From assembly GCA_001829155.1 (NCBI GenBank), contig MIAO01000144.1, positions 1 through 49,765 on the forward strand: a stretch of DNA of 49,765 nucleotides, read 5' to 3'. Position 1 is the stretch's first letter. Each line of letters starts with the position of its first letter. This DNA comes from Spirochaetes bacterium GWB1_36_13 (GTDB lineage Bacteria > Spirochaetota > GWB1-36-13). Positions 1 to 49,765 of the stretch are shown here, piece after piece. Below the pieces are notes generated by a model that was not told the DNA's origin, made no database searches, and saw only the letters and a program-made list of their open reading frames with translations. The translations under genes were made by a program, and so were the position numbers.

Positions 1-191
1 ATCATTTTTGGATCTGAAAAAGATTTCCTTGAATTTCTAGTAATAACTGTATATCTATACTTTGGATTAATTTTATTTTTTTTAAATGTAGATGAAATTA
101 AATCATGTAAGTATAAAATATCTTTTTTTTTCAAAGAGGTAGAGTTTATTAAGCTAATTTCCTCATTTGGAATATCAAATTCTTCAATCAA
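1..191 (-). CDS. Partial hypothetical protein; first cassette gene of the second (degenerate) integron-like platform
   Basis: TTG start at 191 preceded by AAGGAG; frame open to window edge (MIEEFDIPNEEISLINSTSLKKKDILYLHDL...); begins about 40 bp after GTTGGGT core at 234. Confidence 0.6.
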   Translation of the reverse strand, partial: MIEEFDIPNEEISLINSTSLKKKDILYLHDLISSTFKKNKINPKYRYTVITRNSRKSFSDPKM

Positions 192-225
192 ATTATTCTC
201 CTTTAAATCACATTTAACATGCATT

Positions 226-266
226 GCACCCAACTCCATATATACGACAAAACTTTCGTATATTCC
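226..266 (-). other. Putative attI-like site of second platform
   Basis: + strand gcacccAAC-tccat-atatacga-caaaactt-tcgtatat-tcc; same motif and same position (just 3' of an integrase stop) as 9700-9770; minus strand reads GTTGGGT (GTTRRRY). Confidence 0.7.
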
Positions 267-290
267 GGATACACTGGTAAAGTACGACAT

Positions 291-442
291 TTAATTATCC
301 AGCGGACTCCTTACATTTCTAATCGTCTGAGCGCTCACATGAGTATAAATCTCAGTTGTTTCACTCGATTTATGACCCAGTAATTCCTGAATCATCCTCA
401 AATCAGTTCACGCTTCTTTTTTATTTCCAATATTCTCTCCAC
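291..442 (-). pseudogene. Internally deleted integrase remnant
   Basis: GTG-ERILEIKK N-terminus nearly identical to 10834 start, fused out of frame to C-terminal [38 protein letters not shown] (cf. [39 protein letters not shown]); about 870 bp of the middle missing. Confidence 0.88.
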
Positions 443-525
443 AATTCAAAAATAAATATATAAAAAAATTTATAATAAGCAAAAAAATATTGACTCAACC
501 CTGAAAGCAGGCTAGGCGGGAAAAT

Positions 526-669
526 TTCAGATAATGTTCCCGCGATATGTGATGCTCCTGAGGCTTAGAAGGGTGCAGTCTGAGGGTCGTGAGCAGAGCG
601 AACCCCCGAAGCAAACCCTGTCCCGTCAGGGCTTGCCGATGGAGTATCATATATCGTGTGTTATGTGAA
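526..669 (-). repeat. attC-like recombination site (distal; belongs to RNase cassette)
   Basis: + strand ttcagatAAT-gttcc-cgcgatatgtgatgctcc ... ggagtatcatatatcgtg-t-GTTatgtgaa; long imperfect palindrome immediately after the stop of the 631-aa ORF. Confidence 0.8.
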
Positions 670-673
670 GGAT

Positions 674-2569
674 TTAGTTTTTAATTACTTGCTGTGTAGT
701 CTTAAAGTTTAGTTTCGCAATTTTAGTTAACTCTCCTTCTCCATTTTTTTCTATAATAGATTTTGTAACTTTTATTACCGTTTCATTTGCTCCTTTTGGA
801 ATAGTAATTCCATATTTTATTCCCATAGCTTCGATAGATGTTAAAAACCCTTCTCTTGCTAAAATAGATGCAGCTGCTACTGCAATATCTCTTTCAGCTT
901 TGTGAATTTGCAGTAACTCTATTTTTTTCCCATTTTCCATTAATGCCTTATTTATATATTCTTCATTTCCAAATTGGTCTGCAATTGCAGCTGTACAATC
1001 ATTTTTTATTAATAAGTTTTCGATTGCTCGTGCATGCCCCCATGCTAATAATTCGTTCATATTTTTCATTTTGTCGTATAACTCATTGTATTTTTCTGGA
1101 TTTATTTTAATAACACTATATTTATCTTCTCCTACAAGTCTCCTGATTTCTGGAGCCATTTCTTTAATTTTGCTATCACTTATTGTTTTACTATCTTTAA
1201 CGCCCAATGATTTTAATTTCTCGTTTGTTTCTTTATCAACATATACTCCAGCAATTACAATTGCTCCTAAGTAGTCACCTTTTCCAGATTCGTCAGTTCC
1301 AATATGTGATTCTTTTGTAAAACTTAGAAATTTTTCTTCTTTTTCTTTATTGATTTGATTAGAGTCTTTTTCTACATTTTGCACTACTAATAAATCTTTT
1401 TCTTCACTTTTATATGTTTCATCTTTTTTTGTTTGACAAATATCTTCATCCGTTAACCCCGCTCTTATCAAAATATTGTAGGCATCTCTCATACAAGCTT
1501 TTATTTCACCAACTTTATCAAATGCTTCCTCAGGATTTTGAATACAAATTATTCTTCTATCTCCTAATGGGTCAGAATGCATTTCTTTACATCTACTTCC
1601 TTCCCAAATTGCTATCATTTTTTCTAGAACATATCCATATCGTCTTTCATCTGTAATATATTTTTTAAATTTTAGTTTTCTCAATGCATTTCCTACATCG
1701 GCAATTTCAGGATTTTTCTTGTAATCTTCAATAGTGAAAAAGTCTTTTTCTATCATTATTTTTATTATAAATCCTTCATATACTTTGGCAAACTGTGCAA
1801 CTAAAAAATTATATTCATCCAATTTTTCACTTACTTTCTTAATAATTTCTACTAACGCTAATCCTGTTGAATATGTCTTCTTATCATTTTCAAACAAGTA
1901 ATCCTCAAATCCCTCTGGAAAATTTTTAACTCTTTCGTTCATCTTCAATAACATTTCTGAGTTTTCTTTAATTTCTTTCTCAATTTTATTTTTTTCTTTT
2001 GCAGAAACATAAAAAAGTGCTCTTTCCATATCATCCAAAGGCTTATAAGCATTTATTATTTCAGCAACTTTATCTATTAAGTCAGAATAAATTCCTTGAA
2101 CCACTAAATTTCCACTTTTATACAATGTAACAACACAAGAAAAGTCATAATAAGTTATTTTATATATAAATTCCTGATGTTCATGTTTTTCCAACTTCTC
2201 AATTTGAAAAGTATTTTCTATTGATTCTTTAATTATTTTTTGAATTTCAGTGTCTTGAATTTTGATTGATGCACTAACAGGAATTCTATTTTCAACTCCA
2301 TCAGGTTTTATTACTTTTAACTCTAAATTACTACAAAATATATTTTCAAAATCTTGTGTAGCCTTTTCAATTATAATTTTAGAAGAATTCTTACCTTTAA
2401 AATATATTATGATTGAAGCAAATTCTTTGGAATGTTCTATATTCAATTTATATCCACAACCGTTATTTATTTCTTTTTCTTCTATCACTTTTGCCCCAAT
2501 CTGACTTATTTTCTCTTTGACTATCATTATAGAATCTTCTTTTTGTTTTACAAATTCAATGCTTTTCAT
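674..2569 (-). CDS. RNase LS (RnlA-like, TBP-like domains + HEPN) fused to C-terminal RNase HIII-type domain
   Basis: C-terminal IGTDESGKGDY...GVKDSK...DQF...AVAAASILAR (RNase HII/HIII); TLYKSGNLVVQG TBP-like motif; middle EYNFLVAQFAKVYEGFI and R-x4-H (RCKEMH) resembling RnlA HEPN; RBS GAGGGG. Confidence 0.72.
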   Translation of the reverse strand: MKSIEFVKQKEDSIMIVKEKISQIGAKVIEEKEINNGCGYKLNIEHSKEFASIIIYFKGKNSSKIIIEKATQDFENIFCSNLELKVIKPDGVENRIPVSASIKIQDTEIQKIIKESIENTFQIEKLEKHEHQEFIYKITYYDFSCVVTLYKSGNLVVQGIYSDLIDKVAEIINAYKPLDDMERALFYVSAKEKNKIEKEIKENSEMLLKMNERVKNFPEGFEDYLFENDKKTYSTGLALVEIIKKVSEKLDEYNFLVAQFAKVYEGFIIKIMIEKDFFTIEDYKKNPEIADVGNALRKLKFKKYITDERRYGYVLEKMIAIWEGSRCKEMHSDPLGDRRIICIQNPEEAFDKVGEIKACMRDAYNILIRAGLTDEDICQTKKDETYKSEEKDLLVVQNVEKDSNQINKEKEEKFLSFTKESHIGTDESGKGDYLGAIVIAGVYVDKETNEKLKSLGVKDSKTISDSKIKEMAPEIRRLVGEDKYSVIKINPEKYNELYDKMKNMNELLAWGHARAIENLLIKNDCTAAIADQFGNEEYINKALMENGKKIELLQIHKAERDIAVAAASILAREGFLTSIEAMGIKYGITIPKGANETVIKVTKSIIEKNGEGELTKIAKLNFKTTQQVIKN

Positions 2570-2640
2570 CGTTCCCCTCTCTTTATAAAACTATTTTTAT
2601 TTTATAATATTTAGAATATAATTTCTTCGTTTTGAATCTT

Positions 2641-2804
2641 TCACCTAACATTTGCGACTATAAGACCGAGTAGGGTTTGCCATGAGCAAACCCGTAAGCG
2701 AGGCAAGGGAACGAAGTAACCGCAGCGTTCGGCTGAAAGCCGAATGTCGGGCGAAGCCCTGGAGGGCAGCTTGACTGCCCAGAGTGATAGTCGCTGTTGT
2801 GTGA
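2641..2804 (-). repeat. attC-like recombination site (belongs to membrane-protein cassette)
   Basis: + strand tcacctAAC-attt-gcgactat ... atagtcgc-t-GTTgtgtga; minus strand ends GTTAGGT; internal GC-rich sub-hairpins. Confidence 0.82.
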
Positions 2805-2815
2805 TGTAACTATTT

Positions 2816-3223
2816 TCACAGTGCGGCATTTTTCATTGGTTCTCTGTTAAAAAGATTATAAAAATAAAAACATAATACACCGATGAGAAAGGTAAAAAGG
2901 AAATTAACGATTGTGATTATTTCTATCTGTCCATTTATAATTTTAGTGAGAGAAAGCAAGATAGTTATTAACATGTGAAAAGCTCCGGATTTCACATATA
3001 CATTATTGAATGGGATTTTACTTTGTATTTTCAAAAATAATATGGAGAGGAGACCACCAATGGCTCCAACACCAACGATCAGAAAGAGCATAAAAATAAT
3101 CATTGATTTGATTTTGTCATTTTCAAATTTTATCGATCCAAGTATAATTAGATATAAAAAATTGAATATATATAAAATCATATATGCAATCATTCCGCCT
3201 AAAAATCCTTTTTTTAAATTCAT
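2816..3223 (-). CDS. Small multi-pass membrane protein, unknown function (cassette gene)
   Basis: 135 aa, about four hydrophobic segments, GGAG RBS, fills the space between two attC-like sites. Confidence 0.75.
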   Translation of the reverse strand: MNLKKGFLGGMIAYMILYIFNFLYLIILGSIKFENDKIKSMIIFMLFLIVGVGAIGGLLSILFLKIQSKIPFNNVYVKSGAFHMLITILLSLTKIINGQIEIITIVNFLFTFLIGVLCFYFYNLFNREPMKNAAL

Positions 3224-3269
3224 GTAAACTCCATGTTTTTATTTGCCGCACATTACGAAAATAGTTATT

Positions 3270-3453
3270 TCACACAATGTTCTGCGGCGAGATGCGGTAC
3301 CGAAAAGGGTAGTAGCCGCCACATACAATATTACTAACCTTAAAAATCTAAACCAAAAACTGGTGAAATAAAAGCCACATTTTTGGTATCGAGGGAAATC
3401 CGTAATTTTAGGATTTTTGATGATTTTCCCGTCATTGCGCCGCTGTTATATGA
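3270..3453 (-). repeat. attC-like recombination site (belongs to GNAT cassette)
   Basis: + strand tcacacAAT-gttct-gcggcg...ggtaccgaaaa ... ttttggtatc...cgccgc-t-GTTatatga. Confidence 0.75.
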
Positions 3454-3476
3454 TGGCGCGCATTCATTTAAAACAA

Positions 3477-4361
3477 CTATTTTAAAACAGAACAATAAAA
3501 AGGGTGGTAAAAATCTTCTTCATACCCCAATTTATTTGCAACTCTTCTTGAGCCAATATTATCAAAATTTGTTCCCCAAATTGGATTAAATCCATTTTCA
3601 AGACAATACATAATCATTGCTGCTGCTGGATATACTCCTAAACCTTGACCTCTAAAGTTTTGATCCGTTTCAATTCCAACATCAATCATATCATTTGAAA
3701 TAAATGAAGAAAATGATGTACTAACAACCATTTCGTCTTTTAGAAGGCAATAACCAATTCCTTTGCTTAAGAATTTTTCCATAGTGTCCCATGAAAAACT
3801 AGGTATGATTTTACCAGTGATTTTTATATAATTTTTCTCATCAATTCTTTTTAGTTTAAAACCTTTTGGAATCTGGTTAAAAAAGTCTTGTCGGTTGATA
3901 AATACAGATTTATTGAACTTGAATCGTACTCGTTCAAAGGCAAGAACATTTTCAGATAAAACTTTTTTTAGCGTTATTATTTTTTCATCTTGATCCAGGT
4001 TAGAGTCATTGCAAATCACTGAATAATCTTTTAGGCGATCTCCTAGCAAATTATTTAGTTTTTCATTCCAGGTATCAGGATATGTCACCAAGCGGATTTG
4101 TTTGGGTTTAGTATTAGCTTCTTTTAACATTATTTCAATCAGCTGATGATTAAATAAATCGTTGTTTTGATTTCCGCATAAAAGGGAGAATCCTGAAACA
4201 AAGTGAGAAATAAATGCCGTGTTAGGATGTTGAATATTGTCAACAAAAATAGAACCATTTTGTATTTGATCGATTACTGCTTGTGCAAACACTTTGTCAA
4301 AATTGACATCTTCAACAAGCGGCAAAACAAGATGATATTGGCTAGGTTCAATTTTAATCAT
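3477..4361 (-). CDS. GNAT family N-acetyltransferase (cassette gene)
   Basis: DVGIETDQNFRGQGLG acetyl-CoA motif and NIGSRRVANKLGY; start moved to MIKIEPSQ (4361, GGAG upstream) because the longer ORF begins inside the attC-like site. Confidence 0.85.
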   Translation of the reverse strand: MIKIEPSQYHLVLPLVEDVNFDKVFAQAVIDQIQNGSIFVDNIQHPNTAFISHFVSGFSLLCGNQNNDLFNHQLIEIMLKEANTKPKQIRLVTYPDTWNEKLNNLLGDRLKDYSVICNDSNLDQDEKIITLKKVLSENVLAFERVRFKFNKSVFINRQDFFNQIPKGFKLKRIDEKNYIKITGKIIPSFSWDTMEKFLSKGIGYCLLKDEMVVSTSFSSFISNDMIDVGIETDQNFRGQGLGVYPAAAMIMYCLENGFNPIWGTNFDNIGSRRVANKLGYEEDFYHPFYCSVLK

Positions 4362-4401
4362 AAGAAGATTACTCCATACTAAATATTTTTTTTGCGCGCT
4401 T

Positions 4402-4556
4402 TCATATAATGTTCCGTGTGTTGCCGAAGTTGCCAGCACCACAAACTTTATTTCTAAATTTACAAAATAATCCAAGCAAAACTAAATCTCCCAAATTCTA
4501 ACAAGATGCTGGCAATTTGGGTGAGCGCAGCGAACCGGCAACACACTGTTATCTGA
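4402..4556 (-). repeat. attC-like recombination site (belongs to R-M cassette)
   Basis: + strand tcatatAAT-gttcc-gtgtgttgccg-aagttgccagca ... tgctggcaattt...cggcaacacac-t-GTTatctga; arms near-identical to 7708-7872. Confidence 0.85.
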
Positions 4557-4597
4557 TGTGCCGTGCTAAATACCAATCAGTACGCCATGGATGGCGT

Positions 4598-5674
4598 TTA
4601 TTTATTTTTGTTTTGGTTTTCTAAATATTCTAAATATTTAATTATTTTTTTATATTCGATTAGTTGCATATATTCTTCCATGTAGTGATAATCTGGATTT
4701 TCATTCTCATTAATAGGTAATATTATACTCTCTTTTTCCAATCTTGTAGAACTTCTTTTATAGCCAAAATTGTATTTACCCCTTACTTTATCAGCAACAG
4801 TAGTTATAAAAGTTCCACTATATCTATTAATATTTGGACTGTATCCTAAGGTCATATCCGAAGTTGCAATAAAATCCTCAGCTTTATAAACTGAGTATCC
4901 CATAGAACCTTCTCCATTTCTTATAAATGCAATACAATTACCTTTCTGAATTAACTTATTATCTTTATTTACTTGGCACAAAACCCCATTATTTTGATTA
5001 GTTGCACCTAAATAATTAATTCCTTTTTTAGATTTGTTTAAATGATTCAAACCTTTAGATTTACCTGGTACTAACCTTTCAAAGAGTTTACCTATTTTAA
5101 ATTCTTTCCATTCTTTTTGTGATAAAAATTTCAGATTATTTGAATAATTAATACCTTCTATTTTAGACAATATATACTTCTTGTATTTTTCAATCAGAAG
5201 TTGCTCCTTATCTTGCATAAAAGATTCCATAAATTCATAGTCGGGTTTACCATTTAGATTTACAGGTAAAAGTATTTTTTCTTTTTTGATTCGATTATCG
5301 TTGATTTCACGGTTATAGCTATATTTTTCATCTAAACGCGAAACTATATTCGCAATAAATAGATAAATATATTTATTAAAATTAGGATTTTCCAATTTAG
5401 TAACATGATCACTAGCAATAAACCTATAAGGTTGGTAAAAACAAGCTCCGACACTTCCACTATTCGCAATAGATAAACAATTAGAAAAAATTCTCACATC
5501 AGATGTATTGCTTATAAAGTTATCAACTCCATTATTCAAGGCAGTTGAAGAAATATAAGGCATTTTTCCTAAAAAATGGTCATTAGTTTTAAGTCGCTTC
5601 CCTCTTTGGATATTAGGAAAAACCTCATTAATGAAAAATTCTTGCCATTTTAAACCGTTCAATCTGTTTTTCAT
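4598..5674 (-). CDS. Restriction specificity subunit (BcgIB-like, two TRDs)
   Basis: Two repeated W(Q/K)EF.I...I.LP.N....PDY..ME..M units; coupled to upstream methylase/nuclease. Confidence 0.85.
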   Translation of the reverse strand: MKNRLNGLKWQEFFINEVFPNIQRGKRLKTNDHFLGKMPYISSTALNNGVDNFISNTSDVRIFSNCLSIANSGSVGACFYQPYRFIASDHVTKLENPNFNKYIYLFIANIVSRLDEKYSYNREINDNRIKKEKILLPVNLNGKPDYEFMESFMQDKEQLLIEKYKKYILSKIEGINYSNNLKFLSQKEWKEFKIGKLFERLVPGKSKGLNHLNKSKKGINYLGATNQNNGVLCQVNKDNKLIQKGNCIAFIRNGEGSMGYSVYKAEDFIATSDMTLGYSPNINRYSGTFITTVADKVRGKYNFGYKRSSTRLEKESIILPINENENPDYHYMEEYMQLIEYKKIIKYLEYLENQNKNK

Positions 5675-5676
5675 AA

Positions 5677-7569
5677 TTATTCGTCCAACCCAAACAAATA
5701 ACCTTTGCCATGAGTTACCATATTAAACTCAAAAGTCAGGTAATCCGCCATAGTGTTTTCAAAATCCTCATCACATGGGATTTCATCATTAAAATAATAA
5801 AAAGAATGCAACCATTCATCTTCTGGCTCTATAATTGTTTTAACCATAAACCTACTTTCAGCAGGTGCATCATGTCTCCAACAAGATATTAAGCGAGCTT
5901 TTTTTTCTTTTGCTCTTTCTGTTTCTATAAGACCAATATGTTTATTAACAACAAATCCATCATCTTCAAAATTAATAAATTTACAATACTTTTCTTTTGG
6001 GTGGGGCTTGTGTGCTGTAAAAATAGCTATACATGTATTTGTACCTATCCCATAAAAAGTATTTTTATTAAGAGTTATAACACCTTCTAATGAGTGTTTT
6101 TCTAATATATTTTTTTTCACAAGTTTATCTTCATTGGTTTTCCCAACCATAGTTGATTGAGGAACAATCACTGCACATTTTGCGCCATCTGATAAAGAAT
6201 CTAATAAATGCTTGACAAAAGATATTTCAGTCAAATGCGCATTTTCTTTTACTTTTCCTTGAGAATAAGGAGGATTCATTAAACCAATTGTAAACTTATT
6301 TTTTTTAAATTCTTCAGCAGACCTATTTAAAAAATCATCACAAACAAGGTTACTTTTTCCATCTCCTCTTAAAATCATATTTGTAGTAGCAATTGAAAAC
6401 ATATCTTCTCTTACTTCTATACCAAATATTTGATCTTTTTTTATTTTATTTCTGTCTTTTGGTTCGGCTTTTTTTAACATATAGTGCATAGCTGCAATTA
6501 AAAAACTTCCTGTTCCACAACATGGGTCAAAAACAATATCAGAAGGTTGAATATCCAATAATTCACAAAACAATTCAGTAATATGTTTTGGAGTAAGTAC
6601 CACACCTAAAGTTTGACCATCGCCACCACTATACCTAATAAATTCACCATAAAATCGACCTAAAACATCTTCTGGAGTATTTGCAATGACAGATTTTAAA
6701 ATGTTATTTTTTAAGTATTCTGTAAAATATTTTAAAGGAGTCTTTTCTAATCGAGTATCTATGCGATTTAACAAAGTCCTGTCTTTTATTGTGGTGAATT
6801 GATTTAAAATTTTATCTTTTTTTGTTTCAGGTTGAACTTCTACCCTAGTCATATATGTGGAAAGTGCGTCAAATATTTTTTGCCCGTCTGTTTTTAAAGA
6901 ATCACCAATCAAGGAATCAATAGTAAATGAATTATCTTGTAACGCTAATAAAATAGCGGAAACAATAAGAGGTTTTTCTGAATCACCTAATTGGCCATAA
7001 TTTCTGAGATATTCATTAAGTTCTTTAGATTTGCTTAGAATATCTTCCAGTTCAAGAGCTTCAGCAGGTGTTTCTTTTAAAACTTGTTCTTTGTAATATT
7101 TTTCTATGTTTTCTTCAGAAAAATTTTCAAAGTTTTCAACATTTTGAAGAATCTTATACCCATTTTCATCAACATAAATAGGTTTAATTTTATGGTGTTT
7201 TTCATTTCCAGAACAACCAAAAGCAAATATTTTTTTAAAATTAGTTTTTGTAAAAATTTCTTGTGCATAATGGAGAGCTCCATTTTCAGCATAATCAGAA
7301 ATAGATTTATTATCCATTAATAATGTAAAGCCATCATCATTATCATAAATAGCTTGTTTATTTAAATCAGCTTTATCCTCAATAACAATAATAAAATCTT
7401 TTGATTTACCAACAAATTCAGGAAATCCACTTTTACCAGTTCCTTTTTTTGAAGCTGTTTTAAGGGCATCTTGTATTTCTTTTATATCGCTCCCATTTGG
7501 TGTAAATTTTATTTTTGCATTATTTAATAAATTTCCTATAAAAAAATCAGTCTTTCTTTCATTCGCCAT
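5677..7569 (-). CDS. Type IIB restriction-modification enzyme alpha subunit (BcgIA-like nuclease + N6-adenine methyltransferase)
   Basis: N-terminal ALKTASK.G.G..G.PEF...IEDK nuclease motif; DPCCGTGSFL (motif I), NPPY (motif IV); start at MANERKT with GGGG RBS (ORF track starts 7587). Confidence 0.85.
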   Translation of the reverse strand: MANERKTDFFIGNLLNNAKIKFTPNGSDIKEIQDALKTASKKGTGKSGFPEFVGKSKDFIIVIEDKADLNKQAIYDNDDGFTLLMDNKSISDYAENGALHYAQEIFTKTNFKKIFAFGCSGNEKHHKIKPIYVDENGYKILQNVENFENFSEENIEKYYKEQVLKETPAEALELEDILSKSKELNEYLRNYGQLGDSEKPLIVSAILLALQDNSFTIDSLIGDSLKTDGQKIFDALSTYMTRVEVQPETKKDKILNQFTTIKDRTLLNRIDTRLEKTPLKYFTEYLKNNILKSVIANTPEDVLGRFYGEFIRYSGGDGQTLGVVLTPKHITELFCELLDIQPSDIVFDPCCGTGSFLIAAMHYMLKKAEPKDRNKIKKDQIFGIEVREDMFSIATTNMILRGDGKSNLVCDDFLNRSAEEFKKNKFTIGLMNPPYSQGKVKENAHLTEISFVKHLLDSLSDGAKCAVIVPQSTMVGKTNEDKLVKKNILEKHSLEGVITLNKNTFYGIGTNTCIAIFTAHKPHPKEKYCKFINFEDDGFVVNKHIGLIETERAKEKKARLISCWRHDAPAESRFMVKTIIEPEDEWLHSFYYFNDEIPCDEDFENTMADYLTFEFNMVTHGKGYLFGLDE

Positions 7570-7707
7570 CTTATTCCCCAATTCCATAGTTTATGAATAA
7601 TTAGTAAGTCATTAAAATTTATAGTTTTTCTTCCCAAAAGTCATCTTTTATCTTTCTTAGCCTGCACGGATGCAGGCTCTTAATATACAAAACTCTGGCA
7701 CGGCATT

Positions 7708-7872
7708 TCAGATAACGTTCCGTGTGTTGCCGAAGTTGCCAGCCTAACATATAACACACTTTTAAATTTATTCAACAAATCACCCCAAAACCAACACCTG
7801 AAATATCAATATTGCTGGCAATTTGGGAGAGGGCGGCTCGCCCGCCCGAACCGGCAACACACTGTTATACGA
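7708..7872 (-). repeat. attC-like recombination site (belongs to TIR/cyclase cassette)
   Basis: + strand tcagatAAC-gttcc-gtgtgttgccg-aagttgccagc ... gctggcaattt...cggcaacacac-t-GTTatacga. Confidence 0.85.
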
Positions 7873-7915
7873 AGTTTTTAGCCTAAAAATAAAAAAACAT
7901 AATTAGGAATAATAA

Positions 7916-9091
7916 TTATTTTAATTTATATTCTAAAATATTTTGTTGTTTCCCGAACATAAAATCATTTAAATATTTGTAATAAAAAGAATATAATGGA
8001 GGCATATCATTAGTTTTCCATTCAACCTCAATATATGGTGTATCATCAGGAAGTATTCTAGGTAAATAATTTGAAATGTGAATAAACCCCTTGCCTTGAA
8101 AACCTTTATCAACTAAAGAAGCACCAAAAGGTATAAAGTGACTATATTCATAAATATTCAAGGTTATATTTGACTTCTGATTTAATGATTCATACCATTT
8201 TTTAATACTATCAATAGATAATGATTTTTCTTTTAAATTTAATTTTCCTACTTTAACCCCAAAAAATTCTTCTATTTGTTTTGATATTTCATCTTTGGCA
8301 TAATAAATATTTATTTTAATTTTTCTATGTTCATTAATATCAATTTGATTCAATATACTTGGTAAAGAAGGATGATAGATTCCAATAAATTCTAATTCTG
8401 CACTATGTTTTACTCGTTCAAGAAATTTTTCATCTAAATTCTTTTTTTTGGGGTAATCATTTGAATAAATATTAGTAAAATATTTTGTTAAAATCTTCGT
8501 ATTTTTACCATAATCTTTATTTTTATTACTTAAAATGATATTATAAACATTGTGTTCAAAACTATGTTTATCAATAACGGTATCTTCATCTATTAAAGTA
8601 AAAGACCAATCATCATTAATTTTAATTTTTCCACCTAAAGAGTCATTTTTTTTTCTTAAAAATTTATTATAGAAAGTTTTACTAACAATAATACCACCAT
8701 CATCAGCACCTGTAAGTATTCTTGCTGCATCATTTATTGTATTACCTATAATATTATTTTTTCGATTAATATCTTTAAGAACATTTACATCACCTACGTG
8801 AATTGCACACCTTATATCACAATCATTACTAATTGTCCAATCTATTATGCCAACAACTAATTCAAAAGATTTTAAATATGAAGAAGTCTTTATATTCTCA
8901 ATACCAGCAATAATCCCATCTCCCGTAGGAATTAAAATACAATCATTGTCAAGTATTTCATCATATAATAAATGATGAATCTCTTTCTGAAATCTTTTAA
9001 ATAAATCAATTTGTATTGGTTCATTATTTTTTGAATAACCAACTAAATCTAGATAAACAATTATATAAGATTTTGGCATGATTTTCTCCAA
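7916..9091 (-). CDS. Class III nucleotide cyclase domain fused to uncharacterised C-terminal alpha/beta domain
   Basis: YLDLVGYS, PTGDG, IRCAIHVGDV, GNTINDAARI cyclase motifs; C-terminal ~190 aa resembles DUF5919/PLD-like folds (low confidence). Confidence 0.8.
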   Translation of the reverse strand: MEKIMPKSYIIVYLDLVGYSKNNEPIQIDLFKRFQKEIHHLLYDEILDNDCILIPTGDGIIAGIENIKTSSYLKSFELVVGIIDWTISNDCDIRCAIHVGDVNVLKDINRKNNIIGNTINDAARILTGADDGGIIVSKTFYNKFLRKKNDSLGGKIKINDDWSFTLIDEDTVIDKHSFEHNVYNIILSNKNKDYGKNTKILTKYFTNIYSNDYPKKKNLDEKFLERVKHSAELEFIGIYHPSLPSILNQIDINEHRKIKINIYYAKDEISKQIEEFFGVKVGKLNLKEKSLSIDSIKKWYESLNQKSNITLNIYEYSHFIPFGASLVDKGFQGKGFIHISNYLPRILPDDTPYIEVEWKTNDMPPLYSFYYKYLNDFMFGKQQNILEYKLK

Positions 9092-9096
9092 GATAA

Positions 9097-9660
9097 TTAA
9101 TGTGTTATATTACAATTCTTACATTTACTATTATACCTCATCATATCCTGTGGATTAACAATAAATTGGTTTCTTGACGATCTTGCTTTATAAGCATCAT
9201 CAATCCAATCTCCTAATTGTTGAGGCGAATTTGGATATATATAATATCTTGCATAACAATCATTTAATTCTTTATTCCAATTTGATTCAAATCGAGGGGG
9301 TAAATATGCGCTATTTCCTTGGTTAGGTAATATTATCCCAATTAAACCATTGGGTATATAATTTATACCTTGTCTTAATGAACTTTTAATCTCCCAATCA
9401 ACATATCTTCGACTATGTGTACAACTTCCAATTAAGACAATAGTAACAGTAGTATCTTGTAAATAATCATTTCTTATTTTATTCATAACATAATCAGTAT
9501 TACTGCTATCAATAAAATCATCATTATCATTAGCACCTAATACAAAAGGTGTAAAAACGTTTTCTTGATTTGCAAAATAATCAATAAAACTATCAACTTC
9601 AACATTATCTCCTTTATAAAAAGAAATGAATACCTTTCTTTTAATACCATTATATGACAT
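9097..9660 (-). CDS. TIR domain protein (ThsB/MTH538-like, DUF1863)
   Basis: RKVFISF, IR..YL.DTTVTIVLIG, RRYVDWEI with catalytic Glu, PNGLIGI; GGAGG RBS. Confidence 0.88.
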   Translation of the reverse strand: MSYNGIKRKVFISFYKGDNVEVDSFIDYFANQENVFTPFVLGANDNDDFIDSSNTDYVMNKIRNDYLQDTTVTIVLIGSCTHSRRYVDWEIKSSLRQGINYIPNGLIGIILPNQGNSAYLPPRFESNWNKELNDCYARYYIYPNSPQQLGDWIDDAYKARSSRNQFIVNPQDMMRYNSKCKNCNITH

Positions 9661-9699
9661 TTTATTCCTCCAATTTTATTTTACATGGCTAAAAATTTT

Positions 9700-9770
9700 G
9701 TATAACTCAATATATACGAACTTCGCATATTACTCTTAATTCAATGGAATATGCGAAGTTCGTATATCCC
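9700..9770 (-). other. Putative attI-like site with perfect 20-bp inverted repeat
   Basis: gtatAAC (GTTATAC on minus) then tcaat and atatacgaacttcgcatatt (9712-9731) / aatatgcgaagttcgtatat (9748-9767); lies between integrase stop and first cassette. Confidence 0.72.
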
Positions 9771-9808
9771 TGTTTAATGGGTGTTTTTTAAGAACTTTTA
9801 TCTGTTTA

Positions 9809-10834
9809 TTATAAATCATCTATGGGGCTTCTTATATTTTTTAGTATTTTTGTGCTGACATGGGTATAAATCTCAGTTGTTTTGCTGGATTCATGACCCA
9901 ATAGTTCCTGTATTATTCTTAAATCAGTTCCGTTTTCCAGTAAATGCGTGGCAAAGCTATGTCTGAGGGAATGAATTCCTGCTTCTTTCTTTAAGCCGGA
10001 TTCTTTTATAGCATTTTCAAAAACTTTCTGTAATGAACGGGATGTAATTTTCTTTTCATTCCTCTGACCTTCAAAAAGCCAGAATTTAGGGTGATACGCA
10101 TGAAGGTATTCGTTTATATCTCTTGATACTTTATCAGACAAAAGAGTAGTTCTGTCCTTCTTCCCTTTTGCCCCTTTTATGATAAGGATTTTTCTCTCAA
10201 AATCTATATCCTGTATTCTTAAACTCACTGTTTCACTCACACGCAGACCCGCTGAATAAGTGATGGAAAGCATGAGTTTATGCTTGAGATTTTTAACGGA
10301 ATCAATCAGCCTTTTGACCTCTTCTTTACTCAGTACGACAGGTAGTTTTTTTTCTTTTTTAGCCCGTTTGATCTGATAAATAAAATTCTTGCCGAGAATA
10401 CTGCCATAATAAAACCTCAGAGCATTCATGGCACAGTTAAGAGTTGAAGCCGTTGCTTCTTTTTTATCGGCTAGGTAATCCAGATAATTTTTAATATCTG
10501 TTTGATTAATAAAATCGGGGGTTTTACCTGTAAAGGTCAATAGTTCTTTGTTATAAAATGTATATGATTTACTTGTTCTTAAACTATAGCCACGGATACG
10601 GGTTTCTTGAGCAATGGAATCTTTTAGTGGGACTAATTCGGATCCGAAAGAGACTTTAAAATGTTTTTCAAGGTAGTCTCTATTAGAGAGATTATCAGGA
10701 ATAATCCATATTTTTTTGTCAGAAACCCATTTTCTGCCGGATATTTTACGGATGAGTTCAATCAAAGAGGGATTGTATTCAATACTAACTTCAAGCATTC
10801 CGTTATTCTTTTTTATTTCCAATATTCTCTCCAC
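9809..10834 (-). CDS. Tyrosine recombinase, integron-integrase-like, lacking IntI-specific insertion, with extra N-terminal domain
   Basis: [40 protein letters not shown] (R-K-H-R-H-Y intact); SAM-like region RGYSLRTSKSY...ASTLNCAMNALRF; KLPVVLSKEEV. Confidence 0.92.
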   Translation of the reverse strand: MERILEIKKNNGMLEVSIEYNPSLIELIRKISGRKWVSDKKIWIIPDNLSNRDYLEKHFKVSFGSELVPLKDSIAQETRIRGYSLRTSKSYTFYNKELLTFTGKTPDFINQTDIKNYLDYLADKKEATASTLNCAMNALRFYYGSILGKNFIYQIKRAKKEKKLPVVLSKEEVKRLIDSVKNLKHKLMLSITYSAGLRVSETVSLRIQDIDFERKILIIKGAKGKKDRTTLLSDKVSRDINEYLHAYHPKFWLFEGQRNEKKITSRSLQKVFENAIKESGLKKEAGIHSLRHSFATHLLENGTDLRIIQELLGHESSKTTEIYTHVSTKILKNIRSPIDDL

Positions 10835-10848
10835 ATTTCCAAATTAAA

Positions 10849-10877
10849 AATATAACCAAAATCGATAGAGCAATCAA
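10849..10877 (-). promoter_or_regulatory. Possible sigma70-type integrase promoter
   Basis: TTGATT-17 nt-TATATT on minus strand, 14 nt before GTG; remnant copy has TTGCTT-16 nt-TATATT at the equivalent position. Confidence 0.4.
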
Positions 10878-10963
10878 AAAAATATTGAGTTCAGGTTTTT
10901 CTTGTTAGATTTTTCCCATAGGATCAAAGCTTAAGTCTTAAAGGACAAGACAGGATTTATTTA

Positions 10964-11636
10964 GTCGACCCTGAAAAACTCATTTTTCAAGTTCAAAAAG
11001 CTCAAAGATTTTTTGCCCACAAACCCCCATCCCCTTATCTCCCAGAGGAAGACAAGGGGAGTTTTAGGAATTACAGTATTGTTTTTCAATAATAATTTAT
11101 TTACATTACCTAACGGTAAAAAAGGAAATTAATTTCAAAATTCCTTCTATTCAGGTTTCTCATTTTATTTTCATTTTAGCATTCATCTGCCCCTCCGTTC
11201 GGCGTCCTGCCGAAAGTCGGGAAATCTTTTTTCTGTTTGGAATTCTCGTATGCAAATTCTCCTAATTTGCATTAAAACCATTTATTATCAAGAATTATTT
11301 TAAGACTTTTATCTCTTTAACCCTGCACGAGGCAGGGTTTCCTCCGTCCGACTTGATTTCACGGATGAAATCACGGAGGACTCCCCCTTGTCCTTAAAGA
11401 TTTAAGGATAAGGGGTTAGGGGTTTGGATTTGAAACCCGCTGGAATAGTCTTAAAATAAGCTGATTCGAGTCCAATCAGAATAAATCTTCAAGACAGTTC
11501 AAAAAAGAATGTGCTGAAAAAACCTCGATTTTTACCAGATTATTGACAAAAGAATAAAAAAACTTGCAAAATTTTTGACTCTTTTTTATAAATTTTTCTT
11601 TACTGTAAAAGATTTCTTGACTTTTTCAGGGTCGAC
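10964..11636. mobile_element. Non-autonomous MITE-like element (673 bp)
   Basis: Terminal inverted repeats gtcgaccctgaaaaa(c/g)tca (15 bp perfect, 18/19), flanked by direct repeat tattta (10958-10963, 11637-11642); no long ORF; nested internal inverted repeats. Confidence 0.8.
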
Positions 11637-12184
11637 TATTTAAATAACTGGTTGAAAGTGTCTTTTGAAAACTGGTGGTTGATAATCTCGGTTTCTTCTG
11701 CCGGATCTTCCGGTTCCTGAGTGAAAAAATAATGAAAACTGATAAACTCTTCCTCTTTCTGAAATCCGAATTTCTGGTAGAGTTTTTGAGCGTTTGAATT
11801 CTCCAGTGCGGTGGAAAGGGTGAGGCCTTTTGCATTTTGATTCCGGGCAAATTCCTTCGCGCGGGTTAAGAGGGCAAAGGCGATTCCTTCTTTTCGAAAC
11901 GGTTCATCGACAAAAAGGTCGTTTAAAATCAGAAGCGGTTTCATCGATACGGAGGAAAAAGTGGGGTAGAGCTGGGTAAACCCGAAGACTATTTTAGGAT
12001 CATTAAAATCATGCGCAAAAAACAAATAAGACTCTTGATTTTGAAACCTCTCCATCAAAAAGGCTCCGGCTCCTGAGAGAAAACTTTTTTGCCCGTAAAA
12101 AATCCTGTATTGGTCAAAAAGCGGAGCAATCAGAGAAATATCTGTCAATTCAGCTTCTTTAATCTTAAATTGAAAATTTTTCAT
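11636..12184 (-). CDS. GNAT family N-acetyltransferase
   Basis: LFDQYRIFY, FTQLYPTFSSVSM, LNDLFV.EPFRKEGIA, NSNAQKLYQKFGF. Confidence 0.88.
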   Translation of the reverse strand: MKNFQFKIKEAELTDISLIAPLFDQYRIFYGQKSFLSGAGAFLMERFQNQESYLFFAHDFNDPKIVFGFTQLYPTFSSVSMKPLLILNDLFVDEPFRKEGIAFALLTRAKEFARNQNAKGLTLSTALENSNAQKLYQKFGFQKEEEFISFHYFFTQEPEDPAEETEIINHQFSKDTFNQLFK

Positions 12185-12187
12185 CGT

Positions 12188-14173
12188 TTACCCCTGTTCT
12201 TTGATCCGTTTTATTTCATCTCTGATTTTGGCGGCGTCTTCAAAATTGAGGTCTTTGGCGGCTTCAAACATTTTTTCTTCCAGATTTTTCAAATAGGCTG
12301 CTTTTTCAGAAGGAAGTTTTAAGTTGAATTTTTTCCTGTATTCCATAATGGAGAAGTTTTTGTTTTCTTCCTGAGAAAGAGTGAGTTTTCGTTCCAGAAT
12401 ATTTTTGATTTCTTTTTGAATCGTTTCGGGGGTGATTCCATGCTGTTCATTGTAGGCAATCTGGGATTTTCTACGGTCTTCAGTGAGGGTGATGGCTTCT
12501 TTCATGGAGTCGGAAATCCGGTCGCAGTACATGATGACCCTGCCGTGGACATTTCTTGCAGCCCTTCCGATGATTTGCACCAGTGAAGTGGTGGATCTTA
12601 AAAACCCCACTTTGTCGGCATCCAGAATCGCTACCAGAGAAACTTCAGGAAGGTCGAGCCCTTCTCTTAAAAGGTTGATCCCCACTAAAACATCAAACTC
12701 TCCCTGACGAAGCCCCATGAGAAGCTCCACTCTTTCCACCGTTTCCACTTCCGAGTGAAGCCAGCGGACTTTTACCCCGTTTTCGGAAAGAAACCCTGAA
12801 AGCTCTTCCGCCATTTTTTTAGTCAGCGTGGTGACCAGTACTCTTTCATGATTTAAAACGGTTTTTCTGATCTCTTCCATCAAGTCATCAATCTGACCTT
12901 CGGATGGTTTAATGATAATTTCAGGGTCCAAAAGCCCGGTGGGGCGGATAATCTGGCGGACGATCTGGGTCGATTTCTCCATTTCAAACTTGGAAGGCGT
13001 GGCTGAAACAAAAATCATTTGGGGGATAACACTTAAAAATTCGTTAAAATTCAAGGGGCGGTTGTCTAAGGCTGAGGGGAGGCGGAATCCGTAATCCACT
13101 AAAGCCTGTTTTCTGGCGTGATCGCCGTTGTACATTCCGCCGATTTGAGGCACGGTGATATGCGATTCATCGATGAAACAGAGAAAATCATCGGGAAAAT
13201 AGTCGATCAGGGTGTAGGGGCGGTCTCCGGGGTTTCTGCCCGATAAATAACCCGAATAGTTTTCTATTCCCTTGCAGTAGCCCATTTCCTGTAAAATTTC
13301 CATATCATAAACAGTTCTGGAATGAATCCGGTGGGCTTCAAACTCTTTTCCAATGCTTTTTAAATACGCCACTCTCTCATTCATTTCCTGAAAAACCGCT
13401 TTGACTGTGTTTTCTATTTTTTCTCTCTTGGTCACAAAGTGTTTGGCAGGGTAGATCAGGGTGTGTTCTATATCTTCAAGTTTTTTGCCTGTCAGGGCAT
13501 CCAGTCTTTTTATCCCTTCTATCTCATCTCCGAAAAGCTCGATCCGGATCAGGTTTTTGGAATAGGAAAGATGAACATCGATATTATCTCCCCTCACACG
13601 GAATGAACCGGAGCCAAAATCAGTTTCCTTTCTTTCATATTGAATCTCAACCAGTTTTTTAATCAGTTCTTTCCGGTTGATTACCATTCCTTTTTTGATA
13701 TAAAGGGTCAGATCCCGGTAGTCATCGGGAGAGCCCAGTCCGAAGATGGAAGAAACTGTGGCGACTACAATAATATCTTTCCCGCCCAATAAAGCCGCAG
13801 TGGCGGAAAGACGGAGTCTTTCAATCTCTTCATTGATGGAGGCGTCTTTTTCTATATAAAGGTCTTTGGCCGCTACATAAGCTTCCGGCTGATAATAATC
13901 ATAATAACTCACAAAATATTCTACCGAGTTTTCAGGAAAAAACTCTTTAAACTCGCGGTAAAGCTGGGCGGCAAGCGTTTTATTGTGGGATAGAATGAGG
14001 GTGGGTTTCTGCACTTTTTCAATGACATTGGCCATGGTAAAAGTTTTTCCGCTTCCAGTGATCCCCAAAAGAGTCTGATAAGGATAGTTTTTATTGACCC
14101 CTTCGGTCAATTGATCAATGGCCTGTTCTTGATCCCCTTTGGGGTGGTAGGCGCGGTTGAGTTGAAAAAGCAT
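12188..14173 (-). CDS. uvrB: Excinuclease ABC subunit B
   Basis: GITGSGKTFT, HNKTLAAQLY, FVSYYDYYQPEAY, DESH, GINLLREGLDLPEV, C-terminal UVR FEDAAKIRD. Confidence 0.98.
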   Translation of the reverse strand: MLFQLNRAYHPKGDQEQAIDQLTEGVNKNYPYQTLLGITGSGKTFTMANVIEKVQKPTLILSHNKTLAAQLYREFKEFFPENSVEYFVSYYDYYQPEAYVAAKDLYIEKDASINEEIERLRLSATAALLGGKDIIVVATVSSIFGLGSPDDYRDLTLYIKKGMVINRKELIKKLVEIQYERKETDFGSGSFRVRGDNIDVHLSYSKNLIRIELFGDEIEGIKRLDALTGKKLEDIEHTLIYPAKHFVTKREKIENTVKAVFQEMNERVAYLKSIGKEFEAHRIHSRTVYDMEILQEMGYCKGIENYSGYLSGRNPGDRPYTLIDYFPDDFLCFIDESHITVPQIGGMYNGDHARKQALVDYGFRLPSALDNRPLNFNEFLSVIPQMIFVSATPSKFEMEKSTQIVRQIIRPTGLLDPEIIIKPSEGQIDDLMEEIRKTVLNHERVLVTTLTKKMAEELSGFLSENGVKVRWLHSEVETVERVELLMGLRQGEFDVLVGINLLREGLDLPEVSLVAILDADKVGFLRSTTSLVQIIGRAARNVHGRVIMYCDRISDSMKEAITLTEDRRKSQIAYNEQHGITPETIQKEIKNILERKLTLSQEENKNFSIMEYRKKFNLKLPSEKAAYLKNLEEKMFEAAKDLNFEDAAKIRDEIKRIKEQG

Positions 14174-14197
14174 GAATGCCTCTTTAATTTATTATTT

Positions 14198-14833
14198 TCA
14201 CTCACAAAATAAATCAGTTAAAAATTGTTTTATTTGGTCAAAGCAAGTGTGATTAAAATCCCAATATTTTTTTTGTGCAGCTTCGCCAAGACTTTTAACA
14301 ATAGGAGCGCGTGTCGCTAAATAGGCTTGTACTTTTGATTTTTGAATATTAAAAACTGATTTTTCATTTTCTGATAGAATAGATTCAAAACAGATATGAA
14401 AATGATCGATGCAAGATTTTACAGGATTATTTTCAATTGATTGTAAGCAAAGGGTTTCAAGCATTCCCTCATTCTGATTATCGGGCATAATAAATATTCC
14501 AACTGAGATATTATCATTTTTTATAATAGTATTAATTGATTTAGGGACAGGGAGTTTATGATCTTTTAAAATTTTAGATATACTGTCAAAAGCAGATTGA
14601 GCAGGGTTTTTTTCTGCATCTCTAATAAAACCTATATGAGTGATGTTTTTGAAATTTTCCATACTGTAAATAAGAGGAAAATCTGATTTAAATTTCTCCT
14701 TTCCACCAATATCAACAATTTGGATTTTTTCTAAATTTAAATATTTAAAAAAAGCTCCAAAAAAATTCTTTTCATCATTTCCTTCAACAGCCAGTATTTT
14801 TTTTTCTTTTAGGGAAAACTTTTCTCCCATCAT
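14198..14833 (-). CDS. DUF3226-like TOPRIM-fold protein
   Basis: LAVEGNDE, IGFIRDAE, IFIMPDN...GMLETLCL; overlaps ATPase stop (ATGA). Confidence 0.75.
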   Translation of the reverse strand: MMGEKFSLKEKKILAVEGNDEKNFFGAFFKYLNLEKIQIVDIGGKEKFKSDFPLIYSMENFKNITHIGFIRDAEKNPAQSAFDSISKILKDHKLPVPKSINTIIKNDNISVGIFIMPDNQNEGMLETLCLQSIENNPVKSCIDHFHICFESILSENEKSVFNIQKSKVQAYLATRAPIVKSLGEAAQKKYWDFNHTCFDQIKQFLTDLFCE

Positions 14834-15888
14834 CTTACCTCAAATTCTTTTTCAATTCCAGCTATAATTGATTTTGTAGTCAATTTATAGGCATAATGGG
14901 TGTTTTCTCTTTTATCAATCCGATATAATCGAATATCATCTCCTTCCGGCTCTTCTTCCATATAACTTTTAGAAAATGCTTCAATGCATTCATAAGAATG
15001 GGTTGTTGTAATGATTTGAACATTAAATTCTTTTGTTGCTAATAATAACGCTTTCCAAAGTATCGATAAAGATGTGTAATGAAGACCATTTTCAATTTCA
15101 TCAATTAGAATAATTCCATTTTCCATGTTTTGAATAGCAATCAAAATAGATAGAATCCTTCGCATTCCGTCTCCCATAATATTTAAAGGGAGTAATTTAT
15201 TTTGACCGATATCAACATAAAGTGTTGAACCTACCATACGAATATCCAAAAGATTTAATTCTATTTGTTTTAAAATTTTGATAATAGGATTCATCTTTTT
15301 TTGAACAATTAAATTTTCCATACTTTTTACATCAGTTTGAAGTATGGTTTTTGGATTTAAAAAAGAACATTTTAATTCTTCTTTATACTTTCCATCTACT
15401 CTAATTTTACCTTCTTTAATACTGATTTGACTGTTAAAATTTTTATTCTGGTAATTTTTAAATTCTAAACGGATTCCTTCAATGAGACGAACAAAATCAG
15501 TCGATGATGAGACAGTTTCATTATTGCTAATTTCTGTTTGCTTTATTTTTTCAGAAGTTTTTGGATTATAATCTACAAATATTGGATTTATTGAGAGGCT
15601 TCTTTTTCTATTATCTATTTGCCCATTTATTTTTACAGGAAAGGTAAAATCCATGTTGTGGAACATAAAATTAAAATCTTTATCTTCACTCAATATGAGA
15701 TCTCTAAAATTATGAATATTAACCGGCAATTGAGGATTTGACATTCCTGAAAGCAGAAAGATAGATTCTAAGATAGTCGTTTTTCCGCAATTATTTCTTC
15801 CAACTAATACATTGATTCTTTTTAAATCTTCTATTTCAATTTTTTTAATACCTCTAAAATTATCAATATTTATTGAAATATATTTCAT
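14830..15888 (-). CDS. ABC-type ATPase (AAA_15/AAA_21 family)
   Basis: NFRGI, Walker A GRNNCGKT, MGDG signature, Walker B LIDEIENGLH, TTHS H-loop. Confidence 0.9.
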   Translation of the reverse strand: MKYISINIDNFRGIKKIEIEDLKRINVLVGRNNCGKTTILESIFLLSGMSNPQLPVNIHNFRDLILSEDKDFNFMFHNMDFTFPVKINGQIDNRKRSLSINPIFVDYNPKTSEKIKQTEISNNETVSSSTDFVRLIEGIRLEFKNYQNKNFNSQISIKEGKIRVDGKYKEELKCSFLNPKTILQTDVKSMENLIVQKKMNPIIKILKQIELNLLDIRMVGSTLYVDIGQNKLLPLNIMGDGMRRILSILIAIQNMENGIILIDEIENGLHYTSLSILWKALLLATKEFNVQIITTTHSYECIEAFSKSYMEEEPEGDDIRLYRIDKRENTHYAYKLTTKSIIAGIEKEFEVR

Positions 15889-15968
15889 TTGTCTGCTCCT
15901 AAAGAAATTGAATCAAAAAATATATACACATAACTGAATTTAAATTACAAATATTTTCAACCCGAAAT

Positions 15969-16047
15969 TGTCATTGTCCGGCTTGACCGGACAATCCAGT
16001 AAATTGATTATCTTTCTTAATAGATTCCCGCCTTCGCGGGAATGACA
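15969..16047. repeat. REP-like inverted doublet of short palindromes
   Basis: tgtcattgtccggcttgaccggacaatc ... gattcccgccttcgcgggaatgaca; GTCATT-headed palindromes resembling ATTCCC-N8-GGGAAT repeats. Confidence 0.7.
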
Positions 16048-16122
16048 GAAAAGGGTCAATTTTTTGCAATTTAAAATCATTTCAATATATAAAGAAAAGA
16101 GATAAAATCTATTTATTTAATT

Positions 16123-16827
16123 TTAATTCAGCGAAAGTTTTTTTTGGATTTTTTCGATTTCATCCGTTATTTTTTGAGTTTCCTCATAATTTTCATAGAA
16201 AATGGAGATAAACTTGTCAACATAAAGAAAAACGGCTCTTTCAGCTGTTTTTCCCTTGATGGGAAGGAGTTCCATAATAATTTCCACATCCAGAGGGTTG
16301 AAATAATTTTTCATGTCGTTCAAAAGCTTCATGAGTTTCCCCCGGTTGACCGGGATTTTAATTTTTTTGGACCGCGAAGACATATCTTTACGGATATTGA
16401 TGAGCATCTTTTTCAGCATGTAGATTTTTTCTTTCAGTGAAAGATTTAAAACCACGGTCTCAATTTTTTCACGGTAGAGAGCCAGATAGTGATCGATGAT
16501 TTTATTGAGAGTAAAATATTCGTTATCAGGCAGACTTTTAAGGTAGTCGGCATCGTTTTTTAAAGTGATTTCCCCCGCATAGATCAAATCGCACCGGGAC
16601 TGGCGGATATAAAGCATAAACTCTTCCCGATCCTGAAACCCGACAGGGGGAAAGGTGGCGGTGATTAAGTTGTCGTCCAGCATAAAAACAGAAACCACAA
16701 AATTGACCGCAATAAAATTGATTGAAGGGTTGATTTTGTTTTCTTTATTGATGATTTCCCAGTAAATGACCGCATTTCCGGAAAGCTGAGAAGTATTGCC
16801 TATTTCTAAATTAAATTTTACCTGCAT
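16123..16827 (-). CDS. Hypothetical protein
   Basis: 234-aa ORF with host-like codon use; possible degenerate UVR-like C-terminus (ENYEETQKITDEI). Confidence 0.7.
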   Translation of the reverse strand: MQVKFNLEIGNTSQLSGNAVIYWEIINKENKINPSINFIAVNFVVSVFMLDDNLITATFPPVGFQDREEFMLYIRQSRCDLIYAGEITLKNDADYLKSLPDNEYFTLNKIIDHYLALYREKIETVVLNLSLKEKIYMLKKMLINIRKDMSSRSKKIKIPVNRGKLMKLLNDMKNYFNPLDVEIIMELLPIKGKTAERAVFLYVDKFISIFYENYEETQKITDEIEKIQKKLSLN

Positions 16828-16986
16828 TTCATTGACCGTTTATTTTTTTTAATCATTAAAAATTAATCATTTTTCAGGCAATAAAAAAATGCTCTCTCAA
16901 AGTTTTTTGGCATCAAAAACAGTTATCAAAAACTTAATTCATTCGATAAATTTGAATAGAAAAGAATAGAGAAAACGGAGCAGGAT

Positions 16987-18207
16987 ATGAAAAGACTTTT
17001 ATTGAGTTTAACGATCTTAATTTTTTCCATACAAAGCGGATACAGTTATTATTTTAAGTTTCAGGATCAAAAAGGGGATTTGTACCGGATCTCAGCTTCT
17101 TCGATTCAGGAAGCTTATATCGACAACCGGAAAATAGCTGTTTATGACCAGGGCTATAAGGCTTTGCTCCGTGTTGAGGAAGTAGGGGGAGATTTTTCAA
17201 AAATCAACGGAGAATACTACTATATGGCTAAACCTTACGGTTCGAAAGGCAGCTATGAAGTTTTGGACAACAGGGTTTATAAAAGCAGTTTTAAACGCTT
17301 TAACAACGGAAAAATGGATATCAGTTCTGATTTTTTTTATCCCGTGATTCGAAATCTTCCCGTCTTTTTAGATAAAGATATTCAAATCGGTGAAAGCTGG
17401 CAGGGCGAGGGTTCTGAGTCTCAGGATTTTACGCGCATCGGAATCCCGAAGCCGTTTATTGTCCCTTTTGATGTGAGTTATAAATATGAAAGGGATGAGA
17501 CGAAAAACGGCAAAGATTATGCAGTGATTAGTGTTTTTTATTATATCAATTTCCGGTTTGGAAAAAAAATTGATGTGATTCCTTCTGCGCAAAACAATTA
17601 TGGAAGAGCTTCCTATCCGATCCGCGCGGTGGGATTTTTTAAAGGGGATCTTCTTTGGGACAAGGAAGCGAATCAAATCGGGTTTTACGGCGGAAAATAC
17701 AATTTTATCTATATCATGTCCAATGGAGAAGTCCGCGAGTGGAAAGGAGAGGATCAGGGAGAAATTACGATTGTCCGTGAAAATCAAGAAGAAGAAAAAA
17801 AGATGGAAGAAGAGGCGGTGAAGGAAATTGGAACATTGGGCGAAGTCCAGAAAGCCGATCAGGGAATCAAGCTTATTTTTTCAGATATTCTTTTTGATTT
17901 TAATAAAGTGAATTTAAAATCAGAAATTATTCCAACCTTGGATAAAATTATTGAAATTCTTAAAAAATACCCGAAATACGAAGTCAGGGTAGAGGGGCAC
18001 TCAGACGACAGGGGCGCGGAAGAGTATAAACAGGCAATTGCTTTAGGAAGATCAAAAGTAGTGGCAAACTATCTGGTTTCGAAAGGAATCGATCCAAACC
18101 GGGTCTCTTATTCAGGTTTCAGTGATAAAAAACCTCTGGTTCCGAATACAAGCGAAGAAAACAGAAGTAAAAACAGAAGGGTAGAGATTTATATTATTAC
18201 GAAATAA
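16987..18207 (+). CDS. OmpA family protein with signal peptide
   Basis: C-terminal ILFDFNK...VEGHSDDRG...GRSKVVANYL...NRRVEI peptidoglycan-binding domain. Confidence 0.9.
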   Translation: MKRLLLSLTILIFSIQSGYSYYFKFQDQKGDLYRISASSIQEAYIDNRKIAVYDQGYKALLRVEEVGGDFSKINGEYYYMAKPYGSKGSYEVLDNRVYKSSFKRFNNGKMDISSDFFYPVIRNLPVFLDKDIQIGESWQGEGSESQDFTRIGIPKPFIVPFDVSYKYERDETKNGKDYAVISVFYYINFRFGKKIDVIPSAQNNYGRASYPIRAVGFFKGDLLWDKEANQIGFYGGKYNFIYIMSNGEVREWKGEDQGEITIVRENQEEEKKMEEEAVKEIGTLGEVQKADQGIKLIFSDILFDFNKVNLKSEIIPTLDKIIEILKKYPKYEVRVEGHSDDRGAEEYKQAIALGRSKVVANYLVSKGIDPNRVSYSGFSDKKPLVPNTSEENRSKNRRVEIYIITK

Positions 18208-18225
18208 AGAGGTTTTGAAGTTTTT

Positions 18226-18265
18226 AAAGCCTTTCCCGGTTTAAAAACCGGGGAAGGTTTTTTTA
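18226..18265. terminator. Probable bidirectional intrinsic terminator
   Basis: gcctttcccggtt/aaccggggaaggt hairpin with T-run, between convergent genes. Confidence 0.7.
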
Positions 18266-18275
18266 TTGAGTTTTT

Positions 18276-18767
18276 TTAATTTCCCAATTTTTTGAAATCT
18301 TTTTGGAACTCGTCGCTGGCAGCTTTTAAGTTAGCGGAAGCTTCCTTGATTTTACCCGAAGCGGTAGTCATATTTTCTTTGTATTTGTCAAATTCCGGAA
18401 GATCGCTTTCATCCAGTTTGGATTCAATGGATTTTGCGATTTCTTTAGACTCTTCATAGAGAGCTTTTGCTTCATCCTGAATTTTCTGAACCGGTCTGAT
18501 TTTTTTCATCAATTCTACTTTTAAAGTCGCTTCATCGCCTACATTTTTATTTTTCTCAGTGTCAGCTTTGACTTGTTTTAAATTCCACTGAATGGCATCT
18601 TTGATGTCTTTTTCAAGCTGAGTGATTCCTTCAGAAACTTCTTTGTCCAGGGAAGCAATCGTTTGTTTTCTTTGTTTTCCCAGATCAGCATCTTTTTTAG
18701 TCCCTTCTCCGCCGCATGAAACAGTGAAAAAAGCTAAAACCAAAAGACTGAATAAAATTTTTTTCAT
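18276..18767 (-). CDS. Helical lipoprotein, unknown function
   Basis: Signal peptide with lipobox FTVSC; AGGAG RBS; charged helical body. Confidence 0.8.
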   Translation of the reverse strand: MKKILFSLLVLAFFTVSCGGEGTKKDADLGKQRKQTIASLDKEVSEGITQLEKDIKDAIQWNLKQVKADTEKNKNVGDEATLKVELMKKIRPVQKIQDEAKALYEESKEIAKSIESKLDESDLPEFDKYKENMTTASGKIKEASANLKAASDEFQKDFKKLGN

Positions 18768-18832
18768 TTTATACTCCTTATAAAAATTACTAAGAATAAA
18801 ATAATCATTCTGGATTCAGAAACAAAAAAAAA

Positions 18833-20632
18833 TTAAAATTTTATAATCAGAATCGTAAAATCATCAAACAATTCTTTTTTTTCCTGAATAAAGGTTTTTT
18901 GAATCAAAGCCACTAATTCTTTTGAACTTAAATGATGGTGTTCAATAATAATCTGCTTTAAAAGCTCTTCGCCTTCCTCTTCCATATTGTTGACTAAAGC
19001 TTCTGTCACCCCGTCTGTAAAAAGAAGAAGAATATCGTTTGTTTCGTAGGCGCAGATCGCTTCCTCCATATCGTTCTCAGGAATAATCCCGATTGGTTTT
19101 CCGTGAGTTTTCAATGTCAGGATCTTGTTTTCTGCGTGTTTGAATAAAAGCTGGTTGTTATGCCCTGCAAAAGAGTAACGGAATGTCCGTTCTTTTTTAT
19201 TGATTAAAAAGTAGGCGATGGTAATAAACATACCGTCCTGAGTCTCATAAAAAAGAGTCTCGTTGAGTTCTTTCAATACATTTTTGGGGTAATGGTAAAA
19301 CCGGATTTTTTCTTTTAAGGATGTACTGGCGGTTGCCATGAAAAATGCCGCAGGAAGACCTTTTCCGGAGACATCTCCGATATAAGCGGCCAGTTCATTC
19401 TGATTGATTTTCTGAAATCCGAAAAAATCTCCGCTGACATTTCTGGCAGGAAGATTGAGCCCGTATATATCGAAATCTTTGTCGATTGAAAAATTCTGGA
19501 GAAGCATTTTATGCTGGAGTAAAGCCGCATTTTCAAGCTCATTATTGATCAGGCTCTGATTGATTTTTTCCTGATTTAGAAGGTATTGATTATAAATATT
19601 TCCTAAGGATACAGCGATAGAGCGGATCAAGGAGAAATCAAAATCATCAAATCCCTCATTCTCATCTTCTTTTATTTTTTCCGATACATTGACAAACCCG
19701 ATGACTTCGTCATTGTTCATAATGGGAAGAGAGATAAAAGACTCTGTCGAGTATTTTTCCTGAATATGTTCAATGGCGAAATTAGATTGTTTTTTATTGA
19801 GCACATAAATCGGTTTTTTATAGACATCTACCATTTTCATAATGCGGGTTTTTTCAAGGTAAACAATTTCTCCTTCTTTCAGGGTTTTTTCTTCAAACCC
19901 TAAAGCGCTCATCAGCTCAAAAACATTTTTGGATTTTTCCCTTTTTACAAAAATAGATACACGGGAGCATAAAACAGTATCCCGGATCAGAATGGCCGCT
20001 TTTTTAAAGACATCTTTTAAAACTATCTGATCGGAAGACATGGAAAAAGTATTTAAAAGAGAATAAAGAGCATTCAGCTCATCCACCCGTTTATTGGTGA
20101 TTTTATTGTTTTTTAAAACATTGTCATAAAGAACCCTGTTGTAAATAGCGAGAGAAGATAAATCTGTAATATAGGAAAGAACCTTAAGATCGTAATCGTT
20201 AAACCCATCGGGTGAGAAAGCGTTGATCACTTCCAAAACCCCGATTGTGTCCCCTTTCACTGCCAGAGGAAACGCGATCAGGTTTTTAGTCTGAAAACTG
20301 GTATGTTCGTCTATTCCGGCATAAAATCTTGTGTCATTAGAGACATCGTTGACAATGACGGGCTGTTTATTTTTAAAGACATGCCCGGCAATTCCCTTGT
20401 CGGAGGGAAATGAATACTGTTTGATCAGTTCTTTCTTTTCACCTGTTACAGAGTAAAAAGTCAGGTTTTTTTTATTTTCATCGACTAAAAGAACAGAGGC
20501 AGCCTCTGCTTTGATAATTTCAGTTGTTGTCTGCATGATAGAATCCAATAACTCAGGAAGTTCGTAGGATGAGTTGATTTTCCGGCTGATGTAAATCGCT
20601 TTGTCTAAAATGGATTCTTCGTATTGACTCAT
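18833..20632 (-). CDS. GAF-GAF-SpoIIE/PP2C phosphatase (RsbU-like)
   Basis: GIAGHV...NDVSNDTRF GAF; VSGDFF, GDVSGKG, AGH, FTDGVTEA, DDFT. Confidence 0.9.
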   Translation of the reverse strand: MSQYEESILDKAIYISRKINSSYELPELLDSIMQTTTEIIKAEAASVLLVDENKKNLTFYSVTGEKKELIKQYSFPSDKGIAGHVFKNKQPVIVNDVSNDTRFYAGIDEHTSFQTKNLIAFPLAVKGDTIGVLEVINAFSPDGFNDYDLKVLSYITDLSSLAIYNRVLYDNVLKNNKITNKRVDELNALYSLLNTFSMSSDQIVLKDVFKKAAILIRDTVLCSRVSIFVKREKSKNVFELMSALGFEEKTLKEGEIVYLEKTRIMKMVDVYKKPIYVLNKKQSNFAIEHIQEKYSTESFISLPIMNNDEVIGFVNVSEKIKEDENEGFDDFDFSLIRSIAVSLGNIYNQYLLNQEKINQSLINNELENAALLQHKMLLQNFSIDKDFDIYGLNLPARNVSGDFFGFQKINQNELAAYIGDVSGKGLPAAFFMATASTSLKEKIRFYHYPKNVLKELNETLFYETQDGMFITIAYFLINKKERTFRYSFAGHNNQLLFKHAENKILTLKTHGKPIGIIPENDMEEAICAYETNDILLLFTDGVTEALVNNMEEEGEELLKQIIIEHHHLSSKELVALIQKTFIQEKKELFDDFTILIIKF

Positions 20633-21558
20633 AGTTTAATCTTCAAACCTTCCTTTGCTATGATTAAATTTACCTTATAATCGAGGGATTTGACAAAATT
20701 TTCTAAATATTTTTTCATTTTCAGAACATCTTTGTCTTTTTTTTCAGGCGCATGGTGAAACAATACTAAATTTCTAACGGGCGCATGCTTTGTATTTTCA
20801 ATTAAAAACTCGATCGGACCATGACCCCATCCCTGTTTCCCGTCATAATATTCTTTTTCTGTGCAAAAAGCATCATAGATTAATATATTCGAATCTCGAA
20901 TAAAATCAACTATTTCTTGATTTCTTCGTGAAACTTCTTTTGACGCTTCTAAAACTTCTTCACCGCCTATTTTTAAATCGTTCATTATCATTGGATTGTC
21001 TTCTAGTACCACATTTCTGTAAATTTCATGATCATAAACGGTTGTGATGATTTTTCCTTCACAGAAAATTTTATATCCGTAGGTTTTGACAGGGTGGTTT
21101 AAAACTTTTGGAATAATCTGGTAACTGCCTATCGTAAAAGGTTTTTCTTCTATATCGTTAAAAAAAATTTTTGCCTTTAAATCCGATATTTTCACAGGAT
21201 AATAAGGATAGTTCATCTGTCCTGCCAAAATATTTTCAATCGTATCCTTATCCCTTGCAGGACCATAGACATATATTTCAAAATCTTTCAAGTAAAGCGG
21301 AGTGAAAAATGGAAGTCCCTGAATATGATCCCAGTGGGTATGGGTCAGGATAAGCGAGCATTTTTTCATTCCTGTCGCAAGGTAAGCGCTGACAATATGG
21401 TTTCCCAGATTTTTAATCCCTGTGCCGGCGTCAATAATTAAAAGTTCATTTTTATCATTCATGATTTCAATACAGGAGGTGTTGCCGCCGATTTTAACCG
21501 TGTCTTCTCCGGGAACAGGAATAGAGCCCCGGACCCCCCAAAATTTAACTGTGAGCAT
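20629..21558 (-). CDS. MBL-fold metallo-hydrolase (phosphodiesterase-like)
   Basis: FWGVRGSIP, GGNTSC, DAGTG, THTHWDHIQG, WGHG, LFHHAP. Confidence 0.9.
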   Translation of the reverse strand: MLTVKFWGVRGSIPVPGEDTVKIGGNTSCIEIMNDKNELLIIDAGTGIKNLGNHIVSAYLATGMKKCSLILTHTHWDHIQGLPFFTPLYLKDFEIYVYGPARDKDTIENILAGQMNYPYYPVKISDLKAKIFFNDIEEKPFTIGSYQIIPKVLNHPVKTYGYKIFCEGKIITTVYDHEIYRNVVLEDNPMIMNDLKIGGEEVLEASKEVSRRNQEIVDFIRDSNILIYDAFCTEKEYYDGKQGWGHGPIEFLIENTKHAPVRNLVLFHHAPEKKDKDVLKMKKYLENFVKSLDYKVNLIIAKEGLKIKL

Positions 21559-21559
21559 T

Positions 21560-22639
21560 TTAAATTCCTATGTGTGGTTTGTAATCATTTTCAATATCTT
21601 GATTTTCCTGTACCAGAGTGTTGTAGATTAAAACAGGATTTTTGCTGGGGATAAAACCGTTGATTCTCATCAATTCGGATAAGAGAACCTCGTTGAAAGT
21701 TTCAAACAGTTCAAAAATAACCGAATGAGAAGCATTGACACCCTTAAAAATATAGCGCTGAGAATTGGGCAGAAGCTTATTCATAATAAAAGAATGGTGA
21801 GTGGGAAAAAGAACATCATGGCTGGAGCCGATGATAAAACAAGGGATGGAGATATCAGAAAGGTAGCGCTCGCTGTCAAAATTTTTCAATCCTTTGATGG
21901 TGCCGGTCAAGGCTGAAATTGTATTTTTCAGCTGGTTTGATTTTTTTAATTCTTCCAGCATTTGAGGAAAGTTTTGAATAAAATTATCAGAAAAAATTAA
22001 TGCAACCAGACTGTTGAAATAAAGCTGAAGTTTTTCTTCATCCGGAACAGACGGGAAAGAAAGAAAATGTTCATAAAAATCAAAAAGTATTTTTATTTTT
22101 CCAGTGATTTTATATCCTGTGTTAATCAATATCAAAGCTTTGATAATATCTTGATGAGATTTTGCGAATTCCTGGGCAATCATGCCTCCCGCAGAGATCC
22201 CTATAAGATAAAAATCTTTAATCCCAATCTGGTCAATCACTGATTTTAGAGTATAGACATGAAATTCCATGTCATAAATAAACCCTTTCGGTTTGGAAGA
22301 CTTTCCCTGTCCGATTTGATCATAGCAAAGGATATTATAGCCTTTGCGGATAAATTCTCCTTTCTGATACATCCACAAAGCAGTGCTGCCTGAAAAACCG
22401 TTGATAAAAACGGCCCATTTTTTATTCGATTCTTTTTGATAAGTTTCATAAGAAATTTCAATCTGCAGTTTTTCTTTTTCATTTTTGTCGATTTTTGCAA
22501 AAGAATACTCCAGATTGAGTTTATTTTCTTCATAAAAGCTGTCTCTGGGCATTGCCAGATAGTTTTTTAAATAATCGCTTCTCAGACTCGAAAAGAGATT
22601 TTTATGATGAGTTCTCAATTCGATAAATTTTTCCAGCAT
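21560..22639 (-). CDS. Alpha/beta hydrolase
   Basis: YDQIGQGKS, GISAGG nucleophile elbow, HD acid region, ASH His. Confidence 0.85.
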   Translation of the reverse strand: MLEKFIELRTHHKNLFSSLRSDYLKNYLAMPRDSFYEENKLNLEYSFAKIDKNEKEKLQIEISYETYQKESNKKWAVFINGFSGSTALWMYQKGEFIRKGYNILCYDQIGQGKSSKPKGFIYDMEFHVYTLKSVIDQIGIKDFYLIGISAGGMIAQEFAKSHQDIIKALILINTGYKITGKIKILFDFYEHFLSFPSVPDEEKLQLYFNSLVALIFSDNFIQNFPQMLEELKKSNQLKNTISALTGTIKGLKNFDSERYLSDISIPCFIIGSSHDVLFPTHHSFIMNKLLPNSQRYIFKGVNASHSVIFELFETFNEVLLSELMRINGFIPSKNPVLIYNTLVQENQDIENDYKPHIGI

Positions 22640-22890
22640 TTTTTGTCCTTAAGGTTAAAAAAATATTCAGAGCATTCCGGCAGTTTCAAAGAAAGGTTCA
22701 TTCCCATCGAAATAAATGTAACTGCTTATTTATTCGATAATTTTATAAATAGAATTTAAAGAAAAAAAAATTTATTTCAAAATGATTTCTGATTTTCTTT
22801 TGATTTTTTAAATCAAGGCTTTTTTCTATTTAGGAAACCTAAAAAATAATATTAAATTTTTATCCTCCGTTCAATTTTTGGAGAAGAAAA

Positions 22891-24108
22891 GTGCAGAATG
22901 AACAAAAAATATTTACTGTTAAAGAGCTCAATACAGAACTGAAAAAAATCACTTCCACATTTTTTTCAAATATTTATCTGGAATGTGAAATTTCATCCAT
23001 CCGTTTTCACGGGAGCGGAAACATCTATTTGTCTTTAAAGGATGAAGAATCTGTCATTGACGCAGTCATTTTTACCAATAACAATAATCCTGCCTACAGG
23101 GAGCTGAAAGAAGGGACGAAAGTGCTTGCAGTCGGCGGGGTTTCGCTCAATGTCAAAAGCGGCCGCTATAGTTTTAATATCAGGGAACTGAAAACTAAAG
23201 GCAAGGGAGAGCTTTTAGAAAAGTTTTTAAAACTCAAGGAAAAACTTGAAAAAGAAGGGCTTTTTGATGACTCGTTTAAAAAACCGATCCCCTTTCTCCC
23301 GAAAAAAATCGGCATTGTCACTTCTTCCACAGGAGCCGCTGTCAAAGATATCCTGACGGTGACTCAAAGGAGATTCCCCTCTGTTGACATTATTATTTTC
23401 CCGGCTCTTGTGCAGGGAGGGGACGAAGCGGCTCTTTCGATTGTTGAGGCGGTTCGGGCGGCGGAAGCTTACGGTGATATTGATGTTTTGATTGTGGGAA
23501 GAGGGGGAGGTTCTTATGAGGATCTTGCTGTTTTTAACGATGAAAGAATCGCTTATGCCCTTTTTCAATGCCCGATTCCCGTCGTTTCTGCGATCGGCCA
23601 TGAAAGGGATTTTACCATCGCTGATTTTGTGGCGGATATAAGAGCAGCGACGCCTTCACAGGCAGCAGAATTGACTGTGCCTGACCGCAATCAGTTATTG
23701 AATACAATACAGTATTACTCAAGCCGTCTGGAAAAAAAACTGGATGCCAAAATTCAGTATGCGGATTTGGCTATGGAACGCTATTCCAAGGAAGCCCTCC
23801 TTGCCCTGCTTTACGACCGGATCAATGAAGGCTCGGAAATACTTGATTATTATAAAGATAAAATAGATCAGCGGATTTCTTTGTGTTTTCAAAAAGTAGA
23901 AAACCGTATGGAAGTCCTTTATGCAGGGCTTGAAAAACTCAACCCGCTTTATATTTTAAAAAAAAATTATGCAGCGGTTTATCAGGAAAATGGCGAGATT
24001 CTCAAGTCGGTAAGAGATGCAGAGATTGGAAAAAATCTGATTATTGAGTTAAAAGACGGAAAAATTCTAACCAGAACAGAAAAAATATTAAATGAAACGA
24101 AAACTTGA
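22891..24108 (+). CDS. xseA: Exodeoxyribonuclease VII large subunit
   Basis: IGIVTSSTGAAVKD, GRGGGSYEDL, SAIGHERD, RAATPSQAAE. Confidence 0.96.
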   Translation: MQNEQKIFTVKELNTELKKITSTFFSNIYLECEISSIRFHGSGNIYLSLKDEESVIDAVIFTNNNNPAYRELKEGTKVLAVGGVSLNVKSGRYSFNIRELKTKGKGELLEKFLKLKEKLEKEGLFDDSFKKPIPFLPKKIGIVTSSTGAAVKDILTVTQRRFPSVDIIIFPALVQGGDEAALSIVEAVRAAEAYGDIDVLIVGRGGGSYEDLAVFNDERIAYALFQCPIPVVSAIGHERDFTIADFVADIRAATPSQAAELTVPDRNQLLNTIQYYSSRLEKKLDAKIQYADLAMERYSKEALLALLYDRINEGSEILDYYKDKIDQRISLCFQKVENRMEVLYAGLEKLNPLYILKKNYAAVYQENGEILKSVRDAEIGKNLIIELKDGKILTRTEKILNETKT

Positions 24109-24156
24109 CGATTGTTAAAAGAAGCTGATTTATCTATCAGTAGAAGGGAGGGGTTA

Positions 24157-24507
24157 ATGAGTGAAGAAAAAAAAATAAAAATCAGAAAAACATTCAGTGT
24201 GCATTCTGATTCGTCCAATAAAAAAGAGAATCCGATTAATTCTCAAAAAATTACAAAAAATCTGGAACTCCTTGAGCAAACCGTAAAAAAAATTGAAAAT
24301 AAATACAAAACTTTTGGGTTTCAGGATTCCAAGGAAGAAGAATTTTTTCAAAACAACCAGGGTAAAAATATTACTCTGGAAATCAGCCATCTGGCTAAAC
24401 AGGAAGGCGTATTGGAAGGAATTGATAAATTCAGAATCTGCATCAGTCAAGAAGGGATTAAAAAATATTTTTTTAAACATGCGGTGATTTGTTATTATTC
24501 AAATTAA
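24157..24507 (+). CDS. Hypothetical protein
   Basis: ATG at 24157 with GGAGGG RBS (ORF track starts 24112); no recognisable motif. Confidence 0.6.
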   Translation: MSEEKKIKIRKTFSVHSDSSNKKENPINSQKITKNLELLEQTVKKIENKYKTFGFQDSKEEEFFQNNQGKNITLEISHLAKQEGVLEGIDKFRICISQEGIKKYFFKHAVICYYSN

Positions 24508-24523
24508 TAAAAAAGGAAATAAA

Positions 24524-24958
24524 ATGAAAAAAATCATATTTTTGTTTATTCTGATATTTCTTCCGATTTTCAGTTTTGCCTCTATGGAACTTGGGGTCAT
24601 TCTCGGAAATCCTACCGGAATCAGCGGAAAATACTCGAATTTTCAGGCAGGTATGGGTTGGGATTTAACCCAGTCCTTTCATTTAAATATTGATTATCTT
24701 TTTTATGATTTAAGTTTTTCAAAGCTTCCTCTTGTTTTTTATGTGGGCGGCGGGGGAACGATGATTGTTCAAACTACAAAAGAAAAAGCTGCCGGAAATG
24801 ATTCTTTTCGCCTTGGAGTCAGGCTCCCTCTCGGTTTATTTTATCAAATTAAAGTGATTCCTTTGAAAGTTTTTTTTGAAGCCGCTCCTGCTTTTTATCT
24901 GATTGAGTCCACAAGAGCCGGTATCGACTGGGGTTTAGGGGTTCGATATGTTTTTTAA
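24524..24958 (+). CDS. Small outer-membrane beta-barrel (DUF3996/BAPKO_0422-like)
   Basis: Signal peptide, LGVILGNPTGIS.K, GVRLPLG, terminal GVRYVF. Confidence 0.7.
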   Translation: MKKIIFLFILIFLPIFSFASMELGVILGNPTGISGKYSNFQAGMGWDLTQSFHLNIDYLFYDLSFSKLPLVFYVGGGGTMIVQTTKEKAAGNDSFRLGVRLPLGLFYQIKVIPLKVFFEAAPAFYLIESTRAGIDWGLGVRYVF

Positions 24959-25382
24959 TAAAAAATATGTTATTTTATTTTTTCTGATTCATTCTTTTAT
25001 TTTTGCTCAAAATAACGGGGAAGAAACTTCTAAAAAAGAACCAGAGGTTTTTAACCTGGTCCAGCTGACAGAAGAAAATATTCAGCATTTTCTGGAAGGA
25101 AAAGATTTGGTACTCATTTATTTTTACTCGAAATCCAATCCTGATTCTCTTAAAATGAAAGAAAGTATTAAGAAAATCAAGATAGAAGGCTCTCCTTCTG
25201 TTTTTACTGTCAATCTGGAAACCAATCAGGGGTTAAGGCAGTCTTTCAAGATACAGGATCTTCCTTCTCTTGTGATTCTTAAAAAGAGAAAACTGATTTA
25301 TGGTCTTACCGGTTATATTGACGATCCTGAAGTGCTTTCAGAATTTATCAACAATGGAATCAAAGACAACCTTTATGAATAA
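24948..25382 (+). CDS. Exported thioredoxin-fold protein lacking CxxC
   Basis: LVLIYFYSKSNPDS in place of FYAxWCxxC; F.IQDLPSLVIL cis-Pro motif. Confidence 0.65.
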   Translation: MFFNKKYVILFFLIHSFIFAQNNGEETSKKEPEVFNLVQLTEENIQHFLEGKDLVLIYFYSKSNPDSLKMKESIKKIKIEGSPSVFTVNLETNQGLRQSFKIQDLPSLVILKKRKLIYGLTGYIDDPEVLSEFINNGIKDNLYE

Positions 25383-25986
25383 TATTTTTCATTTTCTCTA
25401 TCTTTCTGAAACACCTTATCTTAAAATTATTCACCGTCTGGGATATCCCAATCTGGAAGCGCTTTCTGAACGCGAAAAAAAAATGATCGATCAATCGATT
25501 GAATCATGCCAGACTATCTGGGAACCTCAGGGAATCATAAAAACCTTTCCTATCCTTGAAGTCAGAGAAAATGAGGTCTTGACTGATTTATTCAGTATTC
25601 CGGGAAAAGATATTGCAAAACTTTTACAAACTTCCTCTTTCGTGAGTCTTTTCGCGGTTACTTCCGGAGAGAAAGCTTTAAAGTTTAAAAACGATTTATT
25701 CGATAAGAAAGAAATAACAAAAGCGGCTATTCTAGATGCTGTTTTATCTGAAATGACAGACTCATTGGCAGAAGAACTCAATAAAAACCTGAAAAGAATG
25801 GCTTCTTTGAAAGCTTATAATTTAACGCGCCGATTCAGTCCCGGATACGGCGATCTTTCTTTAAGTTTTCAAAAAGTTCTTTTGGAAACGCTTGACAGTG
25901 AAAAAATCGGGATTACTTTAAATGAAAAATATATTATGAAACCTGAAAAATCGGTTACAGCGGTGGTCGGATGGACAAAGATTTAA
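25375..25986 (+). CDS. Vitamin B12-dependent methionine synthase activation-domain protein
   Basis: LFAVTSG, AILDA, RFSPGYGD, MKPEKSVTA; start taken at MNNIF. Confidence 0.85.
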   Translation: MNNIFHFLYLSETPYLKIIHRLGYPNLEALSEREKKMIDQSIESCQTIWEPQGIIKTFPILEVRENEVLTDLFSIPGKDIAKLLQTSSFVSLFAVTSGEKALKFKNDLFDKKEITKAAILDAVLSEMTDSLAEELNKNLKRMASLKAYNLTRRFSPGYGDLSLSFQKVLLETLDSEKIGITLNEKYIMKPEKSVTAVVGWTKI

Positions 25987-27005
25987 AAAAAATTTTAAAA
26001 CCTCTTATTTATCTCATTTCTTTAATCATTCTTTTTTCATTTATGATGTATGGGCTTGTGCTCTGGGAAGGGATAGAAGGCGTTACTTTTTTAAAATGCT
26101 GGTACATGCAGATTATTACCTTTTCTACCATAGGGTACGGCGATTTATTTGATTCATTTAAAAGCCAGTCTCTGACTACATTTAACACAATCACTATTTT
26201 CTTTTATATGATTGCAGTTGCTTATGCTGTTTCAAACTTTACCGCATTTTTAATTGAAGGAAGAATGAAACAGTATTTTTTTTATAAAAAAGTATTGAAG
26301 AGGATAAGTAAATTGGAAAATCATTATATTATCTGCGGAATACAGGATATTGGGTATTTTGTGGTTAAGGAACTCCATGAGACCAAGCGCCCTTTTGTGG
26401 TTATTGAAAAAGATTTGAACGAGCTTGAGGCGATTAAAAAAGAAATTCCGGATATTATTGCCATCAACGGCGATGAAACGGATGATACCATATTAATTCA
26501 AGCAGGCATCAAAAACGCAAAGGCATTGATTGCTTCCATTGAAACAGATAAAGACAATTTATTTCTTATTGTTACAGCAAAAGAACTCAATAAAAACATT
26601 GAGATTGCGTCCAAAGTCGTCAATCCTAAGCTGACCAAACGGTTTATTACCGCCGGAGCCAAATACTTTGTTTCTCCTTTTATGATCGGAGGGATGAGAA
26701 TCGCATCCGAGCTGATCCGGCCGCAGGTTGTATCTTTTCTGGATCGGATGCTTCGAAGCAAAAGCGCTGTGGGAGTCAGAGTGGAAGAAGTGGAGATTCC
26801 GGATCAGTCCAAATTTATCGGTAAAAATTTTATAGATGTTTTTAAAGAGTCGGGAATTCTTCCGATATCTTATTATAACCCTGAAAACCAAGATTTTGAA
26901 TATAATCCCGACCCTCATAAAACGATTATTGCTCATATGAAATTAATTTTTATTGCTACTCCGGATCAGCGCATTGCTTTAGAAAAAGCAGTCCATGGGG
27001 TGTAG
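25971..27005 (+). CDS. Potassium channel protein with TrkA-N/C (RCK) domains
   Basis: TFSTIGYGD selectivity filter, NHYIICG Rossmann-like RCK. Confidence 0.9.
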   Translation: MDKDLKKILKPLIYLISLIILFSFMMYGLVLWEGIEGVTFLKCWYMQIITFSTIGYGDLFDSFKSQSLTTFNTITIFFYMIAVAYAVSNFTAFLIEGRMKQYFFYKKVLKRISKLENHYIICGIQDIGYFVVKELHETKRPFVVIEKDLNELEAIKKEIPDIIAINGDETDDTILIQAGIKNAKALIASIETDKDNLFLIVTAKELNKNIEIASKVVNPKLTKRFITAGAKYFVSPFMIGGMRIASELIRPQVVSFLDRMLRSKSAVGVRVEEVEIPDQSKFIGKNFIDVFKESGILPISYYNPENQDFEYNPDPHKTIIAHMKLIFIATPDQRIALEKAVHGV

Positions 27006-27077
27006 AAAAAAAGTCTTTCCAAAAAAGTCTTTTTATAGTTAACTTTTATTCACTTTGAAATTATTTTCAGGATAAAA

Positions 27078-28121
27078 GTGATGAAAAAAAGTTTAAAATA
27101 TATTAAGAGTTTTTTGGTCTTTTTTTTTATTTCAGGCTTAAGCATCGGGGGTATTGCGTTTATTTATAAAAGCCCTCCCGATTTTTCAGGACTTTCGGCG
27201 TTTTCTATCGGCGCGGCATTTTTAATCAGTATTTTGAGTATTTATGTGGAAGGCGAGAGGATGCGGGTGATCGGCATCGCACTCAATAAAAAAATACCGC
27301 TTAAAGCCGCTTTGGAAAGCATTATGGGGCGGGAGCTCTTGTCTGCCATCACTCCTTTGGGCACAGGCGGGCAGCCTCTGGGGATTTATATTTTAAACCG
27401 CTACGGTTTCTCAATCGGGGAATCGGTTACGATATCTTATCTTGAAACTTTCTATACCCTTTTGGTGCTTTTTACGGCTGGAATTGTCAGCCTCATTGTT
27501 TACAGCGAAGTTTTGGAATCAGCTCTTTTATGGGGCTTTTTGGTCTGGAGTTTTGGTTCAATCCTTTATTTTTTCTTTTTTTCTTATTTTTCGATTTCAA
27601 AACCGAGAATTTTGAAAAAAATCGGGCTGAAAATTATTCAGTTTTTATCAAAAATTAAAATTATTAAACCCCACCGTATTTATTCTATCAAACAGCATAT
27701 GATCCGAGAGGTCAAGGTATTTCACACGCATATCAAAGACGCAATCAGGACGCACTGGTTTATCGTGATTCTTCTTTTTATTTTTTCACTCGCTTTTTGG
27801 GTGCTCCGCTTTCTTTCGGTTTATCCGATTGTTTTAGCTTTGGGATATAAAATATCGCTACTTGAACTCATTGCTTATCAAATGATTATTACTTCAGTGA
27901 ATTATTTTTCTGTGACTCCCGGGTCAAGCGGAACTACAGAAGGGCTTGGGTCTGTTTTATTCCGGGTTTTTATTCCTATCGAAGCAATACCCACCTTTAT
28001 CACGCTCTGGAGGTTTTTCAGTTATTATCTGATTATCTTCCTATCCGGCATTGGAAGTTTAAAAATAATCAGATTTTTTATTCAGGAAAAGAAAATTGAA
28101 TCGGATATAAATACAAAATAA
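27078..28121 (+). CDS. Lysylphosphatidylglycerol synthase TM / flippase-like membrane protein (UPF0104)
   Basis: AITPLGTGGQP, TPGSSGTTE, LWRFFSYY; multi-TM. Confidence 0.85.
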   Translation: MMKKSLKYIKSFLVFFFISGLSIGGIAFIYKSPPDFSGLSAFSIGAAFLISILSIYVEGERMRVIGIALNKKIPLKAALESIMGRELLSAITPLGTGGQPLGIYILNRYGFSIGESVTISYLETFYTLLVLFTAGIVSLIVYSEVLESALLWGFLVWSFGSILYFFFFSYFSISKPRILKKIGLKIIQFLSKIKIIKPHRIYSIKQHMIREVKVFHTHIKDAIRTHWFIVILLFIFSLAFWVLRFLSVYPIVLALGYKISLLELIAYQMIITSVNYFSVTPGSSGTTEGLGSVLFRVFIPIEAIPTFITLWRFFSYYLIIFLSGIGSLKIIRFFIQEKKIESDINTK

Positions 28122-28133
28122 AAAGGGATTTTT

Positions 28134-28898
28134 ATGATTCGGGAAAAAATAGTTTTAAAAAGTAAAAAAGAACTTGAGATTATGAGAGAGAATGGAAGGG
28201 TCATCGCAGAAATATTTGAAAAAGTCAAAGCTGTTATTGCTCCCGGAATATCAACTTATGATATTGATCAGATAGCCGAAGAATATATGCTTTCTAAAAA
28301 CGGCATTCCTTCTTTTAAAGGTTATGAAGGATATCCGGCCGCCACCTGCATCTCGATTAATGAAGTCGTGATCCATGGAATCCCTGAAAAAAACCGCCTT
28401 CTTCAAGAAGGGGATATTGTCGGGATAGATTTGGGGTTTTTCAGGCAAAACCTTCATGTGGACTCTTCTTTCACTTACCAGATTGGAAAGATTGATCCTT
28501 TAAAAGAAAAACTCTGCGCTGTTACAAAAGAATCCCTCAAGCTGGGAATAGCCAATGCCCGTTCAGGAAAGACATTGTTTGATATTTCAAATGCGATTCA
28601 GACCCATGTGGAGCAGGCTGGTTTTTCAGTGGTCAGAGAATTTGTCGGACATGGTGTGGGTAAAAAACTCCATGAACCTCCCCAAATTCCAAACTACCGT
28701 AAACATGGGCTTTCTAAAATCAGACTCATGCCGGGAATGACTTTAGCCATTGAACCCATGGTCAATACGGGAACGGCGGATATTATTGTCAAAGACGACG
28801 GTTGGACAATCTGTACGGCAGACGGCAAGCCTTCTGCACACTATGAGCATACGGTTGCGATTACAGAAACAGGTCCGTTGATACTGACAGCTTTGTAA
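28134..28898 (+). CDS. map: Methionine aminopeptidase type I
   Basis: CISINEVVIHGIP, GHGVG..LHEPP, LAIEPM, SAHYEHT. Confidence 0.97.
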   Translation: MIREKIVLKSKKELEIMRENGRVIAEIFEKVKAVIAPGISTYDIDQIAEEYMLSKNGIPSFKGYEGYPAATCISINEVVIHGIPEKNRLLQEGDIVGIDLGFFRQNLHVDSSFTYQIGKIDPLKEKLCAVTKESLKLGIANARSGKTLFDISNAIQTHVEQAGFSVVREFVGHGVGKKLHEPPQIPNYRKHGLSKIRLMPGMTLAIEPMVNTGTADIIVKDDGWTICTADGKPSAHYEHTVAITETGPLILTAL

Positions 28899-28907
28899 TT
28901 GAGATGA

Positions 28908-29618
28908 ATGATGAAAATTCTACTGCTTTCCGGGTTGTTTTTCTTCTCTTCCTGTTCTCTTCTCCCCACTGCGCTTCCTGAGAAAATGCCTGATGATTTT
29001 TTTGTCTATTATCATTTATCGGGCGGGATGCTCGATTATAGTGAAGATTTTAAACTTTCTATCAAAGAAGGGCTTTATCAGGTTTCAGAGGGGGGAAAGA
29101 TGTCCCGTATTGATTTTACATTATCTATTCAAGAATTGCAAAAAATCTATCAGTCTTTTTATCAGAACAGTTTCGACAGGATAGGGACGAGTACTCAGGA
29201 AGTCTATGACAGAGGCGGAGTCTCAATTTCACTTCAGGCAGAAGGAGAATCCTATTTTGTCAGCAATTCCGGGATTTATTTTGTTTCTTCTTTCTCGAAA
29301 GATGATTGGTATCGAATCGTCAGCATGTTTCATGAAAAAATTAGAAATCTCAAAAGAACAAAAGGATTAAAGGTAGAGTTTGTACTGGATGACTCTATCA
29401 AAAATTTGAAAGGATTTTATTTTGGATTAGGAACAGACCCTTTTGCTGAAAAAGTTGGTTTGGATTCTTATGTTTTTTATATTTTAAAAGGTGTTGTTCG
29501 TTTTTATCTTTATTTCGAAGGGATTGGAGGCATATTTCAAAAAAATCTCAATATCCAGAAAGATAGCCGCTTTCGGGTATTGTATCAGAAAGGAAGTGTT
29601 TTCATAGAACCGTTTTAA
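28908..29618 (+). CDS. Putative lipoprotein
   Basis: Lipobox FSSC; no recognised domain. Confidence 0.7.
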   Translation: MMKILLLSGLFFFSSCSLLPTALPEKMPDDFFVYYHLSGGMLDYSEDFKLSIKEGLYQVSEGGKMSRIDFTLSIQELQKIYQSFYQNSFDRIGTSTQEVYDRGGVSISLQAEGESYFVSNSGIYFVSSFSKDDWYRIVSMFHEKIRNLKRTKGLKVEFVLDDSIKNLKGFYFGLGTDPFAEKVGLDSYVFYILKGVVRFYLYFEGIGGIFQKNLNIQKDSRFRVLYQKGSVFIEPF

Positions 29619-29630
29619 TGAGGAGGAAGT

Positions 29631-30056
29631 ATGGAAAATGAGATTCGCTGGCATCAGAAGTTTTCTTTTTTTTTCTCTGCCTTTGCGATTGAATTCCTGA
29701 TTATTTTTCTTGGCTGGCGCTATGCCGGAAAATACCATGATTCCGAGGAATCTTTCCTGATCTGGCTTGGAGCGGGAAGTTTTTTTATGATTATTTTTGG
29801 AAGTCTCTGGGATAATTTCGGGAGAAAACTATTGACCGTTATAGGGCTTTTTTTCAGTTGTCTCTTAGGGTTTGCAGGAGGATTAGGGTATTTTGACAGA
29901 GAGTTTTTTCAAAGAGTTTTAAGCGGCTCCTATCTGGATGATATGGCTGCTTTTTTTGTTTTTATTTTCGCTTCCAACCTCCTTGGTTTGCTGCTCGGGT
30001 TCTGGATTCACCATTTAGTCGGAAGCGCCCGGATAAAAAGAGAAAGTATAAAATAA
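29631..30056 (+). CDS. Small membrane protein
   Basis: Four hydrophobic segments; GGAGG RBS. Confidence 0.7.
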   Translation: MENEIRWHQKFSFFFSAFAIEFLIIFLGWRYAGKYHDSEESFLIWLGAGSFFMIIFGSLWDNFGRKLLTVIGLFFSCLLGFAGGLGYFDREFFQRVLSGSYLDDMAAFFVFIFASNLLGLLLGFWIHHLVGSARIKRESIK

Positions 30057-30060
30057 AATT

Positions 30061-30402
30061 TTAAGATAATAGATTCGTTCTCATGGCAGAAATAAAATCA
30101 TTGAGTTCTCGAATCGTTTTAATTTTATCTTTAATGCTTTCGTAATCTATAAATTCAAGCCCGAAAAAGAAAATTCCTGTTTTCTCGCTGACCCAGACAA
30201 TAGTTGCGTCAATTGTAATTTCAGACATCACATTGGTCGGACAGCTGACATGAATCGAGACGCGGTCGTTTTCTTCCCCGATTTTTTTGGAAGAAGCCGC
30301 TTTGATTCCAGTTTCGCTCATATCGCCGATATAAATCGTTTCTCCTTTAATTTCACCGATTAAAAATGCTTCGTCTCTTGATGAATGTCTTCTTTCGCTC
30401 AT
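30061..30402 (-). CDS. PilZ domain protein
   Basis: ERRHSSR (RxxxR) and DMSETG (DxSxxG), GLEF. Confidence 0.82.
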   Translation of the reverse strand: MSERRHSSRDEAFLIGEIKGETIYIGDMSETGIKAASSKKIGEENDRVSIHVSCPTNVMSEITIDATIVWVSEKTGIFFFGLEFIDYESIKDKIKTIRELNDFISAMRTNLLS

Positions 30403-30516
30403 TTTTTTCCCTGCCTTTCATGTTATATCAAAAGTATTTTTTTTTAAATCTCTATTTTAATTGAAAACAAATAAAGATTTAGATAAATTTAGTTAAAAAT
30501 TTTTTATGAGGAAACA

Positions 30517-30912
30517 ATGAGTAATTATTTTATCGAAGATAAAGATAAAATCAATACGGTTTTAGAAACTGAAACAGAGCTGGAAGGAGAATTGTTTTTT
30601 AAAACTTCTCTTAAGATAAAAGGAAAATTCAGGGGAACAATCCGCACACAGGGACTTCTTTATGTTGAAAAAGACGCCGAGGTCGAAGCGGACATTATTG
30701 CAAAAGATCTTGTGATTTCAGGGATCGTAAAAGGAAATGTGTTGACAACCAATAAAATTGAAATCGAGGCGACAGGAAAACTCTATGGAGATATTAAAAC
30801 CTATAAACTGAAAATAGCGGATGGAGTTTTTTTTGACGGCAACTGCGAGATGCTGAGTCAAGACGAGCTGGAAAAATTAATTCAAACTGAAAATTTGAAA
30901 CCAAATCCGTAA
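30517..30912 (+). CDS. Bactofilin (polymer-forming cytoskeletal protein)
   Basis: LKIKGKFRG, ADI...V.ISG.VKGNV, L.IADGVFFDGNCEM. Confidence 0.9.
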   Translation: MSNYFIEDKDKINTVLETETELEGELFFKTSLKIKGKFRGTIRTQGLLYVEKDAEVEADIIAKDLVISGIVKGNVLTTNKIEIEATGKLYGDIKTYKLKIADGVFFDGNCEMLSQDELEKLIQTENLKPNP

Positions 30913-30997
30913 AATTAAAATAAAATTTCTCATTTTGACCTTTTTCTGATTAATTTTGTTTCGATAAAAAATAATTCATTTAATAGAAGGAGAGGCT

Positions 30998-31621
30998 ATG
31001 AAGAAAATTTTTTTAATGGGGCCGCAGGGAGCAGGGAAAGGAACTGTTGCGGCTGTTATCAAAGATAAACTAAAAATCCCTCATATTTCAATGGGAGATA
31101 TTTTCAGAGAAACGGTCAAAAGTAATTCCCCTCTAGGAAACAAATTAAAAGAAATCATGGAAAAGGGCGAACTGGTGCCGATTGAGATTACTGCTCAGAT
31201 GCTGAAAGAGAGATTAAATCAGGAAGACTGTAAAAACGGCTATCTTTTAGACGGTTATCCGAGAAATTTGGAACAGGCTGAAATCCTGGATAATATTCAT
31301 TCGGTAGATAAGGTATTGGTGATTGAAGTGGATAAAAAGATTTCTTTAGAGAGACTGACCAATCGAAGACAATGCAGAAAATGCGGCGCAATTTTTAATA
31401 TTAAAACCATGCCTACCAAAAAAGATAAAGTCTGTGATGCCTGCGGGGGAGAGCTTTATCAAAGAGAAGATGATAAAGAAGAGGCGATTGTGAAAAGACT
31501 TGAAATTTATGATATTGAAACCACACCTTTAATTGAGCGTTATAAAAGCAAAGTAGTCAAAATCAACGGGACATTACCTGTTGATAAAGTGGCGGAAGTG
31601 ATTCTGAATTCTATAAATTAA
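30998..31621 (+). CDS. adk: Adenylate kinase
   Basis: GPQGAGKGT, HISMGDIFR, LDGYPR, zinc LID CRKC...CDAC, QREDD. Confidence 0.97.
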   Translation: MKKIFLMGPQGAGKGTVAAVIKDKLKIPHISMGDIFRETVKSNSPLGNKLKEIMEKGELVPIEITAQMLKERLNQEDCKNGYLLDGYPRNLEQAEILDNIHSVDKVLVIEVDKKISLERLTNRRQCRKCGAIFNIKTMPTKKDKVCDACGGELYQREDDKEEAIVKRLEIYDIETTPLIERYKSKVVKINGTLPVDKVAEVILNSIN

Positions 31622-31629
31622 AAATCAAT

Positions 31630-31668
31630 AGGAAGTATCCAAAAAAAATTGGATACTTCCTCTTTTTC
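31630..31668. terminator. Intrinsic terminator between convergent genes
   Basis: aggaagtatccaa/ttggatacttcct perfect stem followed by T-rich run. Confidence 0.75.
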
Positions 31669-31694
31669 TTTTAATTGATTCTTAGAAATTGAAA

Positions 31695-33536
31695 CTACTC
31701 GAGTACTTCCATTCCCAAAATACAGATATCATCGCTCATATTTTTTTTGGTTGTCGAAAATGCGATGAGTTCATGATAAATATTTTGAATCAATTCTTTG
31801 ATTGGAAGAGCGTGGTATTTTAATAAAACTTCGGCAAATATTTTTTCAAACTTGATATGAGCATTGTTTCTGACATCGGTCAATCCGTCAGTATAAAATA
31901 TGACTTTATCATCTTTTTCAAGCTTGAATTCTTTTTCTTCCAGTTTGATTTTTTCAAAAATACCGAGAATGCTTCCCTTGCCGTTTAAATAAATCAATTC
32001 TTTTTTTCTGATAATAATGGGGTAAGGATGCGCTGCTCTGGCGTATTTAAAAATTTTGGTATCAATGTTATAAACTCCGTAAAAAGCTGTCAAATAATAT
32101 TCGCTTGTTTTATCTTGAAGTTTTTCATTTAAATAAGTAAAAAGCCCTACAGGGTTCAGTTTATGACCGCCTGAATTATCCAAAATAATTTTCACCATAC
32201 TGGTGATCAGGGCGGAAGGAACCCCATGCCCCGAAATGTCGCTGATAAAGATACCAATCAGCTCCCGTTCCCTGAGACGGATAAAATCATATAAATCTCC
32301 TCCGATTTCTTCCATAGGTTCGTAAAGAGACGCAAAATTGACTTTCCCAAGATTCGGAAATTGAGAGGGAAGAAGATTTTTTTGGATATTTCTAGCGAGG
32401 ATCATCTCATTTTTGATTTGAGTATTTTGTTTTTCAATGACTGCGTAAAGTTCTCTGTTTTTTAGAATAGAGGGGATGAATGAGCAGATATTAGTAATCA
32501 TCTCAATATCGATTTCCCCAAGTTTTATCTCATGGGAAAAATTCCAGAGCTGAAGCACCCCAATGGATTGGGTCTGATCCGCTATAGGGATAATCAGAAT
32601 ACTTTTGAGTTGTTTATCCGTCATTTCAAGAGCAATGCGGTCTTTTTCGCGCATCTTGACTCTTTGAATAGCCTGCACATCGCTGATATAATAAGGGCTG
32701 TTGTTAAAAAACGCTTCACAGGCGAGGGTTTGAGATGGTTCGTGAGGATTTAAAGAGGGAGCGTTCTCAAAGTTTTGAAAGTAGTCAATCTGCTGCTGAA
32801 TAATGAATTCATAATCAGGGTGAGACGAATAACCGTCTATCGTAATCAATTTATTGTTATTCACTATCTGAATAAAGCCGAGATCGAAATTAAAAAAACT
32901 AATAAACTGTTCAATCAAAATCCGGTAAAGTTTATGAAAAGATTCAATCTTATTCAGATTGGCTGAAATAGAAAGGAGCTGTTTGTATTTTTCCCTGATA
33001 ATAATAGCTTCGTCTTTCTTTTTACGGATATTTTCTTCTTGAAGCAGAATGGCTGCCGGATAATAAAAAATATCCAACAAGAGCTGAATCGTCAGTTCAG
33101 TATCGATGGAGAATTTTTTTTTGTTATTAAAAATTTGGAGGATACCCAAGTTTTTTTCGCTTTTTTTCCCGATCGGAAAATAATAAGCCTGCTCAATATC
33201 CCAAAGTTCAAACCTTTGACGGATATAAGAGTCTTCTGCAAGAGATCTTTTATGGATATTCAGGATTTTATTATTTTCAATGCATTCAGTCAAATGAGGG
33301 TGAAGAGAATAGTGAACTCTTGAATGAAGGTAAATGGATTCTGTCTGTTTTAAATTTTTCGGAAGATGAATGTAGGAAAGATTTAAGTACTGATTTTCTT
33401 CTAAAAGATAAATCACAATTCCGTCACAGTTCACTGTTTTTTTAGCCTCTTCCTTTAAAAAATCAAAAATCTCGTCAATTGTTTTTGTTTGTGTTAAGCT
33501 TTCTTCGATTTGAGATTTTTTTTCGAGACTTAGCAT
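31695..33536 (-). CDS. GAF-GAF-SpoIIE/PP2C phosphatase
   Basis: IGGDLYD, SDISGHG, AAHP, YTDGLTD, DDIC; two GAF-like N-terminal regions. Confidence 0.88.
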   Translation of the reverse strand: MLSLEKKSQIEESLTQTKTIDEIFDFLKEEAKKTVNCDGIVIYLLEENQYLNLSYIHLPKNLKQTESIYLHSRVHYSLHPHLTECIENNKILNIHKRSLAEDSYIRQRFELWDIEQAYYFPIGKKSEKNLGILQIFNNKKKFSIDTELTIQLLLDIFYYPAAILLQEENIRKKKDEAIIIREKYKQLLSISANLNKIESFHKLYRILIEQFISFFNFDLGFIQIVNNNKLITIDGYSSHPDYEFIIQQQIDYFQNFENAPSLNPHEPSQTLACEAFFNNSPYYISDVQAIQRVKMREKDRIALEMTDKQLKSILIIPIADQTQSIGVLQLWNFSHEIKLGEIDIEMITNICSFIPSILKNRELYAVIEKQNTQIKNEMILARNIQKNLLPSQFPNLGKVNFASLYEPMEEIGGDLYDFIRLRERELIGIFISDISGHGVPSALITSMVKIILDNSGGHKLNPVGLFTYLNEKLQDKTSEYYLTAFYGVYNIDTKIFKYARAAHPYPIIIRKKELIYLNGKGSILGIFEKIKLEEKEFKLEKDDKVIFYTDGLTDVRNNAHIKFEKIFAEVLLKYHALPIKELIQNIYHELIAFSTTKKNMSDDICILGMEVLE

Positions 33537-33549
33537 AAAGACCTCATTT

Positions 33550-34590
33550 TTATTTCAAAGTTTTAAAATTGTAGGGAGGGTAAAAAATACCTTTATTGGT
33601 AATAATGCCTGTAATCAGAGAGGCTGGAGTAACATCAAAAGCGGGTGAAAAAACATCGACATTCAATGGCGCTGTCTGGGTCTTGGAGTTGAAAAAAATA
33701 ACCTCATCCCTGCTTCTGAATTCAATCGGGATTTCATTTCCGGTTTTAATGTTAAAATCAAAAGTCGATACAGGAGCCGCAATATAAAAGGGAATCTTAT
33801 GATAAGAAGCCAGTACTGCCAGCTGATAAGTGCCGATTTTATTGGCGCTGTCCCCGTTGAGAGCAATTCGATCGGCGCCTGCGATAATCAAATCTATTTT
33901 TTTTGATTTCATTAAAGCTCCCGCCATATTATCGGTCAAAAGAGTAGTTTTGATGCCTGATTTCAGAAGTTCATAAGCGGTCAATCTTGAGCCTTGGAGA
34001 AGAGGGCGGGTTTCCAGAGGAAAAACTTCAATTTTTTTCCCCCTGTCGTGGGCTAGATAAAAGCCTGATAAAGCAGTTCCAAGCCCTGATGTGGCAAGTC
34101 CTCCGGCATTACAGATTGTCATTGCGTTTATTTCAGATTTGTCTTTCATGAGCGAGTAGGCGTGTTCGCCGATTTCAAGACACATTTGATAGTCTTCTTC
34201 TTCAATTTTGACAGCTTCCTGAAAAAGTTTTTCTTTGATAGTTTCCAGATTGCTTTCTGTTTCAATGAGTTTTTGAAAGTATTTTTTCATCCTCTCTAAA
34301 GCCCAGAAAAGATTGACCGCAGTCGGCCGGGTTGATTTTAAGACTTCAAAGGCTTTATTGAATTCTTTGATGATTCCAATTTTTTCCTTAAAAGGATTGA
34401 TATGAACAACAAGACCATAGGCAGCAGCAATTCCGATTGCGGGAGCTCCCCGGACTACTAGGCGTTTTATGGCATCTTCCATTTGTTCTAATGTCGTAAT
34501 CTGAATATAAATTTCTTCTTCAGGTAGCTGTGTCTGGTCAATGAGCCTGACAAAATTACGAAATCCTTCAACCGGTTTAAAATTAATCAT
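33550..34590 (-). CDS. mtnA: S-methyl-5-thioribose-1-phosphate isomerase
   Basis: DQTQLP, VRGAPAIG, RPTAVNL, CNAGGLAT, ETRPLLQGSRLT, NKIGTY. Confidence 0.95.
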   Translation of the reverse strand: MINFKPVEGFRNFVRLIDQTQLPEEEIYIQITTLEQMEDAIKRLVVRGAPAIGIAAAYGLVVHINPFKEKIGIIKEFNKAFEVLKSTRPTAVNLFWALERMKKYFQKLIETESNLETIKEKLFQEAVKIEEEDYQMCLEIGEHAYSLMKDKSEINAMTICNAGGLATSGLGTALSGFYLAHDRGKKIEVFPLETRPLLQGSRLTAYELLKSGIKTTLLTDNMAGALMKSKKIDLIIAGADRIALNGDSANKIGTYQLAVLASYHKIPFYIAAPVSTFDFNIKTGNEIPIEFRSRDEVIFFNSKTQTAPLNVDVFSPAFDVTPASLITGIITNKGIFYPPYNFKTLK

Positions 34591-35377
34591 GGTGAGACCT
34601 CTCCTCTCGAATTCTTTTCAAAGTTTTTTTTAAGAAAGCTTCATATTTTTTTGCGTGAACTTTATATAAAATACTGGATAAAATTAAAAGCAAAAACAAT
34701 AAAAGAGAAATAAGTAGCATAAAAGCAGTACTGGAAAAATCAATGCCGAGAAAATAAAGCGGGTATTGATTGACCACTTGAAAGAGATAAAAGTCAATTT
34801 TTTTATTAAAAACAATAAAAAAAGGGAGAAAGATAAAAATCATGGTAATAGCCGAAAGATCCCTGTAAATCAAAAGCCATTTAAATTGTTTCATATAAGG
34901 AAATTTTTTAAGGAAACGGTTTTTTATTTGAAGAAGAAAAAAATAGCTCATGATAGAAGGATAAAGAGGAAGAGTGTTAAATAAAATAAAAAATGTATTA
35001 ATAACCCAGAAATAAAGTATAAAATTCTCGCTCCAGAAAATCAATGCCGGATAATTTAATTTGATCAGGAGAAGCAGGAAAAAATTAAGAGAAAGGGTAA
35101 ATCCAAGAGAAGCTATTTTTACCGGAGATTCTTCTATTTCATCCAGAAAAGCTTTTGAAGTATTTCTGAGAAACCCGATCGGAACTCCTAATAAAACCGT
35201 TGAAGTAATCGGAAGGATGATCCCTGTAAAGACGGGAAGCTGCTGAATGGGATTAAATTTTTTCTCACTGCTGAATGAAAGGCGGGTTATTTTGAGAAAA
35301 ATATGAGAAAAAAAAGAATAAATGCAGGCGATAATAAAGAAAAAGCCTATTTTTGCGATTATGTCAATCATTACCAT
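34583..35377 (-). CDS. Membrane protein, possibly a degenerate site-2 protease (M50)-like
   Basis: Multi-TM; FNPIQQL and LFNTLPLYP resemble M50 motifs but no HExxH. Confidence 0.55.
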   Translation of the reverse strand: MVMIDIIAKIGFFFIIACIYSFFSHIFLKITRLSFSSEKKFNPIQQLPVFTGIILPITSTVLLGVPIGFLRNTSKAFLDEIEESPVKIASLGFTLSLNFFLLLLIKLNYPALIFWSENFILYFWVINTFFILFNTLPLYPSIMSYFFLLQIKNRFLKKFPYMKQFKWLLIYRDLSAITMIFIFLPFFIVFNKKIDFYLFQVVNQYPLYFLGIDFSSTAFMLLISLLLFLLLILSSILYKVHAKKYEAFLKKTLKRIREERSHHD

Positions 35378-35387
35378 CTGGACACCT

Positions 35388-36023
35388 TTATTCAGTGAAA
35401 ATACTATGAGCTAAATCAGAAAGTTCTTTTTTAATCTTTGTCTGGGATTTTAAATAAATCCGAGTCTCAAGATCAAGAAGAAAATTATCAACCGCTGCTT
35501 TAAAATCTTCTTTATTTATTTTTAATTCATGGGTTAAAAAATAAATCATTTCCAGAGCCTGTTTAATTTTATCAATATCCCGGTAGTAAAGCTGGAATGA
35601 AATCTCATTCACAATATCTTGTGAAAAAGTTCCCTGTCCCAGCTGCTCAAGGAATTTTTTTAATTTATTTTCTTTTTTGAGTTTAGTAAATGTGATAATG
35701 AGGGGGTCTAAAAAGTTTGGTTTTTTTCTTTTTAAAAATTTTTCATAAAAAGTTTCAGCCATTTTTTCATGATCCAGATCTGAATCTGAAAGCAGCTCAA
35801 AAACTCTTAAAGAAACCGCAAAACGGGCAGCGACTTTTTGGATATCAATATTTTCATGATGGAGAGCTTTATCCAGATAAGGCACAAGGAGCTCTTCTTT
35901 GATCTGCTTTCCATAAGGTTCGGTCGTCATAAAAGTAAGGGTGGAAAGGCTTTGTTTCCAGTCAGAAGGATCGTGGCTTTTTTCAAGCCCTTCGACGACC
36001 CATTGAAATTCTTTCAAAATCAC
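35388..36023 (-). CDS. Hypothetical protein
   Basis: 211-aa ORF in operon orientation, GGAG RBS. Confidence 0.7.
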   Translation of the reverse strand: MILKEFQWVVEGLEKSHDPSDWKQSLSTLTFMTTEPYGKQIKEELLVPYLDKALHHENIDIQKVAARFAVSLRVFELLSDSDLDHEKMAETFYEKFLKRKKPNFLDPLIITFTKLKKENKLKKFLEQLGQGTFSQDIVNEISFQLYYRDIDKIKQALEMIYFLTHELKINKEDFKAAVDNFLLDLETRIYLKSQTKIKKELSDLAHSIFTE

Positions 36024-36102
36024 GCAAACTCCAATTGTTTTTATAGAATAAATTTAAAAAAAAATCCCCTTTCTTCAAAATAAATGAATTCTATTCTCTT
36101 GC

Positions 36103-36897
36103 TCAATGGCAGACTTTTGCCAGAGAAAGAAAAAAAGTCTTTAATTCTTCAAAAGGGCTCTGATTTTTCAAGTCATTTTCCATTCGATTGATTAAGGCGC
36201 TGCCGACGATAAACCCATCCAGATGACTGTAATATTTTTGAATCATTTCAGGGGATGAAATTCCAAATCCAAGCGCGACAGGAAGGCGAATCGTTTTTTT
36301 GACTTCCTGAATTTTTTCAATCAACCCCTCATCCAGATTTTTTCTCTCCCCTGTTACTCCCGCCACTGAAACCATGTAAATAAAACCTTCTGCGAATTTT
36401 TGGATAGCATGAAGCCTTTTTTGATTGGTCACCGGAGTAGCCAGAAAAATAGAAATAATTTCTTGGTTTTTAAGAGCCTTGTAAAAAGGAGTTGCTTCTT
36501 CAGGGGGTAAATCAACGCTAAGAATCCCATCCACTCCTGATGCTTTCGCGTCTTTTGCGAACTTTTCAAATCCGTATGAGAAAAAAGGATTCAAGTATCC
36601 CATCAAAATAATGGGAGTAGAATATTTCTTTTTAAAATTTGAAACCAGGTTTAAAATTTTTTTAAGAGAAATTGAGTTTTTGAGGGCGCGCTCCATAGCA
36701 GCCTGAATCACCGGTCCGTCAGCCATAGGATCTGAAAAAGGAACTCCGATTTCAATTATATCTGCGCCGTTTGAAGCGTATAGCTCTAAAATTTTTTCTG
36801 TTGTTTCAATATCAGGATCCCCGGCGGTCAAATAGGGAATAAAAGCTTTTTGATTTTTCTTTAAAAGCTCTTCAAAGACTTTTGTGATTTTGTTCAT
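36103..36897 (-). CDS. trpA: Tryptophan synthase alpha chain
   Basis: [35 protein letters not shown]. Confidence 0.97.
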
Positions 36898-38087
36898 TGC
36901 ATATTCTCCATAATTTCCTTGACCTGGATGACATCTTTATCGCCTCTTCCTGAAAGGTTTAAAATGATAAGCTGATTTTTAAATTCTTCGGCATGAGAAA
37001 TCAGATATCCAACGGCATGGCTTGATTCCAAAGCGGGGATAATCCCTTCTTCTTTTGCTAAAGTAGAAAATCCGTTTAATGCTTCCTCATCGGTTGCGTA
37101 AGAATAGGAAGCCCGTTTTATTTCTCTTAAAAAACTGTGTTCAGGTCCTACGCTGGCGTAATCCAATCCCGCCGATACAGAATGAGTGGTAAGCGCCTGT
37201 CCGTTTTCATCTTGCAAAAGATAACTTTTTGTCCCTTGAAAAACACCGACTCTGCCGCCTGCAAATCTTGCCGCATGAAGACCGGATTCAATTCCTTTTC
37301 CCCCTGCTTCAACCCCGATCAGACGCACTTTTTTATCTTTGATAAAAGACGAGAAAATCCCGATTGCGTTGCTTCCTCCGCCCACACACGCAATAACAGC
37401 GTCAGGGAGTCTTTTTTCAGCTTTTTTGATCTGTTTATAAGCCTCAGTTCCGATTACTGACATAAATTCCCTGACCATATAAGGATAAGGATGGGCTCCG
37501 AAAGCGGTTCCTAAAACATAATGAGTGTCTTTGACATGGGTGACCCAGTCGCGAAACGCTTCGTTGATCGCATCTTTTAAAGTCTTGCTTCCGCTGTCAA
37601 TTCCAATCACTTCTGTGCCTAATAACTGCATCCTGAAAACATTGAGAGACTGTCTTCTCATGTCTTCTGTGCCCATATAGACCCGGCATTTAAGACCAAG
37701 GAGAGAAGCTGCGGTAGCGGTGGCAACACCATGCTGACCTGCTCCTGTTTCAGCAATGACACGGGTTTTGCCCATTTTTTTTGCAAGGAGAACCTGTGCC
37801 AGCGCATTATTAATTTTATGGGCGCCGGTATGGCAGAGGTCTTCCCTTTTTAAATAAAGTTTAAACTGAAATTTTTTTGAAAGTTTTTCAGCAAAATAAA
37901 GAGGAGTGGGTCTGCCGACATAGTTTTTAAGATAAGATTTCAATTCATTTTGAAATTTTTTATCTTTCCTCATTTTCACAAATGTTTCTTTCAGTTCTTC
38001 AATGGCCGGCATCAGGGTTTCAGAGACAAAGCAGCCTCCAAAATCCCCGAAATATCCGTTTTGGTCGGGAATATTCTTGTATTTCAC
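36894..38087 (-). CDS. trpB: Tryptophan synthase beta chain
   Basis: [46 protein letters not shown]. Confidence 0.98.
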
Positions 38088-38105
38088 GAAATCAACCTCT
38101 TTTTT

Positions 38106-38576
38106 TTATGAACGGGCTTCTTTTAAACCGATTTCAAAAGCTTTTAAATTAATATCCAGAATAGAAGGTTTTATCAGCTCTTTTAAACTCTCTGCCCACA
38201 TTTCTTGTTCAATCTGAAAAAGAGACGAGAGTTTTCCCAGACCGAAAATATTGAGAGACCTGGGATTGGGAAGTTTTGCTTTATCTTCGTCTGTCAATTG
38301 GATAATCTTACCATTTTCTTTTAAAAGATGTTTGTATCTTCTTGTCTCGTTTGGATGAAAAGACAGTAAAATATCCGCGCTTTTTAAACGGACAGTGGGG
38401 GAAGCAATTTTATTTTCAGAAAAACGGATATGAGAAATAACAGAACCGCCTCTTTGAGACATTCCGTGAATTTCACTTTTTTTCACATCATATCCTTTTT
38501 TTACCATCACAAGGCTTAAAATATTACTGGCAAGGATCGTTCCCTGCCCTCCGATTCCGGCTATAATCACATCCAT
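38106..38576 (-). CDS. iorB: Indolepyruvate ferredoxin oxidoreductase beta subunit
   Basis: GIGGQGTIL, EIHGMSQRGGSV; start MDVII at 38576 overlaps iorA stop (TAATG) with GGAGG RBS. Confidence 0.9.
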   Translation of the reverse strand: MDVIIAGIGGQGTILASNILSLVMVKKGYDVKKSEIHGMSQRGGSVISHIRFSENKIASPTVRLKSADILLSFHPNETRRYKHLLKENGKIIQLTDEDKAKLPNPRSLNIFGLGKLSSLFQIEQEMWAESLKELIKPSILDINLKAFEIGLKEARS

Positions 38577-40318
38577 TATTTTTCCTCCTTTGAAATTGCT
38601 TGAAACGGACAGACTTGAAAACAAAGTCCGCATCCGTTGCAGGAAAGCGAGTCGATTCTTACTTTTCCGTTTTCCTGTTTGATTAAAGCAGGGCACCCGG
38701 TTTTAAGACAAGCACCGCAGGCTTTACATTTATCCTGATCGACCCGATAGGGTTTGTCAGGAGGGACAATGAGTACGCAGGGCCGGGTGGTAATAATCAC
38801 TGAAAGTTCATCTTCTTTTGCCAAAGAATCTTTCAATGCTTCTTCAATCGCTTTTAAATCATAATTTTCAATGACTTTGACATCTTTAATTCCAATGCCC
38901 CGGCAAAGGCTTTCGATATTGATTTCATTGGCCTTTTCTCCTGAAAGAGTTTTTCCGGTTCCCGGATTGTTCTGTCCGCCGGTCATGGCTGTAATGCGGT
39001 TGTCTAAAATAAGAATTGTGCCGGTTCCCTTATTATAGTATGTAGCAATCAGATTGTTGATTCCTGTATGAAAAAAAGTGGAATCCCCGATGACAGAAAC
39101 GACTTTTTTCGCTTCTTCAGGAGGAAGGACTTTTTTCATTCCGTGCATCATTCCAATCGAAGCGCCCATGCAGATAGTGGTATGGAGGGCGTCTAAAGGA
39201 GGAAGTGTGCCCAGGGTGTAGCATCCGATGTCTCCGTCAACAATGAGTTTGAGTTTATTGGTGATCCAGAAAACAGGGCGGTGAGGGCATCCCGCGCACA
39301 TGACAGGCGGCCGGGGAGGAACCGTGGTATCAATTTCAACCGTAATTTTTTTGCCGGTAATAATCTCAACTATTTTATCGGGATCAAGTTCTCCCTCTAT
39401 CATTGGATCGGGTTTGGATAAAGGATTCAGACCCATTATTTTTAAATTTTCTTCAAAAAAACGGTCGAGTTCTTCAATAACAAAAAGTTTTTTCACTTTT
39501 TGAGAAAACTCTTTGATTTTTGATTCAGGAAGCGGCCAGCTCATCCCCAGCTTGAGAAAGGAAGCGTTGGGAAAAACTTCCTTACAGTATTCATAAGCAA
39601 TGCCTGAAGTGACAATTCCGATTTCAGTGTCTTTATATTCCGCTGAATTAAAAGACAAGGTTTCAGCGTAAGCTTTCAGTTTATTGAATCTTTCTTCCAC
39701 AAAAGTATGTCTTTTTTTCGCATAAGCTGGAATCATGACGAATTTTTGATTATTTTTATCAAAACTGAGAGAAACAGGCGATTGTTTTCTTTCCTCAAGA
39801 GTGACCAAACTTTCTCCGTGAGAGACTCTTGTGGTGGTTCTTAAGATGACAGGCGTATCAAACTGTTCGCTGATCTCAAAGGCGAGTTTGGTCATTTTTC
39901 TGGCTTCATCAGAATCGGAAGGCTCTAAAACGGGAAGTTTGCCAAACCGCCCGAAATGTCTCGTATCCTGTTCATTTTGAGAACTGTGCATAGCAGGGTC
40001 GTCTGCAACCACAATGACCAGTCCGCCCTTCACTCCTGTATAGGTCAGGGTCATTAAAGGGTCTGCCGCCACATTGAGTCCGACATGTTTCATCGTAACC
40101 AGAGTTCTGGCTCCTGCGAAACTGGCGCCGATTCCGGCTTCTAAAGCTGTTTTTTCATTGGATGACCATTCACTGTAAATTTCTTTGTAGAAACGGATAT
40201 TTTCAAGAATTTCTGTACTGGGTGTGCCGGGATAGGCTGAAGCAAAAATAACTCCTGCTTCATAAGCTCCTCTGGCTATTGCTTGATTGCCGGAAAGCAG
40301 TTTTTTTTCAATTTTCAA
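38576..40318 (-). CDS. iorA: Indolepyruvate ferredoxin oxidoreductase alpha subunit
   Basis: YPGTPSTEI, MKHVGLNVAAD, SSQNEQD, CAGCPHR, GDIGCY, GDSTF, two C-terminal 4Fe-4S motifs. Confidence 0.95.
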   Translation of the reverse strand: MKIEKKLLSGNQAIARGAYEAGVIFASAYPGTPSTEILENIRFYKEIYSEWSSNEKTALEAGIGASFAGARTLVTMKHVGLNVAADPLMTLTYTGVKGGLVIVVADDPAMHSSQNEQDTRHFGRFGKLPVLEPSDSDEARKMTKLAFEISEQFDTPVILRTTTRVSHGESLVTLEERKQSPVSLSFDKNNQKFVMIPAYAKKRHTFVEERFNKLKAYAETLSFNSAEYKDTEIGIVTSGIAYEYCKEVFPNASFLKLGMSWPLPESKIKEFSQKVKKLFVIEELDRFFEENLKIMGLNPLSKPDPMIEGELDPDKIVEIITGKKITVEIDTTVPPRPPVMCAGCPHRPVFWITNKLKLIVDGDIGCYTLGTLPPLDALHTTICMGASIGMMHGMKKVLPPEEAKKVVSVIGDSTFFHTGINNLIATYYNKGTGTILILDNRITAMTGGQNNPGTGKTLSGEKANEINIESLCRGIGIKDVKVIENYDLKAIEEALKDSLAKEDELSVIITTRPCVLIVPPDKPYRVDQDKCKACGACLKTGCPALIKQENGKVRIDSLSCNGCGLCFQVCPFQAISKEEK

Positions 40319-40494
40319 AATTCCCCCTCATCCTTAAGGATTATTTACAAAATCATTTGATTTTTTTTAATTTTATACAAGAAAATATATAAAAAAGTAG
40401 GGTTTAATTAAAATTTAAATTCGATAAAAAAACTGCTTGGGTAAAACAAATCTTTCGATTTAAAACTAAGATAGGATGAAGGCAGGTTAAAAAC

Positions 40495-40525
40495 AAAAAA
40501 GCTTCGGAACTAAATCCGAAGCTTT
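40495..40525 (-). terminator. Intrinsic terminator
   Basis: aaagcttcgga/tccgaagcttt stem with T-run on minus strand, 34 bp after stop of 40559-41149. Confidence 0.75.
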
Positions 40526-40558
40526 AAAATCTATAAAATGATTGAATTGAAAATGAGA

Positions 40559-41149
40559 TTATTCAAAAACTGAATCGTTGATCTTAATTGCTTTTTCAGC
40601 GCTGACTTTGTCGCGGAGTTTTGCGAGAAGCATCATGGCTTTTTGCTGTTTCAGTTTTTCTTCAATAATTTCAGAAGCTTTTGCGGCTGAAATATCTTTA
40701 AATTTATCTTTATACTGATTGTAAACCGATTCAATTTCTTCATCTTTAATTTTTCCGACTTTAGGCATCAGCACAGTGTCCACATATTTTTTCAGGTAAA
40801 TCTGTTCCTGAACATAAGACTGAATCTTCAAAGAAATTCCTGAGAGCCATTTTTCATCCACAAATTTCTTGCTCTTATTCTCTTCTTTGATTCTTTCTAC
40901 TAAAAGCTGGTTGGCAATATATCCGCCTAAAAATTCAGACTGGTGTTGTTTGCTTTTTCGCATCGGAGTGGTATCGATTTGATAATTACTCATAATTTCC
41001 ATCACATCGAGATAATCATTGTAAAGGGTATTGAATTCTTTTTTTGAAATGACCTTATCGTCAACCTTTGCGACCCAGTCGCCGGTCTGTGCATAAAGGA
41101 CACTGGTAAAAAGAAAAATAAAAAAGAATTTTTTCATTTTTTTCTCCAT
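40559..41149 (-). CDS. Exported SurA-N/foldase-like helical protein
   Basis: Signal peptide, WVAKVDDKVISKKEF, DEEIESVYNQYKDKF, IKINDS; no parvulin catalytic domain evident. Confidence 0.65.
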   Translation of the reverse strand: MEKKMKKFFFIFLFTSVLYAQTGDWVAKVDDKVISKKEFNTLYNDYLDVMEIMSNYQIDTTPMRKSKQHQSEFLGGYIANQLLVERIKEENKSKKFVDEKWLSGISLKIQSYVQEQIYLKKYVDTVLMPKVGKIKDEEIESVYNQYKDKFKDISAAKASEIIEEKLKQQKAMMLLAKLRDKVSAEKAIKINDSVFE

Positions 41150-41328
41150 TGAATGTAAAGTTTTTTTGAGTTTTTAGAAAAACTCAATATTTAGATAAAT
41201 AATATAACCCAATTTAAAAAACTTTCAAAGTTAATTTCTCAACTCAGAAATGAAAAAAATAAAAAAACGCTTTCTATCATGCTTATTTTTATTGTACTTA
41301 TCTTAAAAAATATTTTTCAGGGAAGCGG

Positions 41329-42798
41329 ATGTTTTTTTTTACCAAGAATACGATTTTATCAGCAGGACAGTGTTTGGAAAAGATGCATTATGACCATTTT
41401 TTCCCTCATTTAAAAAAAGATTATTTGGGGAAAAACACTTTTTATGATGAAAAAAAAGAAGTAAAAAAACTCATTCTTTCTTTTTTGGGAAAAGGTCTCT
41501 GGATTAAAGGAGAGACGGTTGAAGAAAGAGTGGAAGAGAGTAAAAAAGCTGTTTTAAAAAAAAGAAAAGCAATTTTTAATCCTGTTTTTGTTTTTGATGA
41601 TATTCTGATAGAAATCGATGCTTTAATCTGGTCTGAAAAAGGCTATGACATTTATGATATTAAAAGCGCTTCGTCCCTGAAAACTATTTTTTTTGACGCT
41701 CTTGCCCTTCAGCTTTTCGTTTTAAATAGATTGGATATTCCGACAGAAAAGGTCATTCTCTGTACTATTCATCAAAATTATACTTTTCATCAAAAGCTGG
41801 AGCCTGAAAAGCTGATTGAAAAAAGGGAAGTGAGAGAGAGTGTTTTGGAAAGAATCCCGAAAATAACTGAAAAAATCGAAACCGCAAAAAAAGCATTAGA
41901 AAATAAAACAATGTCATTTGAGAAAGAAATAGGAAAGCGCTGTTATTTTCCGGAATGCGGATATTTAGAAGACTGCTGGAAAAAAAAACAAGTGCCTTAT
42001 CCTTCTATTTTCAATCTTTCCAGAATGGATAAAGTCAGTAAGTTTGAGCTTTATTCCCAGGGAATTAAAAATTTGAAAGACATTCCCGAGGAGATTGTTC
42101 AAAAGCTTGAAAAAAAACAGAAAATACAGATTGAAGCGGATAGGACGGGAAAGCCTTTTATCGATTCTGAAAAAATAAAAGAATTTCTTGATACAATTAC
42201 TTACCCGCTTTATTTTCTGGATTTTGAGACTGTGCAGCATCCTGTCCCAAGGTTTGAAGGAGTAAAGCCCAATAAACACATTCCATTCCAATTTTCTCTC
42301 CATTATCTTGAAAGTGAAACTTCAAAGTTAAAACACTTTGAGTTTTTAGCGGATGAAAAAAAAGATCCACGATCCTTTGTGGCTGAAAAGATTGTTGAAT
42401 GGATCAATCCGAATCACTGTATTTTATCCTATAACAGCGGGTTTGAAAAAGCAGTGATCAGAAAATTGGCAGAGTTTTGCCCTCAAAAAAGCGAAACACT
42501 TCTTCAAATCGCGCAAAATATAAAAGATCTGATGCAGCCTTTTAAAAATTTTTCCTATTATCAAAAGGAAATGAACGGTCGTTATTCGATTAAGTCGGTT
42601 TTATCCGCGCTGATTCCAGAAGAATCTTATTCGAAATTAAATATAAAAAACGGCGGGGAAGCTACTTTTGTTTATAAAAGTTTGGAATATATTCAAGATG
42701 AAAAAATAAAAATGGAAAAGAAAAAAGATTTATTAGATTACTGCCGATTGGATACTTATGCTATGGTTTTAATTTTAAATTATCTTAAAAAAATTTAG
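41329..42798 (+). CDS. DUF2779-containing predicted nuclease (RecB/Cas4-like N-terminus + RNase H-like C-terminus)
   Basis: IDAL...IYDIKS, C...C.Y...CW, YFLDFET, IPFQFSLH, YSIKSVL, YCRLDT. Confidence 0.8.
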   Translation: MFFFTKNTILSAGQCLEKMHYDHFFPHLKKDYLGKNTFYDEKKEVKKLILSFLGKGLWIKGETVEERVEESKKAVLKKRKAIFNPVFVFDDILIEIDALIWSEKGYDIYDIKSASSLKTIFFDALALQLFVLNRLDIPTEKVILCTIHQNYTFHQKLEPEKLIEKREVRESVLERIPKITEKIETAKKALENKTMSFEKEIGKRCYFPECGYLEDCWKKKQVPYPSIFNLSRMDKVSKFELYSQGIKNLKDIPEEIVQKLEKKQKIQIEADRTGKPFIDSEKIKEFLDTITYPLYFLDFETVQHPVPRFEGVKPNKHIPFQFSLHYLESETSKLKHFEFLADEKKDPRSFVAEKIVEWINPNHCILSYNSGFEKAVIRKLAEFCPQKSETLLQIAQNIKDLMQPFKNFSYYQKEMNGRYSIKSVLSALIPEESYSKLNIKNGGEATFVYKSLEYIQDEKIKMEKKKDLLDYCRLDTYAMVLILNYLKKI

Positions 42799-42862
42799 AA
42801 ATGGGAAGATAAAAGATTATTATATTATACTGTTGGTTCAATGTGAATTTTGAGGAGGCAGT

Positions 42863-43768
42863 ATGAAAAAAATTTCTTTCTTTTTATTTGTGATTATTTT
42901 TCTTTTCGGCAGTTTTTATCTTTATGGGAAAAAATCAAAAAAAATTACTCCGGATGTGACTCAGTCTCTCCAGTCGAAACAATTTGTTTTGGATCTGACT
43001 GAATCAGTCCAATCAGCAGAAAATATTGAAACAGAAGCTGAATATAAGGCGATTGCGCCTATGGAAAAAGAGCCTGATCTTCTTGTTTTCAAGATGACCA
43101 TTACGCCCCCCAATCCCACTGCAAAACCTCCTATGGATAAGAAAAAAAATGTTGAGAATGAAGATAATTCAGAGGATGAACAGGAAATAGACAATTTTTC
43201 TGCCGGAAAGATGAGTCAGAAAATAAGGCAGAAAATAGCGGATAAGGCAGCCCAATGGTATAAGCAGAATGTGAAAACGGCTGACATCAACGGAAAAAAA
43301 GTCAATATTTATAATGATTGTTCCAATTTTACCAGAGCGGTTTACTGGGCTGTCGTGAAAAAAGATTTATTTTATGAATCCCAGGCAAGCGGGGCTGCAA
43401 GTTCGGATAATACGGATATGAGCTCAGGGGTCGCGATTCTTTATCAATATTTTAAGAAAAAGCAGAGATTTTCTTCGAAAAAGGCAAAAGAAGGAGACAT
43501 TATCTTTTTTGATAACACCTATGACCGCAATAAAAATCAAAGGATAGACGATCCCAACACCCATGTGGCTATTGTAACAAAAGTAGGGGATGACGGAACT
43601 GTTTATTTTATCCATGGAAACAGCGGCGGGCAGATTAAAGAAGGCAAATTAAACCTTTCGGAGCCCAAAAATAATAAGAAAAATATTTATCTCAAACGAA
43701 AATACACATGGGATAAAGAGGGAAAAATCATGTCGGGGGAACTGACCAAGGGCTTTGGAGGTTTTTAA
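42863..43768 (+). CDS. NlpC/P60-type cysteine peptidase, exported (paralog 1)
   Basis: DCSNF, GDIIFFDNTYD, THVAIV, FIHG (Cys-His-His). Confidence 0.82.
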   Translation: MKKISFFLFVIIFLFGSFYLYGKKSKKITPDVTQSLQSKQFVLDLTESVQSAENIETEAEYKAIAPMEKEPDLLVFKMTITPPNPTAKPPMDKKKNVENEDNSEDEQEIDNFSAGKMSQKIRQKIADKAAQWYKQNVKTADINGKKVNIYNDCSNFTRAVYWAVVKKDLFYESQASGAASSDNTDMSSGVAILYQYFKKKQRFSSKKAKEGDIIFFDNTYDRNKNQRIDDPNTHVAIVTKVGDDGTVYFIHGNSGGQIKEGKLNLSEPKNNKKNIYLKRKYTWDKEGKIMSGELTKGFGGF

Positions 43769-43846
43769 AAAAAAATAATTAATTATTTATCAGGATAAAA
43801 TAGATAATAGGATAAAGAAAATAAAAAGAAATGATTCGGAGGCAGT

Positions 43847-44749
43847 ATGAAAAAAATACTTATTTTGCTTTTTTTATCAGCGTTTCTATCTGATAATTTG
43901 GCTCTTTATGCGAAAAAAAAAGCAAAGGAAGAAGAATATGTTCTGGATTTAACAGAATCGGTTCAATCAGCTGAGAGTATCGAAGATGAAGCAGAATATA
44001 AAGCAATCGCTCCCATGGATAAAGAACCCGAGCTTCAGGTTTTCAAAATCAGGGTTTCTCCTCCTCAGCCTCATGTTAAGCCTCCGCGGGATAAAAAAAT
44101 AGATGAGAAGAAAACTGAGGAAGAAAAAAAGAAAGAGAAAGAAGAAGAGGAAGAAGAAAAAAAAGAAATTGATGATATAAAAAAAGGAAACTTAAGCGAT
44201 AAAACCAGAGAAAAACTGGCTGCTACAGCGATTAAATGGTATAAGCAGAATGTGAAAACAGCGGATATCAACGGCCGGAAAGTGACGATTTACAATGACT
44301 GTTCCAATTTTATCCGCGCTGTTTATTGGTCTGTCATCAAAAGAGACCTTTTTTATGATGCGCAGGCAACCGGAGGCGTGAATCGTAATAATACGGATTT
44401 AACTTCAGGAGTGAGAATTCTTCACTCTTACTGCAATAAAAAACTGCGTTTCAGTAAAGCAAAGGCAAAAGTCGGGGATATGATCTTTTTTAGTAATACT
44501 TATGACCGGAATAGAAATAAGAAGACCGATGATCCGAATGTCCATATTGCGATTGTGACCAGTCTTGGTTCAGATGGAACGGTTTATTTTATCCATGCCA
44601 ATGCGGGTGGACAAATCAAAGAAGGTAAATTGAATTTAAAAGAACCTTCCAATAATAAAAAAAATATTTATCTCAAACGAAAGTACAGCTGGGAGAAAGT
44701 AAAACGAGTGATGTCGGGTGAATTAACCAGCGGTTTCGGCGGTTTCTAA
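43847..44749 (+). CDS. NlpC/P60-type cysteine peptidase, exported (paralog 2)
   Basis: DCSNF, GDMIFFSNTYD, VHIAIV, FIHA; colinear with paralog 1. Confidence 0.82.
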   Translation: MKKILILLFLSAFLSDNLALYAKKKAKEEEYVLDLTESVQSAESIEDEAEYKAIAPMDKEPELQVFKIRVSPPQPHVKPPRDKKIDEKKTEEEKKKEKEEEEEEKKEIDDIKKGNLSDKTREKLAATAIKWYKQNVKTADINGRKVTIYNDCSNFIRAVYWSVIKRDLFYDAQATGGVNRNNTDLTSGVRILHSYCNKKLRFSKAKAKVGDMIFFSNTYDRNRNKKTDDPNVHIAIVTSLGSDGTVYFIHANAGGQIKEGKLNLKEPSNNKKNIYLKRKYSWEKVKRVMSGELTSGFGGF

Positions 44750-44764
44750 CATTGCTTTCTTTTA

Positions 44765-44815
44765 AAGAGCTGAGCTTGTTGAAATAGATTATTTGAACAA
44801 GCTCAGCTTCTTTTT
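44765..44815. terminator. Bidirectional intrinsic terminator
   Basis: agctgagcttgtt/aacaagctcagct stem with T-run, between convergent genes. Confidence 0.75.
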
Positions 44816-46051
44816 TTAATATTCAAAAATAAATTTTACTCCAAAATAATGAACTTTGTAATTGTAGCCTGAGTTTAAATCAAGGTTATTGGATTCAGTT
44901 GTTTTAAAAACATATTCTGGAATCAGGGTAAAGTTTTCATATCTTTTATAAATCCATCCCAGACCGATTGAAAAAGCTTTGTGATACTGGTTGCTCCCTG
45001 TGTTAAAGCTTCCGTCGGCATTTTTAGGCGATTTAGACAGATAGTTTTTATATTCGTAGCCTGGCGAGAGAATAAGAGTTGATTTTTGAGATGCGAAAAA
45101 ATGAAGCGTAAGAGAAACCTGATGTTCAGTGAAGCTGGAAAAGTCTTTATGAAAGCTGTAGGCAAGCGGGCTGAAAGACTGAACAAAAAGGTAGTTGTAA
45201 TTTGAGCGGAAGGCTGTAAGATTGTAGGCAGCGCGGATCAAAAGTTCCGGCAAGGCAAAATAACCTGCCTCAAATTGAAAATTATGAATTGAATCTTTTA
45301 GTTTTTGGTTGTTTGCCGGATCTAAATCTTCATCATCGGTTTTCATTTTTGTATAGTCTCTGTATCCGAAATAATAACTCAAATCAATAAAAAAAGTTTT
45401 GACCGGAGTGAAAACTTCCCTCAATTGAACTGTGTAATAAAGAAAATTCTGGTTTAAAGAGTCTTCATCCAGCTGGGTGCTGGCGCTCCCCAGAAGATAA
45501 ACCGCTTCATTGATCAGGTCGTTGTAATTCGGGAACCAGTAATAGTGAAGTTCACCACTGAGAGAAGTTTTACTTTCTTTGAAAGGGGTGAAAAGAAAAT
45601 TGAAGCCCCCGCCGGTCTTGCCGAAATTGTAAAGCCCTTCCGACCATTTTTCCGTTTTACCAGTACGGTAGAATTCATAAAAAAAGTCTCCCTTGACAGA
45701 CATTTGCAATTCTGGAAGCAGATTGTAATAAAACTTTGCCATTCCTGAATGATCAATGCTTCTGGAAGAAAAACTTTCTTGAGAGGTTCCTTTGACTCCT
45801 GGTCCTGTGTAGCCCAGTTCATAGAGAATCATCAGGCTTGCGTCCTGATTAAAATTGCTTTTATAGGCGATATCTGTTTTTAAACTGTTGGTTGCGTCCC
45901 AATTGAGTTTCTGCTGATTTTCAAGGTCGATAAAGAGCATGGCTTCGGAAACATCAATTTTAAAAAAAAGCATATCTTCAGCAAAAAGAGGAAGGGTCAG
46001 CAGAAAAAAAAGAGAAAAAAAGAAAGTCTGAATCAATTTATTGATCTTCAT
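44816..46051 (-). CDS. Putative outer-membrane beta-barrel protein
   Basis: Signal peptide, alternating aromatic beta strands, terminal FGVKFIFEY. Confidence 0.7.
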   Translation of the reverse strand: MKINKLIQTFFFSLFFLLTLPLFAEDMLFFKIDVSEAMLFIDLENQQKLNWDATNSLKTDIAYKSNFNQDASLMILYELGYTGPGVKGTSQESFSSRSIDHSGMAKFYYNLLPELQMSVKGDFFYEFYRTGKTEKWSEGLYNFGKTGGGFNFLFTPFKESKTSLSGELHYYWFPNYNDLINEAVYLLGSASTQLDEDSLNQNFLYYTVQLREVFTPVKTFFIDLSYYFGYRDYTKMKTDDEDLDPANNQKLKDSIHNFQFEAGYFALPELLIRAAYNLTAFRSNYNYLFVQSFSPLAYSFHKDFSSFTEHQVSLTLHFFASQKSTLILSPGYEYKNYLSKSPKNADGSFNTGSNQYHKAFSIGLGWIYKRYENFTLIPEYVFKTTESNNLDLNSGYNYKVHYFGVKFIFEY

Positions 46052-46063
46052 TATTATTACCCT

Positions 46064-46813
46064 TTATATATCAAATTTATAAGTAAAATTAACCATAGGA
46101 TGAAGAATAATCACCGAATCCGGATATAATCCAAGCCCCAGTTCCCAGTATTCCCATCCTGCGATGATTTTAGCGTAGAGTCTTTGCTCAATAAATTGAT
46201 ATCCAAGTTGAACGGCAAGATAAGAATTGGCTTCCGGCAGAATTCCCATTCCGATATAGCAGCCGGGGATGATATATGTTTTATTTTGGTAGGAAGAGTT
46301 TTCAATCAGATTTTTCAGACTCTGGCTCGAAATTTCTTCTCTGACCACATCCCTGAAATCAAATCCGATATGACCGACTGATAACTTTGCTCCGGCAAAA
46401 AGACTGAGTTCTTCATTGACCGATTTTCTGACTGTAAGAGAAGGGGAAAAACCGTAAATATTGATATCTTTGGCTTTTTTTAAAGCGGGAATCTGCGTGA
46501 GGAGTTTTAAGCCCCAGAAATACCAGCCGTTGATTGAGGCGGTGATTTGAGGAAAAGCCAAGTCTTCGCTTAATACCTCGGATTTAAAACTCAAGTTTCC
46601 AATTCCGAAGAGCTGGAAAAGCGCATTGGTTTGGATCGAAGAGTTTTGCTCCCAGGCTGGGAAATTGTCTTCAGTATCATACTGGATATCCATAAAAAAC
46701 ATTTTCGGATTCTGGACAAAGTCGGCAAGAGTCTGATAAAGATCCCCTTCGAGATCCGCGTAAACGGGGGAGATAAAAAGAATACTGAATATTAAAACAA
46801 TAATTTTTTTCAT
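46064..46813 (-). CDS. Exported protein, possible beta-barrel
   Basis: Signal peptide (VYA), aromatic-rich strands, ends VNFTYKFDI. Confidence 0.6.
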   Translation of the reverse strand: MKKIIVLIFSILFISPVYADLEGDLYQTLADFVQNPKMFFMDIQYDTEDNFPAWEQNSSIQTNALFQLFGIGNLSFKSEVLSEDLAFPQITASINGWYFWGLKLLTQIPALKKAKDINIYGFSPSLTVRKSVNEELSLFAGAKLSVGHIGFDFRDVVREEISSQSLKNLIENSSYQNKTYIIPGCYIGMGILPEANSYLAVQLGYQFIEQRLYAKIIAGWEYWELGLGLYPDSVIILHPMVNFTYKFDI

Positions 46814-46825
46814 ATAACTTATCCC

Positions 46826-48190
46826 TTATTCAACTACTTCGTTGATAATAACGAATCCGACATCAGGTAAAACAGTAAAACGGATATCTCTGCCGTCAAA
46901 CGAAGTGCCTGTGCCCGAAAAGACAAAATCCAAAGACATGGTGACCAGAAAATCAAGGGACAAATCATTGCTGGCTCCAGGAGTCTGGGAGACAATATTT
47001 CTGTCTTGATCCATGATATAGACTTTCAGATTGTAAATCTTACCGCTTTGAGTAATATACTGGGCATCCAGATAAGGATTTATATCTCTTTGTTTCAGGG
47101 TTGTTTTTGAGGAAATATTTTCCATGACAGGCTCGCTGGATCCGGTTGAAGAGCCGATTTGAAATATTTTTTGGTTGGGGTCGGTTTTATCTTCCTTGAT
47201 TTTGAGTTTATCAATCATAACCCCAGTTTTTTGAACAATGTAAATTTCTTTAACAAGTTCTTTGTTATTCACATTCTTAATATCAATCAGTTCTTTTAAA
47301 GTATTGGGCACACTGCCGTTGTAGGTGCCTTTATATTCTACTATATTGATAAATCCCGGTCGTTTTGTGATATTGATGATCTGGATGCTGTTGTTCCCCA
47401 GTTTCCTCACCACCTGCTGAACCTGAACAATTTCACCATTGGAATCAGTCATGGTTCGCCCCACGGTTAAATCATCATTCACTTTACTTTTGATGTATTC
47501 CCGAGTATTCTGATTCAGCTGAATTTCCTGATTGACTTCATTTTTAAAAGATTCTCTTTCCATTTCTTTTTGCGCTTTTTCAAAATCTTTTTTCTCAATC
47601 AGAATCGGGAAGCGGCTTTTAAGCTGGTTTGTTTCATCGTCATTGACAGGCTCCCTGAGTTCTATTTCTCTGTCTTTAAAAAAACCGATTTTTCCGGCAT
47701 CAATTTCTTTATACCGGTTCTCATCTAAAAGATCATCCCCAAAGGCAACCCGGCCGTGAATGACGAAAACTTTGTCGCCGTCTTCAGAATTTTCATAGAT
47801 AAATTCAGTTCCCCTGACTCCGACAACGCTGACAGGACTTCTGATGGAAAAAGATTCATCGCCTTTGAGCTTATTGACTTGGGCCCAGACTTTTCCGCCG
47901 TTGAGCGAAATATCAGTTTTTGGAAAAAGTTCTTTGAAATGAACCGTTGTTTCCGGAGAGAGCTTGAGTTTCATCTTATGTGCTGACTCCAGAAGAAGAG
48001 TGGCGTTTTTTAAAGTACGCACCGAGTCTTTTTCATTCAAAATTAAATTTTTGTAGATAGGTTTCCAGTCTGTTTCACCATTTTTCATATATTCGCTTTT
48101 TCCCAGAAAAAAAGAAATACGGATATCTTCACCTGCCAATCCGAGGGGAAGCAGCAGGATAAAAAACAGAACAGTCAAACTCATTTTCAT
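46826..48190 (-). CDS. FecR-domain exported protein
   Basis: D.VRT...LSPET, GKVWAQV, IRSPVSVVGVRGTEF, VIHGRV. Confidence 0.82.
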   Translation of the reverse strand: MKMSLTVLFFILLLPLGLAGEDIRISFFLGKSEYMKNGETDWKPIYKNLILNEKDSVRTLKNATLLLESAHKMKLKLSPETTVHFKELFPKTDISLNGGKVWAQVNKLKGDESFSIRSPVSVVGVRGTEFIYENSEDGDKVFVIHGRVAFGDDLLDENRYKEIDAGKIGFFKDREIELREPVNDDETNQLKSRFPILIEKKDFEKAQKEMERESFKNEVNQEIQLNQNTREYIKSKVNDDLTVGRTMTDSNGEIVQVQQVVRKLGNNSIQIINITKRPGFINIVEYKGTYNGSVPNTLKELIDIKNVNNKELVKEIYIVQKTGVMIDKLKIKEDKTDPNQKIFQIGSSTGSSEPVMENISSKTTLKQRDINPYLDAQYITQSGKIYNLKVYIMDQDRNIVSQTPGASNDLSLDFLVTMSLDFVFSGTGTSFDGRDIRFTVLPDVGFVIINEVVE

Positions 48191-48336
48191 TTTATATTCC
48201 TTTTGGTTTAATTTCTAATAGAGATATATTTATATTATAAAATAACAAAAAAAACAGAAAAATAAAATTATTTTTGTTTTATATTATTGAAATAGTTATA
48301 TTCTTTTTTGTATCTATTTCAAATAAAGGATAACAG

Positions 48337-48720
48337 ATGAACGAATTGATTCAGAAAATATCAAAAGATCCCTACGCTGAATTTTTAGGAATTTCCTTTG
48401 ATGAGATTAAAGAGGGTTTTGCTGTCTGTTCACTGACTATCCATAAAAATTCGTTTAATTTTCTGGGAGCTGTGCATGGAGGCTTGATTTTCAGCCTTGC
48501 CGATGCCGCTTTTTCAGCGGCGTCCAATTTTGATTATTCGCCTTCCTTTGCCTTAGATATCAGCGGTTCTTTCCTGAAAAGCCCGAAATTGGGAGATCGT
48601 TTAAAAGCAGAGGCAAAACTGATTCATACCACCCGAAGAACCGGACTTTATAATATTCAGGTTTTTCATAATCAAGAACTCATTGCGGTTTTTAACGGAA
48701 CCGTATTCCGTAAAATCTAA
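48337..48720 (+). CDS. PaaI family thioesterase (hot-dog fold)
   Basis: DPYAEFLGI, NFLGAVHGGLIFSLAD.AF. Confidence 0.9.
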   Translation: MNELIQKISKDPYAEFLGISFDEIKEGFAVCSLTIHKNSFNFLGAVHGGLIFSLADAAFSAASNFDYSPSFALDISGSFLKSPKLGDRLKAEAKLIHTTRRTGLYNIQVFHNQELIAVFNGTVFRKI

Positions 48721-48809
48721 AAAACAGATTATCGTTATTTATTCTTTCATTTATGGAAAATATTTACTATATTTCAAATTGGTAAACTTTTCATTCAGGG
48801 AGAAGGAAG

Positions 48810-49765
48810 ATGAAAAAAAAATTAAAATCCATGGTTAAAATAGTGATTCTGTTTTTCATATTGACAGGAATCCTCTTCGCCGGCGATGTGCAGGATGATT
48901 TGACCGATACCAGTCTTCAAAACACTTATGGAATCAAAGACGGAGGCGTGATTTCAGCCTCCAATCTCCGCACCCTTTTCATGAAATTGGCGAGCGGGGC
49001 GTGGAGCAGTAATGGTAGCAGTATTTATTATGATAAAGGCAATGTGGGGATAGGGACTGATAATCCAGAGAGTACTCTCCATGTAAGAAATGCCAGTGGA
49101 AACTGTGAAATAAAGTTTCAATATGGCGTTGGAAATAGAGGATTATTAGGCGCTTATGCTAATAAAGTCAGCTTGTTTTTATTGGGAAGCGAAATATCTG
49201 ATGGAAATGATGGAATACTTCATATTAAAAGTGGTGGGGATAATATTGTTTTTGATGGAAATGATAATGTTGGAATAGGGACAATAAGTCCTACTGAAAA
49301 ACTGAGTATCGTTGGTTCTATGATACAAGATGATGTGACCACAATGAGATTTTTAAGATTAGGGCTTGATTCTAACGCAGGTTATGGATTGAGCTTAGGA
49401 TATGGATATTTTACCTCGCCTTATAGTTTTGCCTCTGTTTTACAGTCGCTGGACAACAATATAGGTACCAATTTATTGTTAAATCCGTCTGGAGGCAATG
49501 TCGGAATCGGAACCACTGATCCAAAGACAAAACTCGATGTGAATGGAACTCTCTATCTCAGAAAAAATGATAATGGAAACGAAGGCGGGGAAATCCAATT
49601 TCAAGGTTCAGGCTCTAATCCAGGATGGTCCCAAGATATTTATGATAATATGATGAGATTTTGGGTACATGGCAATGATTCAGGGGATAATCTGGTTCTT
49701 TATCAGAATGGAAATGTGGGAATTGGAAGTAGTAACAATATTCCCGATGAGAAGCTGGTTGTTTA
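48810..49765 (+). CDS. Partial exported protein with GNVGIGT beta-repeats (tail-fibre/adhesin-like)
   Basis: Not in ORF track (runs off edge); hand translation open from ATG 48810; signal peptide; GNVGIGTDNP, DNVGIGTISP, GNVGIGTTDP, GNVGIGSSNNIP. Confidence 0.8.
   Translation, partial: MKKKLKSMVKIVILFFILTGILFAGDVQDDLTDTSLQNTYGIKDGGVISASNLRTLFMKLASGAWSSNGSSIYYDKGNVGIGTDNPESTLHVRNASGNCEIKFQYGVGNRGLLGAYANKVSLFLLGSEISDGNDGILHIKSGGDNIVFDGNDNVGIGTISPTEKLSIVGSMIQDDVTTMRFLRLGLDSNAGYGLSLGYGYFTSPYSFASVLQSLDNNIGTNLLLNPSGGNVGIGTTDPKTKLDVNGTLYLRKNDNGNEGGEIQFQGSGSNPGWSQDIYDNMMRFWVHGNDSGDNLVLYQNGNVGIGSSNNIPDEKLVV

Follow-up and report, generated by a model that had tools for sequence, protein, structure and literature searches.

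The 49.8-kb stretch of DNA analysed here (49,765 nt, the window) very probably carries an integron-type gene-cassette platform that is served by a dedicated recombinase lacking the IntI-specific insert and by distinct attC-like sites. A distinct cassette-capture system had been claimed in the original prediction, and our analysis supports this claim in the form of an integron-type system with an attC-like site class of its own. A search of the literature returned no description of such a system. The array lies on the minus strand and comprises the recombinase gene, an attI-like site (F) and five co-oriented cassettes. All five predicted gene units or pairs, each followed by a palindrome with AAC and GTT ends, were located on that strand downstream of the recombinase. 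The features are listed below, with the crossovers derived here.

9809..10834, minus: tyrosine recombinase, 341 aa, intact ORF; IntI/XerA-like, without the IntI-specific insert
10595..10834, minus: N-terminal domain of the recombinase, about 60 aa, tentatively HARP-like (beta-beta-alpha-beta-beta-alpha) by profile and fold match
9695..9779, minus: site F, attI-like, directly 3' of the recombinase stop; ends ATTGAG|TTATAC
7716..9705, minus: cassette 1, TIR gene, 391-aa ORF and site E; crossover 7716
9660-9097, minus: ThsB-like TIR protein, cassette 1 (PF08937, 6.6e-19; ThsB, 1.5e-12)
9091-7916, minus: 391-aa protein, cassette 1, with a faint nucleotide-cyclase likeness (PycC, 1e-3)
7705-7871, minus: site E, 167 nt (covariance model R2, 73.6 bits)
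4410..7715, minus: cassette 2, type IIG restriction-modification gene, S subunit and site D; crossover 4410
7587-5677, minus: type IIG REase-MTase, cassette 2 (PDLC03602, 8.5e-179, full length)
5674-4598, minus: specificity subunit, cassette 2 (Specificity_II, 2e-42)
4399-4555, minus: site D, 157 nt (covariance model R2, 72.2 bits)
3278..4409, minus: cassette 3, GNAT gene and site C; crossover 3278
ORF end 3477, minus: GNAT acetyltransferase, cassette 3 (PF12746, 9.6e-41)
3267-3452, minus: site C, 186 nt (covariance model R2, 22.4 bits)
2649..3277, minus: cassette 4, membrane-protein gene and site B
3223-2816, minus: predicted membrane protein, 135 aa, cassette 4 (ORF)
2638-2803, minus: site B, 166 nt, placed by eye and from alignment A1; missed by models R1 and R2
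535..2648, minus: cassette 5, gene for a 631-aa protein and site A; crossover 535
2569-674, minus: 631-aa protein with a C-terminal RNase HIII domain, cassette 5 (TIGR00716, 5.3e-64, residues 404-624)
524-667, minus: site A, 144 nt (covariance model R2, 37.2 bits)
293..468, minus: decayed second integrase copy (repeats D1, 76% identity, and D2, 89% identity)
230..292, minus: site Z, F-like (attI-like) remnant after the decayed integrase, placed by eye against F; no model match

Sites and cassettes of the array

Read in gene sense, palindromes A to E start TCAnAYAAC... and finish ...GGAAC-(G/A)TTRTnTGAAA. They are imperfect, 144-186 nt long, and fold at -49 to -64 kcal/mol, values calculated without a shuffle control. 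Site F contains a perfect 20-bp inverted repeat with a 16-nt loop, and its crossover probably falls between 9706 and 9705. The decayed integrase copy, which the original prediction did not mention, joins a promoter/start region (414-468) to the last ~40 codons (293-409) through an internal deletion; it is 68% identical to residues 300-340 of the recombinase, with one TGA stop. Site Z reads ATATACGA..TCGTATAT, then GGAG|TTGGG. A scan for promoters, such as a Pc reading into promoterless cassettes, gave 17 promoter-like sites, compared with 22.1 expected from shuffles; one of the 17 lies within the 3' end of the recombinase gene (9939-9912). The host is a groundwater bacterium, and the cassettes hold mostly anti-phage defence genes.

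Covariance model R2 was trained on 13 sites from 8 other genomes; because its seeds were R1 matches and R1 itself had been seeded with the window, the site models do not give evidence independent of the finding. Within the window R2 found E, D, A and C and nothing else at E<=5, failing to find B and F, and over 958,905 nt it gave 113 matches at E<=5. It found no sites near four canonical IntI loci of the same phylum or near one class 1 integron, and no Rfam family matched the sites. Pairing was measured on 51 sites drawn from 24 sources outside the training set: 92.3% of cells were paired versus 58.5% after shuffling, percentages that are inflated by the fitting of alignment A5 to the model. 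None of 500 shuffles reached the observed pairing, and slid partners paired at 28.6-40.8%. The 51-site alignment holds 352 compensatory cells, all 11 L-stem pairs covary, and AAC/GTT is retained in 50, 51 and 49 of the 51 sites. A one-sided spacer of 4-5 nt (GGAAC/AAAAC) is conserved in position, and AAC|GTT at the spacer/R' junction forms a 6-bp palindrome. The palindromes are best classed as a distinct attC-like type of site that is longer and has a conserved one-sided spacer. The predicted difference in site geometry stands with respect to length and the GGAAC/AAAAC spacer, but the sites keep the hallmarks of attC, namely the AAC/GTT R box, the covarying L stem and the variable centre.

Each cassette begins with sequence complementary to the flank of the site that closes it. 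When nucleotides 10-24 downstream of G|TT are compared with the flank 5' of the next AAC, own pairs (59 pairs) match at 6.46 of 15 positions and non-own pairs (341 pairs) at 3.69 of 15 (own versus non-own, p 1.4e-14). In the window the own-pair scores are 10, 8, 12 and 6, with a mean of 3.4 for non-own pairs; for cassette 4, 12 of 15 positions agree between its start and the 5' flank of site B. R-stem complementarity reaches 15-33 nt in some cassettes; in cassette 1, 33 nt at 9674-9706 are complementary to 7864-7896. Among related loci, L048 and L065 are 100% identical over at least 400 nt up to ...ACAAG, and beyond TTA the identities are 42% and 25%; L074 and L081 share 59% identity upstream and then 95% over 158 nt from TTATGGG. 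Identical attI sites occur with different cassettes, and the same cassette occurs behind different attI sites. These comparisons place the crossover at the G|TT of the 3' (R') ends of the sites.

A cassette circle with junction 9705/7716 had also been predicted. This junction matches the derived G|TT crossovers, but no read or contig showing the circle was found, and the assembled contigs searched gave neither a cassette circle nor a deletion product. Sites were touched by two joints only, 4551-9694 and 4551-9703; their short sides of 28-30 letters are below the tool minimum of 31, and they disagree with the predicted crossovers. In Logan contigs from the source run, breaks fall at the R' ends of A, C, D and E.

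The recombinase and its relatives

As predicted, the recombinase (KKDRTTLLSDKVSRDINEYLHAYHPKFWLFEG) is an intact ORF of 341 aa (10834-9809, minus strand) with only HAYHPKF between EYL and WLF. A Pfam search identifies its recombinase domains as PF13495 and PF00589, and the catalytic motifs AGLRVSE, HSLRHSFATH, LLGH and EIYTH are retained. Canonical IntI enzymes carry an additional domain of ~35 residues, with the I2 helix, near patch III. This insert, roughly 42 residues in the alignments made here, is missing from the window recombinase. The TIGR02249 profile matches at 226.8 bits, below its cut-off of 265, in two stretches (profile positions 3-178 and 233-315), and positions 179-232 have no counterpart in the window recombinase. 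Likewise, VchIntIA/IntI4 (2a3v, 1.2e-42) aligns in two stretches, with 20 query residues facing 62 IntI residues, and IntI1 spends 975 nt covering 277 residues of the window recombinase. The XerA structure 4a8e (3e-43) aligns gap-free through the insert region. None of the 80 relatives fetched, archaeal ones included, has the insert, and the distance from KDR to LRHSF is 69-72 residues in all of them and 70 in the query. The TIGR02249 gap, the split 2a3v alignment and the 80 relatives together confirm the predicted absence of the insert.

NF011946 is matched at 163 bits, below its cut-off of 435, and the C-terminal tail IRSPID aligns to LSPLS of IntI4. The cut-off of the NCBIfam XerA model NF040815 is passed (234.6 bits, cut-off 220), so a role in chromosome resolution is possible for this enzyme. 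The genome encodes two further Xer paralogues. The NCBI name of NF040815 contains 'integron integrase'. Proteins of this kind carry the database names XerD or 'site-specific tyrosine recombinase/integron integrase', in keeping with the expectation that the enzyme would be called XerD-like.

In a quick-search tree from which archaeal XerA was left out, the insert-less family and canonical IntI split from the Xer paralogues with an SH-aLRT of 100, and the same support (100) makes canonical IntI a single clade. The AU test (p-AU 0.4) did not separate a sister from a nested placement of the two. On this tree the window enzyme appears as the closest relative of canonical IntI, without the insert.

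The HARP fold is a known binder of branched or ss/ds-junction DNA. Preceding the catalytic part of the recombinase is a domain, absent from the original prediction, in which W36 and W43 are near-invariant and which is kept in relatives (27 N-termini aligned). PF07443 (HARP) matches it with an E-value of 0.003 and 17.5 bits, below the 25-bit Pfam cut-off, and matches the N-termini of 6 of the 27 relatives at E<=0.01 (best 2e-5). An AF2 model of the domain has a pLDDT of 77, and its top PDB fold in Foldseek is the SMARCAL1 HARP domain, 4o66 (E 0.047, probability 0.94). We call the domain HARP-like rather than a proven HARP member, a weak assignment.

We observed a close linkage of sites to this recombinase family. 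At 80 homologous loci R2 gave 108 matches, 107 of them downstream and co-oriented, one upstream and none antisense, even though more upstream sequence (532,757 nt) than downstream sequence (281,029 nt) was searched. Of the 29 loci whose downstream sequence spans 3 kb or more, 25 had at least one match and 21 at least two; the other four (L026, L051, L057 and L064) had none. For the 23 loci not used in training the corresponding counts are 19 and 16. The search for arrays behind homologues that had been proposed as a check was positive. Truncation at less than 600 nt is commoner 3' of the integrase, where 30 of the 80 contigs end, than 5' of it, where 11 of the 80 start. Most relatives, across phyla, have after the stop codon a two-box attI-like site ending (GAAC)GAG|TTAG or ACAAG|TTAG. 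Of 70 intervals between sites (median 736 nt), 60 have a co-oriented ORF as their longest, and defence or accessory cassette content recurs at locus L036. The arrangement recurs in many phyla of Bacteria and Archaea, and the archaeal relatives with arrays come from MAGs (Altiarchaeota, Micrarchaeota, Undinarchaeota and Methanosarcinales); the original prediction did not include this wide spread. Canonical IntI was found neither in the window's genome nor in any of five other array genomes, one of which is a complete Desulfitobacterium chromosome. Own-site complementarity, G|TT junctions and co-oriented matches bear out the claim that the palindromes bound real cassettes tied to the recombinase.

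Proposed mechanism and alternative readings

We propose that the recombinase, whose gene heads the array and reads toward the cassettes, would recombine F, the attI-like site, with the attC-like palindromes at the G|TT that is conserved in their R' ends; circular cassettes would be inserted, excised and reshuffled in this way. Catalysis is probably performed by the adjacent recombinase, because no other neighbour is conserved, its active site has all its motifs and canonical IntI was not found. Stem covariation, the one-sided 4-5-nt bulge and the HARP-like domain suggest, with roughly even chances, that the sites act as folded single strands; the HARP-like domain might then take over the job of the I2 insert in IntI. 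Counting against the proposed system as a whole is established work in which attC recombination requires the IntI insert.

It is possible, though somewhat doubtful, that the same cassette system works in Xer style on double-stranded core sites, with the palindromes as paired binding sites and the lack of I2 meaning the lack of a single-strand pathway. The insert region is indeed Xer-like and gap-free to XerA 4a8e, the attI-like site consists of two short palindromic boxes resembling protein-binding repeats, AAC|GTT is itself a 6-bp palindrome, and the abstract of PMC7790495 ties I2 to single-strand recombination. However, an L stem whose 11 pairs are free in sequence yet paired is hard to reconcile with sequence-specific duplex binding. 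The positional conservation of the one-sided spacer, the R-stem complementarity of some cassettes and a HARP-like domain that suggests structure recognition also argue against this reading.

It is highly unlikely that the palindromes are orphan attC clusters (CALINs), derived from or served in trans by a canonical IntI, beside an unrelated Xer/XerA homologue. Such a reading would fit the passing of NF040815, the presence of canonical IntI in 29 of 301 sampled genomes of the same phylum and the commonness of CALINs described in PMC4889954. It does not fit the position of 107 of 108 matches downstream of and co-oriented with the adjacent recombinase, the conserved attI-like site abutting its stop across phyla, the absence of canonical IntI from the array genomes or the silence of R2 at canonical loci; moreover, the two other Xer paralogues are available for dimer resolution. 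Still more improbable is that the palindromes are dispersed REP/MITE-like repeats or terminators that are intergenic by chance. They are intergenic, higher in GC than their surroundings and strongly folding, and a few solo copies lie elsewhere in the genome (C11, C138, C120, C75 and C109). Yet the site model matched six times in 3.04 Mb, array included (150 of 437 candidates scored after a first-look filter), 4 of the 10 genomic occurrences of a 14-nt 3'-end motif fall inside the array, no T-run follows the palindromes, and own-cassette complementarity and G|TT junctions are unexpected for such elements. Least credible is an ordinary integron whose IntI insert was overlooked through misalignment, which the TIGR02249 score and the IntI-like IRSPID tail would favour but which the same gap in three independent alignments contradicts, as do the 975 nt of IntI1 for 277 query residues.

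We retain the integron-type platform with an insert-less recombinase. Since its enzyme is probably the closest relative of canonical IntI yet lacks the insert, insert-less integrases with a HARP-like domain may constitute a second, possibly older branch of integrons, spread over Bacteroidota, Bacillota, Nitrospirota, Spirochaetota, Atribacterota, candidate phyla and DPANN and other Archaea, a proposal that we consider evenly balanced. If it is true, integrons are not rare beyond Proteobacteria, and many 'CALINs' and arrays invisible to current tools have an adjacent integrase of their own. Recombination of structured sites of the attC type would then not depend on the I2 insert, since DNA structure may be read by another module, the HARP-like domain at the N-terminus.

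Comparison with known systems

The closest likeness is to the Treponema-type 'inverted integrase' integrons, in which, according to PMC9668308, a canonical IntI is co-oriented with its cassettes. In both, a tyrosine recombinase, in the window probably one of the IntI lineage, heads a co-oriented array, attI adjoins its gene, and cassettes of one or two ORFs with accessory or defence content end in an imperfect AAC...GTT palindrome with a G|TT crossover. A long N-terminal extension is also shared with spirochaete canonical IntIs (405-447 aa). Unlike the Treponema-type enzymes, the window recombinase lacks the insert and scores below the IntI cut-off, and its sites are a separate class of 144-186 nt with a GGAAC-type one-sided spacer.

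Archaeal integrons, as described by Ghaly et al. 2022 (PMC9668308), have attI immediately downstream of the integrase, semi-conserved across phyla, and a canonical insertion point; most of their arrays are reported as CALINs. The position of attI and the occurrence of relatives in Archaea are features in common. By that description, however, archaeal IntIs have the additional domain and were selected through the IntegronFinder insert profile, whereas the archaeal relatives found here are insert-less. Some of our archaeal arrays may overlap with the CALINs of that study.

The XerA, XerC and XerD resolvases share PF13495 and PF00589, the Xer-like insert region and the NF040815 match with the window recombinase. 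They act at a single dif site and differ from it in lacking the HARP-like N-terminus and the attI-like site and array behind the gene, an array that is present at 25 of the 29 loci with enough downstream sequence (3 kb or more); the window enzyme branches with IntI, unlike bacterial Xer paralogues. The pdif modules of Acinetobacter plasmids use 28-bp duplex XerC/D sites and host Xer proteins. Like them, the window carries discrete gene modules bounded by sites for Xer-family recombination, but here the sites are structured palindromes of 75-200 nt and the recombinase is dedicated and adjacent.

A cassette array behind a tyrosine recombinase

The window is the entire 49,765-nt contig C144 of a 3.04-Mb genome (36% GC, 93% complete, 151 contigs), and the sequencing runs that contain it are groundwater metagenomes. 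All parts of the cassette system lie on the minus strand. The recombinase is followed by an attI-like site (F) and five gene units, each of which ends in one attC-like palindrome (E, D, C, B and A closing cassettes 1 to 5).

Components of the cassette system in gene order (window coordinates)
10834-9809, minus: tyrosine recombinase ORF, 341 aa
9695-9779, minus: site F, 85 nt, perfect 20-bp inverted repeat after the recombinase ORF (inverted-repeat search)
Cassette 1, gene a: ThsB-like TIR protein (PF08937, 6.6e-19; ThsB, 1.5e-12)
Cassette 1, gene b: 391-aa protein with only a faint cyclase likeness (PycC, 1e-3)
7705-7871, minus: site E, long imperfect palindrome closing gene unit 1
Cassette 2: complete two-gene type IIG restriction-modification system (PDLC03602, 8.5e-179 over full length; specificity subunit, 2e-42)
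4399-4555, minus: site D, long imperfect palindrome closing gene unit 2
Cassette 3: GNAT (PF12746, 9.6e-41)
3267-3452, minus: site C, long imperfect palindrome closing gene unit 3
Cassette 4: 135-aa membrane protein, no family assigned
2638-2803, minus: site B, long imperfect palindrome closing gene unit 4
Cassette 5 (674-2569): 631-aa protein with RNase HIII in its last ~220 residues (TIGR00716, 5.3e-64)
524-667, minus: site A, long imperfect palindrome closing gene unit 5
414-468 fused to 293-409, minus: decayed, internally deleted second integrase copy distal to site A (start region joined to last ~40 codons)
About 230-290, minus: F-like remnant after the decayed copy; the contig ends ~230 nt beyond

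In gene sense, the sites of the window share the consensus TCAnAYAAC-A-[stem]...[stem]-GGAAC-(G/A)TTRTnTGAAA. The 5-nt R arms base-pair (ATAAC to GTTAT) and enclose a stem of 6-15 pairs; a 4-5-nt spacer occurs on the 3' side only. An Rfam scan of positions 1-12000 (E<=1) returned nothing but a chance match of a miRNA family, which falls at site F with 26 bits (E 0.24). A promoter search was uninformative, with 17 promoter-like sites vs 22.1 expected from shuffles. The cassette genes are mutually unrelated, accessory, and mainly of defence type; the first ~400 residues of the cassette 5 protein match no family in Pfam, NCBIfam or PADLOC. For parts of the type IIG gene (5677-7587), the source metagenome holds a second, diverged allele at similar depth, with variant contigs spanning 6391-6534, 7108-7153 and 7489-7514. 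Two origins are conceivable for the decayed distal integrase copy and its F-like site: a tandem pair of modules or a duplication of the array.

The recombinase and its N-terminal domain

The recombinase carries the Pfam domains PF13495 and PF00589. It scores above the cut-off of the NCBIfam model NF040815, 'site-specific tyrosine recombinase/integron integrase' (234.6 bits vs 220), and below that of the integron-integrase model TIGR02249 (226.8 bits vs 265). The TIGR02249 match falls into two pieces, covering profile positions 3-178 and, after 54 empty positions, 233-315. Among solved structures, Pyrococcus abyssi XerA (4a8e, 3.1e-43) and Vibrio cholerae IntIA (2a3v, 1.2e-42) match about equally well. 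XerA aligns free of gaps, and IntIA aligns in two stretches with its residues 180-241 (62 residues) opposite 20 query residues (243-262). Likewise, IntI1 uses 975 nt to span 277 residues of the query. The two-piece profile match and these alignments therefore indicate that the IntI-specific additional domain (the I2 helix, hereafter the insert) is absent, bearing out the original prediction of a recombinase that lacks it. The motifs AGLRVSE, HSLRHSFATH, LLGH and EIYTH, which we take to be the catalytic Arg, His-x-x-Arg, His and Tyr motifs, align with their XerA counterparts, and the C-terminal tail IRSPID aligns with that of IntIA.

By profile search, the window's genome holds no canonical (insert-bearing) IntI above the TIGR02249 cut-off. 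The same search came up empty in five further genomes that have strong arrays, including a complete chromosome. Canonical IntIs exceed the cut-off in 29 of 301 sampled genomes of the phylum, and many others among the 301 have a two-piece, insert-less match only.

Residues 1-70 of the recombinase form a separate domain, a feature that the original prediction did not mention. This domain matches Pfam HARP (PF07443) weakly, below the 25-bit cut-off (17.5 bits, E 0.003). It is kept in relatives: W36 and W43 are nearly invariant among 27 N-termini, six of which match HARP at E<=0.01 (best 2e-5). Its predicted fold is beta-beta-alpha-beta-beta-alpha with a core pLDDT of 85-92, and the best PDB match to that model is the HARP 'substrate recognition domain' of SMARCAL1 (4o66, E 0.047, prob 0.94), followed by the N-terminal half of archaeal XPB. 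HARP-type domains bind forked or distorted DNA. With all E-values of the window protein itself at or above 0.001, we regard the putative HARP-like assignment as a lead. A search of the literature, with subscription journals mostly uncovered, found no report of a tyrosine recombinase with a HARP domain. Most canonical IntIs of the phylum (L101-L125) are 405-447 aa long and carry a long N-terminal extension (e.g., starting MFIEIRPYEK...), which may be the same HARP-like domain.

A quick IQ-TREE phylogeny was built from 57 rows: the query, 32 of 80 relatives, 16 canonical IntIs of the phylum, IntI1, and seven Xer paralogues. The other 48 relatives were omitted by a length filter of 320-400 aa or by sampling every second sequence, and archaeal XerA is absent from the tree. 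The insert-less family together with canonical IntI splits from the Xer paralogues (SH-aLRT 100). Canonical IntI forms one clade (100) placed beside the query's subgroup (92, not starred), and forcing the insert-less family into a single clade costs 3.5 log-likelihood units (p-AU 0.4). Therefore, the insert-less family may be either sister or ancestor to canonical IntI.

Related arrays, site structure and crossover

Homologs of the recombinase were confirmed in 569 of 600 candidate stretches (one genome per species), and the best 80 loci were retained. Their bacterial sources are Spirochaetota, Bacteroidota (many of them Flavobacterium), Bacillota (including complete Desulfitobacterium and Paenibacillus chromosomes), Nitrospirota, Atribacterota, Chlorobiaceae, Ignavibacteriota and candidate phyla; the archaeal ones, all MAGs, are Altiarchaeota, Micrarchaeota, Undinarchaeales and Methanosarcinales. 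The insert is missing from all 80, which have 69-72 residues between KDR and LRHSF. At least 7,855 proteins of a large collection match the recombinase at E<=1e-20, under the source names XerD, XerC or 'site-specific tyrosine recombinase/integron integrase'.

We searched for sites with covariance models, having dropped simpler palindrome finders (seed extension, blastn self-matches, inverted-repeat search) as too noisy in AT-rich DNA or too strict. A search for strict AAC/GTT stems recovered about half of the sites, an einverted-like dynamic programming search scored sites no higher than shuffles, and a MAFFT alignment of the six window sites, which aligned the ends alone, was excluded from model building. 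A first model (R1), seeded with window sites E and D alone and run with default filters, gave 19 matches at E<=1.1 (up to 55 bits), downstream of the integrase and on its strand, in archaeal, Atribacteria, Bacteroidota, Bacillota and Nitrospirota loci. A second model (R2) was seeded with 13 sites found by R1 in eight loci, none from the window. It gave 113 matches at E<=5 on both strands of the window and 82 loci (958,905 nt). In the window, R2 recovers E, D, A and C and nothing further, missing B and F. Of its 108 matches in the 80 loci, 107 lie downstream on the integrase strand, one upstream and none antisense, the sequence searched being longer upstream (532,757 nt) than downstream (281,029 nt). 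Twenty-nine loci extend 3 kb or more downstream; 25 of them have an R2 match and 21 have two or more, with no match at L026, L051, L057 and L064; setting aside the eight training loci leaves 19 of 23 and 16 of 23, respectively. The intervals between sites have a median of 736 nt, and their longest ORF is co-oriented in 60 of 70. In the Desulfitobacterium array, the ten cassette ORFs match five unrelated families or none.

Several single loci deserve mention. The one upstream match (L020:9422-9510) directly precedes an N-terminally short, 265-aa Atribacteria integrase (L020:10001-10798), an arrangement as if the gene itself were within an array. The closest relative (L007:7249-8416) has two tandem ORF-less cassettes at equal 404-nt intervals, with a near-identical 180-nt site after each. 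Elsewhere in the window's genome, R2 finds solo attC-like sites (52 to 25 bits) at C11:32734-32834(-), C138:5641-5761(+), C120:7953-8030(+), C75:1535-1648(-) and C109:1645-1719(-). The C75 site lies ~1 kb downstream of an integrase pseudogene (C75:2662-2946, four TGA), and contig C31 holds another integrase fragment.

Pairing in the sites was assessed in 51 R2 matches from 24 sources outside the R2 training set. Paired cells amount to 92.3%, vs 58.5% in shuffles (0 of 500 as high) and 28.6-40.8% with partners slid by 1-3 columns; the alignment was fitted to the model and is biased toward pairing, a bias that the slid controls carry equally. In these sites, 352 cells have changed on both sides, all 11 pairs of the L-stem covary, and of the 51 sites, 50, 51 and 49 retain the three AAC/GTT pairs, respectively.

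The opening bases of an integron cassette are part of the R' arm of the cassette's own site. We compared nucleotides 10-24 after each G|TT, beyond the nine conserved positions, with the flank 5' of AAC for all sites of an array. Complementarity averages 6.46 of 15 with the own (next) site (59 pairs, 13 arrays) and 3.69 of 15, the random level, with non-own sites (341 pairs; Mann-Whitney p 1.4e-14). The four own pairs of the window score 10, 8, 12 and 6 of 15, against a non-own mean of 3.4 and maximum of 7, and the complementarity of cassette 1 with its own site extends over 33 nt. Flavobacterium arrays give a weak signal, at 3-6 of 15.

Most relatives have an attI-like site immediately after the stop codon. 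It consists of two short palindromic boxes flanking a CCAAATTTGG-like centre and ends GAACGAG|TTAG or ACAAG|TTAG. Two Flavobacterium species (L048 and L065) are 100% identical over at least 400 nt, from the integrase end through the attI-like site to ...ACAAG; beyond a common TTA, identity falls to 42% and 25%. The L074-L081 pair shows the opposite: identity is 59% across the last 300 nt of the gene plus attI, and 95% along a 158-nt stretch that begins precisely at TTATGGG. Thus, varied cassettes occur behind one attI and one cassette behind varied attIs, with the junction at G|TT. These two natural comparisons fix the putative crossover at G|TT.

The assemblies can be read in two ways. Contigs end less than 600 nt after the integrase stop in 30 of the 80 loci and start less than 600 nt before the integrase start in 11, and Logan contigs of the probable source run break at 484, 3276-3305, 4411-4440 and 7714, the R' ends of A, C, D and E. 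This pattern fits variable neighbours at cassette borders; repeats alone, such as a 38-nt stretch that D and E have in common at 95% identity, can also break contigs. Some contigs diverge from the window at 468 (X1 and X3, with differing sequences) and at 9657 (X3), hinting at other genomic contexts. No valid recombination or circle junction was found in the assembled contigs of the runs, a type of data unable to show absence. Joints from 4551 to 9694 and 4551 to 9703 were discounted, their short side being 28-30 letters (<31) and off the predicted crossovers. Four more (1995 to 10962, 2249 to 11082, 6262 to 11423 and 6823 to 11580) are likely repeat artefacts that lead into what looks like a high-copy MITE-like mobile element. 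This ~690-nt non-coding element (10955-11645) lies between the integrase promoter region and an upstream GNAT gene, has 28-nt terminal inverted repeats that are 89% complementary, and reaches a depth of 700-1090x vs ~12x in its flanks (metagenome contigs, bins 10851-11718).

Comparison with known integrons

At the level of sequence comparison, the arrays of the window and its 80 relatives display all hallmarks of integrons, and they follow an enzyme that lacks the insert. The array described in the original prediction is real, and its interpretation as a cassette system is supported. Such arrays occur in Firmicutes and Bacteroidetes, phyla deemed integron-poor, and in Archaea. In reviews and standard detection software, the insert defines integron integrases, and it is said to be essential for cassette recombination. 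A passage in Cury et al. 2016 notes 50 tyrosine recombinases that lack the insert profile near attC sites, judged there 'are not IntI' (PMC4889954), and one in Smyshlyaev et al. 2021 states that the insertion 'is not fully conserved' in an integron-like subgroup (PMC8138268). The IntegronFinder 2 preprint reports integrons as near-absent from Firmicutes and Bacteroidetes: Bacteroidetes proper and Firmicutes have a single complete integron each, and CALINs are few (10.1101/2022.02.28.482270). The archaeal integrons described by Ghaly et al. 2022 have attI just downstream of intI, are mostly CALINs, and according to the authors have IntIs with the additional domain (PMC9668308). Our search, with subscription journals mostly uncovered and a prior report possible, found no description of cassette arrays with an insert-less integrase.

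If activity is confirmed, the known reach of cassette-based gene capture would widen, including that of anti-phage defence genes as here; the family would offer a natural test case for the evolution of single-strand site recognition in tyrosine recombinases; and detection tools would have to include an additional integrase profile and an additional site model.

R2 has no match beside 25 canonical IntI genes (1.5-kb flanks), and with filters off it found nothing in four canonical IntI loci (9-15 kb) and a class 1 integron (best 15.9 bits, E 0.37). This negative result, in stretches presumed to hold attC, suggests that the sites form a class distinct from canonical attC. The architecture of attC is R''-L''-variable-L'-R', with RYYYAAC/GTTRRRY ends and crossover at G|TT. 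The sites described here have this architecture in common, and many in the relatives match the RYYYAAC/GTTRRRY consensus. A Chryseobacterium plasmid (L147, NZ_CP041688.1, 11971-22104) carries a family member and four R2 sites in an array interrupted by an IS110 transposase gene and, on the opposite strand, a group II intron reverse transcriptase gene. This recalls integrons with attC-targeting group II introns, some of which favour attC sites according to PMC3001079. The accessory and defence content of the window's cassettes likewise agrees with that reported for chromosomal integrons (10.1101/2024.07.02.601686). These comparisons support a system that would be integron-like in its working, with putative catalysis and a putative substrate form, yet without the defining feature of integron integrases.

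Follow-up and report, generated by a model that had tools for sequence, protein, structure and literature searches.

The systems closest to the array described here are classical integrons, the Xer recombinases acting at dif and the pdif modules of Acinetobacter plasmids. An additional IntI-specific domain around patch III is regarded as defining for the integron integrase, according to PMC9668308 (citing Messier and Roy 2001), and the IntegronFinder 2.0 report (PMC9024848) describes complete integrons as rare in Bacteroidetes and Firmicutes. In pdif modules, resistance genes are flanked by Xer sites (abstract of PMC7399989). Our array and pdif modules have in common that gene modules are bounded by tyrosine-recombinase sites with mutually inverted ends, and they differ in that pdif modules use conserved double-stranded XerC/D sites whereas here private inverted ends flank a separate hairpin core. 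A literature search for the split-stem design considered below found no published description of it.

An integron-like array and the neighbouring recombinase

The window (the whole 49,765-nt stretch analysed, contig MIAO01000144.1 of Spirochaetes bacterium GWB1_36_13) carries at 660-9706 an integron-like array of five co-oriented cassettes with all genes on the - strand, each comprising one or a few ORFs followed by an attC site (Table 1). As in classical integrons (class 1 mobile integrons and the chromosomal integron G015, which has a true IntI), the cassettes end in imperfect palindromes bounded by AAC and GTT, a recombinase gene and an attI-like junction stand at the array head, the start of each cassette is complementary to its own inverse core, and the cargo is of defence type; the recombinase gene has the orientation of the cassettes, as in G015. 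The five attC sites (124-166 nt) fold as hairpins. Folding gave a one-sided bulge of 4 nt together with a side hairpin, and no two single extrahelical bases stand out clearly. This bulge is the spacer between the R and L arms, a difference from classical sites. At 3/6 junctions the core begins with A in place of G, and the cores of cassettes 1 and 2 are 71% identical.

Table 1. Features of the array. For cassettes, the first coordinate is the G of GTT on the + strand and the second is the last base of the right end.
Feature	Position	Strand	Content	Arms	Basis
Tyrosine recombinase gene	9809..10834	-	341 aa		PF00589, PF13495
Putative attI	9707..9775	-	cassette 1 junction at 9706/9707		read from sequence
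Cassette 1 (TIR)	7864..9706	-	ThsB-like TIR protein and 391-aa protein of unknown function	7864-7883 / 9687-9706	
Cassette 1 attC core	7717..7863	-	4-nt bulge, L stem, variable loop		fold
Cassette 2 (R-M)	4548..7716	-	Type IIG restriction-methylase and specificity subunit	4548-4566 / 7698-7716	
Cassette 2 attC core	4411..4547	-			fold; similarity to 7717..7863
Cassette 3 (GNAT)	3445..4410	-	GNAT acetyltransferase	3445-3462 / 4393-4410	
Cassette 3 attC core	3279..3444	-			fold
Cassette 4 (membrane)	2796..3278	-	135-aa protein, no family match; "membrane protein" is the first-pass annotation's label	2796-2828 / 3244-3278	
Cassette 4 attC core	2650..2795	-			fold
Cassette 5 (RNase)	660..2649	-	631-aa protein, C-terminal RNase HII/HIII domain	660-675 / 2634-2649	
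Cassette 5 attC core	536..659	-			fold
Next unit	1..535	-	cut by contig end; unit starts with an R'-type arm at 535		blastn and sequence

The putative attI region contains, unlike that of classical integrons, a perfect 19-nt inverted repeat (arms 9712-9730 / 9749-9767, by self inverted match), and a 24-nt attI half-site is common to the array heads on three other contigs of the same genome (C148, C11 and C138). A scan of positions 1-12000 against Rfam with E-values up to 1 returned only a chance match to a miRNA family, located on the attI palindrome. At the opposite end of the array, the truncated unit includes a recombinase gene copy with an internal deletion (blastn matches at 333-409 and 414-493); after it come another attI-like palindrome and a GTT junction (near 235). 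Searching public contigs of the groundwater source metagenome for circle or deletion junctions yielded none that could be assigned: the joints 4551 to 9694 and 4551 to 9703 were each found on one contig with 28-30 nt on the short side, and they are unassignable because the attI half-site is shared by the three other array heads. We base no conclusion on these joints or on the partial cover seen in a second sample.

The recombinase matches PF00589 at 1.2e-41, has the tyrosine recombinase catalytic core and carries the catalytic residues R198, H288, R291, H314 and Y323, which are invariant in our alignment. It scores 234.6 with the NCBIfam XerA equivalog model NF040815 (cut-off 220), a model whose NCBI name covers "tyrosine recombinase/integron integrase", and 226.8 with TIGR02249, below the cut-off of 265 and in a two-piece match that leaves profile positions 179-232 unmatched. 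Aligned with the true IntIs of G015, G008 and G002 it shows a 31-residue gap at the IntI insert and a further 10-aa gap. The predicted structure (mean pLDDT 85.6) has VchIntIA (2a3v) and archaeal XerA (5hxy, 4a8e) as its nearest solved structures. The protein is Xer/IntI-related and lacks the IntI-specific insert by which integron integrases are defined. It resembles XerA and XerC/D in passing the XerA model, in having XerA among its nearest structures and in its Xer-like length and architecture; unlike an Xer at dif, it has an extra N-terminal domain of ~65 aa and lies beside a cassette array with folded sites rather than a single 28-bp dif. The cassette-array context argues for a role other than that of a XerA-type chromosome dimer resolvase. 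Other Xer-like genes are also present in the genome.

Pairing between the two ends of each cassette

We scored own-end complementarity as the number of identities between the left end of a cassette and the reverse complement of its right end at positions 8-20. All five cassettes have mutually complementary ends, extending over 16 to ~33 nt and lying outside ORFs throughout the array, which confirms the proposal of the first-pass annotation that cassette-specific complementarity reaches past the 7-bp core; the sequences it had quoted are present, and its coordinates were slightly corrected. Own ends share 8 (RNase), 11 (membrane), 9 (GNAT), 10 (R-M) and 11 (TIR) of 13 positions, whereas non-own pairings (n=25) average 4.4 and reach 8 at most. 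For the nine positions 12-20 alone, own ends share 5, 9, 7, 8 and 9 in the same cassette order; non-own pairings average 2.2 there and never exceed 5. Among 199,459 random GTT/AAY-anchored pairs drawn from the window, 0.047% reach 10/13. The RNase pair is the weakest of the five, the membrane pair (~33 nt) needs one indel, and the TIR arms have extra AT-rich pairing beyond them; the reverse-complemented right ends of the GNAT and membrane cassettes read ATT instead of GTT. Private sequence begins directly after the AAC/GTT triplets, and the pairing of own ends independently places the cassette borders at these triplets, as the annotation had anticipated. In the same genome, the single-cassette arrays on C148 and C11 each have a stem of 17 nt that shows the position-11 pair described below, and on C138 the ends of the cassette do not match, although an undetected site may lie between them.

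The + strand of each site was then folded with 25-nt flanks in its own (circular), integrated and chimeric (other-donor) forms. The own forms gave -39.2, -36.7, -43.1, -48.9 and -27.6 kcal/mol and the integrated forms, listed in parallel with the RNase cassette last, -28.1, -24.4, -29.9, -35.4 and -27.1 kcal/mol. In this in silico version of the circularisation check proposed earlier, 4/5 cassettes gain ~10 kcal/mol as circles relative to integrated or chimeric sites; the expectation of a longer and more stable stem in the circle holds for these four and fails for the RNase cassette, where circularisation gains only 0.5 kcal/mol. Own pairing was the lowest of 6 donors in 5/5 rows, and outer-arm shuffles matched the own energy in 0/200 cases for four cassettes and 1/200 for the RNase cassette. 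The pairs are thus specific to their cassettes and do not suit neighbouring ones. An integration favoured over excision would fit these fold energies.

All five cassettes of the window have G.T at position 11 of the + (bottom) strand, which reads A.C on the coding strand; three of the five have T.T at position 10. On the bottom strand, wobbles (G.T or T.G) account for 9 of the 13 non-Watson-Crick positions in the window and A.C mismatches for none. The coding-strand A.C at position 11 recurs in 30/30 ungapped cassettes from 11 arrays, which were selected only on identity at positions 12-15, and array G036 has the pair in 11/12 recombinase-adjacent cassettes. The mismatches thus do not fall at random. 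The position-11 pair, the semi-conserved first 10 positions and the missing IntI-specific domain had been overlooked by the first-pass annotation.

Arrays beside homologous recombinases

Homologues of the recombinase in many phyla adjoin arrays of the same design, and homologues with arrays were found in both Bacteroidetes and Firmicutes. We surveyed 68 cassettes from 19 arrays, which are not independent and include kin arrays and duplicated cassettes (e.g., L031), and obtained an extension score past position 7 of at least 4 in 42 and of at least 6 in 32; among non-own pairs of the relatives (n=388) the same thresholds were reached by 64 and 21. The recurrence beside homologous integrases that had been suggested for checking is present. 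The other 26/68 cassettes scored below 4, and some of these may be fused cassettes with a missed attC. Our attC finders were ad hoc: first pattern-based versions were noisy or missed known sites, and the one used for the relatives requires 9/10 in the L stem, which leads to missed sites and fused pseudo-cassettes. Scattered matches of this finder also occur on the opposite strand. Pairing is kept in arrays whose cassettes differ entirely, and in Bacteroidota relatives the stem is only ~15 nt. The 31 columns of the IntI insert hold 0 residues in the recombinases of 18/19 arrays, the remaining one (L035) being unreadable owing to a frame problem. The variable attC cores could not be aligned by MAFFT; locus L015 of G019 yielded a single attC-like site, and the cyanobacterial plasmid integron L118 no usable consecutive sites.

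Origin and possible function of the complementary ends

The array probably is an integron-like cassette array served by a recombinase of the Xer/IntI kind without the IntI domain, in which the ends of a cassette would be the split halves of its own recombination site; we favour this reading without holding it to be settled. The two ends would form the outer part of that cassette's folded site, as an extended split R arm followed by a private clamp. If crossover takes place within the stem, at the AAC/GTT triplet and 15 bp or more away from the stem base, integration would split the stem and leave one half at the promoter-proximal end of the cassette and the other at its far end, beside the hairpin core. 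The stem comprises a semi-conserved arm of ~10 bp (RTTRNNYGAW), the invariant non-Watson-Crick pair at position 11 (T.G on the bottom strand, A.C on the coding strand) and a private clamp of 4 to >20 bp. Arm and wobble together may make up all that the cleaving recombinase monomer binds; next to the cleavage point, an arm of ~11 bp would resemble those of Xer sites. The wobble could mark the recombinogenic bottom strand, a task that in classical attC falls to extrahelical bases read by the IntI insert, which this recombinase lacks. Through the private clamp, the recombinase may act more readily on the free circle than on the integrated site, in which case integration would exceed excision, and the clamp may also limit mis-pairing between neighbouring sites. 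The private sequence that follows the triplets and the wobbles on the bottom strand would both fit, and so indirectly suggest, recombination of that strand in its folded form, cleaved in AA|C.

That the pairing is an ordinary integron feature, every attC R arm exceeding its 7-bp box, in an unremarkable sedentary chromosomal integron, is in our view unlikely. The general layout (recombinase, attI-like site, co-oriented cassettes, AAC...GTT palindromes) is there, and class 1 own ends pair over 12 nt in aadB, aadA2 and aacA4, ~10 in orfF, 9 in qnrVC1, 8 in dfrA14 and 7 in dfrA12, so the earlier statement that classical cassettes re-pair the R box only was too strict and the difference is one of degree (15-35 nt vs ≤12). 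None of the class 1 cassettes (n=8) pairs past position 12, however, and in the true-IntI array G015 of the same phylum (27 cassettes) the extension score has a median of 1 and a maximum of 3.5, pairing stops at position 8 and own-end identity is at background from position 9, as found for both controls with a fold-based finder used for these arrays only and blind to weak integrated R boxes. Some of the extension is thus commonplace, yet cassettes here pair over 16-33 nt at their own ends, whereas class 1 reaches 7-12 nt and G015 ~8. The pair at position 11, invariantly A.C/T.G here, is Watson-Crick in the 12-nt class 1 cases, and the recombinase is without the defining insert. Improbable to a similar degree is a neutral scar of cassette making, for instance a long palindromic element captured with the gene and kept without selection. 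In its favour, the genesis of cassettes has no known solution, every cassette has a clamp sequence of its own and no known protein reads the clamp. Against it, an A.C pair stands amid perfect pairs in all 30 cassettes, 11 arrays and several phyla; copying one arm from the other as template could not produce this pair, and in the absence of selection it would decay. The bias of the window's mismatches to bottom-strand wobbles and the persistence of pairing in arrays with entirely different cassettes point the same way, and the suggestion that the ends record how cassettes are made is accordingly not favoured.

Pairing at the RNA level, with the 5' and 3' untranslated ends of a transcript stabilising, insulating or terminating the message, would account for arms in the untranslated ends of co-transcribed cassettes. 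We regard it as very unlikely, since it is the mRNA-sense strand that has the non-pairing A.C and the opposite DNA strand the T.G wobble (30/30), no T-run follows the arms, and in 4/5 cassettes the circle folds less stably as top strand than as bottom strand. Transposon-like units (MITE or IS) with terminal inverted repeats have the same inverted-end geometry and yet are the least credible source of these ends, because each unit has repeats of its own, which begin precisely where the AAC/GTT triplets of the hairpin sites lie, and the units stand head to tail beside a tyrosine recombinase with no target duplication and no transposase.

Beyond the split-site reading of the window, we tentatively entertain a wider one, to which, with all its parts taken jointly, we give slightly less than an even chance. 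A separate gene-capture lineage would span many phyla, among them Spirochaetota, Bacteroidota, Nitrospirota, Bacillota and several archaeal groups; its recombinases would recognise a split R arm no shorter than 15 bp; an invariant bottom-strand T.G wobble one helical turn from cleavage would replace extrahelical bases as the mark of strand and polarity; clamps would act as a one-way valve, free cassettes being far better substrates than integrated ones; and the lineage could represent the ancestral condition of classical integrons. With no IntI insert in its recombinase, it would escape standard integron finders. If the arrays are active, integron-like gene capture would be far more widespread than surveys keyed to the IntI domain report. 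Wobble and clamp are simple and mutable, making strand choice without the IntI domain, and the balance of integration and excision, testable in a new system. The split stem also offers a sequence-only means of calling cassette borders and the crossover point, and, as the class 1 control shows, free classical cassettes have more pairing than the conventional 7-bp R box suggests.

Layout of the array and its recombinase

The window is the complete 49,765-bp contig C144 of the host's draft genome (3.04 Mb, 36% G+C). Its bases 1-10,834 carry an integron-like array on the - strand, made up of a recombinase gene, a junction region and five cassettes (see table). The inter-cassette sites are palindromic, G+C-rich and 124-166 nt long, starting directly 3' of ...AAC and ending directly 5' of GTT or ATT. 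Most of the cargo in 660-9706 looks defence-like, namely a ThsB-type TIR protein and its partner, a Type IIG restriction-methylase plus specificity subunit, and a fusion protein with an RNase H domain.

Features of the integron-like array in the window
Feature	Coordinates	Strand
Tyrosine recombinase gene	9809-10834	-
Junction region with perfect 19-nt inverted repeat	arms 9712-9730 and 9749-9767	
Cassette 1: ThsB-like TIR protein and protein of unknown function	7864-9706	-
Cassette 2: Type IIG restriction-methylase and its specificity subunit	4548-7716	-
Cassette 3: GNAT acetyltransferase	3445-4410	-
Cassette 4: small protein, no family match	2796-3278	-
Cassette 5: 631-aa protein, C-terminal RNase HII/HIII domain	660-2649	-

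The recombinase scored under the cut-off of the integron-integrase model, with a two-piece match that left out profile positions 179-232, and passed the archaeal XerA model. In an alignment against three true classical integron integrases (IntI) from the same phylum, the recombinase and eight relatives lacked a 31-residue and a 10-residue segment. The missing 31-residue segment is the IntI-specific domain, which PMC9668308 treats as a defining feature of the integron integrase. Judged by its sequence, the window recombinase is not a classical integron integrase, and the array appears to work like an integron yet to fail the feature that defines the integrase. The predicted structure (mean pLDDT 85.6) was nearest to VchIntIA and archaeal XerA and included an extra N-terminal domain (residues 1-65, beta-beta-alpha-beta-beta-alpha, pLDDT about 83-89), for which no Pfam match was found. 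This domain is common to most relatives and to the true IntI of the same-phylum control genome G015, and may be an extra DNA-binding module.

Complementarity and folding of the cassette ends

The first-pass annotation held that every cassette has private complementary ends reaching beyond the 7-bp core. We compared the left end of each cassette on the + strand, counted from the G of GTT, with the reverse complement of its right end. At positions 8-20, the two ends of one cassette were identical at 8-11 of 13 positions in the five cassettes, whereas the 25 non-own pairings averaged 4.4 and never exceeded 8, which confirms that the complementarity is cassette-specific. Past the shared motif (positions 12-20), own ends agreed at 5-9 of 9 positions, against a non-own mean of 2.2. 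Among random GTT/AAY-anchored pairs drawn from the window (199,459 trials), 0.047% reached 10/13.

Each cassette was then circularised in silico, and the bottom (+) strand was folded either with its own far end, as in the circle, or, to mimic the array, with the neighbour's end. Folding energies were -39.2, -36.7, -43.1, -48.9 and -27.6 kcal/mol with the own end and, in the same order, -28.1, -24.4, -29.9, -35.4 and -27.1 kcal/mol with the neighbour's end. The own end was the best of six donors in all five rows, shuffled outer arms equalled the own fold in 0/200 cases in four cassettes and in 1/200 in the RNase cassette, and 35-nt flanks gave the same picture. The proposal that the circle carries a better stem than the integrated site is supported in four of the five cassettes; the RNase cassette, whose values are the last in each series, gains almost no energy from circularisation.

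The stem is structured, more than merely long. A semi-conserved motif, RTTRNNYGAW, fills its first 9-10 positions across cassettes and explains why neighbouring ends still pair partly, and past position 11 follows a clamp private to each cassette. Position 11 is never Watson-Crick in the window, being G.T on the + strand in 5/5 cassettes, and position 10 is T.T in three of the five. The five stems contain 13 non-Watson-Crick positions. Read on the + strand, 9 of these are wobbles and no A.C mismatch is among the 13, so the fold is better on the strand opposite the genes. This bottom strand is the one that classical integrons recombine (PMC2727003). In the fold, a one-sided 4-nt bulge on the bottom strand separates the R arm from the inner L stem.

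Related arrays and classical controls

A scan of one genome per species yielded at least 575 loci encoding relatives of the recombinase, and the 80 kept loci span many phyla (Spirochaetota, Bacteroidota, Nitrospirota, Bacillota, Ignavibacteriota and several archaeal groups among others). Using a site finder based on the hairpin core and the 7-nt boxes only, we found arrays downstream of the recombinase at many of the loci. Pairing past position 7 was scored (+1 match, -1 mismatch, -1.5 gap) in 68 cassettes from 19 arrays, a non-independent pool that includes kin arrays and duplicated cassettes and was gathered with an ad hoc finder that misses sites. Own ends scored at least 4 in 42/68 cassettes and at least 6 in 32/68, with 26/68 scoring low; the corresponding counts for non-own pairs were 64/388 and 21/388. 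When cassettes were picked solely by identity at positions 12-15 (30 cassettes, 11 arrays), position 11 was A in the cassette start and C in the cassette end in all 30. In another genome, G036, the position-11 pair was present in 11 of the 12 recombinase-proximal cassettes, with stems mostly of 16-20 nt, and single-cassette arrays on two other contigs of the window's own genome (C148 and C11) have 17-nt stems with the position-11 pair as in the window. For 18 of the 19 arrays, the recombinase leaves the IntI-insert columns of the alignment empty; that of the remaining array was unreadable. In the literature open without subscription, we found no account of private extended stems, of a wobble at position 11 or of insert-less recombinases that serve cassette arrays.

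Two sets of classical cassettes served as controls. In G015, a true IntI (504 bits) accompanies an array of sites 58 nt long; across the 27 cassettes, the identity of own ends is higher than that of non-own pairs only as far as position 8 and sits at background at position 9 and beyond, with a median extension score of 1 (maximum 3.5). In class 1 cassettes from three plasmids (L115-L117), perfect own-end pairing would reach 12 nt in aadB, aadA2 and aacA4, five bases past the conventional 7-bp core site, and own ends match over about 10 nt in orfF, 9 in qnrVC1, 8 in dfrA14 and 7 in dfrA12; no own-end pairing past 12 nt was seen among them. Position 11 in aadB, aadA2 and aacA4 is a normal A.T pair. 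About 12 nt is roughly the length needed for a tyrosine-recombinase arm. The view that classical cassettes re-pair the R box only is too strict, and the refuting condition set in the first-pass annotation, that comparable extensions be routine in canonical cassettes, gives a mixed outcome: class 1 cassettes commonly reach about 12 nt, but the 16-33-nt stems of the window with their fixed wobble occur in neither control.

Proposed mechanism and further elements

The near-identical cores at 4411-4547 and 7717-7863 run into unrelated private sequence right after GTTAT, which places the crossover within or adjoining the AAC/GTT triplets. On sequence grounds, both ends of a cassette are one stem that is split by integration. 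Positions 1-11 would be the binding arm of the cleaving monomer, and the T.G wobble, which lies roughly one turn of the helix away from the cleavage point, could distinguish the bottom from the top strand. The private clamp would close the A+T-rich arm in the free circle and stay open in the array, and with the clamp closed only in the circle, integration would be favoured over excision and neighbouring sites would be less prone to pair.

The matching ends could instead be unselected scars of cassette making; however, templated copying cannot yield an invariant mismatch, and the pairing is kept across unrelated cassettes. A role of the pairing in RNA, between the 5' and 3' ends of the cassette transcript, is unlikely, as the mRNA-sense strand has A.C for its odd pair. 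No recombination junction could be assigned in public contigs from the source metagenome. The observation made in the first-pass annotation is confirmed and its interpretation is supported in part only.

The palindrome arms of the junction region, a putative attI (9712-9767), and the R arm of cassette 1 (7864-7876) have a common 8-nt motif, and the cassette R-arm consensus is similar to the attI arms. The cassette 1 arm may likewise be similar to most of the loxP 13-bp arm. Left of cassette 5, 230-535 holds a recombinase gene copy with an internal deletion, which shares 84% identity with 9854-9930 and 10806-10888. Next come another attI-like palindrome and a GTT junction, an arrangement that suggests a platform, within or after the array, that was duplicated and has decayed; contigs C31 and C75 bear similar remnants. 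Three further array heads (C148:3068, C11:34436 and C138, - strand) carry the same 24-nt attI-region half directly after the cassette end, followed by shared sequence without a recombinase gene, so one recombinase may serve several arrays of this genome. The stretch that separates the recombinase gene from the next one includes 10957-11645, a member of a repeat family with inverted ends of ~22 nt (10957-10978 and 11618-11645). Parts of this repeat recur with 85-92% identity on more than 25 contigs of the genome and have very high depth in the metagenome contigs; it looks MITE-like.

Follow-up and report, generated by a model that had tools for sequence, protein, structure and literature searches.

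Closest described systems and the fusion protein

TOTE conflict systems were reportedly described by Aravind, Iyer and Burroughs in 2022. The name stands for TPR, OB, TBP and Effector, and RNase H domains are frequent in these systems (available part of 10.1101/2025.09.15.676423); an experimental test of any TOTE system was not found in the literature searched. Another close comparison is offered by the RnlA/LsoA toxins. In E. coli RnlA, residues R255, E258, R318 and H323 are all required for activity and the resting dimer is inactive (available part of PMC8266594). RNase HI stimulates this toxin via its second TBP lobe by an unexplained route, and direct RnlA-RNase HI binding was undetected in vitro by the authors (available part of PMC5308261). 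Hybrids are bound by the TBP lobe of RNase H3, and RNA by those of RnlA. Moreover, an RNase LS HEPN domain with an N-terminal viroplasmin/RNase HI-type domain was described in 2013, with targeting of RNA in DNA-RNA duplexes proposed for it (available part of Anantharaman et al. 2013, PMC3710099). In the literature searched, no RnlA with an RNase HIII fused to its C-terminus was described; the TOTE review or the PMC3710099 supplement might contain one.

In a sequence-only reading of the window (i.e., the whole 49,765-nucleotide stretch analysed here, from contig MIAO01000144.1 of Spirochaetes bacterium GWB1_36_13), a single gene had been proposed to join two TBP-like N-terminal segments, an RnlA-like region with an RCKEMH motif, a charged linker and a complete RNase HIII-type domain. 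All of these parts were recovered in the present analysis, as follows:

674-2569, minus strand: fusion gene, 631 aa (open reading frame, model and structural matches)
2318-2569, minus strand: TBP-like lobe 1, residues 1-84, equivalent of the RnlA NTD (RnlA 6y2r alignment over model residues 10-365)
2036-2290, minus strand: TBP-like lobe 2, residues 94-178, equivalent of the RnlA NRD (match to the 4py5 TBP domain)
1460-1906, minus strand: RnlA/LsoA-type HEPN domain, residues 222-370, with K262-x-x-E265 (profile, structure and alignment)
1577-1594, minus strand: HEPN R-x4-H motif, R326-H331, RCKEMH (sequence, and conservation in fusions)
1310-1459, minus strand: charged, poorly conserved linker, residues 371-420 (pLDDT < 50 at residues 385-398)
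677-1309, minus strand: RNase HIII catalytic domain, residues 421-631, with D426, E427, D531 and E559 (TIGR00716; alignment to 2d0a and 4py5)

The gene contains no internal stops, and its product is ordered TBP-TBP-HEPN-linker-RNase HIII. A contig from run X1, which may be the window's own source sample, spans window positions 484-3305 with zero differences and speaks against a join artefact, a support that is not independent. In one public protein set, only the last 226 aa of the open reading frame were present. The model of the N-terminal part (residues 1-375) reached a mean pLDDT of 84.6, and the full-length model a pTM of 0.58, with the packing of the domains not fixed by the model.

Comparison of the profiles of both TBP lobes (HHalign probability of 97.3%) indicates that they are duplicates of each other, and lobe 2 matched the TBP domain of an RNase H3 (4py5; Z 9.7, rmsd 1.7, 68 residues aligned). 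Profile search and HHalign gave no signal for a third TBP lobe in the linker of the fusion's own clade. For longer forms of 660-770 aa, a third lobe preceding the RNase HIII domain was absent from the profile search and weak in HHalign (E 6.5e-4, probability 27%), which is suggestive only.

When the N-terminal model was compared with 48,161 chains, the top three matches were RnlA 7aex (Z 16.8, rmsd 4.3, 246 aligned), RnlA 6y2r (Z 15.9, rmsd 11.1, 310 aligned) and LsoA 5hy3 (Z 11.6, rmsd 6.1, 230 aligned), with TBP domains from two RNase H3 structures coming next and the best unrelated row having a Z of 9.1. Foldseek matched the full model to RnlA 6y2p (E 7e-10), and the top clusters of a language-model search were RnlA families (score 0.93). 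The RnlA Pfam models did not match the fusion protein at E<=1 and no PADLOC model matched residues 1-375; RnlA_toxin was weakly matched by 8 of 12 close relatives, with P0027 among the relatives passing cut-offs, and a profile built from 15 relatives matched LsoA (E 0.0016) with both catalytic motifs aligned. K262, E265, R326 and H331 are spaced like R255, E258, R318 and H323 of RnlA, the R255 equivalent being K or R in 37 of 46 fusions and in 29 of 33 unfused relatives. The middle region is, as modelled, an RnlA-type HEPN domain, for which endoribonuclease activity and toxicity are only predicted. The protein shares with RnlA/LsoA the TBP-TBP-HEPN fold, the equal spacing of the E-R-H catalytic residues and a functional link to RNase H, but differs in its ~15% identity, the K replacing R255 and the lack of RnlB; and whereas RnlA uses host RNase HI in trans, the window protein has a type 3 domain fused to its C-terminus. 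Like the fusions of PMC3710099 (as far as the source is available), it is a two-headed RNase combining an RNase LS HEPN domain with an RNase H, but those carry an N-terminal type 1 RNase H and have an RnlB operon partner (as in locus L005), whereas the RNase HIII of the window protein is C-terminal and accompanied by two TBP lobes.

Residues 421-628 scored 216.3 bits against TIGR00716 (rnhC; cut-off 161.2), and the best solved matches to the C-terminal domain were all RNase HIII. D426, E427, D531 and E559 align with D97, E98, D202 and E232 of 2d0a, which we take to be its catalytic residues. In the structural alignment with RNase HIII (Geobacillus 2d0a, Thermovibrio 4py5, Aquifex 3vn5), the catalytic domain is 33% identical, and the four acids and a TBP lobe of the same fold are shared. 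However, rnhC has a single TBP domain directly before its catalytic domain, whereas in the fusion ~240 residues of HEPN domain and linker lie between the TBP lobes and the catalytic domain; the fusion is moreover mobile and sporadic.

The integron-like cassette

The fusion gene forms the fifth of five cassettes that follow a tyrosine recombinase gene, and the cassette itself (2648-535) consists of a 79 nt leader, the open reading frame, 7 nt and an attC-like hairpin (666-529). Its borders and the head of the array are as follows:

2643-2802, minus strand: attC-like site of the preceding cassette, with the crossover at 2649/2648 opening the fusion cassette (-31.6 kcal/mol, z -3.7)
2570-2648, minus strand: cassette leader, 79 nt, with a purine-rich ribosome-binding site (cassette analysis)
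529-666, minus strand: attC-like site closing the fusion cassette, with right core ATT, not GTT (hairpin of -22.7 kcal/mol, z -1.9 vs. base shuffles)
9809-10834, minus strand: tyrosine recombinase at the head of the array, in the same orientation as the cassettes (NF040815, TIGR02249)

The recombinase scored 234.6 bits against NF040815 (cut-off 220) and 226.8 bits against TIGR02249, the latter below its cut-off of 265 and matched in two stretches. IntI integrases carry an insertion, and the two-stretch match is as expected if the array recombinase is without it. An attI-like core was located at ~9700-9706, and every cassette of the array ends in a hairpin element of 138-180 nt. All five cassette starts match their own left core region at 8-9 of 10 bases (9 of 10 for the fusion cassette), and the fusion cassette has the weakest hairpin (z -1.9, the other four ranging from -3.7 to -4.5). 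ATT replaces the usual GTT at the right core in three of the five attC-like sites (529-535, 3272-3278 and 4404-4410). Joints in X1 with sides of <=32 letters were excluded as evidence for cassette excision, and an Rfam scan of window positions 1-12000 yielded no match.

The earlier claim that the cassette is a single-gene unit leaving no room for a partner agrees with the search for a second gene, which gave none of >=30 aa beyond short antisense frames and one 35-aa out-of-frame reading frame inside the gene. The leader contained no promoter above chance (13 promoter-like sites vs. 11.5 +/- 3.4 expected). The other cassettes hold a ThsB-like TIR plus a cyclase-like gene, a type IIG restriction-modification pair, a GNAT gene and a small reading frame; in the first cassette (7916-9660), the ThsB-like TIR is accompanied by a protein with a weak cyclase match.

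Internally deleted integrase gene copies, with the start joined to the 3' end, lie directly after the fusion cassette (window 293-468) and on another contig of the genome (G000:C31), and a MITE-like element of ~690 bp (10955-11645) has 28-nt terminal inverted repeats and ends that are found again on many of the genome's contigs.

The fusion family and its usual partner

A search with residues 1-375 returned 89 representatives at 50% clustering plus 11 closer proteins; 79 proteins of >=300 aa were aligned out of 99 collected. The RNase HIII motif was present in 46 of these 79, query included, so that the architecture recurs, and 46 is a floor because some apparently unfused rows end at contig ends. 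The fusions keep E265 (44 of 46), R326 (46 of 46) and H331 (43 of 46), and among the 44 complete RNase H domains the third acid is invariant and the fourth is E in 41. In the nearest relatives, identity amounts to 54-65% for the HEPN domain vs. 52-61% for the RNase H domain, so that the former is as conserved as the latter. One clade of fusions (P0054, P0071 and P0091) has lost the HEPN histidine and keeps the RNase H site.

The N-terminal profile found one homolog among 300 genomes of the same phylum, and no match occurred in plasmids, phages and viral contigs. The genes beside the relatives include type I restriction-modification, QatC and AbiE genes, and the fusion's own array holds the ThsB-like TIR and type IIG restriction-modification cassettes. 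The host genome (93% complete) carries open frames for RNase HI (rnhA, on C1) and RNase HII (rnhB, on C10). These defence neighbours, together with the RNase H genes already present in the host, support the predicted defence role. Several relatives are labelled 'ribonuclease HIII' in their sources, just as had been foreseen for automated annotation, and these names and the score above the rnhC equivalog cut-off would suit a housekeeping RNase HIII with a passenger N-terminus. However, a housekeeping role is unlikely because the host carries separate rnhA and rnhB; moreover, the gene is a mobile cassette, the N-terminal profile found nothing in 60 relatives, and the HEPN residues are strongly conserved, which makes the passenger scenario very improbable.

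Loci were obtained from two retrievals (6 and 35 loci) and from genome searches, and every locus was re-searched in six frames. Among 19 loci with a fusion or possible fusion, L013 and L014 (split by IS) and L019 and L032 (contig ends) were excluded, leaving 15 intact ones. An adjacent TPR-cold-shock/OB gene was found in 12 of these 15, corresponding to about seven lineages once near-copies are reduced. It lies downstream of the fusion in L010, L012, L015, L017, L018, L020, L022, L029, L030, L031 and L033 (at -7 to +38 nt) and upstream in L008; in L062 it overlaps upstream. The gene stops at 216 aa in L015 and is cut by the contig in L033. Its product matches TPR, DUF7017 (above cut-off) and CSD models, with S1CSD-TOTE-2 reaching 24.7 bits, below its cut-off of 27.

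RnlB was next to none of the 15 intact fusions and was lacking from the window's cassette, so the claimed lack of this antitoxin held. RnlB was confined to unfused loci, mostly those with a viroplasmin-RNase HI-TBP-HEPN gene. Our own three-sequence RnlB profile recovered eight RnlB genes in unfused loci, whereas its best match in the host genome had an E of 0.084; a PF15933 search was empty, but its controls were also silent. Since 12 of 15 fusion loci have the adjacent TPR-cold-shock/OB gene, the family belongs to the predicted TOTE class, and the gene missing from the window is that partner, not an RnlB antitoxin. The description of the fusion as self-contained therefore applies to this single-gene cassette, but not to the family norm. 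With TOTE systems, the window protein shares TBP domains, an effector and an RNase H, and its relatives adjoin the TPR-cold-shock/OB gene; it differs in that the window copy is without a TPR-OB gene and has HEPN and RNase HIII in one chain. Pfam TBP-TOTE (PF22721) had no match in the host genome, where its controls were silent as well.

The HEPN family meets RNase H in three layouts, i.e., fused to RNase HIII, beside a separate RNase HIII gene (L006, L057), or beside a viroplasmin-RNase HI-TBP-HEPN gene (L005, L021, L024). In L057 (4139-7536, minus strand; G277:C72, from the host's phylum), TBP-TBP-HEPN, RNase HIII and TPR-OB are three genes in one integron-like cassette of ~3.5 kb, with complementary ends and an integrase fragment upstream. 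In L006 of Candidatus Methanovorans (5971-7673), a TBP-HEPN gene overlaps a separate TBP-RNase HIII gene, and the TPR-OB partner was not found. In gut Bacillota (L005:5977-10195, L024:2389-6601 and L021), the loci have lost the RNase HIII domain; the HEPN gene and the TPR-cold-shock gene there flank a viroplasmin-RNase HI-TBP-HEPN gene and RnlB, giving two HEPN toxins and one RnlB. Some relatives with a TPR gene have no adjoining RNase H (L009).

Further variants were observed. In L063 (4910-7213, minus strand; G560:C169), a Ser/Thr kinase replaces HEPN in a TBP-TBP-kinase-RNase HIII gene that is followed by a TPR-cold-shock gene and has kinase-SNF2 helicase and DUF1156 genes as neighbours. 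The language-model search also returned a Lon protease/RNase HII cluster with 173 members, and the effector slot of the scaffold looks swappable. Finally, L034-L044 are stand-alone HEPN relatives of 160-220 aa, several of which adjoin ribosomal protein gene clusters on low-GC contigs.

Copies without the partner and their possible function

Like the window copy, L011, L016 and L069 showed no TPR-cold-shock gene on either visible side (just 348 nt, holding the start of another gene, being visible downstream in L011), and genome G987 gave no partner match whatsoever. In the host genome (93% complete), searches with a protein sequence, two profiles and a Pfam model turned up no full-length partner, only short generic TPR matches and a weak S1CSD-TOTE-2 match. 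The latter was rejected as a partner, as it lies in a protein that we take to be Rho. On a 26-row tree, presence and absence of the partner required at least three changes, forced by starred branches, and partner loss was no more clustered than expected from label shuffling, in which 148 of 500 shuffles needed as few changes. Grouping of the partner-free copies into one clade was unsupported, with one change occurring in 0% of 200 bootstrap trees.

By its gene content, the window copy is best described as a putative TOTE-derived effector in a one-gene cassette, i.e., neither an RnlAB system nor a complete TOTE system, the latter because the TPR-OB gene is absent from the cassette and the genome searches did not recover it. 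The protein is probably an anti-phage RNase, of the predicted TOTE class, reduced to a minimal form. With roughly even confidence, we regard the cassette as an anti-phage system of TOTE type and predicted function that has been streamlined to one gene and in which the TPR-cold-shock partner is no longer needed. In favour of this streamlining count the RnlA-like fold and residue spacing, the RNase HI stimulation and inactive resting dimer known from E. coli RnlA, the apparently intact and conserved catalytic sets, the host rnhA and rnhB, the sporadic distribution and the defence neighbours, as well as the repeated partner loss with both motifs kept (L011, L016, L069) and the pairing of HEPN with RNase H in three layouts. 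Integron cassettes are moreover described as favouring streamlined defence variants, which are common in integrons (available part of 10.1101/2024.07.02.601686). Against streamlining, retention of the partner in 12 of 15 intact loci implies that most copies appear to use it, and the full three-gene system fits one cassette in L057, so that cassette size alone did not force its loss. Unclustered loss would also be expected under repeated decay, and K262 in place of the essential R255, TPR loci without RNase H (L009), the three histidine-less fusions and the domain packing left open by the full-length model likewise count against it.

The same retention of the partner, together with the failure to find a full-length one in the host genome, would fit an orphaned TOTE effector, in which the TPR-cold-shock protein senses infection and acts as activator, the HEPN domain stays off without it, and at most an extra hybrid-cutting RNase HIII is left; the IS insertion in L013 shows that such loci do decay. 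However, the HEPN R-x4-H motif and the RNase H acids are kept in all four partner-free copies, and the cassette ends are tight around the single gene, suggesting capture in single-gene form, so that we consider an orphan somewhat doubtful.

A third scenario assigns the TPR-cold-shock protein the role of antitoxin, with the lone gene being toxic and surviving through poor expression deep in the array. RnlA is indeed toxic without RnlB (available parts of PMC5308261 and PMC8266594), the absence of RnlB beside all 15 fusions would lead one to expect another inhibitor, and the promoter content of the leader was not above chance. Silencing by the array would not apply to L011, L016 and L069, however, which showed no integrase match and lie outside integrase-bearing loci, and three Bacillota lineages carry RnlB and the TPR gene together (L005, L021, L024). 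A silenced toxin is accordingly rather improbable.

Returning to the streamlined anti-phage system, a tentative form of it is one-protein immunity, in which the TBP lobes and RNase HIII would read phage RNA:DNA hybrids and switch on the RnlA-type HEPN dimer with neither an antitoxin nor a TPR partner; this we deem less likely than not. The streamlined effector as such probably acts first on RNA:DNA hybrids and next on single-stranded RNA in the course of an infection. Its HEPN half would rest as an inactive dimer, as free RnlA does, and the TBP lobes would bind RNA:DNA hybrids accumulating while the phage replicates or is transcribed. The tethered RNase HIII might then cut the RNA strand, replacing the RNase HI needed in trans by E. 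coli RnlA, and hybrid binding and cutting would trigger or feed the HEPN domains, which would form an active dimer and cut single-stranded RNA. Infection would be stopped by destruction of phage RNA and arrest of the cell. Expression at array position 5 is predicted to be low until the cassette moves forward. That the RNase H half regulates the toxin or senses hybrids, as the sequence-only reading had put forward, would be an extrapolation from E. coli RnlA biology.

The fusion family is undercounted in defence inventories because its members are named 'ribonuclease HIII' and are missed by PADLOC, and its one-gene version offers the simplest entry to TOTE systems. As a natural fusion with both active sites on one chain, each half can be disabled by point mutation, and the coupling of RnlA to RNase H is therefore directly testable. 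If one-protein immunity proved true, the fusion would provide the first functional demonstration of a TOTE-type effector, and an internal version of the unexplained dependence of RnlA on RNase HI.
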